DNA of 64,000 nucleotides from an uncultured Alphaproteobacteria bacterium. Its GTDB lineage: Bacteria > Pseudomonadota > Alphaproteobacteria > Methylaequorales > Methylaequoraceae. Every line of letters begins with the position of its first letter. Positions within the stretch are counted from its first letter, which is position 1. This document shows, piece by piece, positions 1-64,000 of this stretch. The translations under genes were made by a program, and so were the position numbers. The stretch covers positions 6,081 through 70,080 of the forward strand of contig CACBON010000006.1 of assembly GCA_902540805.1 (NCBI GenBank), in the 5' to 3' direction. The notes under the pieces are model-generated. The model saw only the letters and a program-made list of their open reading frames with translations. It did no database searches and had not been told where the DNA came from.

Positions 1-1
1 T

Positions 2-364
2 TTTGTGTCTATTGAGATGAGACATGCACCATTTTTTGGATGGATAAAAGATTTGTCTGCACCCGATCCAACAAGTTTGTTTAACCTTTTTGGATTAATT
101 CCATGGGACCCCCCAATGTTTTTAACAATTGGTATTTGGCCAATATTAATGGGGCTTACAATGTATCTTCAACAAAAGATTAACCCACCACCACCTGATC
201 CGATTCAAGCTAAAATATTTATGATGTTGCCATTTATTTTTACTTTCTTGTTAGCCACTTTCCCCTCTGGAATGGTTGTTTACTGGACAATTAATAATAT
301 ACTTTCTATTGCTCAACAGTACTTTCTTTTAAAGAAACAAAAAGCGGATAATCCGGTTAGTTGA
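2..364 (+). CDS. yidC: Membrane protein insertase YidC, C-terminal part (5'-truncated by window edge)
   Basis: [21 protein letters not shown]...[20 protein letters not shown]...[15 protein letters not shown] motifs; frame is open to the window start; followed by engB. Confidence 0.95.
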
Positions 365-367
365 CAA

Positions 368-943
368 ATGCCTGAGAACTGGAAATTCTTAACTGAGGCT
401 CATAAATTTACTGATCTACCACAAGAAGAAATTCCTGAGATAGTTTTTTGGGGACGCTCAAATGTTGGAAAGTCTTCCTTGGTTAATTCTATTACAAATT
501 TAAAAATTGCTAAGACTTCAAAAACTCCAGGTAGAACTAGATCTCTAGTTTTTTTTGAATTGAAAGGAAAATTCAGAATTGTTGATTTTCCAGGATATGG
601 ATTCTCCAAAATTTCAAAAGGTGATGAATTCAAACTTAATAAACTTGTGGACTACTACATTAAAAAAAGAAAAAATATCTGTAAATTTCTCGTTTTAATC
701 GACTCTTTGCATGGATTTAAAAAAATTGACGAGGATATAATTAGTCAATTGAATATTTTTATTAAAAAAAAAATTTTCATAGTTTTTACGAAACAAGACA
801 GACTTAAAAATAAGTGCCAGCTTGATCATCTTAGAAATTTGAATGATATTGCGGGTAAAAAATTAAATAAAAAGTTCTTTAATACAAGCATAAAGCAAGT
901 TAATACTATTATTTTACTGAGAAAATTCTTAATGAGTTCCTAA
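368..943 (+). CDS. engB: Ribosome biogenesis GTPase YihA/YsxC (EngB)
   Basis: G1 GRSNVGKSS, TSKTPGRT, G3 DFPGYG, G4 TKQD. Confidence 0.93.
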   Translation: MPENWKFLTEAHKFTDLPQEEIPEIVFWGRSNVGKSSLVNSITNLKIAKTSKTPGRTRSLVFFELKGKFRIVDFPGYGFSKISKGDEFKLNKLVDYYIKKRKNICKFLVLIDSLHGFKKIDEDIISQLNIFIKKKIFIVFTKQDRLKNKCQLDHLRNLNDIAGKKLNKKFFNTSIKQVNTIILLRKFLMSS

Positions 944-951
944 TAATTATA

Positions 952-1848
952 ATGAAAATTTCCAAAACAAATACTCAAGACTTAATAAATAAAGCAACAA
1001 TTCTCTCAAAAGCCTTGCCATTTATGCAGAGATATTCAGGTAAAAATATTACCGTTAAGTTAGGGGGAGCTGTGATGGGAGAAAAAAATCTTAGCTCAAG
1101 TTTTGCCAAAGATATTGTGCTTCTAAAACAAGTTGGAATCAATCCAGTTGTTGTCCACGGTGGGGGGCCAAAAATAAAAGATATGCTTGATAAGCTTGGA
1201 GTTGAGAGTAATTTTATAAATGGCTTGAGAGTAACTGACAAAAAAACCATGAAAATTGTTGAAATGGTATTATCCGGCTCAATCAATAAAGAAATTGTAA
1301 TGGAAATTAATAAAGAAGGAGGAAGAGGTATAGGTCTATCGGGAAAAGATGCATTATTGGCAGAGACAAAAAAAATAAAAATACCCAATTCAAACCTCAA
1401 AGCCTCTAAATTATCAGATATTGGTTTTGTAGGACAACCACATAAAATTAATAAAGAACTTTTAAAATGGCTACTTCAATCTAATTTAGTCCCAGTTATT
1501 TCGCCAATAGGATTTGATAAGAGTTTTGAAACCTTCAACATTAACGCAGATATTATGGCTGGCAGCGTCGCTTCAAACATTAATTCTGAAAGATTAATTC
1601 TTTTGACTGACGTTGACGGAGTTCTTGATAAAAAGGGTAATTTATTAACAGAGATTTCATTAAGCGATATAAAAAAACTTATTAAAAACGGAACTATATC
1701 AGGAGGAATGATACCTAAAATCGAGACCTGTGTGAAAGCTGTTAGAGAGGGTGTAAAAGCCGCAGTTATATTAAATGGCAAAGTTCCACATGCAATTTTA
1801 TTAGAGATTTTTACTGAAAGAGGCTTAGGTACCTTGATCACCAGCTGA
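952..1848 (+). CDS. argB: Acetylglutamate kinase
   Basis: VKLGG, VVVHGGGP, GLRVTD, NINAD, GGMIPK, ILLEIFT motifs. Confidence 0.97.
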   Translation: MKISKTNTQDLINKATILSKALPFMQRYSGKNITVKLGGAVMGEKNLSSSFAKDIVLLKQVGINPVVVHGGGPKIKDMLDKLGVESNFINGLRVTDKKTMKIVEMVLSGSINKEIVMEINKEGGRGIGLSGKDALLAETKKIKIPNSNLKASKLSDIGFVGQPHKINKELLKWLLQSNLVPVISPIGFDKSFETFNINADIMAGSVASNINSERLILLTDVDGVLDKKGNLLTEISLSDIKKLIKNGTISGGMIPKIETCVKAVREGVKAAVILNGKVPHAILLEIFTERGLGTLITS

Positions 1849-2507
1849 TGTTAATTCAAAATTTAGTAAAAAAGAAAAATTGGTTATTTGATTTAGACAA
1901 TACATTGTATTCACCAAATCTAGGTATATTTTCTCAAATTGACGAAAGAATGAAAAAATTCATTTCGCAAAAGCTTGAGTTATCCGAAACAAAATCTTTT
2001 ATATTACAGAAGAATTTTTATAAGAAATATGGAACGACACTTTATGGATTGATGAAACACTATGAAGTTGATCCCCAAGAATTTTGTAATTATGTTCACA
2101 ATATTAATTTAAAGAACTTAAAACACTCTAAAATTCTAAGAAGTAAACTTCAAAATCTCCCTGGTCGCAAAATCGTATATACAAATGGTGATTATAAGTA
2201 TGCAAAAAAAATTTTGGGACGTTTAGGAATCGAAGATCAGTTCGTAGACATTTTTGATATAACAAAGTCAAATTATATACCAAAGCCAATGAAATCGTCA
2301 CTCAATAAATTAATAAAAGAATATGAACTAAATCCTCTGGAAACTGCTTATTTTGACGATTTAGAAAAAAATCTTATGTCAGCATCACTTAAGGGGTTTA
2401 CTACCATACATATTTCAGAGAAATCAAGTAGTGAATCTCAATCTTACATTGATTTTAGATTTAAAACTGTAATAAATGCTTTAGATGTGATAAGTAAAGT
2501 TTTATAA
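1848..2507 (+). CDS. Pyrimidine 5'-nucleotidase (HAD family)
   Basis: [29 protein letters not shown] motifs; usual position after argB. Confidence 0.88.
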
Positions 2508-2521
2508 ATTATAAAAAAAAT

Positions 2522-3373
2522 ATGAATTCAAACTTTAAAGAAGAAATTGAAAAATATTGGGAAGAAAGAGAAAGTTTAAATTTTTCTGATCCAGATATAA
2601 AAAAAAATATATTTAGTGTTCTCCAATTACTTGACTCTGGTGAAATAAGAGTTTGCGAAAAAAAAAACGATAATTGGATTACAAATGAATGGATAAAAAA
2701 AGGAATTTTACTTTCATTTAAAACTCAAGACAATGTAATCTTTTCCAGTGGAATTTCAAATTCAAGGAGAGGTCAATATAGCTGGTTTGATAAAGTTTAT
2801 CTAAAAACATCCGGTTGGGTTGAAGACGAATGGACAAAAAGAAGTTTTAGATCTGTTCCTGGAGCGATAGTAAGGTATTCAGCTTTTGTTGCAAAAAACG
2901 TTGTTTTAATGCCTTCATTTTTAAATTTAGGTGCTTTTGTTGATAGTGGTTCAATGATTGACACCTGGGCAACTGTAGGTTCTTGCGCTCAAATCGGAAA
3001 AAATGTTCACATTTCTGGTGGAGCCGGTATAGGTGGAGTTTTAGAACCCTTGCAGGCTAACCCAGTAATAATTGAAGATAATTGCTTCATTGGTGCGAGA
3101 TCAGAGATAGCTGAGGGTGTAATTGTCAAAGAAGGTAGTGTAATTTCAATGGGCGTTTATGTCGGTGCATCCACCAAGATTGTAGATCGAGAAACAGGAG
3201 AGACTTATTTTGGAGAGATACCACCATATTCCGTTGTGGTTCCTGGATCGTTACCAGGAAAAAACCTCATAAATGGAGAAATCGGTCCAAGTTTATATTG
3301 CGCAGTTATTGTAAAAAAAGTTGACGCAAAAACAAGATCAAAAACTTCAATTAACGATCTTCTTAGGTCATAA
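2522..3373 (+). CDS. dapD: Tetrahydrodipicolinate N-succinyltransferase
   Basis: [45 protein letters not shown]. Confidence 0.97.
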
Positions 3374-4521
3374 TGGATACAATTGAGTTATCATCAAAGC
3401 TTATAAAATTTAAGAGTATAACGCCTGATAATTCTGGAGCGATAGATTATATTCAAAAAGTTTTAAAGAAAAAAAAGTTTAATTGCCACATACTAGAGTC
3501 TGGAAGTAGCAAAATTAAGAATCTTTATGCATCATTTAAAGGGGGCGAGGGACCAAACCTTTGTTTTGCAGGTCACACTGATGTTGTACCTCCAGGTGAT
3601 CTGAAAAAATGGAAAACCAATCCTTTTGAACCTCATATAACAAACGGAAGATTGTATGGGAGAGGAGCAAGTGACATGAAAACGGCTATTTCATCTTTCA
3701 TGGTTGCCACAGAAATCTTTCTTAGGGAGAATAAATTTACTTTTGATGGAACCATTTCTTTCCTTATAACTTCAGACGAAGAGGGAGAAGCAGAGTTTGG
3801 GACTAAAAGTCTAATAAAATGGATAAAATCTAAAAAAAAAAAGATTGATTATTGTTTGGTTGGTGAACCAACTAATCCAAATAGAATTGGTGAAATGATT
3901 AAAATTGGGAGAAGAGGAAGTATTAATTTTTTGTTAGAAGTTCTTGGGGAACAAGGACACGTTGCGTACCCTGAAAAAGCAAATAATCCAATAGATAATT
4001 TAGAAAAAATATTTAAAGAGCTTCATAAACCTTTTGATTCAGGATCAAAAAGGTTTCAACCTACAAAATTAATTATCACATCTATTGATTCGTCAAACTT
4101 CACATCAAATATGATACCTGGAAATGTTGAAGTAAGATTCAATGTCAGGTTCAATGATAAATTTAATTCCCAACAAGTTATTAATCTTATAAAAAAAAGG
4201 ATCAAATCAGTGACAACAAAATATAAACTTTCCTCGAAAGTTTCTGGTGAGTCTTTTTTTAATTATTCTAATATTCTTACAGATTCACTTGTTAGATCGA
4301 TAAAAACAGTAACAAAATGTAGTCCAATATTAAGTACCACTGGCGGAACCTCAGATGCAAGATTTATTTCAGAAATATGCCCTGTCGTGGAATTTGGTCT
4401 GGTAGGAAAAACAATGCACAAAGTAAATGAAATGGTTGAGATTAGCAGTATTAATAAATTAACTAAAATTTACCATCAATTCATTAAAAATATATTTCTT
4501 AAGAACGAGTTTAATAAGTAA
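3373..4521 (+). CDS. dapE: Succinyl-diaminopimelate desuccinylase
   Basis: FAGHTDVVP, GRGASDMK, DEE, GEPT, GRRGS, GGTSDARF. Confidence 0.97.
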   Translation: MDTIELSSKLIKFKSITPDNSGAIDYIQKVLKKKKFNCHILESGSSKIKNLYASFKGGEGPNLCFAGHTDVVPPGDLKKWKTNPFEPHITNGRLYGRGASDMKTAISSFMVATEIFLRENKFTFDGTISFLITSDEEGEAEFGTKSLIKWIKSKKKKIDYCLVGEPTNPNRIGEMIKIGRRGSINFLLEVLGEQGHVAYPEKANNPIDNLEKIFKELHKPFDSGSKRFQPTKLIITSIDSSNFTSNMIPGNVEVRFNVRFNDKFNSQQVINLIKKRIKSVTTKYKLSSKVSGESFFNYSNILTDSLVRSIKTVTKCSPILSTTGGTSDARFISEICPVVEFGLVGKTMHKVNEMVEISSINKLTKIYHQFIKNIFLKNEFNK

Positions 4522-5263
4522 CTTTTTCTAAATAAAGTCCGCATGGTGGCGCAGTTGGGCCGGCTTTAGTTCTATCTTTAGATTTCAAAATTTGTAAAAC
4601 TTTCTCATCGTCCCATTTTCCAATACCCACATTCACCAACGTCCCAATGATAATTCTAACCTGATTATGTAAAAACGATTTACCAAAAACTCTAATTTCA
4701 ATATTGTCTTTATTTTTTTTTATTTTAATTGCTTCTAATGATCGAATTGAAGTTTTTGCCTGACAATTTATTGAACGAAATGCGTTGAAGTCTTTTTTTC
4801 CAATTAATACTTGAGACGCCTCTTCCATTTTGCCAGTATTTAATAATCTTGGGAAATGCCATACTCTATTTTCTAAAATAAAGGATGGCGTTGATCTATT
4901 AAAAATTTTATACAAATAAATTTTTTTTTTCACAGAGAATCTTGAATGAAAGATTGCAGAAACCTTTTCAGATTTAAGAATTGTTATTTTATTTTTCGAT
5001 TCTTTAAGTAAATAATTTAATGCATTTGATATTTTTTTTGTTTCAATGTGTGATTTTTGTAAGTCAAAATGTGCAATCTGTCCAAAGGCGTGCACACCTG
5101 CATCAGTGCGTCCAGAAACATAAATTTTTATTTTTGAATTAAATAGTTTTTCTAAACTAATTTCTATTTCTTCTTGAATTGATCTACCATTTTGTTGTTT
5201 TTGCCAACCTACGTATTCACTACCATCATATTCAATTGTAAGTTTAATTCTTTCCATCAACAA
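4511..5263 (-). CDS. truA: tRNA pseudouridine(38-40) synthase
   Basis: YDGS, GWQ, SGRTDAGVHA, SFLHNQVR, TAPPCGL. Confidence 0.97.
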   Translation of the reverse strand: MLMERIKLTIEYDGSEYVGWQKQQNGRSIQEEIEISLEKLFNSKIKIYVSGRTDAGVHAFGQIAHFDLQKSHIETKKISNALNYLLKESKNKITILKSEKVSAIFHSRFSVKKKIYLYKIFNRSTPSFILENRVWHFPRLLNTGKMEEASQVLIGKKDFNAFRSINCQAKTSIRSLEAIKIKKNKDNIEIRVFGKSFLHNQVRIIIGTLVNVGIGKWDDEKVLQILKSKDRTKAGPTAPPCGLYLEKVTY

Positions 5264-6210
5264 AATTCTGAAATTGAAATTTTATTTCCGTTTAAAAAGT
5301 CAAATGCAGAAATTGGTTTTTTTCCATTCCTTTGAAGAATTTTAATTTTCAAGAAGTCTTTACCACATCTAACTTCAAGATCTTCGTCCACACCGCCAAT
5401 CTTAAGTTTATCCTTTTTTTTGTAATCTTTTTCTTTAATTATGTCAGCTTTTAGGATTTTAATCCTCGTGTCTGAATCTCTTATGATTGTCCATGCTCCA
5501 GGTTTTGGACTAAAGGCCTTAATTTTTTGATTAATTTCGCGAGCATTTTTCTCCCAATTAATCTGTGCTTCATTTTTTTTTATTTTTTTAGCATATGTTG
5601 CAAATCTCTCATCCTGATACACATATTTAACTTCATTATTAATAATTTTGAAAATTGCATCTTTCAGTATTCTTTTGCCAAAGAAAACAATTTTCTTAAA
5701 TACGTTTTCGCAATTATCGTCATTTTCAATAACAATCTTTTGAGAAGTTATTATTGGACCTGAATCGAGTTTTTCATCTAGCCTCATTATACATACACCA
5801 GTTTCTCTATCATCTGAAAGAATGGCTCTTTGAATTGGTGCTGCACCTCGCCATCTAGGTAATAACGAAGCATGAACATTAATACTAAGATAATCTGGAA
5901 TATTTATAATTTCTTTTGTTAAAATATTTCCGTATGCAACTATAATATTAAAATCAATTTTTCTTTTTTTTACGTAGTCTAAGAACTCTCTATCTTTCAT
6001 ATTTACAGGAGTTAAAACATCAATTTTATTTTTTAAACCCCATTCATGAACAGGAGAGATGTTTACTTTTTTCCCCCTTCCAGAGGCAATTGGGGGCTTA
6101 GTAACAATATATGAAATTTTAATATCCAGAGAAAATAATTCTTTTAGGAAGCTTAATGAAAATTCTGATGTACCATAAAATCCAATGCAAAGTTTATTTA
6201 GACTCTTCAT
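5257..6210 (-). CDS. fmt: Methionyl-tRNA formyltransferase
   Basis: VAYG, INVHASLLPRWRGAAPIQ, LDSG. Confidence 0.97.
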   Translation of the reverse strand: MKSLNKLCIGFYGTSEFSLSFLKELFSLDIKISYIVTKPPIASGRGKKVNISPVHEWGLKNKIDVLTPVNMKDREFLDYVKKRKIDFNIIVAYGNILTKEIINIPDYLSINVHASLLPRWRGAAPIQRAILSDDRETGVCIMRLDEKLDSGPIITSQKIVIENDDNCENVFKKIVFFGKRILKDAIFKIINNEVKYVYQDERFATYAKKIKKNEAQINWEKNAREINQKIKAFSPKPGAWTIIRDSDTRIKILKADIIKEKDYKKKDKLKIGGVDEDLEVRCGKDFLKIKILQRNGKKPISAFDFLNGNKISISEFC

Positions 6211-6718
6211 TATTTTTTTTTTGAATTTTCTTAACCTTTTCTAGAGCTCTATTTTTTTTTAATTTTGATAAATAATCTATAAATAAGATTCCATCTAAAT
6301 GATCTATTTCATGTTGAATACAAACTGATAGCAAACCCGAACATTTCTTCTTTTTTTTTTTCCCTTTTAAGTTATACCATTCAACTTCTATTTCAGATGG
6401 TCTTTTAACATCCGCATAGTACCCAGGGATCGATAGACATCCCTCCTCATTAATTAAACTCTCGGGTGACGAACTTAAGATTTTTGGGTTTACCAAAGTC
6501 ATTGGATTTGATTTTCCATCCTCTTTGAGGTCAATTACAACAATTCTTTTGTTAATACCAACTTGAGGTGCTGCTAAGCCAATACCGTTTCCTGAGGCAG
6601 CCAAAGTATCAAACATATTTTTTACAACGCTTTCAAGATCTTCGTCAAAAGCATCAACATTTGTTGATTTGTACTTTAATCTTTTATCAGGTATTATTAA
6701 TATATCCAAAACACTCAT
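6194..6718 (-). CDS. def: Peptide deformylase
   Basis: GIGLAAPQ, EGCLS, QHEIDHL. Confidence 0.98.
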   Translation of the reverse strand: MSVLDILIIPDKRLKYKSTNVDAFDEDLESVVKNMFDTLAASGNGIGLAAPQVGINKRIVVIDLKEDGKSNPMTLVNPKILSSSPESLINEEGCLSIPGYYADVKRPSEIEVEWYNLKGKKKKKKCSGLLSVCIQHEIDHLDGILFIDYLSKLKKNRALEKVKKIQKKNNEESK

Positions 6719-6729
6719 TAAATTTTATT

Positions 6730-7716
6730 ATGATAATTACTAGCCAGGTTTTTTATATTATTATTCTTTTCTTATTGGTTGTTTTATTTTTACAATTTTT
6801 TATATCAAACAACAATACAAAAGAGAGAATTAAAATTCTATTGGAAAAACAATCTATAATTGAGCAATCTATATCAGATTTAATTATAAGAAATTTCGAC
6901 AAAATTGATTCAAAGTTCGATAAATCATCGTTTGAAAATCATAATAACTTAAGTCAAATTAGAGAAAAAATGTCTTTGATTGACAGGGCTCAACAAAATA
7001 TTTCTAGCCTGACTGAAAACGTTGTTGATTTAAAAAACTTTTTGTCGAATACAACTCAAAGGGGAAGATTCGGAGAAATGTTACTCGAAAATTTGATCAA
7101 GGATCACCTACCTAAAGACCATTATGAGTTTCAAAAAACATTATCAAATAGCTCAAGGGTTGATTGTATGATTATGTCACCAGGTTCTCTTAATAAAACT
7201 TGTATTGATGCTAAATTTCCAAAAGAAAGTTTTGAAAAATTCCAAAAGTCAGTTTCAAAAGATGAAAAAATCAAGCTACTTAAAAAATTTAAATCTGATA
7301 TCAAAAATCACATTACAACTGTTCAAGAAAAATATCTTATTTCAGGGGAAACTTCAGATATTGCATTAATTTTCATTCCTAGTGAACAAGTCTACTTAGA
7401 AATTTTTAGATTATTTCCAGAACTTAGCGAAACATTTTACATGACAAAAGTTTTTTTAGTTTCACCCACAACATTATGGATAATTCTAAATTCTATTGAG
7501 AGCCTCATAAGAGACAAAAAAATCCAGAATAATGCAACTTTTATTTTTCAGCATTTAAAGGAATTAAATAAAGAATTAATTAGACTTGAGAATCGTATTA
7601 AAAAGATGGATAGTCACTTTTCTAATGCTCAAATTGACCTTAATGATATTTTGATAACCTCAAAGAAAATTTCAAATAAACGAGAAAAGTTATTGAAATT
7701 AGACGATTCTATATAA
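6730..7716 (+). CDS. rmuC: DNA recombination protein RmuC
   Basis: N-terminal TM helix, coiled coil, RGRFGE, IDAKFP, FIPSE, VSPTTL; start moved to ATG 6730 because the longer ORF overlaps def. Confidence 0.9.
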   Translation: MIITSQVFYIIILFLLVVLFLQFFISNNNTKERIKILLEKQSIIEQSISDLIIRNFDKIDSKFDKSSFENHNNLSQIREKMSLIDRAQQNISSLTENVVDLKNFLSNTTQRGRFGEMLLENLIKDHLPKDHYEFQKTLSNSSRVDCMIMSPGSLNKTCIDAKFPKESFEKFQKSVSKDEKIKLLKKFKSDIKNHITTVQEKYLISGETSDIALIFIPSEQVYLEIFRLFPELSETFYMTKVFLVSPTTLWIILNSIESLIRDKKIQNNATFIFQHLKELNKELIRLENRIKKMDSHFSNAQIDLNDILITSKKISNKREKLLKLDDSI

Positions 7717-8308
7717 TTTTTTTTATTTCAGATCGAGAAGTAAATGCTGTTGACATTGTATTATAATCTAAAAGATCAAGTTCGCCTCCAATAGGAATTC
7801 CTTGAGCTAGTCTTGTAATTAAAATTTGAAATTTTGAACACTCATCAGCAATATATTGTCCAGTAATTTGACCCTCTGTAGTAGCATTAGTAGCAATTAT
7901 TACCTCCTTGAAAGAACCAGATTCTAACCTTTTCAATAATGAACCAATATTAAGTTGATCAGGGCCAACTCCATCCATTGCCGACAAGACTCCACCCAAA
8001 ACATGGTAAATTCCGTTGAACGCTTTACTTTTTTCTATTGCCCATAAATCTCCTATATCCTCAACAATGCATAGTTTCCCATTTTTTCTTTTTATATTAG
8101 CGCATATATTACAAGGATTAATTACATCAACATTTCCACATAAATTGCAGTAAGAAAGTTCAGATTTCACATTTTCAATGGTTGAGACTAAAGATGGAAT
8201 AATTTTGTCTTTATTTTTTAGCAAATGAAGTACAATACGTCTTGCAGATCTTGGACCTAAACTAGGTAACTTTGAAAAGATATTAATTAATTCTCCAAGA
8301 GATGACAT
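7709..8308 (-). CDS. recR: Recombination mediator RecR
   Basis: LPSLGPRSARR HhH, C4 zinc finger, YHVLGG, EVIIATNATTEG Toprim. Confidence 0.97.
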   Translation of the reverse strand: MSSLGELINIFSKLPSLGPRSARRIVLHLLKNKDKIIPSLVSTIENVKSELSYCNLCGNVDVINPCNICANIKRKNGKLCIVEDIGDLWAIEKSKAFNGIYHVLGGVLSAMDGVGPDQLNIGSLLKRLESGSFKEVIIATNATTEGQITGQYIADECSKFQILITRLAQGIPIGGELDLLDYNTMSTAFTSRSEIKKII

Positions 8309-8312
8309 ACAT

Positions 8313-8636
8313 CTAAAAAGGCAACTTCAAACCAGGAGGTAAGCCCATACCACCAGAAATCGAACCTAACTGATCATTTGTATTTTCAGAAATTTTCTTA
8401 TTTACATCGTTTAACGCTGCTATAATAAGATCCTCTAGAACTTCCTTTTCATCTGAATTAACAATTGAGGGATCTATAAAAAGACTCTTAACTTCGTGTT
8501 TTCCATTCATTACAATTTTTACTGCTCCACCACCTGAACTTCCCTCAATTTCAGTTTCTTCTATTTTTTTTTGCATTTCTGCCATTTTTTCCTGCATTGC
8601 TTTTGCTTGTTTCATTATTTGTGACATATTATTCAT
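8313..8636 (-). CDS. ybaB: YbaB/EbfC nucleoid-associated protein
   Basis: MKQAKAMQ, GSSGGGAV, LEDLIIAALNDV; between dnaX and recR. Confidence 0.95.
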   Translation of the reverse strand: MNNMSQIMKQAKAMQEKMAEMQKKIEETEIEGSSGGGAVKIVMNGKHEVKSLFIDPSIVNSDEKEVLEDLIIAALNDVNKKISENTNDQLGSISGGMGLPPGLKLPF

Positions 8637-10359
8637 TTTCTTCCCTTCTATTTAGTTTATCATTTTTCAGTTCTTGTATTGAAGTTACTTCAGAAGATGG
8701 AATGATTTCAAGAATTTTTTTTACAAAAATATCATTACTTATTTCTATAATCTTTTTTTTTTCAATTTTTCTATCATACTCTTTTAAAGACAGAAAACCT
8801 TTTCTACTAGATAAAGTTATTATCCATCTTTCTTTTTGAATCTCACTAATAAGTTTTGATGCTTTCCATAAAATCTTTTTTGAATCTTTATTTTCAGATA
8901 TATTTTCCAGCTCAATTTCCCTAATATTGCTATTATCTTCAATAGTGACTAATTTAAAAGAGGTTCTAAGGTGATGAGCTATTTGCATTTCTGATTTAGC
9001 TTCAATTTTATCTACAATCTTTTTAAATCTTGCCAAATTATCTATTTTTTCATCTAATTTATTTTCTGGCTCGTGAATTTTTTGTATTTTTGGCTCAAGC
9101 GCTAGATTCCTGTGAGTCTCTCTAATATCTAAATCATTCGGATTTGAAATTTGATTATCTAACATATTTGATTCAACATTTTCTTTAGCCTTAATTTCAA
9201 TTTTATCTTCAATTTTTATTGATCCATTTTCTCTCAGTAATTCAAAAGGTGTGGGCGTTAGAGAAATAAAACATAATCTCATTATAGTCATCTCAAAAAA
9301 TTGTTTTTCGTCAAAACAGTTATTAATTTCATTAATATACTTTTGCATGAGTTCCCAAAATCTAATCAAAAAGTCCATTTCAAAGTTTTTAGCGATAAAT
9401 TCAACAGTCTCTAAAATTTTCTTATCAAGGTATAAACTTTCAATATCAACTTCACTTTTAATTCTCATTGAATGGTAGGTTAAATTCATCAAAGTTTGAC
9501 TTAAAATTTTTACAGAGGCTCCTTTACTATATAAATCTTCAAATATATCTAACGCGCTTTTAGGATCTCCTTCAAATAAAGCCTTAATTAGTTGTAAAAC
9601 CAAAGTGTTGTCAGATAAACCTATAACGTTTTTGATATTCTGAATTTTTACGGGATTTCCTCTTGTAAGAACATTATCAAGAATTGACAAAGAGTCTCTA
9701 ACAGAACCCTCGGCAGATTGGGCTATTAAATTGCACCCTTCTGATTCAATCTCGAAACCTTCTTTTTTTGAAATTTCTTTTAAAAAAACACCAATTAACT
9801 CCGTATCGACTCTTTTTAACTGAAAACGTTGGCACCGTGAAAGAATTGTTAATGGGATTTTCTCTGTTTCCGTAGTCGCAAATATAAATATTACATCTAT
9901 TGGAGGTTCTTCTAGAGTTTTAAGTAATGCATTAAATGCAGCTTTTGATAACATATGAACTTCATCTATTATAAAAATTTTTTTTTTTGCAGAAACCGGT
10001 TTGTAATTGACGTTATCTATTATTTCTCTTACATCAGCAACACCAGTTTTACTTGCTGCATCAATCTCCACTACATCAATATTATTCCCGAGATCAATAG
10101 ATTCACAATTTTTACAGTTGCCACATGGTTCAACCATTTCTTTACTGAGGTTCAGGCAATTTACGATTTTTGCTAGTATCCTTGCAAGTGTGGTTTTTCC
10201 TACCCCTCTTGTTCCCGAAAACAAGTAGGCATGAGCAATTCTGTCTAATTTGACTGAACCCTCAATTATTTTACAGGTTTCTTCTTGACCTATTATTTCT
10301 GATAACTTTTGTGGTCTATATTTTCTTGCTAATACTATATAATGGTTAGAGTTCTTCAT
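8629..10359 (-). CDS. dnaX: DNA polymerase III subunit gamma/tau
   Basis: LARKYRP, GTRGVGKTT, EIDAAS, IIDEVHML, SRC. Confidence 0.97.
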   Translation of the reverse strand: MKNSNHYIVLARKYRPQKLSEIIGQEETCKIIEGSVKLDRIAHAYLFSGTRGVGKTTLARILAKIVNCLNLSKEMVEPCGNCKNCESIDLGNNIDVVEIDAASKTGVADVREIIDNVNYKPVSAKKKIFIIDEVHMLSKAAFNALLKTLEEPPIDVIFIFATTETEKIPLTILSRCQRFQLKRVDTELIGVFLKEISKKEGFEIESEGCNLIAQSAEGSVRDSLSILDNVLTRGNPVKIQNIKNVIGLSDNTLVLQLIKALFEGDPKSALDIFEDLYSKGASVKILSQTLMNLTYHSMRIKSEVDIESLYLDKKILETVEFIAKNFEMDFLIRFWELMQKYINEINNCFDEKQFFEMTIMRLCFISLTPTPFELLRENGSIKIEDKIEIKAKENVESNMLDNQISNPNDLDIRETHRNLALEPKIQKIHEPENKLDEKIDNLARFKKIVDKIEAKSEMQIAHHLRTSFKLVTIEDNSNIREIELENISENKDSKKILWKASKLISEIQKERWIITLSSRKGFLSLKEYDRKIEKKKIIEISNDIFVKKILEIIPSSEVTSIQELKNDKLNRREENE

Positions 10360-10377
10360 AAAAAAAAATCAAAAAAA

Positions 10378-10468
10378 GGAGCTGAAATTTAACCCAATAG
10401 AAAACGTTACGGCTGCTTCTTTTCAGTTCTGACCGGATTGGCGAACCTATTGCCTAAATTCAACTCCC
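10378..10468 (-). ncRNA. ffs: Signal recognition particle RNA (4.5S)
   Basis: Minus strand GGGAGUUGAAUUUAGGCAAUAGG...GGUCAGAACUGAAAAGAAGCAGCC...CUAUUGGGUUAAAUUUCAGCUCC folds as one long hairpin with a CAG../GNRA/AGCAG S-domain; sits directly upstream of dnaX, its usual position. Confidence 0.9.
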
Positions 10469-10507
10469 ATTTAAACTTATCATTAAACTTTTTACTTTTA
10501 AATAATA

Positions 10508-11341
10508 TTATTTTCTAAATTTTGAAGCTTCATAAAAACCAAGTATTCTAAATTTAGATGAAAAACTTTTAAGAACTTTCAATGCTTTCTTAAAGCTTCC
10601 GTTGTCAGGATGCGATTCAACATCAATTATAAAGGAAAACTGTTTGAAATCTTTATTTACAAAAAAACTCTCTAATCTTGTGAGATTTATGCTATTTTCT
10701 GCAAAACCTCCCAAAGCTTTATATAAAGATGCTGGAATATTTTTCGTATTAAAAACAATAGATGTGATTACCTTTCGATCCATATTTATTTGTGGACTAC
10801 TCTTTGAAAAAACTAAAAATCTAGTTATGTTATCTCTTCTGTCTTGCAGATTTTTTTTTAGTATTCTTAGTTCATAAATTTCAGATGCTAGCATGGATGC
10901 AATTGCAGAAATATCTGAATCCTGACTATCTCTTACAAATTTTGCTGCCCCTGCCGTATCAATATAATTTACAGGTTCCAGTTTCAATTTCTCAATATTA
11001 GCTCTACACTGCGATAAAGCATGAGTATGACTGTATACTTTGTTAATATTTTTTAGTGAAACATTTTTTTTTGACATAAGATGATGTTCAACCTTGTGAT
11101 AATGTTCAGCAACTATTTTCAATTCAATTTTCTCCAACAAAAAATGCATATCAGCTACTCTTCCTGCAATATTGTTTTCAACTGGTATTAAAGCAAGATT
11201 CGCAAATCCTTTAGAAACTGCATCTAGAGTTTTCTGGAAAGTTTCACATGGTAAAGTTTTGTAAGTCCGATAAAATTTTCGACAAACTAAATCTGAATAA
11301 GCTCCGTCTATGCCCTGAAATGAAACTATTTTTTTTTTCAT
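10508..11341 (-). CDS. pheA: Prephenate dehydratase
   Basis: FQGIDGAYS, PVENNIAG, SHTHALSQC, NITRF, NLTRLES ACT domain. Confidence 0.95.
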   Translation of the reverse strand: MKKKIVSFQGIDGAYSDLVCRKFYRTYKTLPCETFQKTLDAVSKGFANLALIPVENNIAGRVADMHFLLEKIELKIVAEHYHKVEHHLMSKKNVSLKNINKVYSHTHALSQCRANIEKLKLEPVNYIDTAGAAKFVRDSQDSDISAIASMLASEIYELRILKKNLQDRRDNITRFLVFSKSSPQINMDRKVITSIVFNTKNIPASLYKALGGFAENSINLTRLESFFVNKDFKQFSFIIDVESHPDNGSFKKALKVLKSFSSKFRILGFYEASKFRK

Positions 11342-11353
11342 GATTAAGGCTGA

Positions 11354-12100
11354 TTAAAAATTATTTTTTTTAAAATGCAATCTTATTTTTTTCAAATCTT
11401 CTATTGTGTCAACACTCGGAGGGTTATGTTCAACTTTAACGAGTTTTATTTTGTAATTATTATCCATTGCGCGCATTTGCTCTAAATTCCTCTCTTTTTC
11501 TCGTTTAGATTGTAAAAGAGATACAAACTCTTTTAAAACATTGGGTTTATAAATATAAAGACCTATGTGATGATAAATATTTTTTTTACAATCTACTGTT
11601 CTCATAAAATCTAACGCAAAACCCTCGTCGTAGTCATCAAGAACAACTCTCGCTTTGACAACATTGTTGTCATTGATTTCTGAATCTTCCAAATCGCAAA
11701 CTGCCGAACCTATGTCAACGGAGTCATCTAAAAAAAGCTTGGTTGTTTTTTCTAATAAGTCTTTTTTAAAAATTGGTAAATCACCTTGAAGATTTATAAT
11801 CAAATCAAAATCTTCATTCAGAGTTTCGTAAACTTCGTAAACTCTGTCAGTACCACTCTTGTGGGAAGATTTAGTCATCATTGTTTCTAAATTATTTTTA
11901 TCACATTCATTGTAAATTTCGCGACTATCAGTTCCAACTATGACCCTTCCCATTTTTAAATTCTCTGCATTTTGTGCTACTCTGACAATCATTGGTAATC
12001 CACTAATATTCCTTAATAGCTTTTTTTTTAGTCTAGAAGAATCTATTCTTGCTGGGATGATGATAATTGGATTTAAGGTTTTTTTATTTTTGATGGTCAC
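11354..12100 (-). CDS. kdsB: 3-deoxy-manno-octulosonate cytidylyltransferase
   Basis: IIPARIDSSRL, SGTDR, NLQGD, HHIGLY, LEQMRA, VDT; GTG 12100 chosen as start to avoid overlap with cytochrome c. Confidence 0.93.
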   Translation of the reverse strand: MTIKNKKTLNPIIIIPARIDSSRLKKKLLRNISGLPMIVRVAQNAENLKMGRVIVGTDSREIYNECDKNNLETMMTKSSHKSGTDRVYEVYETLNEDFDLIINLQGDLPIFKKDLLEKTTKLFLDDSVDIGSAVCDLEDSEINDNNVVKARVVLDDYDEGFALDFMRTVDCKKNIYHHIGLYIYKPNVLKEFVSLLQSKREKERNLEQMRAMDNNYKIKLVKVEHNPPSVDTIEDLKKIRLHFKKNNF

Positions 12101-12144
12101 AATATTTGTTAATTTATATAATAATTTATAACTGCATAGTAAAA

Positions 12145-12645
12145 ATGAACAAATATTTTTTGCCTTTAATATCAATCTTTATTTTATTTCAAACTTTTCA
12201 CATTTTTGATGAAATATTTTTTAAGGAAAAAGATCAAAAAGATAAGGGATACATTATTATTAAAAGTACAGAACAAAAAAATGAGATTGAGACAGAGGAA
12301 ATAAAAGAAAAAGTTGATTTAGATTTATTATTACAAACAGCAAATATTGAAAAAGGCATTAAAATTTCCAGACAATGTTCGGCTTGTCATGATTTTAGTA
12401 AAGAATTAAAGATCAAAACCGGTCCGCCACTATGGGGAATTGTAGACAGAAAAGCTGCTATTATTTCTGATTTCTCATATTCAGAGGCTTTAACTAATTT
12501 TAAAAAGTTATGGACTGTTGAAGAACTTTTTTATTTTTTAGAGGATCCAAAAAAATATATTGAGGGTACTAAAATGATTTACAGTGGAATTAAAAAAATA
12601 GAAGATAGAATAAACTTAATTTCATATTTAAAATCTTTAAATTGA
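12145..12645 (+). CDS. Membrane-anchored class I cytochrome c (CycM/c552-like)
   Basis: N-terminal TM segment, CSACH haem motif, GPPLWGIV, GTKM axial Met. Confidence 0.92.
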   Translation: MNKYFLPLISIFILFQTFHIFDEIFFKEKDQKDKGYIIIKSTEQKNEIETEEIKEKVDLDLLLQTANIEKGIKISRQCSACHDFSKELKIKTGPPLWGIVDRKAAIISDFSYSEALTNFKKLWTVEELFYFLEDPKKYIEGTKMIYSGIKKIEDRINLISYLKSLN

Positions 12646-13424
12646 TGAATAAAGAAAACAGAGACTTGTCTAGATTTGCAAATTCATTTGCGGATATAAG
12701 CAATAAAATTTTAAAAAAAAAATTTTTAATGAAGCATGATATTGAAAAAAAAAAGGACGGATCTTTTGTAACTAATATTGATAAAGAAATTGAATTAGTT
12801 TTTAGAGAAAAATTAAATAAAGCCTACTCTTCACATAATGTTTTAGGAGAAGAGTTTGGATTTGATGACAAAAAAGGTGACTTTACTTGGGTGATTGATC
12901 CATTAGATGGCACTCATAATTTTATTGCTGGCAAACCGCTATTTGGCACCTTGATTTCATGTTTAAAAAAAAACATTCCGATTTTAGGAGTAATAGATAT
13001 TCCTATTTTAGATCAAAGATGGAGTGGAGGGAAAAAAATTGGTGTAAAACTAAACAATAAAAAATGTGATCCTTTTCGCAAAAAGAAAAAATATGAAAAT
13101 CTTATTGTATCATCAACCTCACTTTTAATGTTCAATGATAAGCAACAAAAAAGAATCAAAAACATTTATGGTAAAATTGGATTTCCTGTTTTCGGGAGCG
13201 ATTGTTATTCATACGGACTTTTATTATCTGGTAAAATTGATCAGGTGATCGAAGCTCAAATGAAACCATGGGATTTTTTAGCACAGGTAGCACTTATCAA
13301 TGAACATGGTGGAATAATTACCGACTGGAATGGCGACGAATTAAATCATAAATCAGATGGAAAAGTTATTGCATCAATTGAAAAGAATCACCATAAAAGA
13401 ACTTTAAAATATCTTAACCAATAA
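12642..13424 (+). CDS. hisN: Inositol monophosphatase-family histidinol-phosphatase
   Basis: GEE, WVIDPLDGT, PLFGTLI, DCYSY, PWD. Confidence 0.8.
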   Translation: MMNKENRDLSRFANSFADISNKILKKKFLMKHDIEKKKDGSFVTNIDKEIELVFREKLNKAYSSHNVLGEEFGFDDKKGDFTWVIDPLDGTHNFIAGKPLFGTLISCLKKNIPILGVIDIPILDQRWSGGKKIGVKLNNKKCDPFRKKKKYENLIVSSTSLLMFNDKQQKRIKNIYGKIGFPVFGSDCYSYGLLLSGKIDQVIEAQMKPWDFLAQVALINEHGGIITDWNGDELNHKSDGKVIASIEKNHHKRTLKYLNQ

Positions 13425-13435
13425 AAAGGCAAACC

Positions 13436-15355
13436 TTGAGAAAAGTTAGTAAGTTTTTATTTATTATTTTGGCATTTTGTTTTAACCATTCTTTTAGTTT
13501 AGAATATAAACATGGGATAGCCATGCATGGAGATCTAAAATATCCCAAAGATTTTAAAAAATTTGATTATGCAAGCGACAATGCCTTTCAAGGTGGCACT
13601 ATAAAACTCGCCTCTATAGGGACATTTGACAACCTGAACCCATACATATTAAAAGGTGTTGCAGCTTGGCAAACAACGTATCTATTTGAAACACTTATGA
13701 AGTCTTCATTTGATGAGCCTTTCAGCCAGTATGGCCTAATTGCTGAAAGTGTTAAAATCCCAGATAACAGATCCTGGATAATTTTTAAAATCAGAAAAAT
13801 AGCTAGATTTTCAAATGATGAAAAAATTAAACCTGAAGATGTAATATTTTCATTTAACACACTAATTTCCAAAGGTCATCCAATTTATAAGACTTATTAT
13901 GGTCAAGTAGATAAGGTTGAAAAAATTTCCGAAGACGAAGTAAAATTTTCCTTTAAAGGCGATCCTAACCCAGAGTTACCTTTAATTATTGGTTATCAAC
14001 TTCCAATTTTCTCAAAAAAATACTGGGAGGGAAAAGATTTTGATAAAACTACTCTTAACCCACCCCTCGGTAGTGGCCCATATTTAGTCTCAGATCTAAA
14101 GCCTGGTAGAAGTTTAACGTTGCAAAAGAATCCAAATTACTGGGGAAAAAATATTAATGTTAACATAGGACGATTCAATTTTGATACGATTCACACTGAC
14201 TTTTATAGAGACGAAACCGTGGCTTTAGAAGCGTTCAAATCTGGAGCATATGATTTTAAACAAGAGAATTCTTCAAAAAATTGGGCAACAGCCTACAAAT
14301 TTGAAGCAGTAAAGGAAGGAAGGGTCAAAGTTGAAGAAATAAAATATTTTAGACCTAGTGGTATGCAGGGTTTTGCGTTCAACATGAGAAAATCAATATT
14401 CCAAAATAGGAATGTTAGAAAAGCCCTTGGTTATGCATTTGACTTCGAGTGGTCCAATAGAAATTTATTTTACAATGCCTATACTAGAACTAAAAGTTTC
14501 TTTGACAACTCTGATCTCTCTTCACAGAGTTTACCGAGTAAAGAAGAATTAGTTATTCTAGAAAACTACAGAGGAAAGATTCCTGATGAAATTTTTACTA
14601 CTGTATTTTCGCCGCCCAGTACCGATGAAGAAAATGGGTTAAGAAATAATTTAAGGATGGCACGAAGATTATTAAAACAAGAGGGATGGGTTATAAAAGA
14701 CGATTTACTTACAAAGGAAGAAACTGGTGAGATTTTCAAATTTGAAATTCTTTTAAGATCACCCCTATTTGAAAGAATTGTTCTTCCGATGAAAAGAAAT
14801 TTAAAAAAATTAGGTATTGAGGTTTCAATAAGGACTGTTCAAGACGATTCTCAGTACATAAGAAGACTCGAAGATTTTGATTATGATATGATCGTTGTAA
14901 ATTATGGATCTATAATATCTCCAGGAAACGAACAAAAAAATTATTGGGGGTCTTCTACAGCTGACCAACAAGGCAGTCCAAATTACATGGGAGTAAAAAA
15001 TCCTGTACTCGATGAAATTATTGATAAACTGATAAGTGCAAAATCGAGGAAAGAGTTGGTTACTTATACCAAGGTTCTCGACAGAATTTTATTATTCAAT
15101 TACTACCTAATCCCTCAATTCCACATTGGTCATTACAGAGTGGCATATTGGAATAAAATATCCAGACCATCTATTTCTCCAAAATATGACTTAGGTTTTG
15201 ATTTCTGGTGGTTTGATCCTAAAAAAGCTCAAAATTTGCCTAACAAAAGTCTCTCAAGAAACAAAAAGAATAAAGACACGAATAATTTAATTTATTTTTT
15301 TCTTTTTATTTTTTTATTATTCATCTTATGGAGAATCAGAAGAAGAGCTAGCTGA
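13436..15355 (+). CDS. yejA: YejA-type peptide ABC transporter substrate-binding protein with an extra C-terminal TM anchor
   Basis: Signal peptide, [33 protein letters not shown]; followed by yejBEF. Confidence 0.9.
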
Positions 15356-16461
15356 TGTTAAATTATATTATTAAAAGACTTTTTCTAATTATTCCAACAT
15401 TATTTGGGATATTAGCAGTAAATTTTATTATTATTCAAGCTGCTCCAGGTGGTCCAGTAGAGAAAGCTATTGCCCAAATTAAAGGTACCGAGGTTTCAGT
15501 TACAGAGAGATTTACCTCATCTGGCGGTGAACAATTATCAAGCAGTCAAACAAGAAACAATTTTAGTTCTACTGAGAATAAATATAGAGGGTCACAAGGA
15601 ATTGATCCCGACTTAATTAAAGAACTTGAAAAACAATACGGCTTTGACAAGCCACCTCTTCAAAGATTTTTAGAAATGCTAAAAAATTATTTGGTTTTTG
15701 ATTTTGGAGAAAGTTTTTATAAAGATAAATCTGTTATATCGTTGATTTTAGAGAAGTTGCCAGTCTCAATTTCATTAGGCTTGTGGACCACTTTATTTGT
15801 ATATTTGATTTCTATTCCGCTTGGAATTAAGAAGGCTGTGAAAGACGGCTCAAAATTTGATGTTTATTCTTCCTCTTTAATTATAGTTGGTTATGCAATT
15901 CCAGGTTTTTTATTTGCCATTTTCCTAATTGTTATCTTCGCTGGTGGAAGTTATTTAGATATTTTTCCATTAAGAGGATTGGTCTCAGATGATTGGGAAG
16001 AACTTTCAGTTGTTGAAAAAATTGTTGACTATTTTTGGCACCTTACACTTCCTGTGTTAGCAATGGTAATAGGAGGATTTGCAAGTCTTACAATGTTAAC
16101 AAAGAACTCTTTTTTGGATGAAATCAACAAGCAGTACGTTCTGACAGCTAGAGCAAAAGGTGTTGGTGAAAAGAAAGTTCTATATGGACATATTTTTAGA
16201 AATGCAATGCTAATTGTCATTTCTGGGTTTCCTGCTGCTTTTATAAATATTTTATTCACATCGTCTTTATTGATCGAAGTAATTTTTTCCTTGGATGGAC
16301 TGGGTCTTTTAGGTTTTGAAGCTGCATTGGGTCGAGATTATCCTGTTGTTTTTGGAAGCTTATATATTTTTACTTTAATTGGTTTACTTCTAAGACTAAT
16401 TAGCGATTTAACATATGTTCTCATTGACCCACGAATTGACTTCGAAAGGAGAAGTGAGTAA
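15355..16461 (+). CDS. yejB: Peptide ABC transporter permease YejB
   Basis: [36 protein letters not shown]. Confidence 0.93.
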
Positions 16462-17483
16462 TGACCTTCTCACCTTTAACAATAAGAAGACTTAAAAACT
16501 TTAGAAGTAATAAAAGAGGTTATTATTCAACTTTAATTTTTTGCGTATTATTTTTTATCTCTATTTTTGCTGAATTTATTGCAAATGATAAACCCATCTT
16601 CGTTTTTTTTGAACAGAAAATTCATTTTCCTGTTTTTGAAAAAATTTCTGAAACCTTTTATGGAGGTGAATTTGAAACAGAGGCTGATTATAAAGATCCA
16701 TATGTAAGAGATTTAATAAATAAAAAAGGATTTTTCATTATGCCTCCCATTGAATACTCATACGATACAATCAACTATGATTTGAGGGTTCCATCACCCT
16801 CTCCACCAACCTTAGAAAATTTACTTGGAACTGATGATCAGGGAAGAGACGTTTTAGCAAGACTCATTTATGGTTTTAGAATTTCCGTTTTCTTTGGTTT
16901 GACACTTACTATCCTGTCAAGCATTATTGGAATACTCGCTGGCGGGGTACAGGGTTTTTATGGTGGAAGAATTGATTTATTTGGACAAAGATTTATCGAG
17001 ATTTGGTCTGGATTACCAGTTTTATATTTGCTCATAATAATTTCAAGTTTTATCGAGCCTAGTTTCTGGATTCTATTATTTATTATGCTTTTGTTTAGTT
17101 GGATGTCACTTGAAGGAGTTGTTAGAGCAGAATTTTTAAGAGCAAGAAACTTTGAGTACGTCAAAGCAGCAAAAGCACTAGGCGTAAAAAATATGAAGCT
17201 TATGTTTAAACATGTTCTTCCTAATGCAATGGTTGCAACGCTAACTTTGATGCCCTTTATTCTTTCAGGTTCTATTGCCACACTAACCTCGCTAGATTTC
17301 TTGGGTTTTGGTTTGCCACCTGGATCACCGTCATTGGGAGAAATGGTTTCTCAAGGAAAAGCTAATTTGCAAGCTCCATGGCTTGGTCTTTCTGCATTTA
17401 TAACTCTGTCACTTCAATTAAGTTTACTAGTTTTTATTGGGGAAGCTGTTAGAGATGCTTTTGACCCTAGGAAGGTAATTTAA
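16461..17483 (+). CDS. yejE: Peptide ABC transporter permease YejE
   Basis: AEFIANDKP, LGTDDQGRDV, VRAEFLRAR, GEAVRDAFDP. Confidence 0.93.
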   Translation: MTFSPLTIRRLKNFRSNKRGYYSTLIFCVLFFISIFAEFIANDKPIFVFFEQKIHFPVFEKISETFYGGEFETEADYKDPYVRDLINKKGFFIMPPIEYSYDTINYDLRVPSPSPPTLENLLGTDDQGRDVLARLIYGFRISVFFGLTLTILSSIIGILAGGVQGFYGGRIDLFGQRFIEIWSGLPVLYLLIIISSFIEPSFWILLFIMLLFSWMSLEGVVRAEFLRARNFEYVKAAKALGVKNMKLMFKHVLPNAMVATLTLMPFILSGSIATLTSLDFLGFGLPPGSPSLGEMVSQGKANLQAPWLGLSAFITLSLQLSLLVFIGEAVRDAFDPRKVI

Positions 17484-19064
17484 ATGAAATCTTTACTTGA
17501 GGTAAATAATCTAAACTTAACTTTTGAATTCAATAATCAAGTTGTAAATGCTGTTAAAAAAAGTAGTTTTAAAATTAAAAAGGGAGAGTGTCTTGCAATT
17601 GTTGGTGAAAGTGGTTCTGGTAAATCAGTTACAGCTTTAACCATAATGAGATTAATAAGGTCAAATTCAAATCTTAAAATTTCAGGAAATGTAATCTATG
17701 AAAACGAAGATCTGCTTAAATTAGATGAATCTAAACTTATAAAAATTAGAGGAAAAAAAATTTCTATGATTTTTCAAGAACCAATGACATCACTTAATCC
17801 ACTACATAACATTCAAAAGCAAATTACTGAATGTTTTGAAATAAGTGAGAAGTCGAATAAATCAAAATGCACCAATTTGTTAAAAGAAGTTGGTATTGAA
17901 AATCCAGAACAAAGACTTTCTCATTATCCACATCAATTGTCTGGAGGACAAAGACAAAGAGTTATGATTGCAATGGCAATAGCTAATAACCCTGACTTAT
18001 TAATTGCTGATGAACCTACAACTGCTCTTGACGTTACGATACAAAAACAAATTTTGGATCTATTAGATAAATTAAGAAAGAGATATAACATGTCACTTTT
18101 GCTAATCACTCACGACTTAGGAATTGTTAAAGATATCTCTGACAGGGTTTGCGTTATGAAACAAGGAGAAATTGTTGAACAGAACAACACTAACAAAGTG
18201 TTTAATCAACCTAATCATAGTTATACAAAAAAACTTATTAACTCAAAACCAAGAGAGAAAAAATTTCAAAACAAAAAGAGTGAAGTTATTTTGTCTGTGA
18301 AAAATCTCAGTGTTTTCTACAAAAATAAAAATAGTTTTTTTTTCAAAAAAAAAGATGATTATTTTCAAGCTGTAAAAAATTTAAGTTTTCAAATCATAAA
18401 AGGAGAAACTTTAGGAATTGTTGGTGAAAGTGGATCAGGAAAAAGCTCTATTGCACAAGCTCTAATAAAACTAGTATCTTCAGAAGGAAATGTTTTCTTT
18501 AAAAATAAAAATATTTCAGATTTAAATGAAGAAAAATTTAGACCTTTTCGAAAAAACATTCAAATAATTTTTCAGGATCCATTCGCGTCTTTAAGTCCAA
18601 GGTTAACAATTCAAGATATAATTAGCGAGGGTTTGGAAGTTCATTATAAAGAAAAATCAAAAAAAGAAATCATAGATTTAACTAAACAAATAATTATTGA
18701 TGTTGGACTTGATTATTCAATGCTTTCAAGATACCCACATGAGTTTTCTGGAGGGCAGAGGCAAAGAATTGCGATTGCAAGGGCTCTTATTCTCAATCCA
18801 GAATTAATAATTCTTGACGAACCTACCAGTGCTCTAGATATGACTGTTCAATCGCAAATTGTAGATTTACTTTTGAATCTTCAGGAAAAGAAAAATCTAA
18901 CCTACATATTCATTAGTCACGACTTAAAAATTATTAAAGCATTGTCTGATAAAATCATGGTAATGAAATCTGGAAATATTGTAGAATTTGAAGAGAAAAA
19001 GAAAATTTTTTCTAGACCTAAAGATCAATATACTAAGCGTCTACTAAATTCTGCATATTTTTAA
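17484..19064 (+). CDS. yejF: Peptide ABC transporter tandem ATP-binding protein YejF
   Basis: Two GESGSGKS Walker A motifs, two SGGQRQR signatures. Confidence 0.92.
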   Translation: MKSLLEVNNLNLTFEFNNQVVNAVKKSSFKIKKGECLAIVGESGSGKSVTALTIMRLIRSNSNLKISGNVIYENEDLLKLDESKLIKIRGKKISMIFQEPMTSLNPLHNIQKQITECFEISEKSNKSKCTNLLKEVGIENPEQRLSHYPHQLSGGQRQRVMIAMAIANNPDLLIADEPTTALDVTIQKQILDLLDKLRKRYNMSLLLITHDLGIVKDISDRVCVMKQGEIVEQNNTNKVFNQPNHSYTKKLINSKPREKKFQNKKSEVILSVKNLSVFYKNKNSFFFKKKDDYFQAVKNLSFQIIKGETLGIVGESGSGKSSIAQALIKLVSSEGNVFFKNKNISDLNEEKFRPFRKNIQIIFQDPFASLSPRLTIQDIISEGLEVHYKEKSKKEIIDLTKQIIIDVGLDYSMLSRYPHEFSGGQRQRIAIARALILNPELIILDEPTSALDMTVQSQIVDLLLNLQEKKNLTYIFISHDLKIIKALSDKIMVMKSGNIVEFEEKKKIFSRPKDQYTKRLLNSAYF

Positions 19065-20407
19065 AAACTTTTAAAAAAATCTAAAAGTGCTCTTATACCC
19101 ATAGCTTCACCACCCTCATATGAACTATATTTATTGGCTCTTGTCCAAGCCATAAGATCAATATGAATCCAAGGAGTGTTCTTAACAAATTTTTGTAAAA
19201 ATAAAGCTGCTGTGATAGCCCCTCCAAACACACTATTTCCAATGTTCTTAAAATCTGCATGTTCAGAATTTAGTTGATTAGAATAATTATCCCATAAAGG
19301 AAGTTGCCAAAGAGGATCTCCAGTTCTCTTCGATGAATCAATTAATTTCATAGCTAGATCATCATCATTACAAAAAAAACTCGGTACTTCTATTCCCATA
19401 GCAACTCTTGATGCACCAGTCAATGTTGCCATATCAACTATTAAATCAGGCTTACTTTCAGATGCATAAGTAATGGCATCAGCAAGTATTAGTCTACCTT
19501 CCGCATCCGTATCACCAATTTCGACAAAACTTCCTTCTCTACTCTTAACAATATCTGACGGTCTCATCGATTTTTTTGATATTGAGTTTTCAACTAAGCA
19601 TAACAATAAATGTAAATCTACTTGAATTCCAACATCACTGAACAACTTTGCAAGACCAATACAATTAGCTGCACCCCCCATATCCTTTTTCATCAAAGAC
19701 ATACCAGTCCCTGTTTTGATATTTAAACCACCCGTATCAAAGGAGACTCCTTTTCCAATAAGAACAATTTTTTTCTTATATTTTGTTTTGGACTTAAATT
19801 CGCAAAAAATTGGTTGTCTGTTTGCGCTTGCACCAATACCAACGGCCGAAATCAGAGGGAAATTATTTTCTAAACTCTTTCCCGATTTCAAATTAACCAT
19901 ATCAAATTTTTTCAGATACTTTTTAGCTGAATTATAAATTTCCTTAGGACCTAATATATTTGCTGGTGTATTTATTAAATCTCTTACATAAAAATATGAT
20001 TCACTAATTGATTTGATTTCTGACGATGATTCAAAATGAATCTTTGCATTTTTTTTTTTTGTTTTCTTTTTAGACTTAAATTTATCGAAAGAATATTCAG
20101 CTAGGTGCCATCCGATAAAAAAAATTTTTATATCTGTTTTCTTACAACCAAAATACTCAATAAAAAAGTTTCCAGATTTTACAAATTTTCTAATCGCCAA
20201 TCCAATTAACAATAATCTGTGATTTTTTTGAAGTGTGTTAAGATTTGATATTTTTTTCAAATTTATTAATATCGCCTCTTCAGTCTTTAAAACTGAATAA
20301 GAATCAAATTCTTCAAAACTTGTGTCTTTAAATTTTTTAGGAACCTGATCATCAGAAAAAAAAATAGAAATTGAAGTTTTTTTAAATTGTTTTCTTTTAC
20401 TTGTCAT
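19061..20407 (-). CDS. M17 family leucyl aminopeptidase (PepB-like)
   Basis: GKGVSFDTGG, MKKDMGGAA, DTDAEGRL, DMATLTGA. Confidence 0.93.
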   Translation of the reverse strand: MTSKRKQFKKTSISIFFSDDQVPKKFKDTSFEEFDSYSVLKTEEAILINLKKISNLNTLQKNHRLLLIGLAIRKFVKSGNFFIEYFGCKKTDIKIFFIGWHLAEYSFDKFKSKKKTKKKNAKIHFESSSEIKSISESYFYVRDLINTPANILGPKEIYNSAKKYLKKFDMVNLKSGKSLENNFPLISAVGIGASANRQPIFCEFKSKTKYKKKIVLIGKGVSFDTGGLNIKTGTGMSLMKKDMGGAANCIGLAKLFSDVGIQVDLHLLLCLVENSISKKSMRPSDIVKSREGSFVEIGDTDAEGRLILADAITYASESKPDLIVDMATLTGASRVAMGIEVPSFFCNDDDLAMKLIDSSKRTGDPLWQLPLWDNYSNQLNSEHADFKNIGNSVFGGAITAALFLQKFVKNTPWIHIDLMAWTRANKYSSYEGGEAMGIRALLDFFKSF

Positions 20408-20460
20408 TATTTTCTATGGAATATATATTTGTTGTTTTTAAGTAATGAAAAAGGGGATAC

Positions 20461-21876
20461 ATGAACATTTTATTTAAACTTAGCATTTTTTTATTAACAT
20501 TTCTTCCATTTAATTTTCTTCCTGAGCTTTGTTTTGCAGCAAGTGCATCTGACGGACCAACCTCACTAAACATGATTTTTAGTCCGGTTGGTATTTTTTG
20601 CATACTAATTTTTATCATTGCTTATGGATTTGTAATGGCGGAAGAATTTACTCACTTCAGAAAATCCAAACCAGTAATTTTAGCTGCCACTATCATTTGG
20701 GTTGTTATTGCATACGTAGCTTCGCAAGATCCTTCTATCTCCCCAAAATGGGCTGAAACGCAATTTAGACATGTGGTTCTAGAATTTGCAGAACTATTCT
20801 TTTTCCTTTTCGTTGCAATGGCTTATGTAAACTCCTTAACTGAAAGAAGAATGTTTGACGCACTATGTTCATGGTTATCAAATAATAATTTTAGCTATAA
20901 AAAGATCTTTTTAATTTCAGGAGTTATTGCTTTTTTTCTATCTCCTATTGCTGATAATTTAACTACTGCGCTAATTCTAGGAACAGTTGTAATGGTGGCT
21001 GGAAGAGGTAATAAAGCCTTTATAGTTCCTGGGCTTATAAACATTGTTGTTGCTGCAAATGCAGGTGGAGCATTTTCACCCTTTGGTGATATTACAACCT
21101 TGATGGTATGGCAACGTGGATTTGTTTCATTCTTTGATTTCTTTAATATTTTTGTTCCATCAGTTGTTAATTACGTTGTTCCAGCTGCTATAATGTATTT
21201 TGCAATACCTGATGAAGTTCCAAAGGGTGATGGAAAAAAAGTACAAATACTTCCAGGAGGCCATGTTATTGCTTTCTTAGGAATTTTAACAATTACTCTA
21301 ACTGTAACCGGGCACAATGTTCTTCATATGCCGCCAATCCTTGGCATGATGTTTGGATTAGGAATGTTAGGAACATATGGTTATTTTCTTAAAATAAAAA
21401 GTCCTGACAAAAACAAATTTGATATTTTTGTTATAACAGGAAGAGCTGAGTGGGATACCCTATTATTCTTCTATGGAATATTAGTAGCAGTTGGGGGGCT
21501 CGCGTCTCTTGGTTATTTACAATTAATCTCTGGACCCATGTATGAAACGCTCGGTCCCACTAATGCTAATATTTTGGTAGGTATTCTTTCAGCTATAATT
21601 GATAATATTCCTATTGTGTATGCTGTATTAACTGCTCATCCTGAAATGGATATGGGGCAATGGTTGTTAATTACCTTGACTGCAGGGACTGGTGGGTCGT
21701 TATTGTCGATTGGTTCTGCAGCAGGAGTTGCTTTAATGGGTCAAGCCAGAGGAGTATACACCTTCTTTGCACATTTAAAATGGGCATGGGCTATCTTACT
21801 TGGATATGCTGCTTGTATCGTTGTTCATCTTTTGATGAATAAACATCTATTTGATTTGATACCATTAGAAAGATAA
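20461..21876 (+). CDS. nhaD: NhaD-type Na+/H+ antiporter (ion transporter superfamily)
   Basis: EEFTHFRKSKP, SPIADNLTTAL, AANAGGAFSPFGDITT, SAIIDNIP, GGSLLSIGSAAGVA; N-terminal signal-like segment. Confidence 0.9.
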   Translation: MNILFKLSIFLLTFLPFNFLPELCFAASASDGPTSLNMIFSPVGIFCILIFIIAYGFVMAEEFTHFRKSKPVILAATIIWVVIAYVASQDPSISPKWAETQFRHVVLEFAELFFFLFVAMAYVNSLTERRMFDALCSWLSNNNFSYKKIFLISGVIAFFLSPIADNLTTALILGTVVMVAGRGNKAFIVPGLINIVVAANAGGAFSPFGDITTLMVWQRGFVSFFDFFNIFVPSVVNYVVPAAIMYFAIPDEVPKGDGKKVQILPGGHVIAFLGILTITLTVTGHNVLHMPPILGMMFGLGMLGTYGYFLKIKSPDKNKFDIFVITGRAEWDTLLFFYGILVAVGGLASLGYLQLISGPMYETLGPTNANILVGILSAIIDNIPIVYAVLTAHPEMDMGQWLLITLTAGTGGSLLSIGSAAGVALMGQARGVYTFFAHLKWAWAILLGYAACIVVHLLMNKHLFDLIPLER

Positions 21877-22017
21877 TTGTAATTGATAAAGGTGAAAAGT
21901 TTTTTTTATTATTTGCTACTAAAAAAGTAAAGGTCTGACTGGTATCAGTTATTAACTTGAAGCAGGAAAACTTTTTCGAGATTTGAAATAATTTTTGTTG
22001 TAACAGAAATTGAAATG

Positions 22018-22040
22018 ATTAGTTACCTGTCTGAACTAAT
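22018..22040. terminator. Possible hairpin terminator downstream of the PepSY gene
   Basis: ATTAGTT-N9-AACTAAT inverted repeat immediately after the stop codon; stem is AT-rich, so weak support. Confidence 0.3.
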
Positions 22041-22595
22041 TTATTCTTTTTCGATTCCAATTTCATAAAGTTCGAAATTAGCTTCTTCGATTTCTCCAGT
22101 AACTGCATCAACATCAACTTTTATTTCATAACCTGTGTTAGTTTGAATATCAAATTCGTAGGTTAATGTCCCATCCATACCAATTTCTCTTTCTTCAGCT
22201 ACTATTCTTCCAGGATGAATTTTCAATGCATAATCTTTAGCTTGTTGTATTGTAACTTTGGCTCCACTCTTGAAAATAGGGTTGTTCTCGTCAACTTCCC
22301 TTTCAACTTCTATGATGAAGCCCTCTTCTGCATTACATTCAACGTTGTACGTCGAACCATCTTTAGATGATTCAATATCAAACTCATAGATAGGATCATC
22401 TCCTTCGATTTTAAATTCTAACTTTCTAGCATGACCAGGAACTGTGTCGTAAGCTTGATCAAGACATTGTTCAACTTTAACAATGTCGTATAGCTTAATG
22501 TCGTCAAGGTCAAAATTATCATTAGCTTTTGCTACACTGTTGACTACTAAAAAAGGCATTAGCGCAAAAATATAAAAAAAATAATTTTTATTCAT
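22041..22595 (-). CDS. Periplasmic tandem-PepSY protein, lanpepsy (LanP)-like putative lanthanide-binding protein
   Basis: Signal peptide (..SVAKA), two PepSY repeats each with YEFDI and V-x-x-(N/D)-A-x-x-G-x-I-x-E, two Cys (QCL, VEC), very acidic, C-terminal LYEIG; ATG 22595 preferred over TTG 22604. Confidence 0.75.
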   Translation of the reverse strand: MNKNYFFYIFALMPFLVVNSVAKANDNFDLDDIKLYDIVKVEQCLDQAYDTVPGHARKLEFKIEGDDPIYEFDIESSKDGSTYNVECNAEEGFIIEVEREVDENNPIFKSGAKVTIQQAKDYALKIHPGRIVAEEREIGMDGTLTYEFDIQTNTGYEIKVDVDAVTGEIEEANFELYEIGIEKE

Positions 22596-22640
22596 AGTAT
22601 ACAAATAGTCAAAATTAGACTTAAAAAAACTTATTTTATT

Positions 22641-25151
22641 TTACCATGTGAATTTCATGCCACCAAAGACTGTAAGTGGTTGACCTGGTGTAACAAAAGT
22701 TCCACTACCTCCTGTTCCGTCCACCTCATTTTCAGCTAAAATTCCACCACTCTCAAAATTTGTATCTAGAAGATTTCTTCCTTCAAGAAATATGGAAGTG
22801 CTGAATCCAGCTATATCAGCATTAGCTCTTGGAACTGTGTATTCCATGGAAGCGTTTAGAAGAAAATAGCCAGGAACTTGTTTTCCTTCCGCATTATTTT
22901 CGTCACCTCTGTAGAACTGCCTTGAATTATATTCTGTGTCTACAAATAATCCTAAACCATCAAAAGGGATAAAACCAATGCCAATCCTACCAATGTGCGG
23001 AGATATACCAGGAATAGCGTCACCGGGCCCCACTTGAATTTGATATGATTCTTTGGCTTCACAAGACGCTTGATCAGCTGTAGCTGCGGCATCACCACCA
23101 GCACCATATTCTTCAGGGCCTTCACACGGATGAGGATTTTCTGAGTGTCCAGCACTTGCAATCTTTTGATGAGTTTCAAATGAAGCCCTAACATATGAGT
23201 AGTTACCGTACCAAGTAATGTTTTTTCCCAGTTTACCATTTATAGCTAATTCAGTACCCATTCTTTGAGTATTACCAACGTTTCTAAAATAACCTGTCCC
23301 AACTCTGTTTCCACCAATAAAAATGATGTCATTAAAGTTTCGTCCAGCAAAAGCTGTTGCATTCCAATTAACACTGTGATCTAAACCAAATAAATTAAGA
23401 CCGTCTTTGACGCCCCTTGCCCCAAACTCAAAGCTTCTATTTTTCACTTCATCTAAAGGAGGGTCAGCTTGAAATGAGTTTGGAAGTCTGCACGGTTGAG
23501 CGGGGTCAGCACAACCAAGCTCCGCAACTGAAGGGTTACGACTCGATTCTTTGTATGTCGCATATACTGTGGTATTACCAAACGCGAACGTATCGCCTAA
23601 CTTTCTTGTTATTCCAACCCCGGGGTTAAATTCATTGAAAAAATGATGTCCTTCAAGTGCCGAGGAGTATTGGTCTTCCATTTTAAGAGAAGCCCAATTC
23701 CATCTTCCAGACAAATTTAAAGAAGTAACATCATCTAAATCAATAGTGTTACTTCCATATAAAGCTAAGTTATGTGTTGTTGCTTCGAGATTTGTTATAA
23801 AAATGTTTTCACCCTCGGAATCTTGACTGAGAAGAACCCCAGTACCTTGAACACCTCTGTCAGACTGAATTATACCAAGTTCTGTCGAAGACGCAAAACT
23901 ATTATGCGAGAATTCATAAGCAAGGCCTGTAATGAGTGTGTTATTTTTATCATACAAACCATGATCAAGTGTTGACTGGAAGTTTACCCCCATTTGATTT
24001 TGTTTCGTGTTAGATCTATTAATTGCACCAATACTTTCAACTTCGTTCTCGTCATCCTCAAGCTCCAAACCAAGTGCGGTATAACTGATTGCAGCTCCAG
24101 ATAAGTCCAGATATTGTTCGTCAGAGCCACCAGTTACCTCTAACTCTGAACAAAGAATTCCATCAGCTGTTCCTTTTGTAAAATTGTATCCTTTTCCGCA
24201 ATCACCTGCTTCAAACTCATCACCATTATAATTTCTTCTTTCCATATGACGGTAGAAGATATTGCCCTGAAGCGACAACTTATCATTAACAAAATGATTA
24301 CCACCAAAGTTAGCATAATAATTTTTATTATGTGTATTATCAGGGTAGGTGTAAATAGCCTCTCTTCCTTCCAGATCCATTAATGTTAGAGGTACAGCAC
24401 CATTACCTCTTAAATCGGTATAGGCTTGACCAAAATTGATAAAAAGTTCTGTGTCTTCGTCTGGTCTGTATCTCACATCTCCGAAGAAAGTGTTCAAATA
24501 TGATTCAGAGTGGTCTCTGTAACCATTGTCGTAATTGAAATTTGCTCCTAAATATACCCCAAAATCTCCAAATTCTTGTCCATATTCAAAAATTTCATTC
24601 GTTCTTCCATGACTCCCTCCAGATGTAGTTAAGTTTGCACCTTGAAAATTAAAACCGTTCTTCATTTCCATTGTGATCGCCCCTCCAAGTGCGTTTTGAC
24701 CAAAAATTGGGTCACCACCCGTAAAAATTTGCATGCTATGTGTAGCAAAATCAGGAACTAAGTCCCATTGAACAACTTCTCCAAAAGATTCATTTATTCT
24801 CATACCATTCTGATAAACAGCTATAGATTGGGCTGTGCCTAAAAGAGGACCACCAACATAACCTCTAAAATTAATGTCATTCTGCATAGGGGAGCTATTT
24901 AAATTGAACAACGATATACCTGTTGTTTCTCTGTTTAATGTTTCTGTAATTGATAAATTCTTTTTTTTGCCAAGTTGGTCTCTATTAATTGTTTGAATTT
25001 TACCTGGAACCCTGTCGATATCTATGCCTGATCCTTGGACTGGTGATACGGATATTATGTTTACGTCGGGAGCGACATAGGTTTTGTCTTGGGCTAATGC
25101 GAGAGTTGAAGTGAGAACTAGAGCTGGGATCAAGAAATAATATTTGTTCAT
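22641..25151 (-). CDS. TonB-dependent outer-membrane receptor, LutH-like family
   Basis: Signal peptide, TonB-box-like PDVNII, plug (FRG..LLGT..AVYQNGMRINESFG..V.WDL, FGQNALGGA), ELGCADPAQPCRLPN..ADPPL motif, RGDENN, aromatic C-terminal beta signal (..GGMKFTW). Confidence 0.9.
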   Translation of the reverse strand: MNKYYFLIPALVLTSTLALAQDKTYVAPDVNIISVSPVQGSGIDIDRVPGKIQTINRDQLGKKKNLSITETLNRETTGISLFNLNSSPMQNDINFRGYVGGPLLGTAQSIAVYQNGMRINESFGEVVQWDLVPDFATHSMQIFTGGDPIFGQNALGGAITMEMKNGFNFQGANLTTSGGSHGRTNEIFEYGQEFGDFGVYLGANFNYDNGYRDHSESYLNTFFGDVRYRPDEDTELFINFGQAYTDLRGNGAVPLTLMDLEGREAIYTYPDNTHNKNYYANFGGNHFVNDKLSLQGNIFYRHMERRNYNGDEFEAGDCGKGYNFTKGTADGILCSELEVTGGSDEQYLDLSGAAISYTALGLELEDDENEVESIGAINRSNTKQNQMGVNFQSTLDHGLYDKNNTLITGLAYEFSHNSFASSTELGIIQSDRGVQGTGVLLSQDSEGENIFITNLEATTHNLALYGSNTIDLDDVTSLNLSGRWNWASLKMEDQYSSALEGHHFFNEFNPGVGITRKLGDTFAFGNTTVYATYKESSRNPSVAELGCADPAQPCRLPNSFQADPPLDEVKNRSFEFGARGVKDGLNLFGLDHSVNWNATAFAGRNFNDIIFIGGNRVGTGYFRNVGNTQRMGTELAINGKLGKNITWYGNYSYVRASFETHQKIASAGHSENPHPCEGPEEYGAGGDAAATADQASCEAKESYQIQVGPGDAIPGISPHIGRIGIGFIPFDGLGLFVDTEYNSRQFYRGDENNAEGKQVPGYFLLNASMEYTVPRANADIAGFSTSIFLEGRNLLDTNFESGGILAENEVDGTGGSGTFVTPGQPLTVFGGMKFTW

Positions 25152-25176
25152 ACTTTTACTTTTCAGAGGTATATAT

Positions 25177-25216
25177 GTCAATTTGACCATGCTATAAAGA
25201 AATTTTACCTTGTCAA
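25177..25216 (-). promoter_or_regulatory. Putative sigma70 promoter and palindromic operator of the TBDR-PepSY unit
   Basis: Minus strand TTGACA(25216-25211)-N16-TAGCAT, then GTCAA-N-TTGAC inverted repeat (25177-25187) over the expected +1. Confidence 0.5.
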
Positions 25217-25243
25217 TAAAGTTTTATAACCTATGTTAGCATT

Positions 25244-25693
25244 ATGTTTGCTATATTTAAAAAATTAAAAAAAGAAAATCTTAAAACCCAAGAATTCTCA
25301 CCTATTGACAAAGCAATTTTAATATCAACACTTTTAGTTGAATGTGCTAGAAGTGATGATAATTTCACTGATACAGAGAAAGAGCAAATAAAAAAAATTT
25401 TAAAGAATAAGTTACATCTTGATTCTTCTGAAGTTGAAAAATGTTTTGAAATAGCTAATGAAAGTTCTGAAAAAAGCATTGAAATTTATTCATTAACTAA
25501 AGAAATCAGAGATAATTTTAACAAAGACGAAATACTCTTCATTTTTGAGTTACTTTGGAAAATAATTTTATCAGACAACGTCATCGATGATTTTGAGTCT
25601 TCAATGATGACAAAACTCACTGGACTATTTCATTTAACGGGAAAAGAAAACGCAGAGGCAAAAAAAAACGCACAAACTGCACTTAATCTTTAA
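25244..25693 (+). CDS. TerB-family protein
   Basis: LLVECARSD..F...E and LWKIILSD..IDDFE paired helical acidic motifs. Confidence 0.8.
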   Translation: MFAIFKKLKKENLKTQEFSPIDKAILISTLLVECARSDDNFTDTEKEQIKKILKNKLHLDSSEVEKCFEIANESSEKSIEIYSLTKEIRDNFNKDEILFIFELLWKIILSDNVIDDFESSMMTKLTGLFHLTGKENAEAKKNAQTALNL

Positions 25694-25976
25694 AATAGTC
25701 AGATTTACGCATTTTTAATTTTTTTCTAGAGACTTCAAACCTCTTTCTATTCTTGATTGATTTAGAGTGAACCCTTTCTCTCCATAACTTAAAGCTTTTC
25801 GTTTTTAAAGTTCTGCGCATAATTTTAATAACATCAGACTCAGATTTTCCAGTTTTTTCAAATATTTCTTCAAATGTAATTCTATCAGCCCATGCAGCCC
25901 AAACTATCCAATCTGGTTCTGAAATATTAGGTTCTTTATTCTTAACTTTTGTTTCTGGTCTATTTGATTTTTTCAC
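25683..25976 (-). CDS. DUF2805 / TIGR03643 family protein
   Basis: AWADRITFEEI....G.SESDVIKIMRRTLK.KSFKLWR.RV signature. Confidence 0.82.
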   Translation of the reverse strand: MKKSNRPETKVKNKEPNISEPDWIVWAAWADRITFEEIFEKTGKSESDVIKIMRRTLKTKSFKLWRERVHSKSIKNRKRFEVSRKKLKMRKSDYFKD

Positions 25977-25979
25977 AAC

Positions 25980-26522
25980 TTAGAATAGTTCTGCTTTTAA
26001 AATATCCAACTTTGGTTCAAAATTCTTTCCAATAGCAACAAATCCAATACTTTTTATATCTGACGAGCTAAAGCGTGATGGCTGATAAAAATTAGATTTT
26101 TCAAAATCCTCAAATAAAATTTCATGATCTTCCCAAACTTCTGAAACTACAAATTTTCCTGAATAATATTGCCATGGCAATAAAAGAAAAGATGTCCTAA
26201 TGTGAATAAAATATTCACTAGGCAAACCTCTTGCCTTAATTCTAATTCCATTAAAATTTTCTTCATTTACATCAAAGTTAGTCCTTATTTGAATAAAGCC
26301 GCCATTATTTTCAGTACTGACAATGCCACTCAGTCTTAAAAAATTATTTTTTTGATCTTCTAATATTTCAAATTTACCCTCAGATATTCCACCCATTACT
26401 TTATCTGAAACAAATTCCCATTTTTTAAAAGAATTTTCTGATTCTATGTTTTGAAGTAAATCCATTGCATTTATTTTGTTAACTAATATAAAAAAAAGTA
26501 TTAAAAAGAAGTGAAATTTCAT
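25980..26522 (-). CDS. CIA30/NDUFAF1-family protein, probably exported
   Basis: Signal peptide, W..VSDKVMGGISEG, L.G.VSTENNGGFIQ, PWQYY. Confidence 0.88.
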   Translation of the reverse strand: MKFHFFLILFFILVNKINAMDLLQNIESENSFKKWEFVSDKVMGGISEGKFEILEDQKNNFLRLSGIVSTENNGGFIQIRTNFDVNEENFNGIRIKARGLPSEYFIHIRTSFLLLPWQYYSGKFVVSEVWEDHEILFEDFEKSNFYQPSRFSSSDIKSIGFVAIGKNFEPKLDILKAELF

Positions 26523-26633
26523 TTTATAATCGTATCATTAGAAACAATTAAAATCTAATTAATGATTTAAAAATTATATTAAAATTTATTATAAAAGTGA
26601 GGTCTAGAATGTTAATTAAATTTGCGAATTCAA

Positions 26634-27104
26634 ATGATTAAAGAGGAAATGGTAAATTTGGTTTCTCAAATGCAAAGAAGATGGGCAAACATTGTGATTG
26701 AAATTGGACAAGAATATAAAAAAAAAAACAATGTAGATAATTTAACATCAGAATTGATGCAAAAAATATATGCTTTTGATTATTGTGATGTTTTGTTCAA
26801 ACCTACTTTGGCGAAAGTAGATCAATTTAGATCATCAAAAGAAGAGTTTTTGTCATATTTTTTAGGCCAAAATAATACGTGCAAAGAGGACAGTGGATTT
26901 GCAATTAAAAATTGGAAATCGATAGAATTTAACAACTATAAGATAACAGAGTACAATAATTATTTACTTTCTATGGGGAATTATTTTTTTAAAGATCAAA
27001 AAAATGAAATACTTAAAGTTGAATATACTTTTGGATTTATAAAGATAAATAATAATGAGTTAAGGATCAACCTTCATCACTCATCTCTACCTTACGGAGG
27101 ATGA
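26634..27104 (+). CDS. COG4337-type (iota-class, metal-independent) carbonic anhydrase homologue, NTF2/SnoaL fold
   Basis: VLFKPTL, FR....FLSYF.G, ED.GFA, MGNYFF, KVEYTFG, C-terminal LRINLHHSSLPY; start codon uncertain. Confidence 0.8.
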   Translation: MIKEEMVNLVSQMQRRWANIVIEIGQEYKKKNNVDNLTSELMQKIYAFDYCDVLFKPTLAKVDQFRSSKEEFLSYFLGQNNTCKEDSGFAIKNWKSIEFNNYKITEYNNYLLSMGNYFFKDQKNEILKVEYTFGFIKINNNELRINLHHSSLPYGG

Positions 27105-27164
27105 CCTAGTTGAAAATGAATTCAACAAATTTTAAATTTTGCTTGAACACAATTATTTTTAAAA

Positions 27165-27842
27165 ATGAATAAAGGACTTGTAACAAATATTACCACGCTA
27201 TTAATAACTATATATGGAACAGTTTCTCCATTCTATTCTGCAGAAATTTTTATGGCGGGTTTATTCGGATTATCAGGTGGATTGACTAACTGGCTTGCCG
27301 TTCATATGCTTTTTGAGAAAGTTCCACTTCTTATTGGTTCCGGTGTAATTCCGTTGAGGTTTAAAGAGTTCAAGGAAGGAATAAAAAACTTAATTATGCA
27401 TGAGTTTTTTTCTTCAAAAGCTTTAGAGAATTTTTCATCAACAAAAAGTTTGCCTGTCGATGAAATTTTAAATAAAATTAACTATGACGATATCTATTTT
27501 AAGCTTATTGAAGCAATAAAAGAATCATCATTAGGATCTATGCTGCAAATGGTTGGGGGTGAAAAAGCTTTAGAACCCTTAAAGGAGCCATTAAAAACAA
27601 AAATTAAAGAAACAATAGATGAATTAAAGAATAAAAATTTTGCTAATAGTTCACTTTCTGATGATTTTAAGAATGAAGTTGAGTTAATAATTGACTCAAG
27701 ATTGAATGAATTGAGCCCAGAACAAGTAAAGTTCATAATAAAAGATATTATTCACAAACATCTTGGATGGCTGGTCGTATGGGGAGGAGTTTTTGGGTTT
27801 TTAATTGGTCTTATATTAGGCTTTCTTGGAGGTTTAAGTTGA
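27165..27842 (+). CDS. DUF445-family membrane protein
   Basis: GGLTNWLAVHMLFEK..GSGVIP and HLGWLVVWGGVFG termini. Confidence 0.85.
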   Translation: MNKGLVTNITTLLITIYGTVSPFYSAEIFMAGLFGLSGGLTNWLAVHMLFEKVPLLIGSGVIPLRFKEFKEGIKNLIMHEFFSSKALENFSSTKSLPVDEILNKINYDDIYFKLIEAIKESSLGSMLQMVGGEKALEPLKEPLKTKIKETIDELKNKNFANSSLSDDFKNEVELIIDSRLNELSPEQVKFIIKDIIHKHLGWLVVWGGVFGFLIGLILGFLGGLS

Positions 27843-29314
27843 AAAAGACGTTTTTTAATTTTAACAATACATACCATAAATTACCAAAAACTTTTTATCA
27901 AGAAATCAAACCAAAACCAGTATCAAATCCAAAATTAATAGAATTCAATTTTGAACTTTCAAAATTTTTGAACGTTAATAATTCTGTTGCTGACCAAGAT
28001 CAAGGCAAACTAATTTTCTCAGGAAATAATTTACCCGCAGGAGCCAAACCAATTGCAATGGCCTATGCTGGCCATCAGTTTGGAAATTTTGTGCCACAAC
28101 TAGGTGATGGAAGAGCGATTTTAATTGGCGAACAGATTGCAAAAAATGGAGAAAGATTTGATATACAACTTAAAGGATCAGGGAGAACTGCTTTCTCTAG
28201 ACAAGGAGATGGAAGATCTCCACTCGGGCCTGTTATAAGAGAGTATATCCTTAGTGAATCATTGCATTATCTTGGAATAAAGAGTACACGTTCATTAGCA
28301 ATGGTAAGTACTGGAGAAACTGTTCTGAGAGAGGAGCCTTTGAAAGGAGGAATTTTAACCAGAGTTGCTTCAAGTCACATAAGAATTGGAACATTTGAAT
28401 TTTTCTTTTTTAAGGAGGATTTTTCTTCTCTGAAAAAATTAGCTGATTATTCAATTACAAGACATTTTGCTAGAAAAAACAAAAATAAACCTTACGAATA
28501 TCTTTTAAAAAGTGTAATTAAGTTACAAGCCGAATTAGTAGCAAAATGGATGAGTGTGGGCTTTATTCATGGAGTAATGAATACAGATAATACTTCTATA
28601 AGCGGAGAGACCATAGACTTTGGCCCATGCGCGTTTATGGATGAATACCATCCGACTAGAGTCTTTAGTTATATTGATCAAGGTGGAAGATATTCTTACA
28701 TTAACCAAGGTAAAATAATGTTGTGGAACCTATCTAAGTTTGCAGAATGCCTTATACCTCTCTTAGACAATAATTTTGAAACTGCCAAAAAAAAAGCCAT
28801 TAATTGTTTAGAAATCTATCCAAAATATTTTGAGGAGTGTTGGTTAGATGAAATGAGAAAAAAATTAGGATTTAAAAAAAAAATAAAAGATGATCATATT
28901 TTGATAAACGATTTTTTTAAAATAATGCAAAGTAATAATATGGATTTTACGTTATCTTTCAGAAATCTTTCAAAAATTACTTCCTCCAAAATAAACAGTT
29001 TTTTTAAAAAAGAATTGAAAGCATCAAAAGAAACAAAAAATTGGTTTGAAAAATGGAATAAAAGGCTTGAGACTGAAAATTCATCACGGTTAATTATTTC
29101 AAAGAAAATGTTAAAAATAAACCCAATTTATATTCCAAGAAATCACTTGGTAGAGTCCGTAATAAATCAAGCTATGCGAGAAAATAATTTTTCAAAGATG
29201 AGGGAACTTTTAGAATTGGTTAGAGAACCATTCAAAGAAAAAAAATCAAAAAACTCCTACGGCCTGCCTCCAAAACCAGATGAGGTAATCACAAATACTT
29301 TCTGTGGAACTTAA
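27839..29314 (+). CDS. selO: Protein adenylyltransferase SelO (YdiU)
   Basis: YAGHQFG, QLGDGRA, QLKGSG, DGR, GFIHGVMNTDN, DFGP, C-terminal TFCGT; TTG start at 27839 with GGAGG upstream. Confidence 0.95.
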   Translation: MKKTFFNFNNTYHKLPKTFYQEIKPKPVSNPKLIEFNFELSKFLNVNNSVADQDQGKLIFSGNNLPAGAKPIAMAYAGHQFGNFVPQLGDGRAILIGEQIAKNGERFDIQLKGSGRTAFSRQGDGRSPLGPVIREYILSESLHYLGIKSTRSLAMVSTGETVLREEPLKGGILTRVASSHIRIGTFEFFFFKEDFSSLKKLADYSITRHFARKNKNKPYEYLLKSVIKLQAELVAKWMSVGFIHGVMNTDNTSISGETIDFGPCAFMDEYHPTRVFSYIDQGGRYSYINQGKIMLWNLSKFAECLIPLLDNNFETAKKKAINCLEIYPKYFEECWLDEMRKKLGFKKKIKDDHILINDFFKIMQSNNMDFTLSFRNLSKITSSKINSFFKKELKASKETKNWFEKWNKRLETENSSRLIISKKMLKINPIYIPRNHLVESVINQAMRENNFSKMRELLELVREPFKEKKSKNSYGLPPKPDEVITNTFCGT

Positions 29315-29718
29315 ATAACTGAGAATCCAAATTTTTTACTTTGATTTAAAATTTGGTCTTCTGCTTCAAGCCAAAGTGGAATAGCTTCATCTAAAATTTT
29401 ATATCCTTTTTCAGTTAATTTCATTACTTTTTTTCTTGAGTCCTTTGATTTTATTTGTTTAATGAGTCCATCTTTAAGCAGAATATTTAAACCTCTTGTT
29501 AGAGTTGTTCTATCCATTGATAGTTCCTCTGAAAGTGAAATCAAAGTCTTATTTTCAGTTGTTGCTATAAATGATAGTATAGTGAATTGAGTTATTCTAA
29601 TGCCTACCGATTTTAATTTTTTATCGTAAAACTGAGTAGTTAATCGTGAAGCTTTTCTCATTTTAAAGCATTTACAACTTGTTAGTTGTCTATATTTGAA
29701 TGATTTAGTTCTTTCCAT
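29311..29718 (-). CDS. MarR-family regulator with N-terminal CxC motif
   Basis: CKCFKMRKASR...YD..L...G....QF, MDRTTLTR, DSR..LTEKG winged helix. Confidence 0.9.
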   Translation of the reverse strand: MERTKSFKYRQLTSCKCFKMRKASRLTTQFYDKKLKSVGIRITQFTILSFIATTENKTLISLSEELSMDRTTLTRGLNILLKDGLIKQIKSKDSRKKVMKLTEKGYKILDEAIPLWLEAEDQILNQSKKFGFSVI

Positions 29719-29769
29719 ATATTTTTAAAAATTTTAGTTGTAAAAAATTCATAGTTTAGCATTCATCAT

Positions 29770-30138
29770 CTAATGCGAATCTAAATCTTTTTTAATATCC
29801 TCATGGTCTCCAATTACAATATGATTTTTACTTTTTGTTACAAATCTCTCAAGAAGTGGAATAAAGGCAAGAGGGATTAAACCGCCAATAACAATTCCTA
29901 AAATCATGCTTCTAATATGCGGATCAAGATAACTAGCAATTACATCAGCAATTATATGAGATAGTGCAGCTCCAAATATGCCAGCAACATAACCGTTAGA
30001 AATAATCTTTAGAAACCTATTTATACTGAAAGCTGAATAATATCCAACCAACATAATACTTACATGAACAAATCCAAATATAAGGCCTCTTAGGTTTGCA
30101 GTAGTTTCACTGAATAAGTTTTCTAACAAATGTTCCAT
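29770..30138 (-). CDS. Small membrane protein (about 3 TM), possibly TMEM65/VIT-like
   Basis: Hydrophobic helices GLIFGFVHV.., GIFGAALSHIIAD, GIVIGGLIPL; His/Asp-rich tail; family call is tentative. Confidence 0.6.
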   Translation of the reverse strand: MEHLLENLFSETTANLRGLIFGFVHVSIMLVGYYSAFSINRFLKIISNGYVAGIFGAALSHIIADVIASYLDPHIRSMILGIVIGGLIPLAFIPLLERFVTKSKNHIVIGDHEDIKKDLDSH

Positions 30139-30264
30139 TAAATCTTTTTTTTAATACCAAATTAATAAGAGTATTTAACTAGTTTTACTTTTTTAAGTAA
30201 ATTTATTTATTACTAAATGATAAATAAAATTGACTTTAAGAAAATTATACAGATAAAGTTTTGA

Positions 30265-30698
30265 ATGTACTTTTTTATTTTTCTTCTTTTTCTTCTAAAT
30301 TTCGGAACAGTATCAAATGCCAATGAACTAATATTAGTCTGTAAGATGAATTATGGCATTTCAGGTTAGAACGATGAAACTGATATCGAGTTTAAAAATT
30401 TGAGTATTATAGATGAAGATCTGGTAGTATTCTTAAATATTTAAAAAAATGGTTAGCCGTTGAAAGTGAAAGAGATTTTCAAGACAGTGGTGTAAAAATC
30501 AGTAAATCAAATTTTTTAGAAACAGATTCCAATATCTTTTCTATGTCTTATTTAGAAAATAATGGAACATTAGTGAGAAAAAATATTATTGAATTAAATC
30601 GATATACTGGTTTTATTAAACACGAATTCAGAACTAGTATAGAAACAATTTATAGAACTGGAACTTGTAAAGTATCAAAGAATAAAAGATTGTTTTAG
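30265..30698 (+). pseudogene. Disrupted small exported protein gene
   Basis: Signal peptide MYFFIFLLFLLNFGTVSNA-NELILVC, in-frame TAG at 30367-30369, frame change near the A-run at about 30443-30449, then ..IIELNRYTG...TGTCKVSKNKRLF*. Confidence 0.7.
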
Positions 30699-30765
30699 AA
30701 GTTTGCCAATGTGATTGATTTATTCAGATTTTTATTTTCAACTTTTTAAATATAAAATTTTTTTG

Positions 30766-30855
30766 TGGCGGAGAGAGAGGGATTCGAACCCTCGAAACAG
30801 TTTCCTGTTTACACGCTTTCCAAGCGTGCGCCTTCAGCCACTCGGCCACCTCTCC
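30766..30855 (-). tRNA. tRNA-Ser(GGA)
   Basis: GGAGAGGTGGCCGAGTGG..CACGC-TTGGAAA-GCGTG, long variable arm, GGTTCGAATCC, encoded CCA; 90 nt. Confidence 0.97.
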
Positions 30856-30857
30856 AG

Positions 30858-32657
30858 TTAATTATCTGAAGTTTTGAGAACATTTATAAAAGCTGATTGA
30901 GGAATTTCTACTTTACCAAATTGCCTCATTCTCTTTTTTCCTTTTTTTTGCTTGTCCAATAATTTATTTTTTCTTGTTACATCTCCACCATACAACTTTG
31001 CAGTTACATCTTTTCTATAACTATTAATTGTTTCTCTAGCTATTATTTTACCACCTATTGCAGCTTGAAGTGGAATTTTGAATTGTTGTCTAGGAATCAA
31101 TTTGCATAATTTTTCGCAATATACTTTTCCTCTCGAAACTGACTTTGATCTATGACAAATAAAAGATAGGGCATCAACTGATTCAGAATTTACAAGAATT
31201 TGAACTCTGACTAAGTCACTTTCTGTGTATTCTTTAAATTCATAATCAAAACTTGCATACCCGCTTGTAATTGATTTAAGTCTATCATAAAAATCAAAAA
31301 CTACTTCCGAAAGGGGCAATAGGTACTCAATCATAGCTCTTTTCCCAACGTAACTTAGATTTTTCTGTATCCCCCTTCTTTCTGTACAAAGTTGTATCAC
31401 TGATCCAAGATATTCATCTGGAAGCAAAATCGTTGCTTTAATAATCGGTTCAGATATTTTTTTTATTTTCATTATGTCAGGTAGTTCAGAAGGATTATGA
31501 ATATCAAAAGTTTTTCCATCCGTTAGTTCGATCTTATATACCACTGACGGAGATGTTGTAATTAAGTTCAAGTCAAACTCTCTACTCAATCTCTCCTGAA
31601 TTATTTCTAAGTGCAACAAACCCAAGAATCCGCATCTGAAACCAAGACCAAGAGCAGCAGATGTCTCTGGTTCAAATGAAAAACTAGCGTCATTCAAACC
31701 AAGTTTTAAAAGACTATCTCTTAATAGATCGTAGTCGTCAGCATCAATTGGATACAAACCACAAAATACAACTGGTCTACTAGGTTTAAATCCTGAAAGA
31801 GGTTGTTTGGTAGGTTTTAATGAGTCTGTAATTGTGTCTCCAACTTTGCAGTCACTTACATGTTTAATGCCTGCTGTAATAAACCCTATTTCTCCTTTCT
31901 CTAAAACATCAGTATATTTTATTTTTGGAGTAAAAAATCCACATTTCTCAACAATATAAGAGGCCTGGGTCCCCATCATTTTAAGTTTCATTCCTTTTTT
32001 TAATTGTCCAGCATGAACTCTCACTAGAATAATTACCCCTAGATAAGGATCGTACCAACTGTCAATTAACATTGCTAAAAGCGAAGTGTCCTCTACTGTT
32101 TTAGGGCAAGGAAGCCTTTCAACTATTGCTTCTAGTAATTCATCTACCCCATTACCTGTTTTTGCAGAAACAAGAATAGCGTTTGATGCATCCAAGCCTA
32201 TTACATCTTCTATTTGTTTTTTTATTCTCTCTGGTTCAGAAGAAGGTAAATCTATTTTGTTCAAAACAGGAATGATTTCATGATTATTTTCTATAGCCTG
32301 ATAAACGTTTGCTAAAGTTTGAGCCTCAACACCTTGAGAAGAATCAACAACAAGTAGTGAGCCCTCGCAAGATGCCAAAGATCTACTCACTTCATAAGAA
32401 AAATCAACATGACCAGGTGTATCCATTAAATTAAAATTATAAATATCATTATTTTGTGCTTTATATTTGAGATAAACAGTTTGTGCTTTTATTGTGATTC
32501 CTCTCTCTCGCTCTATTTCCATAGAATCCAAAACTTGTTCTTTCATTTCTCTCTCAGGTAATCCTCCACACCTTTGAATTATTCTATCAGCGAGGGTCGA
32601 TTTTCCATGATCTATATGTGCGATAATTGAAAAATTTCTAATTCTTTCAATTAACAT
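30858..32657 (-). CDS. lepA: Elongation factor 4
   Basis: [39 protein letters not shown]. Confidence 0.98.
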
Positions 32658-35044
32658 TATCTTAATTTCACTTTAAATTGTGTCTTAGCTTGAGAAATTA
32701 TTTTAGTGGATAACTCATTAATTTCATTTTCGCTTAGAGTTTTTGAGTCCGATTGGATAATCACTTCCAAAGCAATTGCCCGCAAATTTTCATTCTCATA
32801 ATTATCAAAAACTTTTACATCGGAGATTATGTCTCTATCAATGTTTTTAATATAATTAACAAGATCAATTGACTTTAGCCTTTTATCCACTTCAAAAGAA
32901 AAGTCCCTTACTGAGTGTTGAAAATTAGACTCGAAAAATTTGTTTTTTGTTTGAATTATTTTTTTTATATTTTCTAAAATCTCTGAAATATATACTTCAA
33001 GAATAATGACCGTATTTTTAATCTTAAAACTTTTTGAAACATTAGGATGAATTTCACCAAAACTAGCAATTTTTAATTCAGAAAAATATACGGAACAACT
33101 TTTTCCTGGATGAAAAAAATTATTATTTTCGTTTCTAATTTTGATCTTATCTAAAGGGATTTTCAATAATCTAAGCAGACTTTCTAAATCGGATTTTATA
33201 TCAAAAACATCGTAATTTCTGTTATCAGTAGTCCAATTTTTGTCTATTGCTTTACCCGACCTAATTATTGTTAGACGGTCTTTTTGCTCGCCTGGGTTAA
33301 TACCAGTGAAAACTGGTCCTATTTCAAAAATTGATATATTTTGGCGATGTTTATTATTATTTTTGTTTACAATATTTAATAGTCCGCCTAATAGACTTTG
33401 TCGCAAACATGATAGTTCTTCACTAATAGGGTTTTGAATTTCAATATTATCTGTATCTCCTATTACATTTTCCTCCCATTTTTTATTTGAAAACGACCAA
33501 GAAATAATTTCCATGATATTTCGACTCACAAGAAGTTCTTTTATTTTTCTTTTTATTTTTTGAGTTTCAGAAGTAACACTCGCTTCATTATTTTTTTTTA
33601 AATCGAAAGCTTTGTTTGGTATCTTTTCGTAACCTAAAAGTCTACCAACTTCTTCCACTAAGTCCTCTTTAATTTTTAAATCTTGTCTCCAAGATGGTGG
33701 TATTATTAAAAAGTTATCTTTTAAGTCTGTTATTTGACAACCTAATTTAACTAATTTTTCACAAATTGAATTTTCTTCTATTTCATGACCCAATATCTTT
33801 TCGAAAAAATTTTTCTCAACACTTATTTTAGTAAAAGATTTAGTTAAGTTAGAATCAGAAATGATTGAACCAACTTTTCCCCCACAAAGTTTTAGTATCA
33901 TCTCTGTTGACAGTTCAATTCCATCAAATGTAGATTCTGGGTCTATACCTCTTTCAAATCTATATCTTGCATCACTGATGATATTTAATTTACGACCCGT
34001 TGATGCAACATTTTCTGGCATAAAATATGCTGACTCAATTAGAATATTTTTAGTATTTTCATCGCAAGACGAATTCAATCCACCCATAACGCCTGCTAAA
34101 CTTATTATTTTTTTTTCATCGCAGATTACTATCATATCATTATCCAAAGTGTATTCTTTTTCGTCTAATCCAATAAATTTTTCACCTCTTTTTGAATTTC
34201 TTATAGTTATATCTCCTTCAATTTTATCTAAGTCAAATACGTGTAATGGTCTGCAATAATCAACAGTCAAATAATTGGTAACATCTACCAATGCGGATAT
34301 AACTTTTAATCCTGACCCTCCAAATCGCTTGATAATCTTTTCTGGAGACTGACAATTTTTTACGTCAGTCATTTGTCGAAGTGAAAACTGCGGACATGAA
34401 TCAGATTTAAGTTTATTATTAATTTTTATTGTACTTTCAAAATCATTTTCAATTTTTTTTATTTTTTTTTGTTTTAACTTCCCAAAACCGGAAGCACAAA
34501 GATCTCTTGCAATACCGAAAACACTTGCACAATCAACTCTATTCGGGGTTATGGCAATATCAATTTCTATAATTTCATCATCTATATATTTATTGAAATC
34601 TTCCCCAACTTTTGCGTTTTCATTTAATTCAATAATACCCTCTGATTCGTCAGATAAATTTAATTCTTCTTCAGAACATAACATTCCTTGAGACTCAACA
34701 CCCCTAATCTTACTTTTTTTAATTTTAAATTGATCTTCTTTATTGGGTTTAACTATACATCCAACACTCGCGAGTACTGTTTTCATATTCTTTTTTACAT
34801 TTGAAGCACCGCAAACAATTTTTAAAATTTCTTTTCCGTTATTCACATCACAAATTTTCAATTTGTCTGCATTCGGATGTGAGTTGATTTCTACGACCTC
34901 TGAAACAATAAAGTTATTAAGATCATTTTTTGGATTTTTTACTTCCTCAACCTCAAGACCAATAGAGGTTAATTTTTGGCATAATGAATCTACAGATGAA
35001 TCAAACTCAAGGTATTCTTTTAACCATGCTAACGTGAATCTCAC
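32657..35044 (-). CDS. pheT: Phenylalanyl-tRNA synthetase beta subunit
   Basis: [30 protein letters not shown]. Confidence 0.97.
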
Positions 35045-35045
35045 C

Positions 35046-36110
35046 TTACCTCCAACTCAAGTCAGTTTTCTCAAAAAAACTAAATCCATAATGCTCTAAC
35101 CACTTCAAATCACTATCAAAGAAATCTCGAAGATCAGGCATTCCATATTTTAGCATAGCAAGCCTTTCTATACCCATCCCAAATGCAAAACCAGTGACAT
35201 CTTGTTTTACTCCTGACATTCTAAAAACTTCAGGGTGAACAAGACCACAACCTAAAATTTCCATCCACTTGTCACCCTCCCCAATAACGATTTTTCCTGA
35301 CTCTTTCTTAAAATTTATATCGACTTCAGCTGATGGCTCGGTGAATGGAAAATATGAAGGTCTAAATCTAAGTTTAAGATCATTTTTCCCAAAAAAAGTT
35401 TTACAAAAAGATTCTACAAACCATTTTAAATTTGCAAATGTTATATCCTTGTCTACCACCAAACCCTCAACTTGATGAAACATAGGCGTATGTGTCATAT
35501 CTGAATCACATCTATATGTTCTCCCGGGTGCAAAAATTTTTAATGGAAGTTTATTTTTTTTTAGAGAACGAATTTGCACTGGCGATGTATGAGTTCTTAA
35601 AACGAATTTTTCATGAGTTTTACTTTTAATGTAGAATGTATCATGCATTTGTCTTGCTGGGTGATTTTCCGGAATATTCAACGCCGAAAAGTTATGAAAA
35701 TCATCTTCGATATCTGGTCCCTCTTCATAGGATAAACCCATGTCACCTAAAATATTAACTATTTCATTTGTTGTGTGACTGATTGGATGAACTTTTGCTT
35801 CAACAAAATTGAACTCACGAGCGGGTAATGATAAATCAATGAAATCATTCTCTAATTTTTTATTGATTTCAATATTTTCAATCTGATTTTTCTTTCTAGA
35901 AAGATTGGTAAAAAAAAGATTCTTAAAACCATTTAGCTTCTCTCCAACAGTTTTTTTATCTTCAATAGACAGGGTTGATAATGATTTTAGTGCATTAGTA
36001 AAAGTTCCATTTTTACCAAAATATTTTACTCTTATTTGTTCAAGCTTTTCGCTAGTGCTGGATTCTTCAACCTCTTTCAAGGCTGATTGAATTATTTCAT
36101 CGTAATTCAT
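35046..36110 (-). CDS. pheS: Phenylalanyl-tRNA synthetase alpha subunit
   Basis: HPARQMHDTF, RTHTS, FRPSYFPFTEPS, GFAFGMGIERL. Confidence 0.98.
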   Translation of the reverse strand: MNYDEIIQSALKEVEESSTSEKLEQIRVKYFGKNGTFTNALKSLSTLSIEDKKTVGEKLNGFKNLFFTNLSRKKNQIENIEINKKLENDFIDLSLPAREFNFVEAKVHPISHTTNEIVNILGDMGLSYEEGPDIEDDFHNFSALNIPENHPARQMHDTFYIKSKTHEKFVLRTHTSPVQIRSLKKNKLPLKIFAPGRTYRCDSDMTHTPMFHQVEGLVVDKDITFANLKWFVESFCKTFFGKNDLKLRFRPSYFPFTEPSAEVDINFKKESGKIVIGEGDKWMEILGCGLVHPEVFRMSGVKQDVTGFAFGMGIERLAMLKYGMPDLRDFFDSDLKWLEHYGFSFFEKTDLSWR

Positions 36111-36122
36111 TCTAGAGTTGCT

Positions 36123-36473
36123 TTAGGCAGCTTTTACTTTTGCTACTATTTCTTTAAATGATTCTGGTTCGAGTGCAGCAATATCAGCTAAGACTTTTCT
36201 ATTAAAATTCATATCAACTTTTTTCAAACCATTCATAAAGGTTGAGTATTTTATTCCATTTAATCTGCAACCTGCGTTTATTCTTTGAATCCAAAGCCTT
36301 CTAAACTCTCTTTTTTTTACTTTTCTGTCTCTGTAAGCATACTGTCCAGCTTTTTCAACAGCCTGGTTAGCAACTTTAAAAGTGTTTTTTCTTCTTCCGA
36401 AATAACCTTTTGCTCTTTTTAAAATTTTTTTGTGTCTTGATCTTGTTACACTTCCTGCTTTTACTCTTGACAT
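36123..36473 (-). CDS. rplT: 50S ribosomal protein L20
   Basis: [24 protein letters not shown]. Confidence 0.98.
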
Positions 36474-36478
36474 TTAGA

Positions 36479-36682
36479 TTACCTCAATTTTGCATTAATA
36501 TATTTTTTCACAATTTTTGTATCTTGTTTTGACATCACAGTTGGACCTTTTGAAGACCTTTTCATGGTTTTGGTTCTTTTCGTAAGGTTATGTCTTTTTC
36601 CACTTGCAAACATCAATACTTTTCCGGTGGCTGTAACTTTGAATCTTTTCTTGGTACCACTTTTTGTTTTTATCTTTGGCAT
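36479..36682 (-). CDS. rpmI: 50S ribosomal protein L35
   Basis: MPKIKTKSGTKKRFKVTATGK; start at ATG 36682. Confidence 0.96.
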   Translation of the reverse strand: MPKIKTKSGTKKRFKVTATGKVLMFASGKRHNLTKRTKTMKRSSKGPTVMSKQDTKIVKKYINAKLR

Positions 36683-36736
36683 AATAAAATTATTTATAGC
36701 GTTTTTTTTTGTCAAAGCAAGATCGTTTTTTTTAAG

Positions 36737-37270
36737 CTATCTTGGTGCTACGACCATAATCATATGTTTGCCCTCGAGTGTCGGAACCTGTTCAATTTTT
36801 GCCATAGGTTCGATCTGACTTTCTAACTTTTTAAGAACATCCATTCCCCTTTGATGATAAGCCATTTCTCTTCCTTTAAATCTCAACGTGATCTTGACTT
36901 TATCACCACCGCTTAAAAAACGTTGAATAGACTTGAGTTTTACAACGTAATCATGATCTTCTATACCAGGTCTAAGTTTAACCTCCTTAACCTCAAAGGT
37001 TTTTTGTTTTTTTTTAGCTTCAGCCTGCTTTTTTTGAACTTGATACTTATATTTCCCATAGTCTATGATCTTACAAACAGGGGGCGAGGCATTTGGTGAA
37101 ACTTCAACAAGATCCAAGCCTTGCTCAAATGCGAGCTTTATAGCGTCCTGGATGTTATAAACACCTAACATTTCGCCTTTTTCTGAGATAACTCTAACAG
37201 ATTTGGATTTAATTCTTTCGTTGGTAGCTGGGCCTTGCAGCTTTGGTGAGTGAAATCGACCTTTATTCAT
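36737..37270 (-). CDS. infC: Translation initiation factor IF-3
   Basis: NERI, LDLVEVSP, PPVCKIIDYGK, KEVKLRP, RFKGRE. Confidence 0.97.
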   Translation of the reverse strand: MNKGRFHSPKLQGPATNERIKSKSVRVISEKGEMLGVYNIQDAIKLAFEQGLDLVEVSPNASPPVCKIIDYGKYKYQVQKKQAEAKKKQKTFEVKEVKLRPGIEDHDYVVKLKSIQRFLSGGDKVKITLRFKGREMAYHQRGMDVLKKLESQIEPMAKIEQVPTLEGKHMIMVVAPR

Positions 37271-37344
37271 ATTTAACTAATTGCATATTTTAAAAAATTT
37301 CCTTTCATCCTGCAATTTACATTATTCCTTCAAATATTCACACT

Positions 37345-39258
37345 TTAGCTAATTCTGCAAGAAATTTTTATTTTTTTTATAAAGTCTTCAAAACTAAGAA
37401 CATCCTGATTTTTTGTTCCCAAAGTTCTAAGAACGACTTGATTATTCTTAACTTCCATATCTCCTATAATACCTATAAAATTTATTTTTTGGTTTGAGAG
37501 TTCTCTTATTTTATAATTTAACTTTTCGTTTCTTATGTCTGTGATACATTTTATGTCAAATTTTCTTAATTGCTTTGCTAATTCTTGTGCATAATTTTCA
37601 CAATTTGAATTAATTGTTGCTAATGCAACTTGAATTGGACTTAACCATGCAGGAAGCCTGCCTGCGTAATGTTCAATCAAAATACCAATAAATCTCTCAA
37701 ATGAGCCAAGTATCGCTCTATGTAACATTACTGGCCTAAATTTTTTTCCGTCTTCACCTATGAAAGAGGCGTCCAATCTTTCTGGTAAGACAAAATCAAC
37801 TTGAAGAGTTCCGCACTGCCAATCTCTTCCAATAGCATCTCTCAAAACAAATTCAAGTTTTGGACCATAAAAAGCCCCTTCCCCTGGATTAAGTTCATAA
37901 CTATACCCAGCCTTCTCCACTGCATTCATGAGAGATTTTTCTGCTCTATCCCAAACTTTATCACTGCCTGCTCTCTTAATTGGACGATCAGAAAACTTTA
38001 TTACTACATCATTAAAACCGAAATCCGCATACACCTCCATTAGCAACTTACAAAAGTCTGACGTCTCTGAAATTATTTGCTCTTCAGTACAGAAAATATG
38101 TGCATCGTCTTGAACAAATGACCTTAATCTCATAAGACCGTGCAAAGCACCTGAAGGTTCATTTCTATGACAACTGCCAAACTCAGACATTCTTAAAGGT
38201 AACTGTTTATAACTCTTTACACCTTGCCTGAATATTTGAACATGGCAAGGGCAGTTCATTGGTTTGATTGCTAAAGTCTTTTCTTCAGATTCAGAAGTAA
38301 ACATTTGTTCTCTAAATTTATCCCAATGCCCCGAATCTTTCCATAAAGAACTGTCAACAAGTTGGGGTGTATTTACTTCTTTATACCCTGCTTTTTCAAG
38401 TTTCTTTCTAATATAAACCATTATTTTTTGATAAATTGTCCAACCTTTAGGGTGCCAAAAAACTGATCCAGCTGCTTGTTCTTGAAAATGAAATAAGCCT
38501 AGTTCTTTGCCCAGTTTTCTGTGATCTCTTTTTTCGGCTTCTTCTATTTGATTTAAATAATTATTTAGATCTTTTTCACTTCTCCAAGCAGTGCCGTAAA
38601 TTCTTTGAAGCATTTCATTTTTAGAGTCTCCTTTCCAATAAGCACCTGAAAGTTTTGTAAGTTTAAACGGGCCAATGAATTTTAAATTTGGAAGATGTGG
38701 ACCTCTACATAAATCAAAGAAATTCGAATTTTTCTGTTTATAAATCTGAAAATTATCTTTTTGCTCAGATTCATCAATAATTTTTACCTTGTAAATTTCT
38801 CCTTTTGAGTTAAATAATTCCTTCGCTTGTTTTTTGTTTTTAAATGATTTTTCAATCTGACTCCCTTCTTTTATGATGTTTTTCATTTCTTTTTCAATTA
38901 AAGGAAAATCGTCAATTGATATTGGCTTTTCAAATAAAACATCGTAATAAAATCCGTTTTCAATAGTCGGACCAATTGCTAATTTCGCCTTTGGATATAT
39001 AATTTTGATTGCTCTTGCAAGAACTTGTGCAGTTAAAGTATGCCTCATAATTTCAAGACCTTCATCTGAATCATTAGTAATTATTTCTATTTCAGAATCC
39101 TCTGTTATAGAATCACATAAATCTTTTTGTAATCCATTTACAGAAATCGCTACAGCTTTCTTCAACAATGATTTTGAGATACTCTCTGCTATAATAAATC
39201 CATTGGTTTCTTTTTTAAAATTCTGGGATCTTCCGTCTGGAAATAAAATTCTTGGCAT
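37345..39258 (-). CDS. thrS: Threonyl-tRNA synthetase
   Basis: [36 protein letters not shown]. Confidence 0.98.
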
Positions 39259-39294
39259 AAATCTAACTTAATGTTGTTTTAACTTAATCATCAA

Positions 39295-40233
39295 TCACAG
39301 GATTAAATTTTTTTTTACTTTAAAAATAATTTTTTTATAAAACCTATCATCATCATTTGAATAAATAAAGGAAGATACGTTTTTTCCAACTGGTTTACAT
39401 AATTGTGGATTTGAAAATTTTGTGAACAACACAATAGTTTTTTTACCTCCCTTTGATATCAAGTGCATTGGACCTGTATCATTTCCAATAGATAATGAAG
39501 ATTTTAATGACAATTTCCCAATATCAAAAAAATCAGTTTTGTTACAACAATTTATTACATCTGGGTAAAAAGACTCGATTAAATTGCATACTTTCAAATC
39601 ATCTTTAGACCCTATTATCAAAACTTTAAAACCAGATTTTATAAGGAAATCTGTTATTTTTAAAAAAATTTCTGCAGGAATTCTTTTGTTTAACCTTTTT
39701 TTTGAGCCACCAGGAACAATCATAACATATTTAGTTTTTGGAACTTTGAATTTTGATTTAAACAACCATTTCATATCGAATTTTGATAAATAACTCACTT
39801 TGCTCAGTTTGATCTGACTCTTTTGTCTGACTAATGTGTGCATTTTATTTCTGCCATTATTTAAGTGAGGAATTTTTGCATATTTTCCAATACCGTTTGT
39901 AATGGCATTTGTTTTTGAAAAAATTTTCAAATACGAAGATGATCTTTTAGAAGTCTGGAGATCATATACAAAATCAAATTCACTTGGATCAATTTCATTT
40001 TTTATTTTTAAGTGATCTAAGAAATAGAAAAGACTTCTCTTAATTGTAAAAATTTTTTTAAATAAATTTGAACTAGACAACAGTTTATCATAAGGTTCTT
40101 CTGTCAAGAGAAACATCTTACACTTATTGTGATGATAAAATATTGAATATATTGCGTTTAAGGAGAGGACAACGTCACCTAATCCACCAAACTTAATTAT
40201 TAAAATTTTTTTTTGTTGAGAGCAAATCTTCAT
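39295..40233 (-). CDS. Glycosyltransferase family 9 (heptosyltransferase-like)
   Basis: IKFGGLGDVV, YDLQTS, GNDTGPMH. Confidence 0.88.
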   Translation of the reverse strand: MKICSQQKKILIIKFGGLGDVVLSLNAIYSIFYHHNKCKMFLLTEEPYDKLLSSSNLFKKIFTIKRSLFYFLDHLKIKNEIDPSEFDFVYDLQTSKRSSSYLKIFSKTNAITNGIGKYAKIPHLNNGRNKMHTLVRQKSQIKLSKVSYLSKFDMKWLFKSKFKVPKTKYVMIVPGGSKKRLNKRIPAEIFLKITDFLIKSGFKVLIIGSKDDLKVCNLIESFYPDVINCCNKTDFFDIGKLSLKSSLSIGNDTGPMHLISKGGKKTIVLFTKFSNPQLCKPVGKNVSSFIYSNDDDRFYKKIIFKVKKNLIL

Positions 40234-41359
40234 ACACTGTTAAAGTTTTTTTTAACATATCATTTAAACTAAATTTTTCTTTAACTCTTCTTCTCGCTGA
40301 AAGTCCGATCGCATCTTTTTGTTGTTGGGGAAGATGAAGAACTTCTAAGATTTTCTCAGCAAGCTTAAATGGATTTGAAGGTTCCACCAACCAACCTGTC
40401 ATGCTATTTTCAATAATTTCTCTTGAGCCTCCATGATTTGAGGAAATGATTGGTTTTGTCATAGAAGATGCTTCTGCACTAATCCTCCCAAATGCCTCCG
40501 GTTCTATAGAGGTAGACAAAACTATATCAGCAATGGAATAAACCGCAGGCATGTCGTTGAGATTTCCGCAAAAAATAATTTTGTTTTGGAGATCATTTTT
40601 TTTTATTTTTTTTATCAAAATTTTTGAAAATTTATTTTTGCCATCTTCGCTTCCGACGAATAAAATTACAAAGTTCAACTCTGGTTCTCGCTCTTTAATA
40701 ATTTTAGCAGCCTCTAAAGCAACCAGGTGACCTTTCCAGGAAGTAATTCTGGCAGGAAGTAAAATTACGTGAACATTTTCGGATAAAGTTAGTTTTGATA
40801 ATAAATTCTCTTTTCTTTGCTCAGTCACAGAATTTAAATTAAAGTAGTTTGTATCAATACCCCTATTAATTTGAACAAGTTTTGATTTAGTCGATGGGAA
40901 AAAAAATCTGACATGATCATCGATAAATTTTGATATGGTTATTACTTTATCTCCTTCTGTCATAACGCTATTATATTTTTTTTTTGGAAAGAAATTAGTC
41001 CCTGAATATGTTCCATGATAAGTTGTAACTAGAGGAATCCTCATGTGCTTTATAATCTTGTTGAAACAAAACGCAGGCCAGCGACTTCTGATGTGAACAA
41101 TATCAGGTTTAATTTCGCTTAATATATCTTTTATCTTTGATTTTAATATGAAGTAACTTAACACTCCTTTTTTTTTTACATTAAGTTCATAATGCTCTAC
41201 CCCTCTATATTTGTACTTTTCCGCCATCTCTCCACCTGAAGAAAGTAAAGAGGATTGAAATCCCGATTTTATTAATTCCTTAGCAATGTCAAGTGTCCCT
41301 CTTTCAACTCCTCCATTTATTTGGTCAAGAGAGGGAATTATTTGCAGAATCTTTGCCAT
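40193..41359 (-). CDS. Glycosyltransferase family 4
   Basis: GGVERGT, VHIRSR, TTYHG, PARITSWKG, EAFGR..AE. Confidence 0.9.
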   Translation of the reverse strand: MAKILQIIPSLDQINGGVERGTLDIAKELIKSGFQSSLLSSGGEMAEKYKYRGVEHYELNVKKKGVLSYFILKSKIKDILSEIKPDIVHIRSRWPAFCFNKIIKHMRIPLVTTYHGTYSGTNFFPKKKYNSVMTEGDKVITISKFIDDHVRFFFPSTKSKLVQINRGIDTNYFNLNSVTEQRKENLLSKLTLSENVHVILLPARITSWKGHLVALEAAKIIKEREPELNFVILFVGSEDGKNKFSKILIKKIKKNDLQNKIIFCGNLNDMPAVYSIADIVLSTSIEPEAFGRISAEASSMTKPIISSNHGGSREIIENSMTGWLVEPSNPFKLAEKILEVLHLPQQQKDAIGLSARRRVKEKFSLNDMLKKTLTVYEDLLSTKKNFNN

Positions 41360-42218
41360 TTATGTTATCTAAAATTTCTTTTAAACCTAATTTATAGTTT
41401 TCAAATTTAGGTGTCCAACCTAATATTTTTTTTATTTTTTTATTTGATACTCTTTTATTGTCTCTATAAAAATCTTTTGTAATTTTATTAATTTTAGGTG
41501 AATTAATATCCATAAAGTTTAAATTTTCAATTTTTAATAATTTTGCAGCATACATTGTTACTTCCTCTGATGAACAAGGATTATTATCTGTAATATTAAA
41601 AATCTCTCCAGGTGTTGGATTTCCCATACTTTTAATTATAGCAGAAGAAATATCTTCTACATGAATTCTAGAGAAAAATTGATTGGGTTTTTTTATAACA
41701 AGATTATTTCCATTTAATAGTTTTTCAACTGCAGATCTCTCAGGTCCATAGATCCCTGGTAATCTAAAAATGTGAATTGGAATATTATTTTCTCTATATA
41801 ATTTAGAGTAAAAATCTTCTATTTTTTTTCTTATTTTTCCTCTTGTAGTTTTAGGATTAACTTTTGTGTACTCATCCACCCATTTTCCTAAATGGTCTCC
41901 ATAAACGCTTGTTGATGACAAATACCCTACCCATTTCAATTTGTTAAAGTATTTATTTTCAGTCTTTTTAAGTAAATCTAATACCAAGTCTTTTTTTTCA
42001 ATAGGTGGTATAGAATTTAATAAATGTGTTGCTCCAGAAAAAAGAAAATTACGATTTTTTAAGAATTCTGCAAAAGTCATCCTTTTTATTCTTAATCTCT
42101 TATCAAAAGGTTGAGATGATAATTCTAAATTATGTGTGCAAATAATTTCATCAAAACCTTCTAAACTTTTTAAAATGAATTTTGAACAATAACCTGCCCC
42201 AAAAAAAATTAGTTTCAT
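41325..42218 (-). CDS. Extended SDR / NAD-dependent epimerase-dehydratase family protein
   Basis: FGAGY, YLSSTSVYGD, FRLPGIYGP, RIHVED. Confidence 0.88.
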   Translation of the reverse strand: MKLIFFGAGYCSKFILKSLEGFDEIICTHNLELSSQPFDKRLRIKRMTFAEFLKNRNFLFSGATHLLNSIPPIEKKDLVLDLLKKTENKYFNKLKWVGYLSSTSVYGDHLGKWVDEYTKVNPKTTRGKIRKKIEDFYSKLYRENNIPIHIFRLPGIYGPERSAVEKLLNGNNLVIKKPNQFFSRIHVEDISSAIIKSMGNPTPGEIFNITDNNPCSSEEVTMYAAKLLKIENLNFMDINSPKINKITKDFYRDNKRVSNKKIKKILGWTPKFENYKLGLKEILDNINGKDSANNSLS

Positions 42219-42219
42219 T

Positions 42220-43113
42220 TTATATTGTTAGAATCTGATTCTTAATCCAATCGAATGTAGGATGATTGGTAAGTTCTTTATGCCAAACCATTTTTGTCTT
42301 TCGTTTTTCAAGTTCTAGTGGAAGTTCCGTTATTGTAAAATCATAATTTTTGGCCATTCTTTGTGCTGTTCTTGATGGAAGAGTTAAAAGCAAATCTGTT
42401 TTTTTAATTATAACAGGCGCAAGTGTTATAAGATCTATTCTTACAGCGATTTCTCTTTCAAAATTTAGTTGACCCAATTCTCTATCTATGGGATGAGTGG
42501 GAGCGTCCATTGGAGCAACTCTGAGATGCTTTGTTGAAAGATATTGATCTATTGACAGTTTTTTCTCTAGTGCCAATGGATGAGACTTTCTTAATATGCA
42601 AACATATTTTTCCGTAAAAAGGTCTGTGTACCCGAACCTACCACTTATTGTTTCAAAACGACCAACCGCAAAATCAATTTCGTTATTGTCCAGAAGCTTG
42701 AGGGCTTCATTACCTTGCTCTGATCTAATACACAAAGATGAAAAAGGCGAGTTCGTTTCAATAAAATTAACTAAATTTGGAAGTATGATTGGGGCAACAT
42801 CATCAGACATAGAAATTCGATAAAGCTTTTTTGTTGTCTTTGGATCAAAGTTAATAGAGGATAAGGAAAGCTCTAAGTTATTCAACGCAGTTTGAATTGG
42901 AAGAGAAAGGTCATTTGCCCTTTGAGTAGGTCTCATTCCTCTGGGTCCCCTAATAAAAAGATCATCTTTCACAAGATACCTTAATCTATTTAATGCGTTA
43001 CTCATAGCGGGTTGAGTTATTCCCATTTTTTTACTAGCTTTAGTTACGTTTCGCTCTTCAAAAAGTGTTTTAAAAACTAAAAGTAAGTTTAGATCAAAAT
43101 TTTTTATATTCAT
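42220..43113 (-). CDS. LysR-family regulator (NodD/DntR/LeuO-like)
   Basis: DLNLLLVF..L.EERNVTKA....TQPAMSNALNRLR...D.LF.R HTH plus substrate-binding domain. Confidence 0.93.
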   Translation of the reverse strand: MNIKNFDLNLLLVFKTLFEERNVTKASKKMGITQPAMSNALNRLRYLVKDDLFIRGPRGMRPTQRANDLSLPIQTALNNLELSLSSINFDPKTTKKLYRISMSDDVAPIILPNLVNFIETNSPFSSLCIRSEQGNEALKLLDNNEIDFAVGRFETISGRFGYTDLFTEKYVCILRKSHPLALEKKLSIDQYLSTKHLRVAPMDAPTHPIDRELGQLNFEREIAVRIDLITLAPVIIKKTDLLLTLPSRTAQRMAKNYDFTITELPLELEKRKTKMVWHKELTNHPTFDWIKNQILTI

Positions 43114-43122
43114 AAGATGAAT
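43108..43122. promoter_or_regulatory. Putative LysR recognition box (T-N11-A dyad) overlapping the LysR start codon
   Basis: ATTCAT-AAG-ATGAAT perfect 6-bp inverted repeat. Confidence 0.5.
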
Positions 43123-43193
43123 TTTTTTTTTTAAGTATATTTTTATAATAAATCATTTTAATCTTATAATATAGTATTATTATTATATATGAG

Positions 43194-44015
43194 GTGTATT
43201 TAGCTTTGCTTGCTCTAGTTGTATTTTCTCTAATTCAGGGGTTCACAGAATTTCTACCTATTAGCTCTCAGGGACATCTTATCATTTTTAATTCAATTTA
43301 TCCTATTGATTATTATTCGGAAATCAGTGTTCACGAAGCCACAATAATCGCACATTTTGGTTCACTTTTTGCTATAATGACATTCTATCGAAGAGTTATT
43401 TTAGGTCTTTTTTTTTCAATTAAAATGATTGATAGGCCTGACATTGACAAGAACTCTTTTATGCTAGTAAATTTAATAATCTCAACAATTCCGATTATAA
43501 TAGCTGGATTAGTAATTTCTAAAATATTAGATTATGATGGAAATAAAATTTTGAATATCATTGCAATATCAAGTATTTTTTTTGGTATAATTTTATTCAT
43601 AGTAGACAAATTTTGTCTGAGAATTAAAAATCAAAATTCACTGGATTATTTGACTTCATTTCTTATTGGTATTTTTCAATGTGCAGCGCTTGTACCTGGT
43701 GTAAGTAGATCTGGTTCAGTTTTAACAATAATGAGATTCTTTGGATTCCAAAGACAATTTTCAGTAGAATACGCGAATCTTTTAAGTATTCCAGTTATAA
43801 TAGGTGCAATGATTTTTATGATTGCAAATTCAACGTTTAGTGGCTCTTTTAGTACGTTGATTAATTCTCAAACATTCATGATTTTCTTTCTAAGTTTTTT
43901 CTTTTCAATAATTTTTATATATTTTTTTGTAACGTGGGTAAAAAGATTTTCATTATTTATTTTTGTTTTATATAGAGTTAGTTTTGGCTTATGGATCTTA
44001 TTAGTCTTAATTTAA
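43194..44015 (+). CDS. uppP: Undecaprenyl-diphosphatase (BacA)
   Basis: QGFTEFLPISSQGH, FQCAALVPGVSRSG. Confidence 0.93.
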   Translation: MYLALLALVVFSLIQGFTEFLPISSQGHLIIFNSIYPIDYYSEISVHEATIIAHFGSLFAIMTFYRRVILGLFFSIKMIDRPDIDKNSFMLVNLIISTIPIIIAGLVISKILDYDGNKILNIIAISSIFFGIILFIVDKFCLRIKNQNSLDYLTSFLIGIFQCAALVPGVSRSGSVLTIMRFFGFQRQFSVEYANLLSIPVIIGAMIFMIANSTFSGSFSTLINSQTFMIFFLSFFFSIIFIYFFVTWVKRFSLFIFVLYRVSFGLWILLVLI

Positions 44016-44019
44016 ATTC

Positions 44020-44973
44020 CTACAAATAAGTTTCTGCTATTGTCTTCAATGAAGAAGGATTTTTTACAAATTGTTTTAAATTTTCGAATCCTTTTGCTGA
44101 TATATTATCATACTCTAATAACCTTACTTGATCTCGAGTGAGTGGAGGTTTTGGCATTATTTCCATAAAAAACGCTAAGATCTTTGCAAGAAAAAAAGGG
44201 ATCGGCATGTAAAGTCTTTTTCTTTTTTTTGCTTCGAGAATTATATCAAAAATTTCATCAAAGGATTGAATTGTTGGGCCTGAAAGGTCAAAAATTTTTT
44301 TCTTCAGCAGGCATGTATTAACCATAAAAGAAACTAAATCACCAACATAAATAGGTTGAAATTTTACCTTTTTTTTAAAATTCAATATCGGAATCAAACC
44401 TTGTTTTTTTATTTCGGGTGTACCTATAAGAGGAAGGAAAGGACTAAAATTAGACATGCTTATGAAAAAATTTGTAAAACTGTCTCTCTTTCCAAAAACA
44501 ACACTTGGTCTAATTATAACACAATCTGGAAATTTTTCTTTTACCGCTTGCTCACCAGAAAGTTTTGAATTTGAATAAAAAGATGTAACTGATTTTTCAA
44601 TATTTAAAGCAGACAGATGAATGAAATTTCTAACACCATTTTTTTTGGCTGCAGCAGCTATCTCTCTGGGTATGTTTACGTGAACATCAGAGAAAGTATT
44701 TTTCTTTGTTTCAAAGAGAATTCCAATTAAGTTAAAAACTATATCAGCGTTTTGAACTAAATAATCTATTTTACTATCAGAAAATTTCTCTATTTTTTTT
44801 ACACTCACTTGCCCTGGTTCGCAACCTAAAAAAAAATCTAGTTTTTTATTATCACTTCTTGTCACTATATCAACCTGACATGAGTTCTTACATAAAAGAT
44901 TCACCAAATGAGAACCGATGAAACCCTTTCCTCCAAAAACAACTACTTTTTTTCCACTTATTTTTTCATTCAT
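44020..44973 (-). CDS. Complex I NDUFA9-like SDR protein
   Basis: VFGGKGFIG, NLIGILFE, RPSVVFG, FQPIYVGD, LTRDQV. Confidence 0.88.
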   Translation of the reverse strand: MNEKISGKKVVVFGGKGFIGSHLVNLLCKNSCQVDIVTRSDNKKLDFFLGCEPGQVSVKKIEKFSDSKIDYLVQNADIVFNLIGILFETKKNTFSDVHVNIPREIAAAAKKNGVRNFIHLSALNIEKSVTSFYSNSKLSGEQAVKEKFPDCVIIRPSVVFGKRDSFTNFFISMSNFSPFLPLIGTPEIKKQGLIPILNFKKKVKFQPIYVGDLVSFMVNTCLLKKKIFDLSGPTIQSFDEIFDIILEAKKRKRLYMPIPFFLAKILAFFMEIMPKPPLTRDQVRLLEYDNISAKGFENLKQFVKNPSSLKTIAETYL

Positions 44974-45035
44974 TTTTTTTTTACTATTTATCTTATAACT
45001 TTGGTATTAATATCATAATTAAAAAATATCAAACA

Positions 45036-45683
45036 ATGAAAACTTTTAAATTTGGCGAATCAAAAATTTTCTTGCACCAGGACGACCTTCCGGCAAAAAT
45101 AAAAACTCCAAACATTATAGCAATTGATACCGAAACAACAGGTTTAAGTTTAATTAGGGACAGGCTTTGTCTTATACAATTTGCTTTCTCTAAAGAAGAA
45201 TGTCATTTGGTCCAATTTAGTAAAAAAGATTCAAAATTTGACAGTAGACATACAGAAGTTTTAAAAATATTAAATAATCACAAAATTCAGAAAATATTTC
45301 ACTACGCAAGGTTCGACGTTGCAATTTTAAAAAAAACTTTTCAAGCTAATATTGAGAATATATTTTGCACAAAATTAGCCTCAAAACTTGTCAGAACTTA
45401 CACAGACAAACATGGGCTAAAAGAATTATGCAAAGAACTTTTGGGAGTTGATTTAAATAAATCACAACAATCATCAGATTGGTCATCTGAAAAATTATCT
45501 GACAATCAAATTAGATATGCTTCGCATGATGTAATTCATTTATTTGAATTGAAAGATAGACTTGAAAAAATGCTGGGAAGAGAGAAAAGGTTAGATATTG
45601 CAAAATCACTATTTACTTTCCTTCCAACAAGAATAAACCTTGATCTATTAGATTTCACTGATACTGATATTTTTTCGCACTAG
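45036..45683 (+). CDS. rnd: Ribonuclease D-like 3'-5' exonuclease (short form)
   Basis: AIDTET, RDRLCLIQ, FHYARFD, CTKLASKL, QSSDW, YASHDV. Confidence 0.88.
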   Translation: MKTFKFGESKIFLHQDDLPAKIKTPNIIAIDTETTGLSLIRDRLCLIQFAFSKEECHLVQFSKKDSKFDSRHTEVLKILNNHKIQKIFHYARFDVAILKKTFQANIENIFCTKLASKLVRTYTDKHGLKELCKELLGVDLNKSQQSSDWSSEKLSDNQIRYASHDVIHLFELKDRLEKMLGREKRLDIAKSLFTFLPTRINLDLLDFTDTDIFSH

Positions 45684-45693
45684 AATAAAAGAA

Positions 45694-46635
45694 ATGGAAA
45701 TTAAAACGGGAAGACATGTAATTGATATTGAAATTAAAGCTCTCAATTTGCTAAAGAGTTATATTTCAAAGGATTTTGTTAAAGTTGTAAATTTGCTTTT
45801 AAAAAATAAAGGAAAAATTGTTGTCTCAGGTATTGGAAAAAGTGGCCATATTGCTTCAAAAATTGCTTCTACACTCTCTTCAGTCGGTTCACCTTCATTT
45901 TATGTTCATCCATCTGAGGCAAATCACGGAGATCTAGGTATGTTAGAAAAGAAAGATGTAGTGATTTTAATTTCAAACTCAGGAGAAACCTCAGAGTTAA
46001 TTAATTTGATTTTGTACTGCAAGAAAATAAAAATACCAATAATTTCAATAACAAGTGAACCAAACAGTACTCTATCAAGAGAGTCAACTTTAAATCTTCT
46101 CATACCCAAAAATATTGAGGCTTGTCCACTTGAATTGGCGCCAACCAGTTCTACAACTTGCACTCTAGCTCTAGGCGATGCTCTTGCAGTAACCTTATTG
46201 AAGAAAAAAAAATTCACAGAAAGTGATTTTAGGGAGTTACATCCAGGAGGAAAGTTGGGTCAAATGTTGTCTGAAGTGAAAGATGTAATGAAAATTAATC
46301 TTGATATACCATTGATAGTTGAAACAAAAAAAATGAGCTACGCCATCTTAGAAATGACATCGAAAGGAGAGGGTTGTGTAGGAGTTGTATCAAAAAAAAA
46401 TGAACTCATCGGAATCATCACCGACGGAGATATAAGGAGAAATATGAATCCTAAATTACTTGATAAAAATGTTAAAGAAATAATGACAAGAAAACCTAAA
46501 ACCTTATCACCTGACACTCTTATATCAAAAGCATTGAAAATTATGAATGAAGAATCAATTACAAATATTTTTATTACTAAACAAAAAAAACCTATTGGTA
46601 TTATTCATATGCATGACATGTTAAAAGATGGTTAA
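45694..46635 (+). CDS. kdsD: Arabinose-5-phosphate isomerase (KpsF/GutQ)
   Basis: GIGKSGH, HPSEANHGDLG, APTSST, HPGGKLG, CBS pair. Confidence 0.95.
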   Translation: MEIKTGRHVIDIEIKALNLLKSYISKDFVKVVNLLLKNKGKIVVSGIGKSGHIASKIASTLSSVGSPSFYVHPSEANHGDLGMLEKKDVVILISNSGETSELINLILYCKKIKIPIISITSEPNSTLSRESTLNLLIPKNIEACPLELAPTSSTTCTLALGDALAVTLLKKKKFTESDFRELHPGGKLGQMLSEVKDVMKINLDIPLIVETKKMSYAILEMTSKGEGCVGVVSKKNELIGIITDGDIRRNMNPKLLDKNVKEIMTRKPKTLSPDTLISKALKIMNEESITNIFITKQKKPIGIIHMHDMLKDG

Positions 46636-47221
46636 ATTTATGAATTATTCTGTTTTTATAAAAAGCTTAAAATATATTCTTCTTTTTTTCTCAGTATCAA
46701 TCTTAATTCTTGTTTTTTATAACAACAATTATATTGAAAAAGAAAAAGTCATTTTCGACATTTCATATAATGAAAGTGATTTTCAGTCAGCTAGGCAAGT
46801 TTTACGCAAACCCACTTTTATAGGAATTGATAAAAAGAATCAACCCTTCAAAGTAATGGCTAACAAGGCGACGAGACTAAAGAAAGAGCCAAATATTTTC
46901 AATCTTGAAAAACCAACTGGAGAAATAATCAACGGAAAAGAGAAGTTTTTCTTAAGTGGCGATAAAGGGGTATTCCATAAAAATGTCGAACAACTTGAGG
47001 TTAAAGGCAATGTAGAATTTAATAACGGAGATGAAATGACTTTTACAACATCTGAAATGTACTTTGATTTTAAAAAAGAAATCCTTTCAGGAAATAAAAG
47101 AGTAAATGGAAAAAAAAATAATTCAGTTATTGTTTCTGAGGGATTTAAAATTCTTAATAATGGAGAACAAATATTTTTTACTGGAAAAACAAAATTAAAA
47201 TTAATCAATGAAAAAAATTAG
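46628..47221 (+). CDS. lptC: LPS export protein LptC
   Basis: N-terminal TM segment plus beta-jellyroll-like sequence; position between kdsD and lptA. Confidence 0.8.
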   Translation: MVKFMNYSVFIKSLKYILLFFSVSILILVFYNNNYIEKEKVIFDISYNESDFQSARQVLRKPTFIGIDKKNQPFKVMANKATRLKKEPNIFNLEKPTGEIINGKEKFFLSGDKGVFHKNVEQLEVKGNVEFNNGDEMTFTTSEMYFDFKKEILSGNKRVNGKKNNSVIVSEGFKILNNGEQIFFTGKTKLKLINEKN

Positions 47222-48041
47222 TAAAAGTTATTATCTTATGACCATTTTAATCTTCTTAAGCTCGAAGATTTCAGAGTCACAACAACTCACAAATTTTGAC
47301 AATAGTAATGGGCCTATTGAAATTTTCGCTGATGATGGGATTGAATGGCACAAGAATAAAAGTAAATATGTTGCATTAGGTAATGCTAAAGCTCTGAGTG
47401 GAACCCTATCCGTAGAGTCTGATAAAATAGAAGCATTTTACAAAGAAAATGACTCATCTAATATGAATATAACAGAGGTGAGAGCAAAAAAAAATGTTGT
47501 GGTCAAAGACAAAAAAATGAAAATTACTGGTGGAGAATATGCTGAGTATAAAATTCTTAAAGATTATTTTTTTATAAATGGCAAAAATATAATCCTTACC
47601 TCTGAGAAGAATATTTTAAAATCAAATAAAAAACTGGAATATTGGAGATCTAAAAATATCGCCATTGCTACAGGAAAGGCAGAAGCCAAAAAAGACAATG
47701 AATTTGTTGTATTAGCTGACAAGTTAGTCTGGTATCTTCAAGAAAGGAATCAAAAGACCACAGTTAAAAAACTTCTAGGATTTAATAATGTTTCAATTAA
47801 AACTAATAATGAAGTAGCATTTAGTGATAAAGCTATTTATAATAATGTTACAGAGATTTGTAAATTATTTGGAAATGTAAAACTTCAAAGAGGAGAAAGT
47901 TTTTTGATAGGTGAATATGCTGAGGTCGATCTTAGAAGTGGTATAAGTAAGTTATTACCCGCTCCAGGAACCAAATTAAATGAAAATAAAGTAAGAGCAC
48001 TCATTGATAAAGGAGGAGTTGATCCAGATGAGTCAAATTGA
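47208..48041 (+). CDS. lptA: LptA/OstA-family periplasmic LPS transport protein (long form)
   Basis: PIEIFADDGIEW, A.GNA, repeated jellyroll segments, L.GNV...G..AEVDL..G; precedes lptB. Confidence 0.8.
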   Translation: MKKISKSYYLMTILIFLSSKISESQQLTNFDNSNGPIEIFADDGIEWHKNKSKYVALGNAKALSGTLSVESDKIEAFYKENDSSNMNITEVRAKKNVVVKDKKMKITGGEYAEYKILKDYFFINGKNIILTSEKNILKSNKKLEYWRSKNIAIATGKAEAKKDNEFVVLADKLVWYLQERNQKTTVKKLLGFNNVSIKTNNEVAFSDKAIYNNVTEICKLFGNVKLQRGESFLIGEYAEVDLRSGISKLLPAPGTKLNENKVRALIDKGGVDPDESN

Positions 48042-48780
48042 TATCCCATTCATTGCGGTAAATAACAAAGGGCTAGAAGTAAAAAATATTACAAAATCTT
48101 ATGATAAAAAAAGAATTTTGGATAATGTTTCACTTGATCTAAATAGAGGCGAGTCGGTAGCTTTACTAGGTCCAAATGGAGCTGGAAAAACATCATTATT
48201 TTACATTACTATGGGACTAATTAAAGCGGATAGTGGATCCATAAATCTTGACAAAAAAGAAATTTCAGAATTCCCAATGTATAGGCGTTCGAAATTAGGT
48301 TTAGGTTATCTCCCTCAAGAATCATCAATATTTAGGGGAATGAATGTGGAAGAAAATATTCTTTCGATATTAGAAAAAACTGAGAAATCAGTAGAAGCAA
48401 AACAAAAAAGACTTGAAGACTTGTTGGCGGAATTTGGAATCGAACACCTCAGATATGCACCATCTTTATCTTTATCTGGAGGTGAAAGACGAAGATTAGA
48501 AATTGCTAGGTGTTTAGCATCAAACCCTAACTTTATTCTATTGGACGAACCACTTGCTGGAATTGATCCAATAGCAATACAAGATGTAAAAAAATTAATT
48601 CAAAATCTGAAAAACAGAAACATAGGTGTTTTGATGACTGATCACAATGTGAAAAGCACTCTTGAAATTGTGGATAGGGCTTACATTATTTTTGAGGGTA
48701 AAGTCCTTTTCAAAGGTAAGCCTGATGAAATAATTAAAAATAAAAATGTAAGAACATTCTATCTGGGCAATGATTTTTGA
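48028..48780 (+). CDS. lptB: LPS export ATPase LptB
   Basis: GPNGAGKT, YLPQESSIFR, LSGGERRRLEIAR, TDHNV, YLG..F; AGGAGG upstream of ATG 48028. Confidence 0.96.
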   Translation: MSQIDIPFIAVNNKGLEVKNITKSYDKKRILDNVSLDLNRGESVALLGPNGAGKTSLFYITMGLIKADSGSINLDKKEISEFPMYRRSKLGLGYLPQESSIFRGMNVEENILSILEKTEKSVEAKQKRLEDLLAEFGIEHLRYAPSLSLSGGERRRLEIARCLASNPNFILLDEPLAGIDPIAIQDVKKLIQNLKNRNIGVLMTDHNVKSTLEIVDRAYIIFEGKVLFKGKPDEIIKNKNVRTFYLGNDF

Positions 48781-49355
48781 TTGACTCAAATAAAATATCT
48801 GTTTCGGGAAAGCAAACAAAAGTAGGTAAGTCTTTAACCCAATATGTCAAAGACTCTTTAGTACAAACACTTAAAAAATATTTTGATAATTTCATAAGTG
48901 GAAATATTCTATTTTCTAAAGACACTTTTAACTTTAGATGTGAAATTAATATTCACATTGATAGTGCTATATTTATTCAGGGTAATGCTGAAAGCAATGA
49001 CGCTTATGGCGCATTTAATGTTGCAAACGAAAAAATAAAAAAAAGACTCAGGAGGTATCACAGAAAACTTACTGATCATAGATTGAAGAATAGAAAACCT
49101 CTAAAATATCTTAAAGCAAACCAATATATTATTGAAAATCCTGAACTAAAAAAAATGAAAGATAGTCAGTATGATCCAGTTATAGTTGCTGAATCAGAAG
49201 ATATTATAAAAACTGTCTCTGTAAGTGAGGCAATGATGCTGATGAATTTAAAAGATCAAAATGCTATTTTTTTTAAAAATGTCCAATCAAAAAGACTTAA
49301 TATACTTTATAGAAGATCAGATGGAAATATAGGCTGGGTGGATCCTAAAAAATGA
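48777..49355 (+). CDS. hpf: Ribosome hibernation factor (long HPF/RaiA)
   Basis: DAYGAF....KI..RLRRY..KL and C-terminal SVSEA....LYRRSDGNIGW. Confidence 0.9.
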   Translation: MIDSNKISVSGKQTKVGKSLTQYVKDSLVQTLKKYFDNFISGNILFSKDTFNFRCEINIHIDSAIFIQGNAESNDAYGAFNVANEKIKKRLRRYHRKLTDHRLKNRKPLKYLKANQYIIENPELKKMKDSQYDPVIVAESEDIIKTVSVSEAMMLMNLKDQNAIFFKNVQSKRLNILYRRSDGNIGWVDPKK

Positions 49356-49807
49356 AATTAATTGAATTTATTGCTCTTGATTCGATCCTTGTTGATGTTG
49401 ATGTTGATAGTAAAAAAAATCTTTTCAAACTTGTATCCAACGTCTTCGCTAAAAATGATTTCGAAGAAAGTTCAAAGATTATTGAGAAATTAAATGAAAG
49501 AGAAAGGTTAGGTTCAACTGGTGTGGGTAACGGAATCGCAATTCCTCATTCAAAAATAAGTCTCATTAATAAAACAAAGGTATTATTTTTAAAATTAAAA
49601 TCTGCTATTGATTTTTCTGCACCAGACAAAAAAGATGTGGACTTAGTTTTTGTAATACTTGCACCAAAAAATTGTCAATCTGAACATTTACTTGTTTTGT
49701 CGTCAATCTCTAGTTTTGTAAAAAACAAAAATTTTGTTCAAAAACTAAGAAAATTAGAGAAATCAAAAGAGATTTATAAGTTTTTTGGAAAACCTAATGA
49801 AGATTGA
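49352..49807 (+). CDS. ptsN: PTS nitrogen regulatory EIIA
   Basis: RERLGSTGVGNGIAIPH, D.VDLVF, HL..LS. Confidence 0.93.
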   Translation: MKLIEFIALDSILVDVDVDSKKNLFKLVSNVFAKNDFEESSKIIEKLNERERLGSTGVGNGIAIPHSKISLINKTKVLFLKLKSAIDFSAPDKKDVDLVFVILAPKNCQSEHLLVLSSISSFVKNKNFVQKLRKLEKSKEIYKFFGKPNED

Positions 49808-50012
49808 TGTGTTCGAGACCAGATTGAAGAATTGCAGCTATAGCTGACTCCTTGCTATCGAAAGCTGCCAGAAGAGTTCCATCAGCACAATAAACTGAAA
49901 AAACGTCCGTAGTAAAATTTTCCTCTTTGTGAATCTCTTTTTTTACAAATGCAAGGGAAGCGTTTCCGTATTCAAGAAAGTCGAAGCTCGTTGAGTTGCT
50001 ACCTTTAGACAT
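49794..50012 (-). CDS. DUF1150-family protein
   Basis: LAFVK....FSVYCADGT.LA....ESA.......LH; usual partner downstream of ibpA in alphaproteobacteria. Confidence 0.75.
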   Translation of the reverse strand: MSKGSNSTSFDFLEYGNASLAFVKKEIHKEENFTTDVFSVYCADGTLLAAFDSKESAIAAILQSGLEHINLH

Positions 50013-50472
50013 TTTCATCTTCACCTCCAAAACTGATTAACTTATCTTTAATCTTATTATTTTTATCTTTAATTTCAATCTTTTTTGATTCTTCATTACT
50101 AATTGGTTGAGACAAGTCAATAAATAGCAATCCATTGTCCATTGAAGCTTCTTCAACTTCTATGCCATCAGCTAAAATAAAATTTCTTTGAAACTGTCTG
50201 GTTGCAATTCCTCGGTGGATATAAATTTTATCAGAGTCATTATCTTCTCTACTTCCCCTAATTTGAAGTTGATTTCCTTCTAAACTTATGTCTAAGTCTT
50301 TTTTATTAAAACCAGCAACGGCTATTATGATCCTAATACTATTTGGAGATGTTTGTTCAATATTATAGGGTGGGTAAGAATCACTTGAAAGTTTTGAAAT
50401 TCTGTCAACAGTTCTTTCAAATTGGTCAAATCCCAATAAAAAAGGGCTATTAAACACTGACATTCTATTCAT
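50005..50472 (-). CDS. ibpA: Small heat-shock protein Hsp20
   Basis: YPPYNI, AVAGF, HRGIATRQFQR, NGLLFIDL. Confidence 0.95.
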   Translation of the reverse strand: MNRMSVFNSPFLLGFDQFERTVDRISKLSSDSYPPYNIEQTSPNSIRIIIAVAGFNKKDLDISLEGNQLQIRGSREDNDSDKIYIHRGIATRQFQRNFILADGIEVEEASMDNGLLFIDLSQPISNEESKKIEIKDKNNKIKDKLISFGGEDENV

Positions 50473-50518
50473 AAATCCTCTATTCGAGCAACAAACACGA
50501 ACCTTTAAAAGCGTTCAA
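50470..50518 (-). promoter_or_regulatory. ROSE-like RNA thermometer in the ibpA 5' UTR
   Basis: Minus strand GAACGCUUUUAAAGGUUC hairpin, then UUGCUC-GAAUA-GAGGA-UUU-AUG, where the U(U/C)GCU motif pairs with the SD leaving a bulged G. Confidence 0.7.
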
Positions 50519-50589
50519 ATAATAATTACAATAAATTATTATATAAATCAATTTAATATTCCAAGATATTAAAATATAAATAAATTTTG

Positions 50590-50662
50590 TGGAGCTGGAC
50601 GGGATCGAACCGACGACCTTCTGAATGCCATCCAGACGCTCTCCCAACTGAGCTACAGCCCC
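50590..50662 (-). tRNA. tRNA-Ala(GGC), CCA not encoded
   Basis: GGGGCTGTAGCTCAGTTGGGAGAGC..TCTGG-ATGGCAT-TCAGA..GGTTCGATCC..CAGCTCC-A; G3.U70 pair. Confidence 0.96.
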
Positions 50663-50713
50663 AAAAATATTTTCGTGTATAACTTTAAAAAGTAATAATT
50701 TTCAACAGAATAA

Positions 50714-51013
50714 CTAAGAATCTGTTTCTCTTTCAATTTCCACAATTTCATCAACATTTGATTCATCTGAATCGACTTCTGTTGTGCTTGTGGAATCGTC
50801 AGCTTCAATGTCCTCGATCTCCATGTCTTTTGCCTCCAGATTATCTTCAGGTTTTAAAATCTTTGGTGGTCTTCCTCGCCTTGAAACATTTGTTAAAAGT
50901 GAGTTTACATCAGCCCCACAATTTGGACAAACAATTGGATATTTTTCAAAATCAAAAAAAAGAGTGTTACATTTTGCGCATTTTCTCTTAGCACCTTTGT
51001 CAAATTTTTCCAT
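50714..51013 (-). CDS. TIGR02300 / FYDLN-acid family protein
   Basis: G.KRKCAKC..FFDF..P.VCPNCG zinc ribbon plus acidic tail; divergent from aroA. Confidence 0.85.
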   Translation of the reverse strand: MEKFDKGAKRKCAKCNTLFFDFEKYPIVCPNCGADVNSLLTNVSRRGRPPKILKPEDNLEAKDMEIEDIEADDSTSTTEVDSDESNVDEIVEIERETDS

Positions 51014-51061
51014 AATCAACTTTCAATAATAAAGTAAATAAATTATATATCATAATTAGAG

Positions 51062-52381
51062 ATGAAAAAAACTATTACTCTGAAATCTTCGAAAAGTAAA
51101 CCATTAAATGGAACTATAACTGTTCCTTCAGATAAATCCATTTCCATAAGATCACTTATTATTTCGTCAACCTGCCTAGGAAACACTAAAGTTTTTAAGC
51201 TTTTAGAATCTGAAGATGTCATGAACACTTTAAAAGTTCTCAAAAATTTAAAAATTAAAATAATTAAAAAAAATGATTACTATGAAATTTTTGGACAAGG
51301 GGGGCTTTTCTCTGATCCTCAAAAAATTTTACATTTCGGAAACTCTGGAACGGGCGTAAGGCTGATGACTGGTTTGCTTAGCACTAGCGAGGTAAATGCG
51401 ACATTAACTGGGGACAAATCATTATCATCGAGACCAATGAAAAGAATTATTGACCCTCTTCAAGAAATGAATGTTTCCATAACACACAATGACGGTTTAC
51501 TTCCAATTAAGGTTTTCAATCACAACAATCATTACGTTCCTATAAACCATACTTTAAATGTTGGTTCTGCCCAAGTAAAGAGTTGTATCTTACTTGCAGC
51601 ATTAAATACAAAAGGCACAACTACAATTGTGGAAAAAATTCCATCTAGAGATCATACGGAGATAATGCTAAAGTTTTTGGGAGCAAACTTAATTAAAGAA
51701 AAAAATGTAATTAAATTAACGTCACCAAATTTTCTTAAACCCAAAGAATTAAAAATTCCTGGAGATTTTAGTTCTGCAGCATTTGTTATAATTGCAGTTC
51801 TCCTCTCTAAAAAAAGCAAAGTAAAATTAAAAGATGTTGGTCTTAATTATTACAGAACTGGTCTTTTAGATGTTTTAAAGAAAATGAATGCTAATATTAA
51901 CGTTAAAAATAAGAGAAAATTCAATGGCGAAATTGTTGGTGACATTGAGGTCGAAAGTTCAAATTTAATAGCGACTGTCGTGAATAAGGGAATAGTTCCA
52001 AGACTTATTGATGAATATCCAATATTGTTTGTAGCAGCCTCTTATGCATCAGGGGTTTCCGAATTTTATGGGTTAAAAGAACTAAAAGTAAAAGAAAGTA
52101 ATAGACTTACTTCGATGTCAAACGCTCTATCTAAAAATGGGGTGAGATTAGAATTAGGTTATGATTCTATCAAAATTTATGGAAAAAAAAATCAAGAAGG
52201 AGGCAATCAAGTTGAAACAGAAAATGACCATAGAGTGGCAATGTCAATGCTTATCTTTGGGTTTTTTTCAAATAAATCTATTGTTATTGATGAGATGAAA
52301 ATGATAAAAACATCATTTCCTAGCTTCAAAGAACTCTTTCAGAATTTAGGTGCTAAAATTGAATATTTTCAAAAATTCTAA
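51062..52381 (+). CDS. aroA: EPSP synthase
   Basis: DKSIS, GNSGTGVRL, RPMKR, SAQVKS, RDHTE, KESNR, DHR. Confidence 0.97.
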   Translation: MKKTITLKSSKSKPLNGTITVPSDKSISIRSLIISSTCLGNTKVFKLLESEDVMNTLKVLKNLKIKIIKKNDYYEIFGQGGLFSDPQKILHFGNSGTGVRLMTGLLSTSEVNATLTGDKSLSSRPMKRIIDPLQEMNVSITHNDGLLPIKVFNHNNHYVPINHTLNVGSAQVKSCILLAALNTKGTTTIVEKIPSRDHTEIMLKFLGANLIKEKNVIKLTSPNFLKPKELKIPGDFSSAAFVIIAVLLSKKSKVKLKDVGLNYYRTGLLDVLKKMNANINVKNKRKFNGEIVGDIEVESSNLIATVVNKGIVPRLIDEYPILFVAASYASGVSEFYGLKELKVKESNRLTSMSNALSKNGVRLELGYDSIKIYGKKNQEGGNQVETENDHRVAMSMLIFGFFSNKSIVIDEMKMIKTSFPSFKELFQNLGAKIEYFQKF

Positions 52382-53006
52382 ACCAGTAATTGCAATTGAC
52401 GGAACTGCGGGTTCAGGCAAGGGGACGCTAGCAACTAGTTTATCAAAAAAACTTAATTTTGATCATTTAGATACCGGTCTTCTTTATAGAATTTATGCAT
52501 TTGAAAGTATTAAAAATGGTAGAAAGAAGCCACCCACTAATATAAATTTTAATAAATGGTTCACAAATATTGAAAAATTGGAATGTTTAAGATCAGAAAA
52601 AATTTCAAGGCTTGCATCTCAAATTTCTCAATCAACCGAAATTAGAAATACACTAGTAAACTATCAAAGGAACTTTGCCAACAACCCTCCCAATGGAAAA
52701 GGTTCCGTAATTGACGGAAGAGATATTGGAACAGTAATTATTCCCAATGCTGAGGTAAAGTTTTTTATAGATGCAGATTTGGAAATAAGGGCCTCAAGGA
52801 GAAATCGACAATTAAAACTTAGTTCATTAGAGTATTCAAATACTATTAAAAACATGAGAAAAAGAGATTTCCAAGATTCTGAAAGAGAGATTTCTCCACT
52901 AAAGTCAGCCGTTGACAGTTTCAAGATTGATACATCAAAGATTGATGAAACTCAAGTCCTTGAGATAGCGTTACAGTATATAAGAAAAAGAACTGATTTT
53001 ATTTAA
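52350..53006 (+). CDS. cmk: Cytidylate kinase
   Basis: IAIDGTAGSGKGT, LDTGLLYR, DGRDIGT; start approximate. Confidence 0.95.
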   Translation: MLKLNIFKNSKPVIAIDGTAGSGKGTLATSLSKKLNFDHLDTGLLYRIYAFESIKNGRKKPPTNINFNKWFTNIEKLECLRSEKISRLASQISQSTEIRNTLVNYQRNFANNPPNGKGSVIDGRDIGTVIIPNAEVKFFIDADLEIRASRRNRQLKLSSLEYSNTIKNMRKRDFQDSEREISPLKSAVDSFKIDTSKIDETQVLEIALQYIRKRTDFI

Positions 53007-53065
53007 TAATTGCATATCACTTGAAAATTTTGTAATTGTAATCAATAAATTATAGAGGAAATTAA

Positions 53066-54745
53066 TTGGTAGAAAATTTTAGTGAATTATTAGAACAAAG
53101 CTTATCAGAATTCAAATACAAAGAAGGTCAAATTATTAAAGGCACAGTTCTTTCAATCGTTAACGATACAGTAGTCGTAGATGTAGGACTTAAAGCTGAA
53201 GGAAGGATACCTATAAGAGAGTTTCATTCACCTGGAGAAGAACACGGAGTTAAAGTAGGGGATAAATACGATGTATATTTAGAAAAGCTTGAAAATAAAG
53301 AAGGTGAAGCCCTTCTAAGTCGAGAAAGAGCCAGGAAAGAAGAGTCTTGGTCAAACCTTGAAAAACAACAAAATCAAAAAGAACAGGTGACGGGAGTAAT
53401 CACTGGAAGGGTTAAAGGGGGTTTTGCAGTTGACATCAATGGAGCAGTAGCATTTCTTCCTGGAAGTCAAGTTGATCTAAAGCCAATTAAAGATATTTCT
53501 CCATTACTTAATAAACCACAACCGATGATAATTCTTAAAATGGATAAATTAAGAGGTAACATCGTTGTCTCTAGAAGAGTCTTGCTAGAGGAGTCTAGAA
53601 AAGCTGATAGAAGTAAACTTTTATCAGATATAAATGAGGGAGATAAATTAAAAGGCGTAGTAAAAAATATTACAGATTATGGTGTTTTCGTTGACTTAGG
53701 AGGAATGGATGGATTAATTCATGTCACAGACATTTCGTGGGAAAGAGTAAATCACCCCTCTGAAATGTTTAAGATAGGTGAAGACTTAGAAGTGATTGTT
53801 ATAAAATACGACAAAGAAAACAATCGAATTAGTCTTGGTCTTAAACAGTTAACAGAGGATCCTTGGAAAAACGTTGAGAAAATTTACAAGGTTGGTACAA
53901 AATTAAAATCAAAAATATCAAGTATAGCAGATTATGGTGCATTTATTGAGTTAGAGAAAGGAGTTGAGGGTCTTATTCATACTTCTGAGATGAGTTGGGT
54001 AAATAAAAATATCAACCCGAATTCAATCCTCAAGATTGGCGAAGAAGTGGAGGTAATAATTTTAGAAATTGACAACACTAAAAGAAGAATAAGTTTGGGA
54101 TTAAAACAATGCACTGAAAACCCATGGAAGATCTTTGCTTCGACAAAAAAAGTAGGGGACATTGCTGAAGGTGATATAAAAAATATAACAGATTTTGGAA
54201 TATTTGTTGGCTTGACAGAAGAGCTTGATGGATTGATTCATGCTTCAGATATATCTTGGGAAGATAACGGTTCCAAAGCAATTGAAAAACACAAGATAGG
54301 TGAAAAAGTTAAATTTAAAATTTTGGATATTGATGTGGAAAAAGAGAGAGTGTCTTTGGGTATTAAACAACTAACGAAAAGTTCCGTCAAAGAGGACAAA
54401 TTTGTCAATAAAACAATGACATGTGTTGTTGAAAAAATCGATGAGGATAAAGTGATAGTTAGTTTTGAAAAAAATTTCAAGGGATTTGTTAAAAAATCAA
54501 ATCTAGCAAAAGTTAAGACAGAACAAAATACATCTAGATTTGCAGTTGGTGAAAAAATTGATGCAAAAGTTTTAAAAAAGATTGCTAAAGATGATACATA
54601 TGAATTATCAATTAAAGACTTAGAAATTCAGGAAGAAAAAGAAGCTCTTAAAGAATATGGTTCATCTTCTTCAGGAGCCAGTATAGGTGATATAATAGGT
54701 GCTGCACTGGAAGAAGATAAAAAGAAGTCTAAAGATGAAACCTAA
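53066..54745 (+). CDS. rpsA: 30S ribosomal protein S1
   Basis: Repeated S1 domains (AFLPGSQVD, KNITDYG, GLIH, RISLGLKQ); TTG start with GAGG. Confidence 0.98.
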   Translation: MVENFSELLEQSLSEFKYKEGQIIKGTVLSIVNDTVVVDVGLKAEGRIPIREFHSPGEEHGVKVGDKYDVYLEKLENKEGEALLSRERARKEESWSNLEKQQNQKEQVTGVITGRVKGGFAVDINGAVAFLPGSQVDLKPIKDISPLLNKPQPMIILKMDKLRGNIVVSRRVLLEESRKADRSKLLSDINEGDKLKGVVKNITDYGVFVDLGGMDGLIHVTDISWERVNHPSEMFKIGEDLEVIVIKYDKENNRISLGLKQLTEDPWKNVEKIYKVGTKLKSKISSIADYGAFIELEKGVEGLIHTSEMSWVNKNINPNSILKIGEEVEVIILEIDNTKRRISLGLKQCTENPWKIFASTKKVGDIAEGDIKNITDFGIFVGLTEELDGLIHASDISWEDNGSKAIEKHKIGEKVKFKILDIDVEKERVSLGIKQLTKSSVKEDKFVNKTMTCVVEKIDEDKVIVSFEKNFKGFVKKSNLAKVKTEQNTSRFAVGEKIDAKVLKKIAKDDTYELSIKDLEIQEEKEALKEYGSSSSGASIGDIIGAALEEDKKKSKDET

Positions 54746-55628
54746 TGACTTTTTAGACAAATTTTATTCAAGAAGACAATCAACAATAAAACGTTTATTA
54801 ATTATCACAATACTGATCTTGTTAGTCGTGACTGCTTCACTTCAATTTCATCAAAAAGAAAATTTTATTGCTAAAATAACTGTCGAAGGAATCATTAAAG
54901 ACAGGAATGACATACTTGAACAACTAAATAACTTAGATGCTGATGAAAACGTAAAAGGACTTATAACTGTCATTAACAGTCCCGGAGGTACATATGTGGG
55001 AAGTAAAGAAATTCACGAATCAATTAAAAACTTAAGTAAAAAAATACCTACAGTTGCTTACATGAGAGAAATGGCTACTTCAGGTGGTTATCTTGTATCC
55101 CTAAGTTCTGACAGAATTTTTGGAAATGAGGCAACCATCACAGGATCAATAGGTGTGATACTTCAAACAGCAAATATCAGTCAACTTCTTGATAAATTAG
55201 GTATAAATCCAGTAATTATTAAAAGTGGTGACTTAAAAGCAGTGCCTAACCCTGCTGAAGAAATCGATACAGAAAAACTCAATTACTTGAAAGATATTAT
55301 ACAAAAAATGCAAAAAGAATTTTTGAATTTGGTAAAGAAAAATAGAGACATATCAAATTCCACAATAGAATTGGTCTCAGATGGAAGAATTGTAACAGGA
55401 AAACAAGCTAAAGATTTGAAGCTCATTGATGCAGTTGGAACTGAGAATGATGCATTGTCGTGGTTAAGGCAAGAGGCTGGGTTAGGTGATGACGTAAAGG
55501 TTAAAGATTTATCGATTCAGAACGATATAACAAAAGTATTTAATCTCAATTTTTTAAAAAAAAAGATTAATTATTTAAATCAAAACTTTTATAATGGCTT
55601 TATAGCTATTTGGACACCAGGAATATGA
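54735..55628 (+). CDS. sppA: Signal peptide peptidase SppA (S49)
   Basis: INSPGG, ATSGGY, TGSIGV, DGRIVTG; start at ATG 54735. Confidence 0.93.
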   Translation: MKPNDFLDKFYSRRQSTIKRLLIITILILLVVTASLQFHQKENFIAKITVEGIIKDRNDILEQLNNLDADENVKGLITVINSPGGTYVGSKEIHESIKNLSKKIPTVAYMREMATSGGYLVSLSSDRIFGNEATITGSIGVILQTANISQLLDKLGINPVIIKSGDLKAVPNPAEEIDTEKLNYLKDIIQKMQKEFLNLVKKNRDISNSTIELVSDGRIVTGKQAKDLKLIDAVGTENDALSWLRQEAGLGDDVKVKDLSIQNDITKVFNLNFLKKKINYLNQNFYNGFIAIWTPGI

Positions 55629-55912
55629 AAAAATCAGATATTTTAAAGGAGCTTGAAAACAAATTCGAGTATCTACCAAGAAGGGAGGTTGAAAGAACGC
55701 TTGAAAAAATTCTACAATTTTTTGCATCAAACTTAGCCAAGGGAGCTAGAATTGAAATCAGAGACTTTGGTACTTTTTCAACAAAAACCCGTGAAAGTAG
55801 AATTGGACGTAACCCCTCATCAGGAGAAAAAATAGAAATTAAAAAAAAAAATTTTATTCATTTTATACCAGGAAAAAAATTGAGAAGGGAAATAAATGTC
55901 ATCAAAGATTAA
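55625..55912 (+). CDS. ihfB: Integration host factor beta subunit
   Basis: RIEIRDFGTF, GRNPSSGE, HFIPGKKLR; position after sppA. Confidence 0.9.
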   Translation: MKKSDILKELENKFEYLPRREVERTLEKILQFFASNLAKGARIEIRDFGTFSTKTRESRIGRNPSSGEKIEIKKKNFIHFIPGKKLRREINVIKD

Positions 55913-56116
55913 AAAAATGATTGGATTTATATTTGTTTTTTTTTTTTAACTTTTTTTTCCCTTTTTGCTATTGGAAATAAATATTTAGTTAAAATAAATC
56001 TATTTCCATTCCCTTTTTTCTTGGAACTGCCTTTATATATTCTTGTTCTAGTCCTTATCTTTTTAGGATTCATTTTGGGTTTAATTTTTTCTTTTTTTAA
56101 AAAGCAATTAAGTTAA
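55896..56116 (+). pseudogene. lapA: LapA (DUF1049) LPS assembly protein, frameshifted in a T12 tract
   Basis: MSSKIKKMIGFIFVFFF* stops at 55947-55949; the shifted frame gives LTFFSLFAIGNKYLVKINLFPFPFFLELPLYILVLVLIFLGFILG..*; lies in the ihfB-pyrF slot. Confidence 0.75.
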
Positions 56117-56120
56117 AAAC

Positions 56121-56828
56121 ATGGATTCTAGAAATTTTATTTATTGCGCAATTGACTTTTCAGATTTAGAACAATCAAAAAAGTTAATATCAAAAATACA
56201 AAAATATATTGGAGGCATAAAAATTGGCCTAGAATTTTTTACAAAGAATGGTCCTACAGGATTTCTTGAAATTCAAAAACTTGGAATACCAATCTTCTTA
56301 GATTTAAAGCTAAAAGACATACCAAACACAGTAAAAAAATCTGCTCAAAATCTAATTGATTTAAAACCTGATTTTTTGTCTATTCACCTCTCTGGAGGTC
56401 TGAGAATGGTCAAGGAAGTGGTTTCGATTAAAAATAATACAAAAATTTTGGGCATTTCGATGCTCACCAGTTTAGATAACGCAGATTTAAAAAGTTTTGG
56501 TTATAATTCCAGCAATTTAGATTATGTAAAGAATTTAGCAAAAATTGGAGAAAAAGCTGGCATCGACGGTTTAGTCTCGTCAGCTCATGAAATTCCTCAC
56601 TTGAAAAGTAGTCTAAATAACACCAAAATGCTATTTATCACACCAGGAATAAGATTTTTAAACAATAACAAAAATGATCAAAAAAGAATTATTTCCCCCG
56701 GCCAAGCAATAGATAATGGCTCAAATATGTTAATTATTGGTAGATCAATTACACAATCTAGCGACCCAATTAATTCAATAAAAAGTATTTTACAGGATAT
56801 AGAAAAACACTATGAAGACAAAAATTAA
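56121..56828 (+). CDS. pyrF: Orotidine-5'-phosphate decarboxylase
   Basis: KIGLE, FLDLKLKDIPNTV, LTS, TPGIR, DQKR, GRSIT. Confidence 0.96.
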   Translation: MDSRNFIYCAIDFSDLEQSKKLISKIQKYIGGIKIGLEFFTKNGPTGFLEIQKLGIPIFLDLKLKDIPNTVKKSAQNLIDLKPDFLSIHLSGGLRMVKEVVSIKNNTKILGISMLTSLDNADLKSFGYNSSNLDYVKNLAKIGEKAGIDGLVSSAHEIPHLKSSLNNTKMLFITPGIRFLNNNKNDQKRIISPGQAIDNGSNMLIIGRSITQSSDPINSIKSILQDIEKHYEDKN

Positions 56829-57450
56829 ATTGTGCGGGCTTCAAGATAAAGAATCAATTTTAGCAAGTTCAGATGCTCACTATATTGGTTTTGTTTTTTA
56901 CCAAAAATCTCCAAGGTTTATAAATGCGCTAGAAGCAAAGAAACTTAGACAATATATTAACGATAATCAAAAACTTGTTGGACTGTTTGTAGATGCTGAT
57001 TTGAATCTGATTAATCATATTTCAGAAACTCTGAATTTAGATATCATTCAACTTCATGGAAATGAGGATTTGGGTTATATAAATGAAATTAAAAAACTGA
57101 AAAAGCCGATTATAAAAGCAATACCAATAAAAGAACATTCAGATATTATGAGGGCACGTAAATATGAAAAATTATGTGATATGATATTATTTGATACAAA
57201 AAGCGAAACTGATGTTAGTGGCGGCACAGGAATTTCATTTGATTGGAAGCTCCTTAAAGGTTATGATTCACCCCGAGAATGGATTCTAGCAGGTGGACTA
57301 AACGAAGAAAATATTGTCAAAGCTTTAAAAATTACAAAGGCTACGTTTATTGATGTTTCATCAGGAGTAGAAAAGTCCAGAGGAAAAAAATGTCAAAAAA
57401 AAATCAAAAGTTTTATTAATTGTGTAAAAAATTATGAAAAAGAAAAATAA
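56812..57450 (+). CDS. trpF: Phosphoribosylanthranilate isomerase
   Basis: KLCGL, GFVF..SPR, QLHGNE, GGTG..FDW, LAGGL, DVSSGVE. Confidence 0.96.
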
Positions 57451-58651
57451 AATTAACTATTACAAGTTCCCAGATAAACATGGAAGATTTGGAAAATTTG
57501 GAGGCAGGTTTGTGGCAGAAACTTTGATGCCTCTGTTACTTGATGTTGAAAACAAATACAAAGAGGTAAGAGCATCAAAGCAGTTCAAAAAAGAACTTAA
57601 CTATTATTTTGAAAATTACATTGGAAGACCAAGTCCACTCTATCATGCTAAAAGAATTTCCAAAGAGATTGGTGATGTTAAAGTCTATTTTAAAAGGGAT
57701 GAACTAAATCATACTGGCGCTCACAAAATTAATAATTGTGTAGGACAAGTACTTTTAGCAAAAAAGATGGGAAAAAAAAGGATTGTTGCTGAAACTGGGG
57801 CTGGGCAACATGGACTTGCAACTGCAACTGTGTGTGCACTTTTTAACTTAAAGTGTGTTGTATATATGGGTGCTTTGGATATTAAAAGACAAGCTCCAAA
57901 TGTTTTCAAAATGAAATTACTTGGAGCTGAAATTATTCCAGTAAAATCTGGAACATCTACGCTAAAAGATGCGATGAATGAAGCATTAAGAGATTGGGTA
58001 TCCAATGTCAAAGATACCTTTTATGTTATAGGGACGGTTGCGGGTCCTCATCCTTATCCAATGATGGTAAGAGATTTTCAATCAATTATTGGATTAGAGG
58101 CAAAGAAACAAATCCTTAAGATTGAAAAAAGACTCCCTGATTATTTACTAGCTTGTATCGGAGGAGGTTCTAATGCTCTTGGTCTTTTTTATCCATTTCT
58201 TAACAACGAGGATGTACAAATTCTAGGGATAGAAGCAGGAGGAAAAGGTATAAACTCCAAAATGCATGCAGCTTCTTTATCAAGAGGAAAGCCGGGCTTT
58301 TTACATGGTAATTATACATATTTACTACAAAACGAAGAAGGACAAATTACTGATGCACATTCAATTTCTGCAGGTTTAGATTATCCTGGCATTGGACCTG
58401 AACACTCATGGTTAAAGGAAACGGGAAGGGTGAATTATTTTAGTGCTACTGATAAAGAAGCACTTAATGCATTCAAGATGTGTTCAAAGTTGGAGGGTAT
58501 TATTCCCGCTCTAGAACCGTCTCATGCTTTAGCATATCTTCTTAAAAACTCAAAAAAATTTAAAAAAAATGAAATCATAATAATGAATATGTGTGGAAGA
58601 GGAGATAAGGACATTTTTTCGATCTCTGAAAGCTTAGGTGTTAAGATTTAG
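57434..58651 (+). CDS. trpB: Tryptophan synthase beta chain
   Basis: [40 protein letters not shown]. Confidence 0.98.
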
Positions 58652-58658
58652 GATTAAG

Positions 58659-59462
58659 ATGCTAAATAGGATCGACAAAAAGTTTTTAGAATTAAAAGAA
58701 ATTAATAGAAAAGCGTTAGTTGCTTTTATTACTTCAGGCGATCCAAATCAAAGTATTTCAAAAAAGATATTGAATGTACTAAGGGATCAAAAAATTGATC
58801 TTATTGAGATAGGTTTTCCTTTCTCTGATCCTATGGCTGATGGTCCAACCATTCAAAAGTCAAGTCAAAGAGCAATTAAAGCCGGAGCAAATATTGATAG
58901 TACTTTCGAGTTAGTAAAATATTTTAGGAAGAGTGATTACAATACTCCGATAGTTTTAATGGGATATTTCAATCCAATTTTTCAATACGGTATAGAGGAA
59001 TTTTTTTTAAATTGCAGTAAAGTTGGAATAGATGGTCTGATTATTGTGGACTTACCGCCTGAAGAAGACCATTACATAAACTGCTATACAAAAAAATATA
59101 ATGTTCACAATATTAGGCTTCTCACACCAACAACACATAAAGAAAGATTAAAAAAAATTCTTAAGCATACGAGTGGTTTTTTATATTATGTCTCAGTTAT
59201 GGGTATCACAGGAACAAAAAAACCTTCTATTAGTGAAGTTAGAAAATCGTTGGAAAAAATCAGAAAAATTTCCAACCTTCCAATTTGTGTTGGATTTGGT
59301 ATTAAAAATAAAAATCAAATACAAAGCTTGAATAAATTTTCAGATGGATGTGTAGTTGGATCAGTCATTGTTACCTTTATTGAAAATTTTAACAAAGGCA
59401 AATATTCAGAAAATCATATGCTAAAGAGCATATCTGATTTCTTGGCAAATTTAAGAAAATAA
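58659..59462 (+). CDS. trpA: Tryptophan synthase alpha chain
   Basis: EIGFPFSDPMADGPTIQ, VDLPPEE, GITG, VGFGI; start at ATG 58659. Confidence 0.97.
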   Translation: MLNRIDKKFLELKEINRKALVAFITSGDPNQSISKKILNVLRDQKIDLIEIGFPFSDPMADGPTIQKSSQRAIKAGANIDSTFELVKYFRKSDYNTPIVLMGYFNPIFQYGIEEFFLNCSKVGIDGLIIVDLPPEEDHYINCYTKKYNVHNIRLLTPTTHKERLKKILKHTSGFLYYVSVMGITGTKKPSISEVRKSLEKIRKISNLPICVGFGIKNKNQIQSLNKFSDGCVVGSVIVTFIENFNKGKYSENHMLKSISDFLANLRK

Positions 59463-59477
59463 TGGTAAGTTATTTAT

Positions 59478-60320
59478 ATGAATTGGATCACTAATTTTGT
59501 AAGACCAAAACTTCAAGCTTTTGTTGGAAAAAAAGAAGTTCCTGACAATTTGTGGGAAACTTGTCCAAAGTGTTCTCAAATGCTATTGAGAAAAGAATTA
59601 ATGTCAAATCAATATGTTTGCAAACATTGTGATCATCATTTTAGAATAAGTTCAAAAGAAAGATTAGAATTATTTTTAGGAAAGAATTTTATGATAATGG
59701 ACACACCCAAAATAAAGCCTGATCCACTAAAATTCAAAGATAGCAAAAAATATATAGACAGATTGAAAACTGCTCAAAAAGAAAATCAAACTAATGATTC
59801 CGTTATGGTGGCATCGGGAACTATAAATGGAAAAAAAATTGTTACAGCAATTTTTGATTTTAATTTTATGGGAGGTTCAATGGGTATGGCAGCTGGTGAA
59901 GCAATAATAACTGCATGTGATTTTGCGAAAAAAAATCAACTGCCGTTAATTATATTTAGCTCATCTGGTGGTGCGAGGATGCAAGAGGGAATTTTATCTT
60001 TAATGCAAATGCCACGAACTGTTATAGCAATAAATGCATTTGGAAAATTAAATTTACCTTTTATTTCTGTTCTCACTGATCCAACAACTGGCGGCGTTTC
60101 AGCTTCATTTGCCATGCTTGGTGATATAATAATTGCTGAAAAGGACGCCACTATTGGTTTCGCAGGAAGTAGAGTTATTGAGGATACGATTAAAGAAAAG
60201 TTACCCCAAAACTTTCAAAAATCAGAATATCTAATGGAAAAAGGCATGATCGATCTTGTTGTTCATAGAAAAGAACTCAAGAAAAAAATTGAAGATTTAC
60301 TGGACTTCCTTGTAGCTTAA
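59478..60320 (+). CDS. accD: Acetyl-CoA carboxylase carboxyltransferase beta subunit
   Basis: C4 zinc ribbon, FMGGSMG, SGGARMQEG, PTTGGV. Confidence 0.97.
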   Translation: MNWITNFVRPKLQAFVGKKEVPDNLWETCPKCSQMLLRKELMSNQYVCKHCDHHFRISSKERLELFLGKNFMIMDTPKIKPDPLKFKDSKKYIDRLKTAQKENQTNDSVMVASGTINGKKIVTAIFDFNFMGGSMGMAAGEAIITACDFAKKNQLPLIIFSSSGGARMQEGILSLMQMPRTVIAINAFGKLNLPFISVLTDPTTGGVSASFAMLGDIIIAEKDATIGFAGSRVIEDTIKEKLPQNFQKSEYLMEKGMIDLVVHRKELKKKIEDLLDFLVA

Positions 60321-60327
60321 CCAAGAA

Positions 60328-61635
60328 GTGGACAAATCAACTAAAATTTTAAGAAGGCTAGAACTGTTACATCCAAAAAAGATTGATTTATCTCTTAAAC
60401 GTCTAATAAAATTGCTAAAGAAGTTAGATAATCCCCATCTTAAATTATCTCCAGTAATTCACGTTGCAGGCACAAATGGGAAAGGTTCTGTAACTTCTTT
60501 TTTAAGAGCCATTTTCGAATCTTCAAAGTATAAAGTGCATACTTACACTTCTCCTCATTTAATAAATTTCAACGAAAGAATTAGGATTAATTCTAAACTT
60601 ATAAGTAACAACCATCTAAGTTCACTTTTAGAAGAATGTGAATATTATAATAACGGAGAAGAAATTACTTTTTTTGAAATTACAACAGCCGCCGCATTTT
60701 TGGCATTTAGCAGGATTGAATCTAATATTATTCTTTTAGAAACAGGCCTTGGTGGAAGATTTGATGCTACGAATGTAGTTGAAAATAAAATATGCAGTGT
60801 TATTACACCAATTTCAATGGATCATATGAACTTTCTTGGTTCAACAATCAAGAGAATTGCAAAAGAAAAATTAGGTATTTTAAAAAATTCAAAACAAATA
60901 GTGCTATCTAGGCAACCTTCAGTTGTGAGAAAGTTAGCAAGAGTTGAAGCAAAAAGAATGAAGATTAAGCTATTCGAAGAGGGTGCGAATTGGAGGATTT
61001 CAAAAAGAGATTTTATAAAGAAAAACTTCATAATGTATTTTGAGGATACAAATTATAATTTTAATTTCCCTAAACTTTTTGGTGAACATCAAATAGATAA
61101 CGCCTCAACGGCTATAGCAACAGTTTTGTCACTTGGAAGAGCAGATATTTTAAATAAATATATCAACCAAGGTATTTTATCAGCGAAATGGCCAGCCAGG
61201 ATGCAAAATCTAAAAAATGGAAATTTATCCTCATACATGGGTAAAAATTTTGAGATTTGGTTAGATGGAGGACATAATTTAGAAGCATCAAATGTAATAA
61301 AAAAAGTAATTGAAAAATGGAAAAAAGAAAATGTTTTCTTAGTTATCGGTATGATGATTGGGAAGGATCCGAATTCATTTATTAAAAAACTAATAAAAAA
61401 CCTTTCAGCAATATTTCTTTTACCGATACCAGATCATCAGTATATAAGACCATATGAAATAAAAAAAATTATAGAAAAAGAGATCGGCTCCACAATTAGC
61501 ATTGAATGTTCATTAGATATCAAAGAAGTTTTGAAAAAAATAAAAGAAACCTATTCAAACGGAAAGTTAGTAATTTGTGGTTCATTATATTTAGCAGGAG
61601 AAGTTTTAAAACAAGATGGCTTCAAGATTAATTAG
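60328..61635 (+). CDS. folC: Folylpolyglutamate synthase / dihydrofolate synthase
   Basis: HVAGTNGKGS, YTSPHL, ETGLGGRFDATN, WPAR, LDGGHN, GSLYLAG. Confidence 0.96.
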   Translation: MDKSTKILRRLELLHPKKIDLSLKRLIKLLKKLDNPHLKLSPVIHVAGTNGKGSVTSFLRAIFESSKYKVHTYTSPHLINFNERIRINSKLISNNHLSSLLEECEYYNNGEEITFFEITTAAAFLAFSRIESNIILLETGLGGRFDATNVVENKICSVITPISMDHMNFLGSTIKRIAKEKLGILKNSKQIVLSRQPSVVRKLARVEAKRMKIKLFEEGANWRISKRDFIKKNFIMYFEDTNYNFNFPKLFGEHQIDNASTAIATVLSLGRADILNKYINQGILSAKWPARMQNLKNGNLSSYMGKNFEIWLDGGHNLEASNVIKKVIEKWKKENVFLVIGMMIGKDPNSFIKKLIKNLSAIFLLPIPDHQYIRPYEIKKIIEKEIGSTISIECSLDIKEVLKKIKETYSNGKLVICGSLYLAGEVLKQDGFKIN

Positions 61636-61955
61636 GTTTTAGATTTGAACCAAGTTACAATTTCACTTTTTGGCAAAAGACCCACTTTCGTGTCAACTAA
61701 ATTTCCCTCTTTAAATAACAACAATGTAGGTATACTTCTAATGGAGTATTTCATGGCTAGGTCTTGATTTTCATCTAGGTTAATTTTTACCACATTAATC
61801 TCATTTTTCATTTCATCTGAAAGTTCCTCCAATATTGGCGAGAGCATCTTACAGGGTCCGCACCATTCTGCCCAGAAATCTACAATTACAGGAAGGTTAG
61901 ATTTGAGAACTTCATCTTCAAAATCATTTTCGTTACAATTTTTTATAGCTGTCAT
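61632..61955 (-). CDS. trxA: Thioredoxin
   Basis: VDFWAEWCGPCK, SIPTL. Confidence 0.98.
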   Translation of the reverse strand: MTAIKNCNENDFEDEVLKSNLPVIVDFWAEWCGPCKMLSPILEELSDEMKNEINVVKINLDENQDLAMKYSIRSIPTLLLFKEGNLVDTKVGLLPKSEIVTWFKSKT

Positions 61956-61967
61956 TTTAGCACTCCA

Positions 61968-63443
61968 TTAATTTGCAAAAAGTTTTTTTGATAAATTCAT
62001 ATCAAATTGAATTGGGTTTGCATTTGGATTATTATAATAATCATTTAAAAAGTTAATGTAAATATTATACTGATCTATTTGTTCTTTTAAATCATTTCCT
62101 AAATCATTTTCTTCAATTTCTATAGATAATGAATCAGCCTCTTCCATAGCTGCTGGGATTGTTATAAATTTTTTTTTCTCTAAGGAACAAATCCTCTCCG
62201 AAATTTTTTTATGTAGCAATTTAAAAATTTTTTTAGGAAGTTCCTCTGGATAATTTCTATAAATATGACGCGCTGCAAAAAATCTAAGCCTCTGATCTTT
62301 AAATTTTTCGGCAAAACTCCACTTCTTGTCCCATTCCTCGTGATGAAACCTATTCATAATTATTGAATCGTTGTAATTGAGTTTTTGAGAATAAATCGTT
62401 TCCTCTTCTAATTTAATTTCCTGAGACTGATTTTCACTGTAATCTAATGATTCTTTTTCCAGGATTTTATTGAGATTCATGAGAAATTCTTTTTTCTGAA
62501 GTTGCTCACATTTTAAATTTATTTCATGATCAGTTAATTCATTATAAGGACTGAGATTTCTTGCATAAGATTTGTCCAAAATAGATGGTTGTTTATTTAA
62601 TTTAATTTTTCTGAAAAATGATTTTGATCTATATGTTTCTCCCAATTCATCTATGCCATAATTAACAATTTCTGAGGTGTCATATTTAAGATCAAATCCA
62701 ATCATTTGGTTTTTGTAAACTGGGTGTTTCAAAAGATTTTTAACAAGATAAACCCTATGCTTGTTAAAGATGTAGTTGTGCATTGTGAAAATATTTTGAT
62801 CAATAATTTTATTTTCTAATTTTACAGGATACGAATTGTTGATGAATATTTTAAAGAGGTCGTAATTATTTTTTAAAAGCATTTCCAGAAGTTTCATTGT
62901 GGTTTCAACGTCTGCAATTGCTTCGTGTGCATTGTCAGACTCAAAACAATTTGCTTTTGCCAAACTTTCCAACTTGAATGTTATTTTTCCCTCATCATTT
63001 ACCTCAACATTTAAGGCATTTTTTCTGAAAGCATGAACTAATGTCACAAAATTAAGTACATCTAGTCTCGAGTTTCCATTTGTATTTGTTAAGTAAGGGA
63101 AAGTAAAATGCTCCCAAAGTGTTTGTCTAAAAAATTCTTCATCGAAATTTATAGAGTTAAAACCAACAAAAAAGGAGTCTTGGAATTTTGATAAAAAACT
63201 ATGCATTTTCATTGTCATTTCATAACAACTCATCTTCTCTGAGAGAATATCTGAGATCTTTAATTTATTAACTCTTAAAGCATTGATTGATGGAACAATG
63301 TCTGGGTTAATACGCGATTTTAAATTTAACTTATTTAAAACTTTTAGGTTCTGATCATAAATTATAATTCCCGCTTGAAGAATTTGGTCAAATCGAGAAC
63401 TTCTTCCAGATGTTTCAAAATCGTAAACTATAAAATTATTCAC
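61968..63443 (-). CDS. sbcB: Exonuclease I (SbcB)-like DEDDh 3'-5' ssDNA exonuclease
   Basis: YDFETSG..DQILQ.G, GFNSINFDEEFFR, FKLESLAKAN...AHEAIADV, K.NK.P; length typical of ExoI. Confidence 0.85.
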   Translation of the reverse strand: MNNFIVYDFETSGRSSRFDQILQAGIIIYDQNLKVLNKLNLKSRINPDIVPSINALRVNKLKISDILSEKMSCYEMTMKMHSFLSKFQDSFFVGFNSINFDEEFFRQTLWEHFTFPYLTNTNGNSRLDVLNFVTLVHAFRKNALNVEVNDEGKITFKLESLAKANCFESDNAHEAIADVETTMKLLEMLLKNNYDLFKIFINNSYPVKLENKIIDQNIFTMHNYIFNKHRVYLVKNLLKHPVYKNQMIGFDLKYDTSEIVNYGIDELGETYRSKSFFRKIKLNKQPSILDKSYARNLSPYNELTDHEINLKCEQLQKKEFLMNLNKILEKESLDYSENQSQEIKLEEETIYSQKLNYNDSIIMNRFHHEEWDKKWSFAEKFKDQRLRFFAARHIYRNYPEELPKKIFKLLHKKISERICSLEKKKFITIPAAMEEADSLSIEIEENDLGNDLKEQIDQYNIYINFLNDYYNNPNANPIQFDMNLSKKLFAN

Positions 63444-63999
63444 AATAATTTTCCTTAAATTTTTTAAGATCTTCTACTGTTCCTATGTGAAACCATTGAT
63501 TTTCGTCTACATAACCAAATAATTTTTTTTTTTCTAAAGAACTAATTATCTGTTCTTTTAATGAAAAGCAATTTTTCTTTATATCCTTTATAATATTTTG
63601 CTTAATTATTTGCAGCCCTGTATATGCATACGAAGGATTATTTTTTATTTCTAATTTTGACGATGAGAAGTTGTCACTTTGAAGATCAAAATCTCCATTA
63701 CCATTGTAACCAAAAAAATCTTCCTTTCTTTTTAAACATAAGAGCATATCCATTTTATGTGGGTTCCATAGACTAACGATTTTGTCAATTGACTTATAAT
63801 TTTTGTCATACCAAAAAATATCTCCGTTAAGAAGTACAATAGGAGTGTTTTCTCTGAAGTATTTCTCGTTAATTGCATTTAATAAGCCTCCTCCTGTTTC
63901 AAGTCTCTCAGCTTCGACAATAACTTTTACTGATTTGAACATTTTTGTTTCGTTAATAATTTTTTCTGAATGATGATAAGCATTTACGACAATATTTCT
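63436..63999 (-). CDS. Nucleotidyltransferase family protein (MurU-like), 5'-truncated by window edge
   Basis: Frame is open to the window end (RNIVVNAYHH..), LETGGG, NGD..W, YTGLQI, WFHIGT. Confidence 0.85.
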   Translation of the reverse strand, partial: RNIVVNAYHHSEKIINETKMFKSVKVIVEAERLETGGGLLNAINEKYFRENTPIVLLNGDIFWYDKNYKSIDKIVSLWNPHKMDMLLCLKRKEDFFGYNGNGDFDLQSDNFSSSKLEIKNNPSYAYTGLQIIKQNIIKDIKKNCFSLKEQIISSLEKKKLFGYVDENQWFHIGTVEDLKKFKENYCE

Positions 64000-64000
64000 G

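What the first reader, a model, noticed from the sequence alone, without database searches (positions are those of the whole stretch)
22041..25216. Candidate minimal lanthanide-scavenging system: LutH-like TonB receptor plus lanpepsy-like protein in a streamlined alphaproteobacterium
Seen: two co-oriented genes 45 bp apart behind one TTGACA promoter. The first is a TBDR with the ELGCADP..PCRLPN..ADPPL motif. The second is an exported, highly acidic two-PepSY protein with YEFDI twice, a Cys pair and a terminal YEIG. Both are acidic and Lys-poor compared with the surrounding proteome, and the TBDR is visibly richer in G+C. Established: LutH-type TBDRs import lanthanides in Methylorubrum, and lanpepsy (LanP), a two-PepSY periplasmic protein of Methylobacillus flagellatus, binds Ln3+. 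Inference from recalled motif similarity, not a search: this is a two-gene outer-membrane-to-periplasm rare-earth uptake and chaperone module. It has no adjacent ABC transporter, lanmodulin, metallophore genes or xoxF, and may supply periplasmic PQQ/Ln dehydrogenases encoded elsewhere. I am not aware of such a stripped module being characterised in streamlined marine alphaproteobacteria.
Basis: partly seen in the sequence, partly recalled or inferred. Interest (0 to 1): 0.88.

Follow-up and report, generated by a model that had tools for sequence, protein, structure and literature searches.

The report
Lanthanide receptor plus lanpepsy gene pair
Two neighbouring genes in an abundant ocean methanol-eating bacterium encode an outer-membrane receptor and a small acidic protein that closely resemble known rare-earth uptake and binding proteins, parts that a published study of this group reported it could not find.

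Summary
Two co-oriented minus-strand genes lie 45 bp apart: an 836-aa TonB-dependent receptor (22641-25151) and a 184-aa exported protein with two PepSY domains (22041-22595).

The PepSY protein is a true lanpepsy (LanP) homologue. It matches the crystallised Methylobacillus flagellatus LanP (PDB 9VY3) at E 1.2e-38, about 51% identity.

The receptor belongs to the LutH-type clade:
- It is the reciprocal best hit of a Methylovorus receptor followed by a sigma-54 regulator, the Mfla_1253/1254 arrangement.
- A Methylobacterium nodulans homologue sits two genes from a lanmodulin gene.
- It lacks all three PqqU signature residues.

"Minimal system" is wrong. The genome belongs to TMED127/Methylaequorales. 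In a 95%-identical relative the pair lies 51 kb from xoxF5 and about 39 kb from lut ABC genes. In this assembly that region falls in a gap whose flanking contigs both break mid-gene.

Across 42 genomes of the order:
- receptor: 34
- XoxF-type dehydrogenase: 30
- LanP: 29

LanP is missing or damaged in some close relatives.

The only paper found on TMED127 lanthanide biology says no lanpepsy homologue was found and never mentions a TonB receptor. This is a new member of known kinds, of moderate interest.

The parts
22041..22595 (-). lanP homologue: exported 184-aa protein with two PepSY domains, pI 4.25
   Evidence: ORF, ATG read. Pfam PepSY, two stretches. PDB 9vy3_A (M. flagellatus lanpepsy, identified through) at E 1.2e-38 over residues 42-185 of the 187-aa ORF. 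AlphaFold model has mean pLDDT 89.3 with 8 strands and helices.
22596..22640 (-). 45-bp spacer between the receptor stop and the lanP start
   Evidence: Read. No terminator-like site here; a 9-of-12 promoter-like site at 22612-22584. No RNA contig among those listed bridges it.
22641..25151 (-). LutH-clade TonB-dependent receptor, 836 aa, with clade motif EL.CA.P..PC.LPN.F.ADPPL at residues 544-566
   Evidence: Pfam Plug plus barrel. Reciprocal best hit with the sigma-54-linked Methylovorus receptor. 29% identity end to end (E 9e-93) to the lanmodulin-adjacent M. nodulans receptor. Motif conservation. PqqU signature 0 of 3.
25189..25216 (-). promoter-like TTGACA-16-TAGCAT upstream of the receptor
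   Evidence: 10 of 12 matches, but the number of such sites in the region equals the chance expectation. Consensus match only.

Best explanation
The pair is the outer-membrane and periplasmic front end of the lanthanide supply line of a TMED127/Methylaequorales methylotroph.

Proposed mechanism:
1. The receptor, energised by the TonB-ExbD system encoded on contig C5, brings Ln3+ across the outer membrane. Whether the ion is free or chelated is unknown.
2. The LanP homologue, exported to the periplasm, binds several Ln3+ ions in the acidic lumen of its two-PepSY barrel. It acts as a buffer or shuttle.
3. The metal then reaches periplasmic XoxF5 and/or the LutA-type ABC importer. Both are encoded in the methylotrophy island about 40-50 kb away in relatives.

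Shown here:
- homology of both proteins
- conserved position of the receptor relative to xoxF
- recurrent LanP-receptor linkage
- presence of TonB/ExbD

Inferred:
- metal specificity of both proteins
- the direction of hand-off
- co-transcription
For: LanP.
- E 1.2e-38 to 9vy3_A over chain residues 10-153 of 153. By my hand count on that printed alignment, 74 of 145 columns are identical.
- 9VY3 to 9VYA are apo and La/Nd/Sm/Gd/Tb/Ho/Yb-bound lanpepsy (bioRxiv 10.1101/2025.10.21.683075, passages).
- The six bridging ligands named there (D54, E68, E106, E108, E118, E132) align to N, E, E, E, E, D.
- A Clade X MAG copy (L021) gives E 2e-40.

Receptor.
- In each of 5 of 5 methylotroph genomes searched there is one best homologue at E 1e-103 to 4e-110.
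- The Methylovorus one is followed, in the same orientation, by a sigma-54 response regulator. This is as described for the La-induced Mfla_1253/1254 (PMC9988556, passages).
- Searched back, it hits only this receptor among the three in G000.
- The M. nodulans pMNOD02 homologue lies two genes from a lanmodulin homologue (6mi5, E 5.2e-38) and near a YncE-family gene.
- The Cys motif is conserved in 15 of 15 clade members aligned and in the M. nodulans protein. It is absent from the 2 other G000 receptors.

Linkage.
- A receptor homologue lies in the same locus as LanP in 17 of 27 TMED127 loci, plus one start fragment.
- The same holds in 6 of 53 non-TMED127 loci, in three different arrangements.

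Lineage.
- Over 42 genomes of the order: receptor 34, XoxF-type 30, LanP 29. In the 9 high-quality genomes: 9, 9 and 6.
- The receptor lies 49-52 kb from xoxF in 18 of 18 genomes where both are on one contig.
- TonB and two ExbD genes are on C5.
- Short contigs from 4 of 4 seawater metatranscriptome runs laid cover both genes.
Against: - No metal-binding or transport data exist for these proteins.
- Bridging ligand D54 is Asn here. By my hand count on the alignment, 10 of the 34 acidic positions of LanP are not acidic here. The full list of 19 ligands is in a supplement I could not open.
- LanP is precisely absent between the receptor and the next gene in 3 species of the same genus.
- LanP carries an in-frame TAA in L015 and is degraded in L087.
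- LanP was not found in 3 of 9 high-quality genomes of the order. It is therefore dispensable, as the M. flagellatus lanP deletion also suggested.
- In 47 of 53 non-TMED127 loci no receptor homologue lies within 6 kb of LanP.
- Receptor homologues at 29-33% identity also sit on replicons of Burkholderia, Caballeronia and Sphingobium with no lanthanide context seen.
- The true LutH sequence (META1p1785) could not be compared.
- The RNA-library contigs cannot exclude carried-over DNA, and none listed bridges the spacer.
- xoxF, pqqC and lut genes are not in this assembly.
Confidence: 0.7

Rival explanations
1. The receptor imports PQQ, or a PQQ-metal complex, like E. coli PqqU/YncD. LanP is a bystander or handles the metal released from the complex.
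For: A profile of the clade finds PqqU/YncD as the nearest solved receptors (6v81 at E 3.9e-35, 9c4o at E 1.4e-34). The next, siderophore-type receptors, are at about 2e-24. E. coli pqqU sits beside yncE, and YncE-type propellers also sit in lut clusters. The PqqU paper models a metal next to PQQ in some homologues (PMC12124388, passages).
Against: The PqqU signature used in that paper (Y/F/W99, R304, R365) aligns to L, M, F in the window protein. It is met at none of the three positions in 16 of 16 clade members aligned. Identity to PqqU is 20%, against 30-37% to the LutH-type proxies. The lineage is reported to make its own PQQ (PMC12542740). The alignment at 20% identity is uncertain outside the plug.
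Confidence: 0.07
2. The pair handles another cation (Fe3+, Ca2+, uranyl or another hard cation), or a siderophore. The PepSY protein is then a general acidic metal buffer.
For: PepSY proteins such as UipA bind uranyl and Fe3+ (PMC9988556, passages). The only single-sequence PDB hit of the receptor is the plug of a pyochelin receptor. NCBIfam gives a weak TonB-siderophore match. Homologues occur in non-methylotrophs.
Against: TIGR01783 scores 50.9 bits against a cut-off of 223.5. The closest characterised relative of the PepSY protein is specifically LanP, at about 51% identity. Its nearest relatives outside TMED127 are mostly methylotrophs: Methylophaga, Methylophilaceae, Methylovorus and Methylococcaceae. 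The receptor keeps a fixed position near xoxF across the order. The genome has two other receptors with FecA-like and ZnuD/haem-like affinities for iron or zinc.
Confidence: 0.13
3. The adjacency is incidental. The receptor is the lanthanide gate, but LanP is a mobile accessory gene dropped beside it, acting independently (for example in storage or detoxification) or decaying.
For: LanP is exactly missing from the same site in 3 same-genus genomes, damaged in 2 of 27 loci, and unlinked to the receptor in several TMED127 genera. The TMED127 LanP clade nests among gammaproteobacterial sequences in a quick, midpoint-rooted tree.
Against: Linkage recurs in unrelated gammaproteobacteria in different orientations (6 of 53 loci). 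LanP is kept in 12 of 14 genera. In Methylophaga it lies 14-27 kb from the receptor homologue and two genes from a MoxY-type sensor kinase.
Confidence: 0.1

Closest known systems
Lanpepsy (LanP, Mfla_0908) of Methylobacillus flagellatus; crystal structures 9VY3-9VYA
   Same: Two PepSY domains, a signal peptide, very acidic, and full-length alignment at about 51% identity. Four of the six named bridging ligands are identical and one is E to D. The conserved Cys pair is present. The predicted fold has eight strands plus helices, as described for LanP.
   Different: The host is an alphaproteobacterium, whereas close homologues were reported only from beta- and gammaproteobacteria (PMC9988556; PMC12482762). 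Bridging D54 is Asn. The gene sits directly downstream of a TonB receptor, whereas Mfla_0908 and Mfla_1253 have locus tags far apart.
LutH (META1p1785) of Methylorubrum extorquens and its reported orthologue Mfla_1253
   Same: TonB-dependent receptor. Reciprocal best hit with the sigma-54-linked Methylovorus counterpart of Mfla_1253. A Methylobacterium homologue lies beside lanmodulin as lutH does. The clade motif is shared.
   Different: Only 29-37% identical to the proxies. It is not inside the lut cluster but about 39 kb from it in G001. It is paired with LanP rather than LanM. No direct comparison with LutH itself was possible.
PqqU/YncD, the PQQ outer-membrane importer of E. coli (6V81, 9C4O)
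   Same: Nearest solved structure by profile search. Both families have YncE-type propeller genes nearby.
   Different: 20% identity, and none of the three signature PQQ-binding residues is kept.
Lanmodulin-LutH pairing in Methylobacteriaceae
   Same: A small acidic periplasmic Ln-binding protein is encoded next to the Ln receptor.
   Different: The binder here is a PepSY barrel, not an EF-hand protein. This is an analogous pairing built from an unrelated fold.

Membership tests
Lanpepsy (LanP) | Two PepSY domains in one small soluble protein | tested here: met
   Pfam PF03413, two stretches, E 1.2e-15. The own-genome scan finds both domains at C6:28163-28339 and 28382-28552.
Lanpepsy (LanP) | Close full-length similarity to Mfla_0908 (Hemmann et al. 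used at least 85% coverage and E <= 1e-20) | tested here: met
   E 1.2e-38, covering chain residues 10-153 of 153 of 9vy3_A. The identity of the entry comes from the preprint's data statement.
Lanpepsy (LanP) | Conserved acidic Ln3+ ligands | tested here: inconclusive
   The six bridging ligands named in the preprint text align to N, E, E, E, E, D (hand mapping). The full list of 19 ligands is in a supplementary figure that I could not open.
Lanpepsy (LanP) | Sec signal peptide and no membrane anchor | tested here: inconclusive
   Read by eye only: a hydrophobic N-terminus ending VAKA. The first 30 residues have low pLDDT. No signal-peptide predictor was available.
Lanpepsy (LanP) | Selective binding of several Ln3+ ions | not testable with these tools
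   Needs the purified protein.
LutH-type lanthanide TonB receptor | Plug plus 22-strand barrel architecture, with a TonB system in the genome | tested here: met
   Pfam. TonB_C and two ExbD genes on C5.
LutH-type lanthanide TonB receptor | Orthology to experimentally implicated receptors | tested here: inconclusive
   Met for proxies only: reciprocal best hit with the Methylovorus receptor in the Mfla_1253/1254 arrangement, and 29% identity (E 9e-93) to the lanmodulin-adjacent M. nodulans receptor. META1p1785, LanA and Mfla_1253 themselves could not be fetched.
LutH-type lanthanide TonB receptor | Located in the lut gene cluster | tested here: not met
   In G001 the lut-type ABC genes (TIGR03863/3864/3866) are at C4:20.7-23.8 kb and the receptor at 63.7-66.2 kb.
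LutH-type lanthanide TonB receptor | Required for Ln uptake or the lanthanide switch | not testable with these tools
   Needs genetics. No cultured isolate was available at the time of the paper (passages).
PqqU (PQQ importer) | Signature residues Y/F/W99, R304, R365 | tested here: not met
   They align to L, M, F in the window protein. 0 of 3 are met in 16 of 16 clade members.
TonB-dependent siderophore receptor (TIGR01783) | Score over the curated cut-off | tested here: not met
   50.9 bits against 223.5.

The most novel reading that the evidence does not exclude
TMED127 captures picomolar seawater lanthanides without a small-molecule lanthanophore. The LutH-type receptor and LanP would form a dedicated two-protein relay. 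LanP acts as a high-capacity sink that takes Ln3+ directly from the receptor at its periplasmic face. Less likely, LanP acts outside the cell like a hemophore. Either way it would pull the metal inward for XoxF5, the most highly transcribed methanol dehydrogenase of the oligotrophic surface ocean.
Probability: 0.15. Interest if true: 0.8.

Novelty: new member of a known kind. Interest (0 to 1): 0.55.

Why it matters
[quoted passage not shown] The paper describing it states that no lanpepsy or lanmodulin homologue was found, and that further lanthanide-scavenging strategies must exist at picomolar lanthanide levels (PMC12542740, passages).

This finding supplies two concrete candidates, a LutH-clade receptor and a LanP homologue, in most genomes of the order. 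It extends LanP to an alphaproteobacterium. It also gives genomic linkage between LanP and a lanthanide-type receptor, a linkage not mentioned in the passages I read. A marine LanP variant with different ligand residues may also interest people working on protein-based rare-earth separation.

Tried and rejected
Steps that led nowhere or were superseded:
- One search compared the receptor in the wrong frame (window:22641-25152). Its receptor column is void and was replaced.
- alignments A1 and A2 were too diverse for the search for related loci. A closer set, A3, worked.
- The Foldseek PDB search with the LanP model gave only weak PepSY hits (4exr, E 5.7e-4, TM 0.33-0.39). No 9VY entry was among the listed hits of that library (entries first released up to 2026-04-08), so this says nothing about likeness to LanP. 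4EXR is also the best HHpred hit that the lanpepsy paper reports for LanP.
- The ESM Atlas returned only generic TonB-receptor clusters.
- LanP against plasmids: no match. Receptor against phages: no match (not needed).
- Complex prediction of the mature receptor with mature LanP: no verdict (score 0.00, mark 0.32). This is evidence neither way.
- RNA contigs: no listed contig bridges the spacer, and cover is absent upstream of the receptor in three runs. Neither is evidence. Co-transcription stays open.
- pqqC (TIGR02111) was not found in G000, but the control rang in no genome either, so this is uninformative.
- The higher G+C as a sign of transfer was rejected.
- The LanP tree is the quick tree only (SH-aLRT support, midpoint root). 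The careful search did not finish. Rows with tblastn matches under 140 aa or starting after query residue 40 were left out, and ten distant representatives were added by choice. It does not establish a donor.
- Supplements were closed. I could not see the preprint's fig. S5 (all 19 ligands) or Tables S3/S5 of PMC12542740, which may list transcription of these two genes.

The claim 'not in print' rests on three searches:
- 'lanpepsy': 33 papers, 20 listed.
- 'TMED127': 10 papers, 8 listed.
- 'lanpepsy' plus 'Methylophaga': 3 papers.
I did not run a search combining PepSY with marine terms.
Full report
WHAT IS THERE

On the minus strand lie two ORFs, 22641..25190 and 22041..22604. Reading the DNA gives the likely starts ATG 25151 (836 aa) and ATG 22595 (184 aa), 45 bp apart.

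Pfam finds Plug plus TonB barrel in the first and two PepSY stretches in the second. Both proteins are acidic and Lys-poor, and the receptor gene is the most G+C-rich long ORF of the window. A second TonB receptor of the genome shows the same skew, so this reflects protein class.

The TTGACA site exists, but promoter-like sites are no more frequent here than in shuffles. The neighbours are unrelated to metals of this kind:
- upstream: TerB, DUF2805, CIA30, SelO and MarR genes
- downstream: a CitMHS transporter, an M17 peptidase and a family-5 ABC system

THE PEPSY PROTEIN IS A LANPEPSY HOMOLOGUE

Against all PDB sequences the only real hit is 9vy3_A, E 1.2e-38, aligned over chain residues 10-153 of 153. 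A preprint's data statement identifies 9VY3 to 9VYA as apo and Ln-bound lanpepsy of M. flagellatus (10.1101/2025.10.21.683075, passages).

By hand count on the printed alignment:
- 74 of 145 columns are identical.
- 24 of the 34 acidic positions of LanP are acidic here.
- The six bridging ligands named in the text (D54, E68, E106, E108, E118, E132; the numbers fit the chain) align to N, E, E, E, E, D.

An alignment of 40 family members keeps both Cys: C44 is invariant and C87 is in at least 90%. The AlphaFold model is confident (mean pLDDT 89.3, about 98 over the mature part) with eight strands and helices.

In the library clustered at 50% identity, 137 clusters match at E <= 1e-10 and 9 at E <= 1e-30. 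In the 90% library, 449 proteins match at E <= 1e-5. Every source name given for the hits listed is a Tara entry or a generic JGI label.

THE HOST AND THE MISSING xoxF

The closest LanP loci in species-representative genomes are uncultured alphaproteobacterial SAGs and 'Rickettsiales' Tara MAGs. They include AG-892-F10 and MED657, MED715 and MED652. PMC12542740 (passages) names exactly these as TMED127/Methylaequorales and 'Clade X'.

The window's own genome has these properties:
- 1.21 Mb in 39 contigs
- 29.8% G+C
- 74.7% complete

It shows no XoxF-type gene. The only PQQ-repeat ORF is a 436-aa open frame scoring 30 bits.

The relative G001 is colinear with contig C6 at about 95% amino-acid identity from G001:C4:34.6 kb onward. 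The 2.2-kb contig C38 matches G001:C4:1.6-4.9 kb. Both G000 contigs stop in the middle of a gene at these edges. Nothing in G000 matches the 30 kb between them beyond paralogue level. That stretch holds xoxF (10.3-12.2 kb) and lut-type ABC genes (TIGR03863, 3864 and 3866 over their cut-offs). The absence is therefore an assembly gap.

Over the 42 genomes of the order:

| Gene | All 42 | 9 high-quality genomes |
|---|---|---|
| XoxF-type | 30 (25 over the cut-off) | 9 |
| Receptor | 34 | 9 |
| LanP | 29 | 6 |

In 18 of 18 genomes with both genes on one contig, the receptor lies 49-52 kb from xoxF.

THE RECEPTOR

Single-sequence searches say little. In five methylotroph genomes reached through LanP loci, each has one clear best homologue (E 1e-103 to 4e-110, 34-38% identity).

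Methylovorus proxy:
- The gene order is ABC ATPase, FtsX permease, receptor, sigma-54 response regulator.
- The last two match the Mfla_1253/1254 arrangement of M. flagellatus. There the receptor is La-induced, and the authors call it the orthologue of the M. extorquens receptor essential for Ln uptake (PMC9988556, passages).
- Searched back against G000, it hits only the window's receptor.

M. nodulans proxy:
- On plasmid pMNOD02 of Methylobacterium nodulans, a homologue (29% identity end to end, E 9e-93) lies two genes from a protein matching lanmodulin 6MI5 at E 5.2e-38.
- This recalls lutH beside lanM in M. extorquens (PMC7391723, passages).

A profile of the clade finds E. coli PqqU/YncD as the nearest solved structure. 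However, the three residues used to define PqqU (PMC12124388, passages) are L, M and F here, and are missing throughout the clade.

Homologues also occur in Burkholderiaceae and sphingomonads without visible lanthanide context. The clade is therefore broader than proven lanthanide receptors.

LINKAGE AND VARIABILITY

Of 27 TMED127 loci:
- 16 have the receptor directly upstream of LanP on the same strand.
- 1 has it 3 kb downstream.
- 1 has a start fragment at the locus end.
- 9 have none, and 3 of those have under 1.5 kb of upstream sequence.

The receptor is nevertheless present in 25 of those 27 genomes.

Outside TMED127, 6 of 53 loci carry a 30-35% identical receptor within 6 kb, in upstream, divergent or downstream arrangements. 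In Methylophaga the homologue lies 14-27 kb from LanP, and LanP is two genes from a MoxY-type kinase and a LuxR-type regulator.

LanP is variable:
- It is exactly absent from its site in three same-genus genomes.
- It carries an in-frame TAA in AG-892-F10.
- It is degraded in AG-907-I19.

A quick tree puts all 27 TMED127 sequences in one clade (support 100), inside a clade of marine gammaproteobacterial sequences (support 99). The root is a midpoint only, so a transfer is suggested, not shown.

EXPRESSION

Twenty RNA runs from 15 studies hold part of the stretch. In the 4 laid, short contigs at 90-99% identity cover most of both genes. Contigs prove neither transcription nor a joint transcript.

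COMPARISON AND VERDICT

The pair combines two known kinds of lanthanome parts in a lineage and an arrangement not described. PMC12542740 reports finding no lanpepsy homologue, and its text has no occurrence of 'TonB', 'receptor' or 'PepSY'. Surveys place LanP in beta- and gammaproteobacteria.

The nonsense codon in the SAG that the paper studied, together with the paper's stated method of searching by product name, may explain the miss. That explanation is my inference.

I rate it a new member of known kinds, with confidence 0.7 that it serves lanthanide supply to XoxF5.

Noticed in passing
G000 contigs C38 (whole) and C6:1-807, outside the window; compared with L099-L102: The methylotrophy-island region (xoxF and lut ABC genes; about 30 kb in relative G001) is missing from this assembly. 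It falls between two contigs that both end mid-gene.
   Followed up: yes
L015:6001-6552 (AG-892-F10, the SAG studied in PMC12542740): The LanP gene has an in-frame TAA at the Glu of the first YEFDIES motif. It may be a real nonsense mutation or a single-cell sequencing error.
   Followed up: partly
L087:6001-6357 (AG-907-I19): The LanP copy has an in-frame stop and loses similarity after about residue 120. It is a decayed copy beside an intact receptor.
   Followed up: partly
L119, L120, L121 (G056, G055, G058, same genus): LanP is exactly absent. Only 33-165 bp separate the receptor from the CitMHS gene. The receptor is 65-86% identical to the window's, while the flanking CitMHS protein is 89-93% identical, so the receptor evolves much faster than its neighbours.
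   Followed up: partly
L112 (Methylophaga chromosome G029:C1:398000-417999): LanP lies beside a malic enzyme gene and next to a LapD/MoxY-type sensor kinase with a LuxR-type regulator. A suf cluster and then the receptor homologue follow within 16 kb.
   Followed up: partly
L115 (Methylobacterium nodulans pMNOD02, 248913-256276): The plasmid carries a receptor, a response regulator and a lanmodulin homologue, with a YncE-family propeller and vWA proteins nearby. This looks like a plasmid-borne lanthanide module.
   Followed up: partly
L118 (E. coli K-12, pqqU-yncE): pqqU sits divergently beside yncE, a propeller of the type found in lut clusters. This hints that the PqqU and LutH modules share ancestry.
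   Followed up: no
G070:C24:171800-173125 and G054:C1:148316-150712: The receptor match carries several stop codons in G070 (one TGA, one TAG, two TAA) and one TGA in G054. These are possible decay or assembly errors.
   Followed up: no
G000:C3:27278-27460: A third, single PepSY domain lies in a 112-aa open frame elsewhere in the genome, scoring at the Pfam cut-off.
   Followed up: no
window 25244-25693 (+): A TerB-family gene lies divergently upstream of the receptor and is syntenic in relatives. No link to the pair is known.
   Followed up: no
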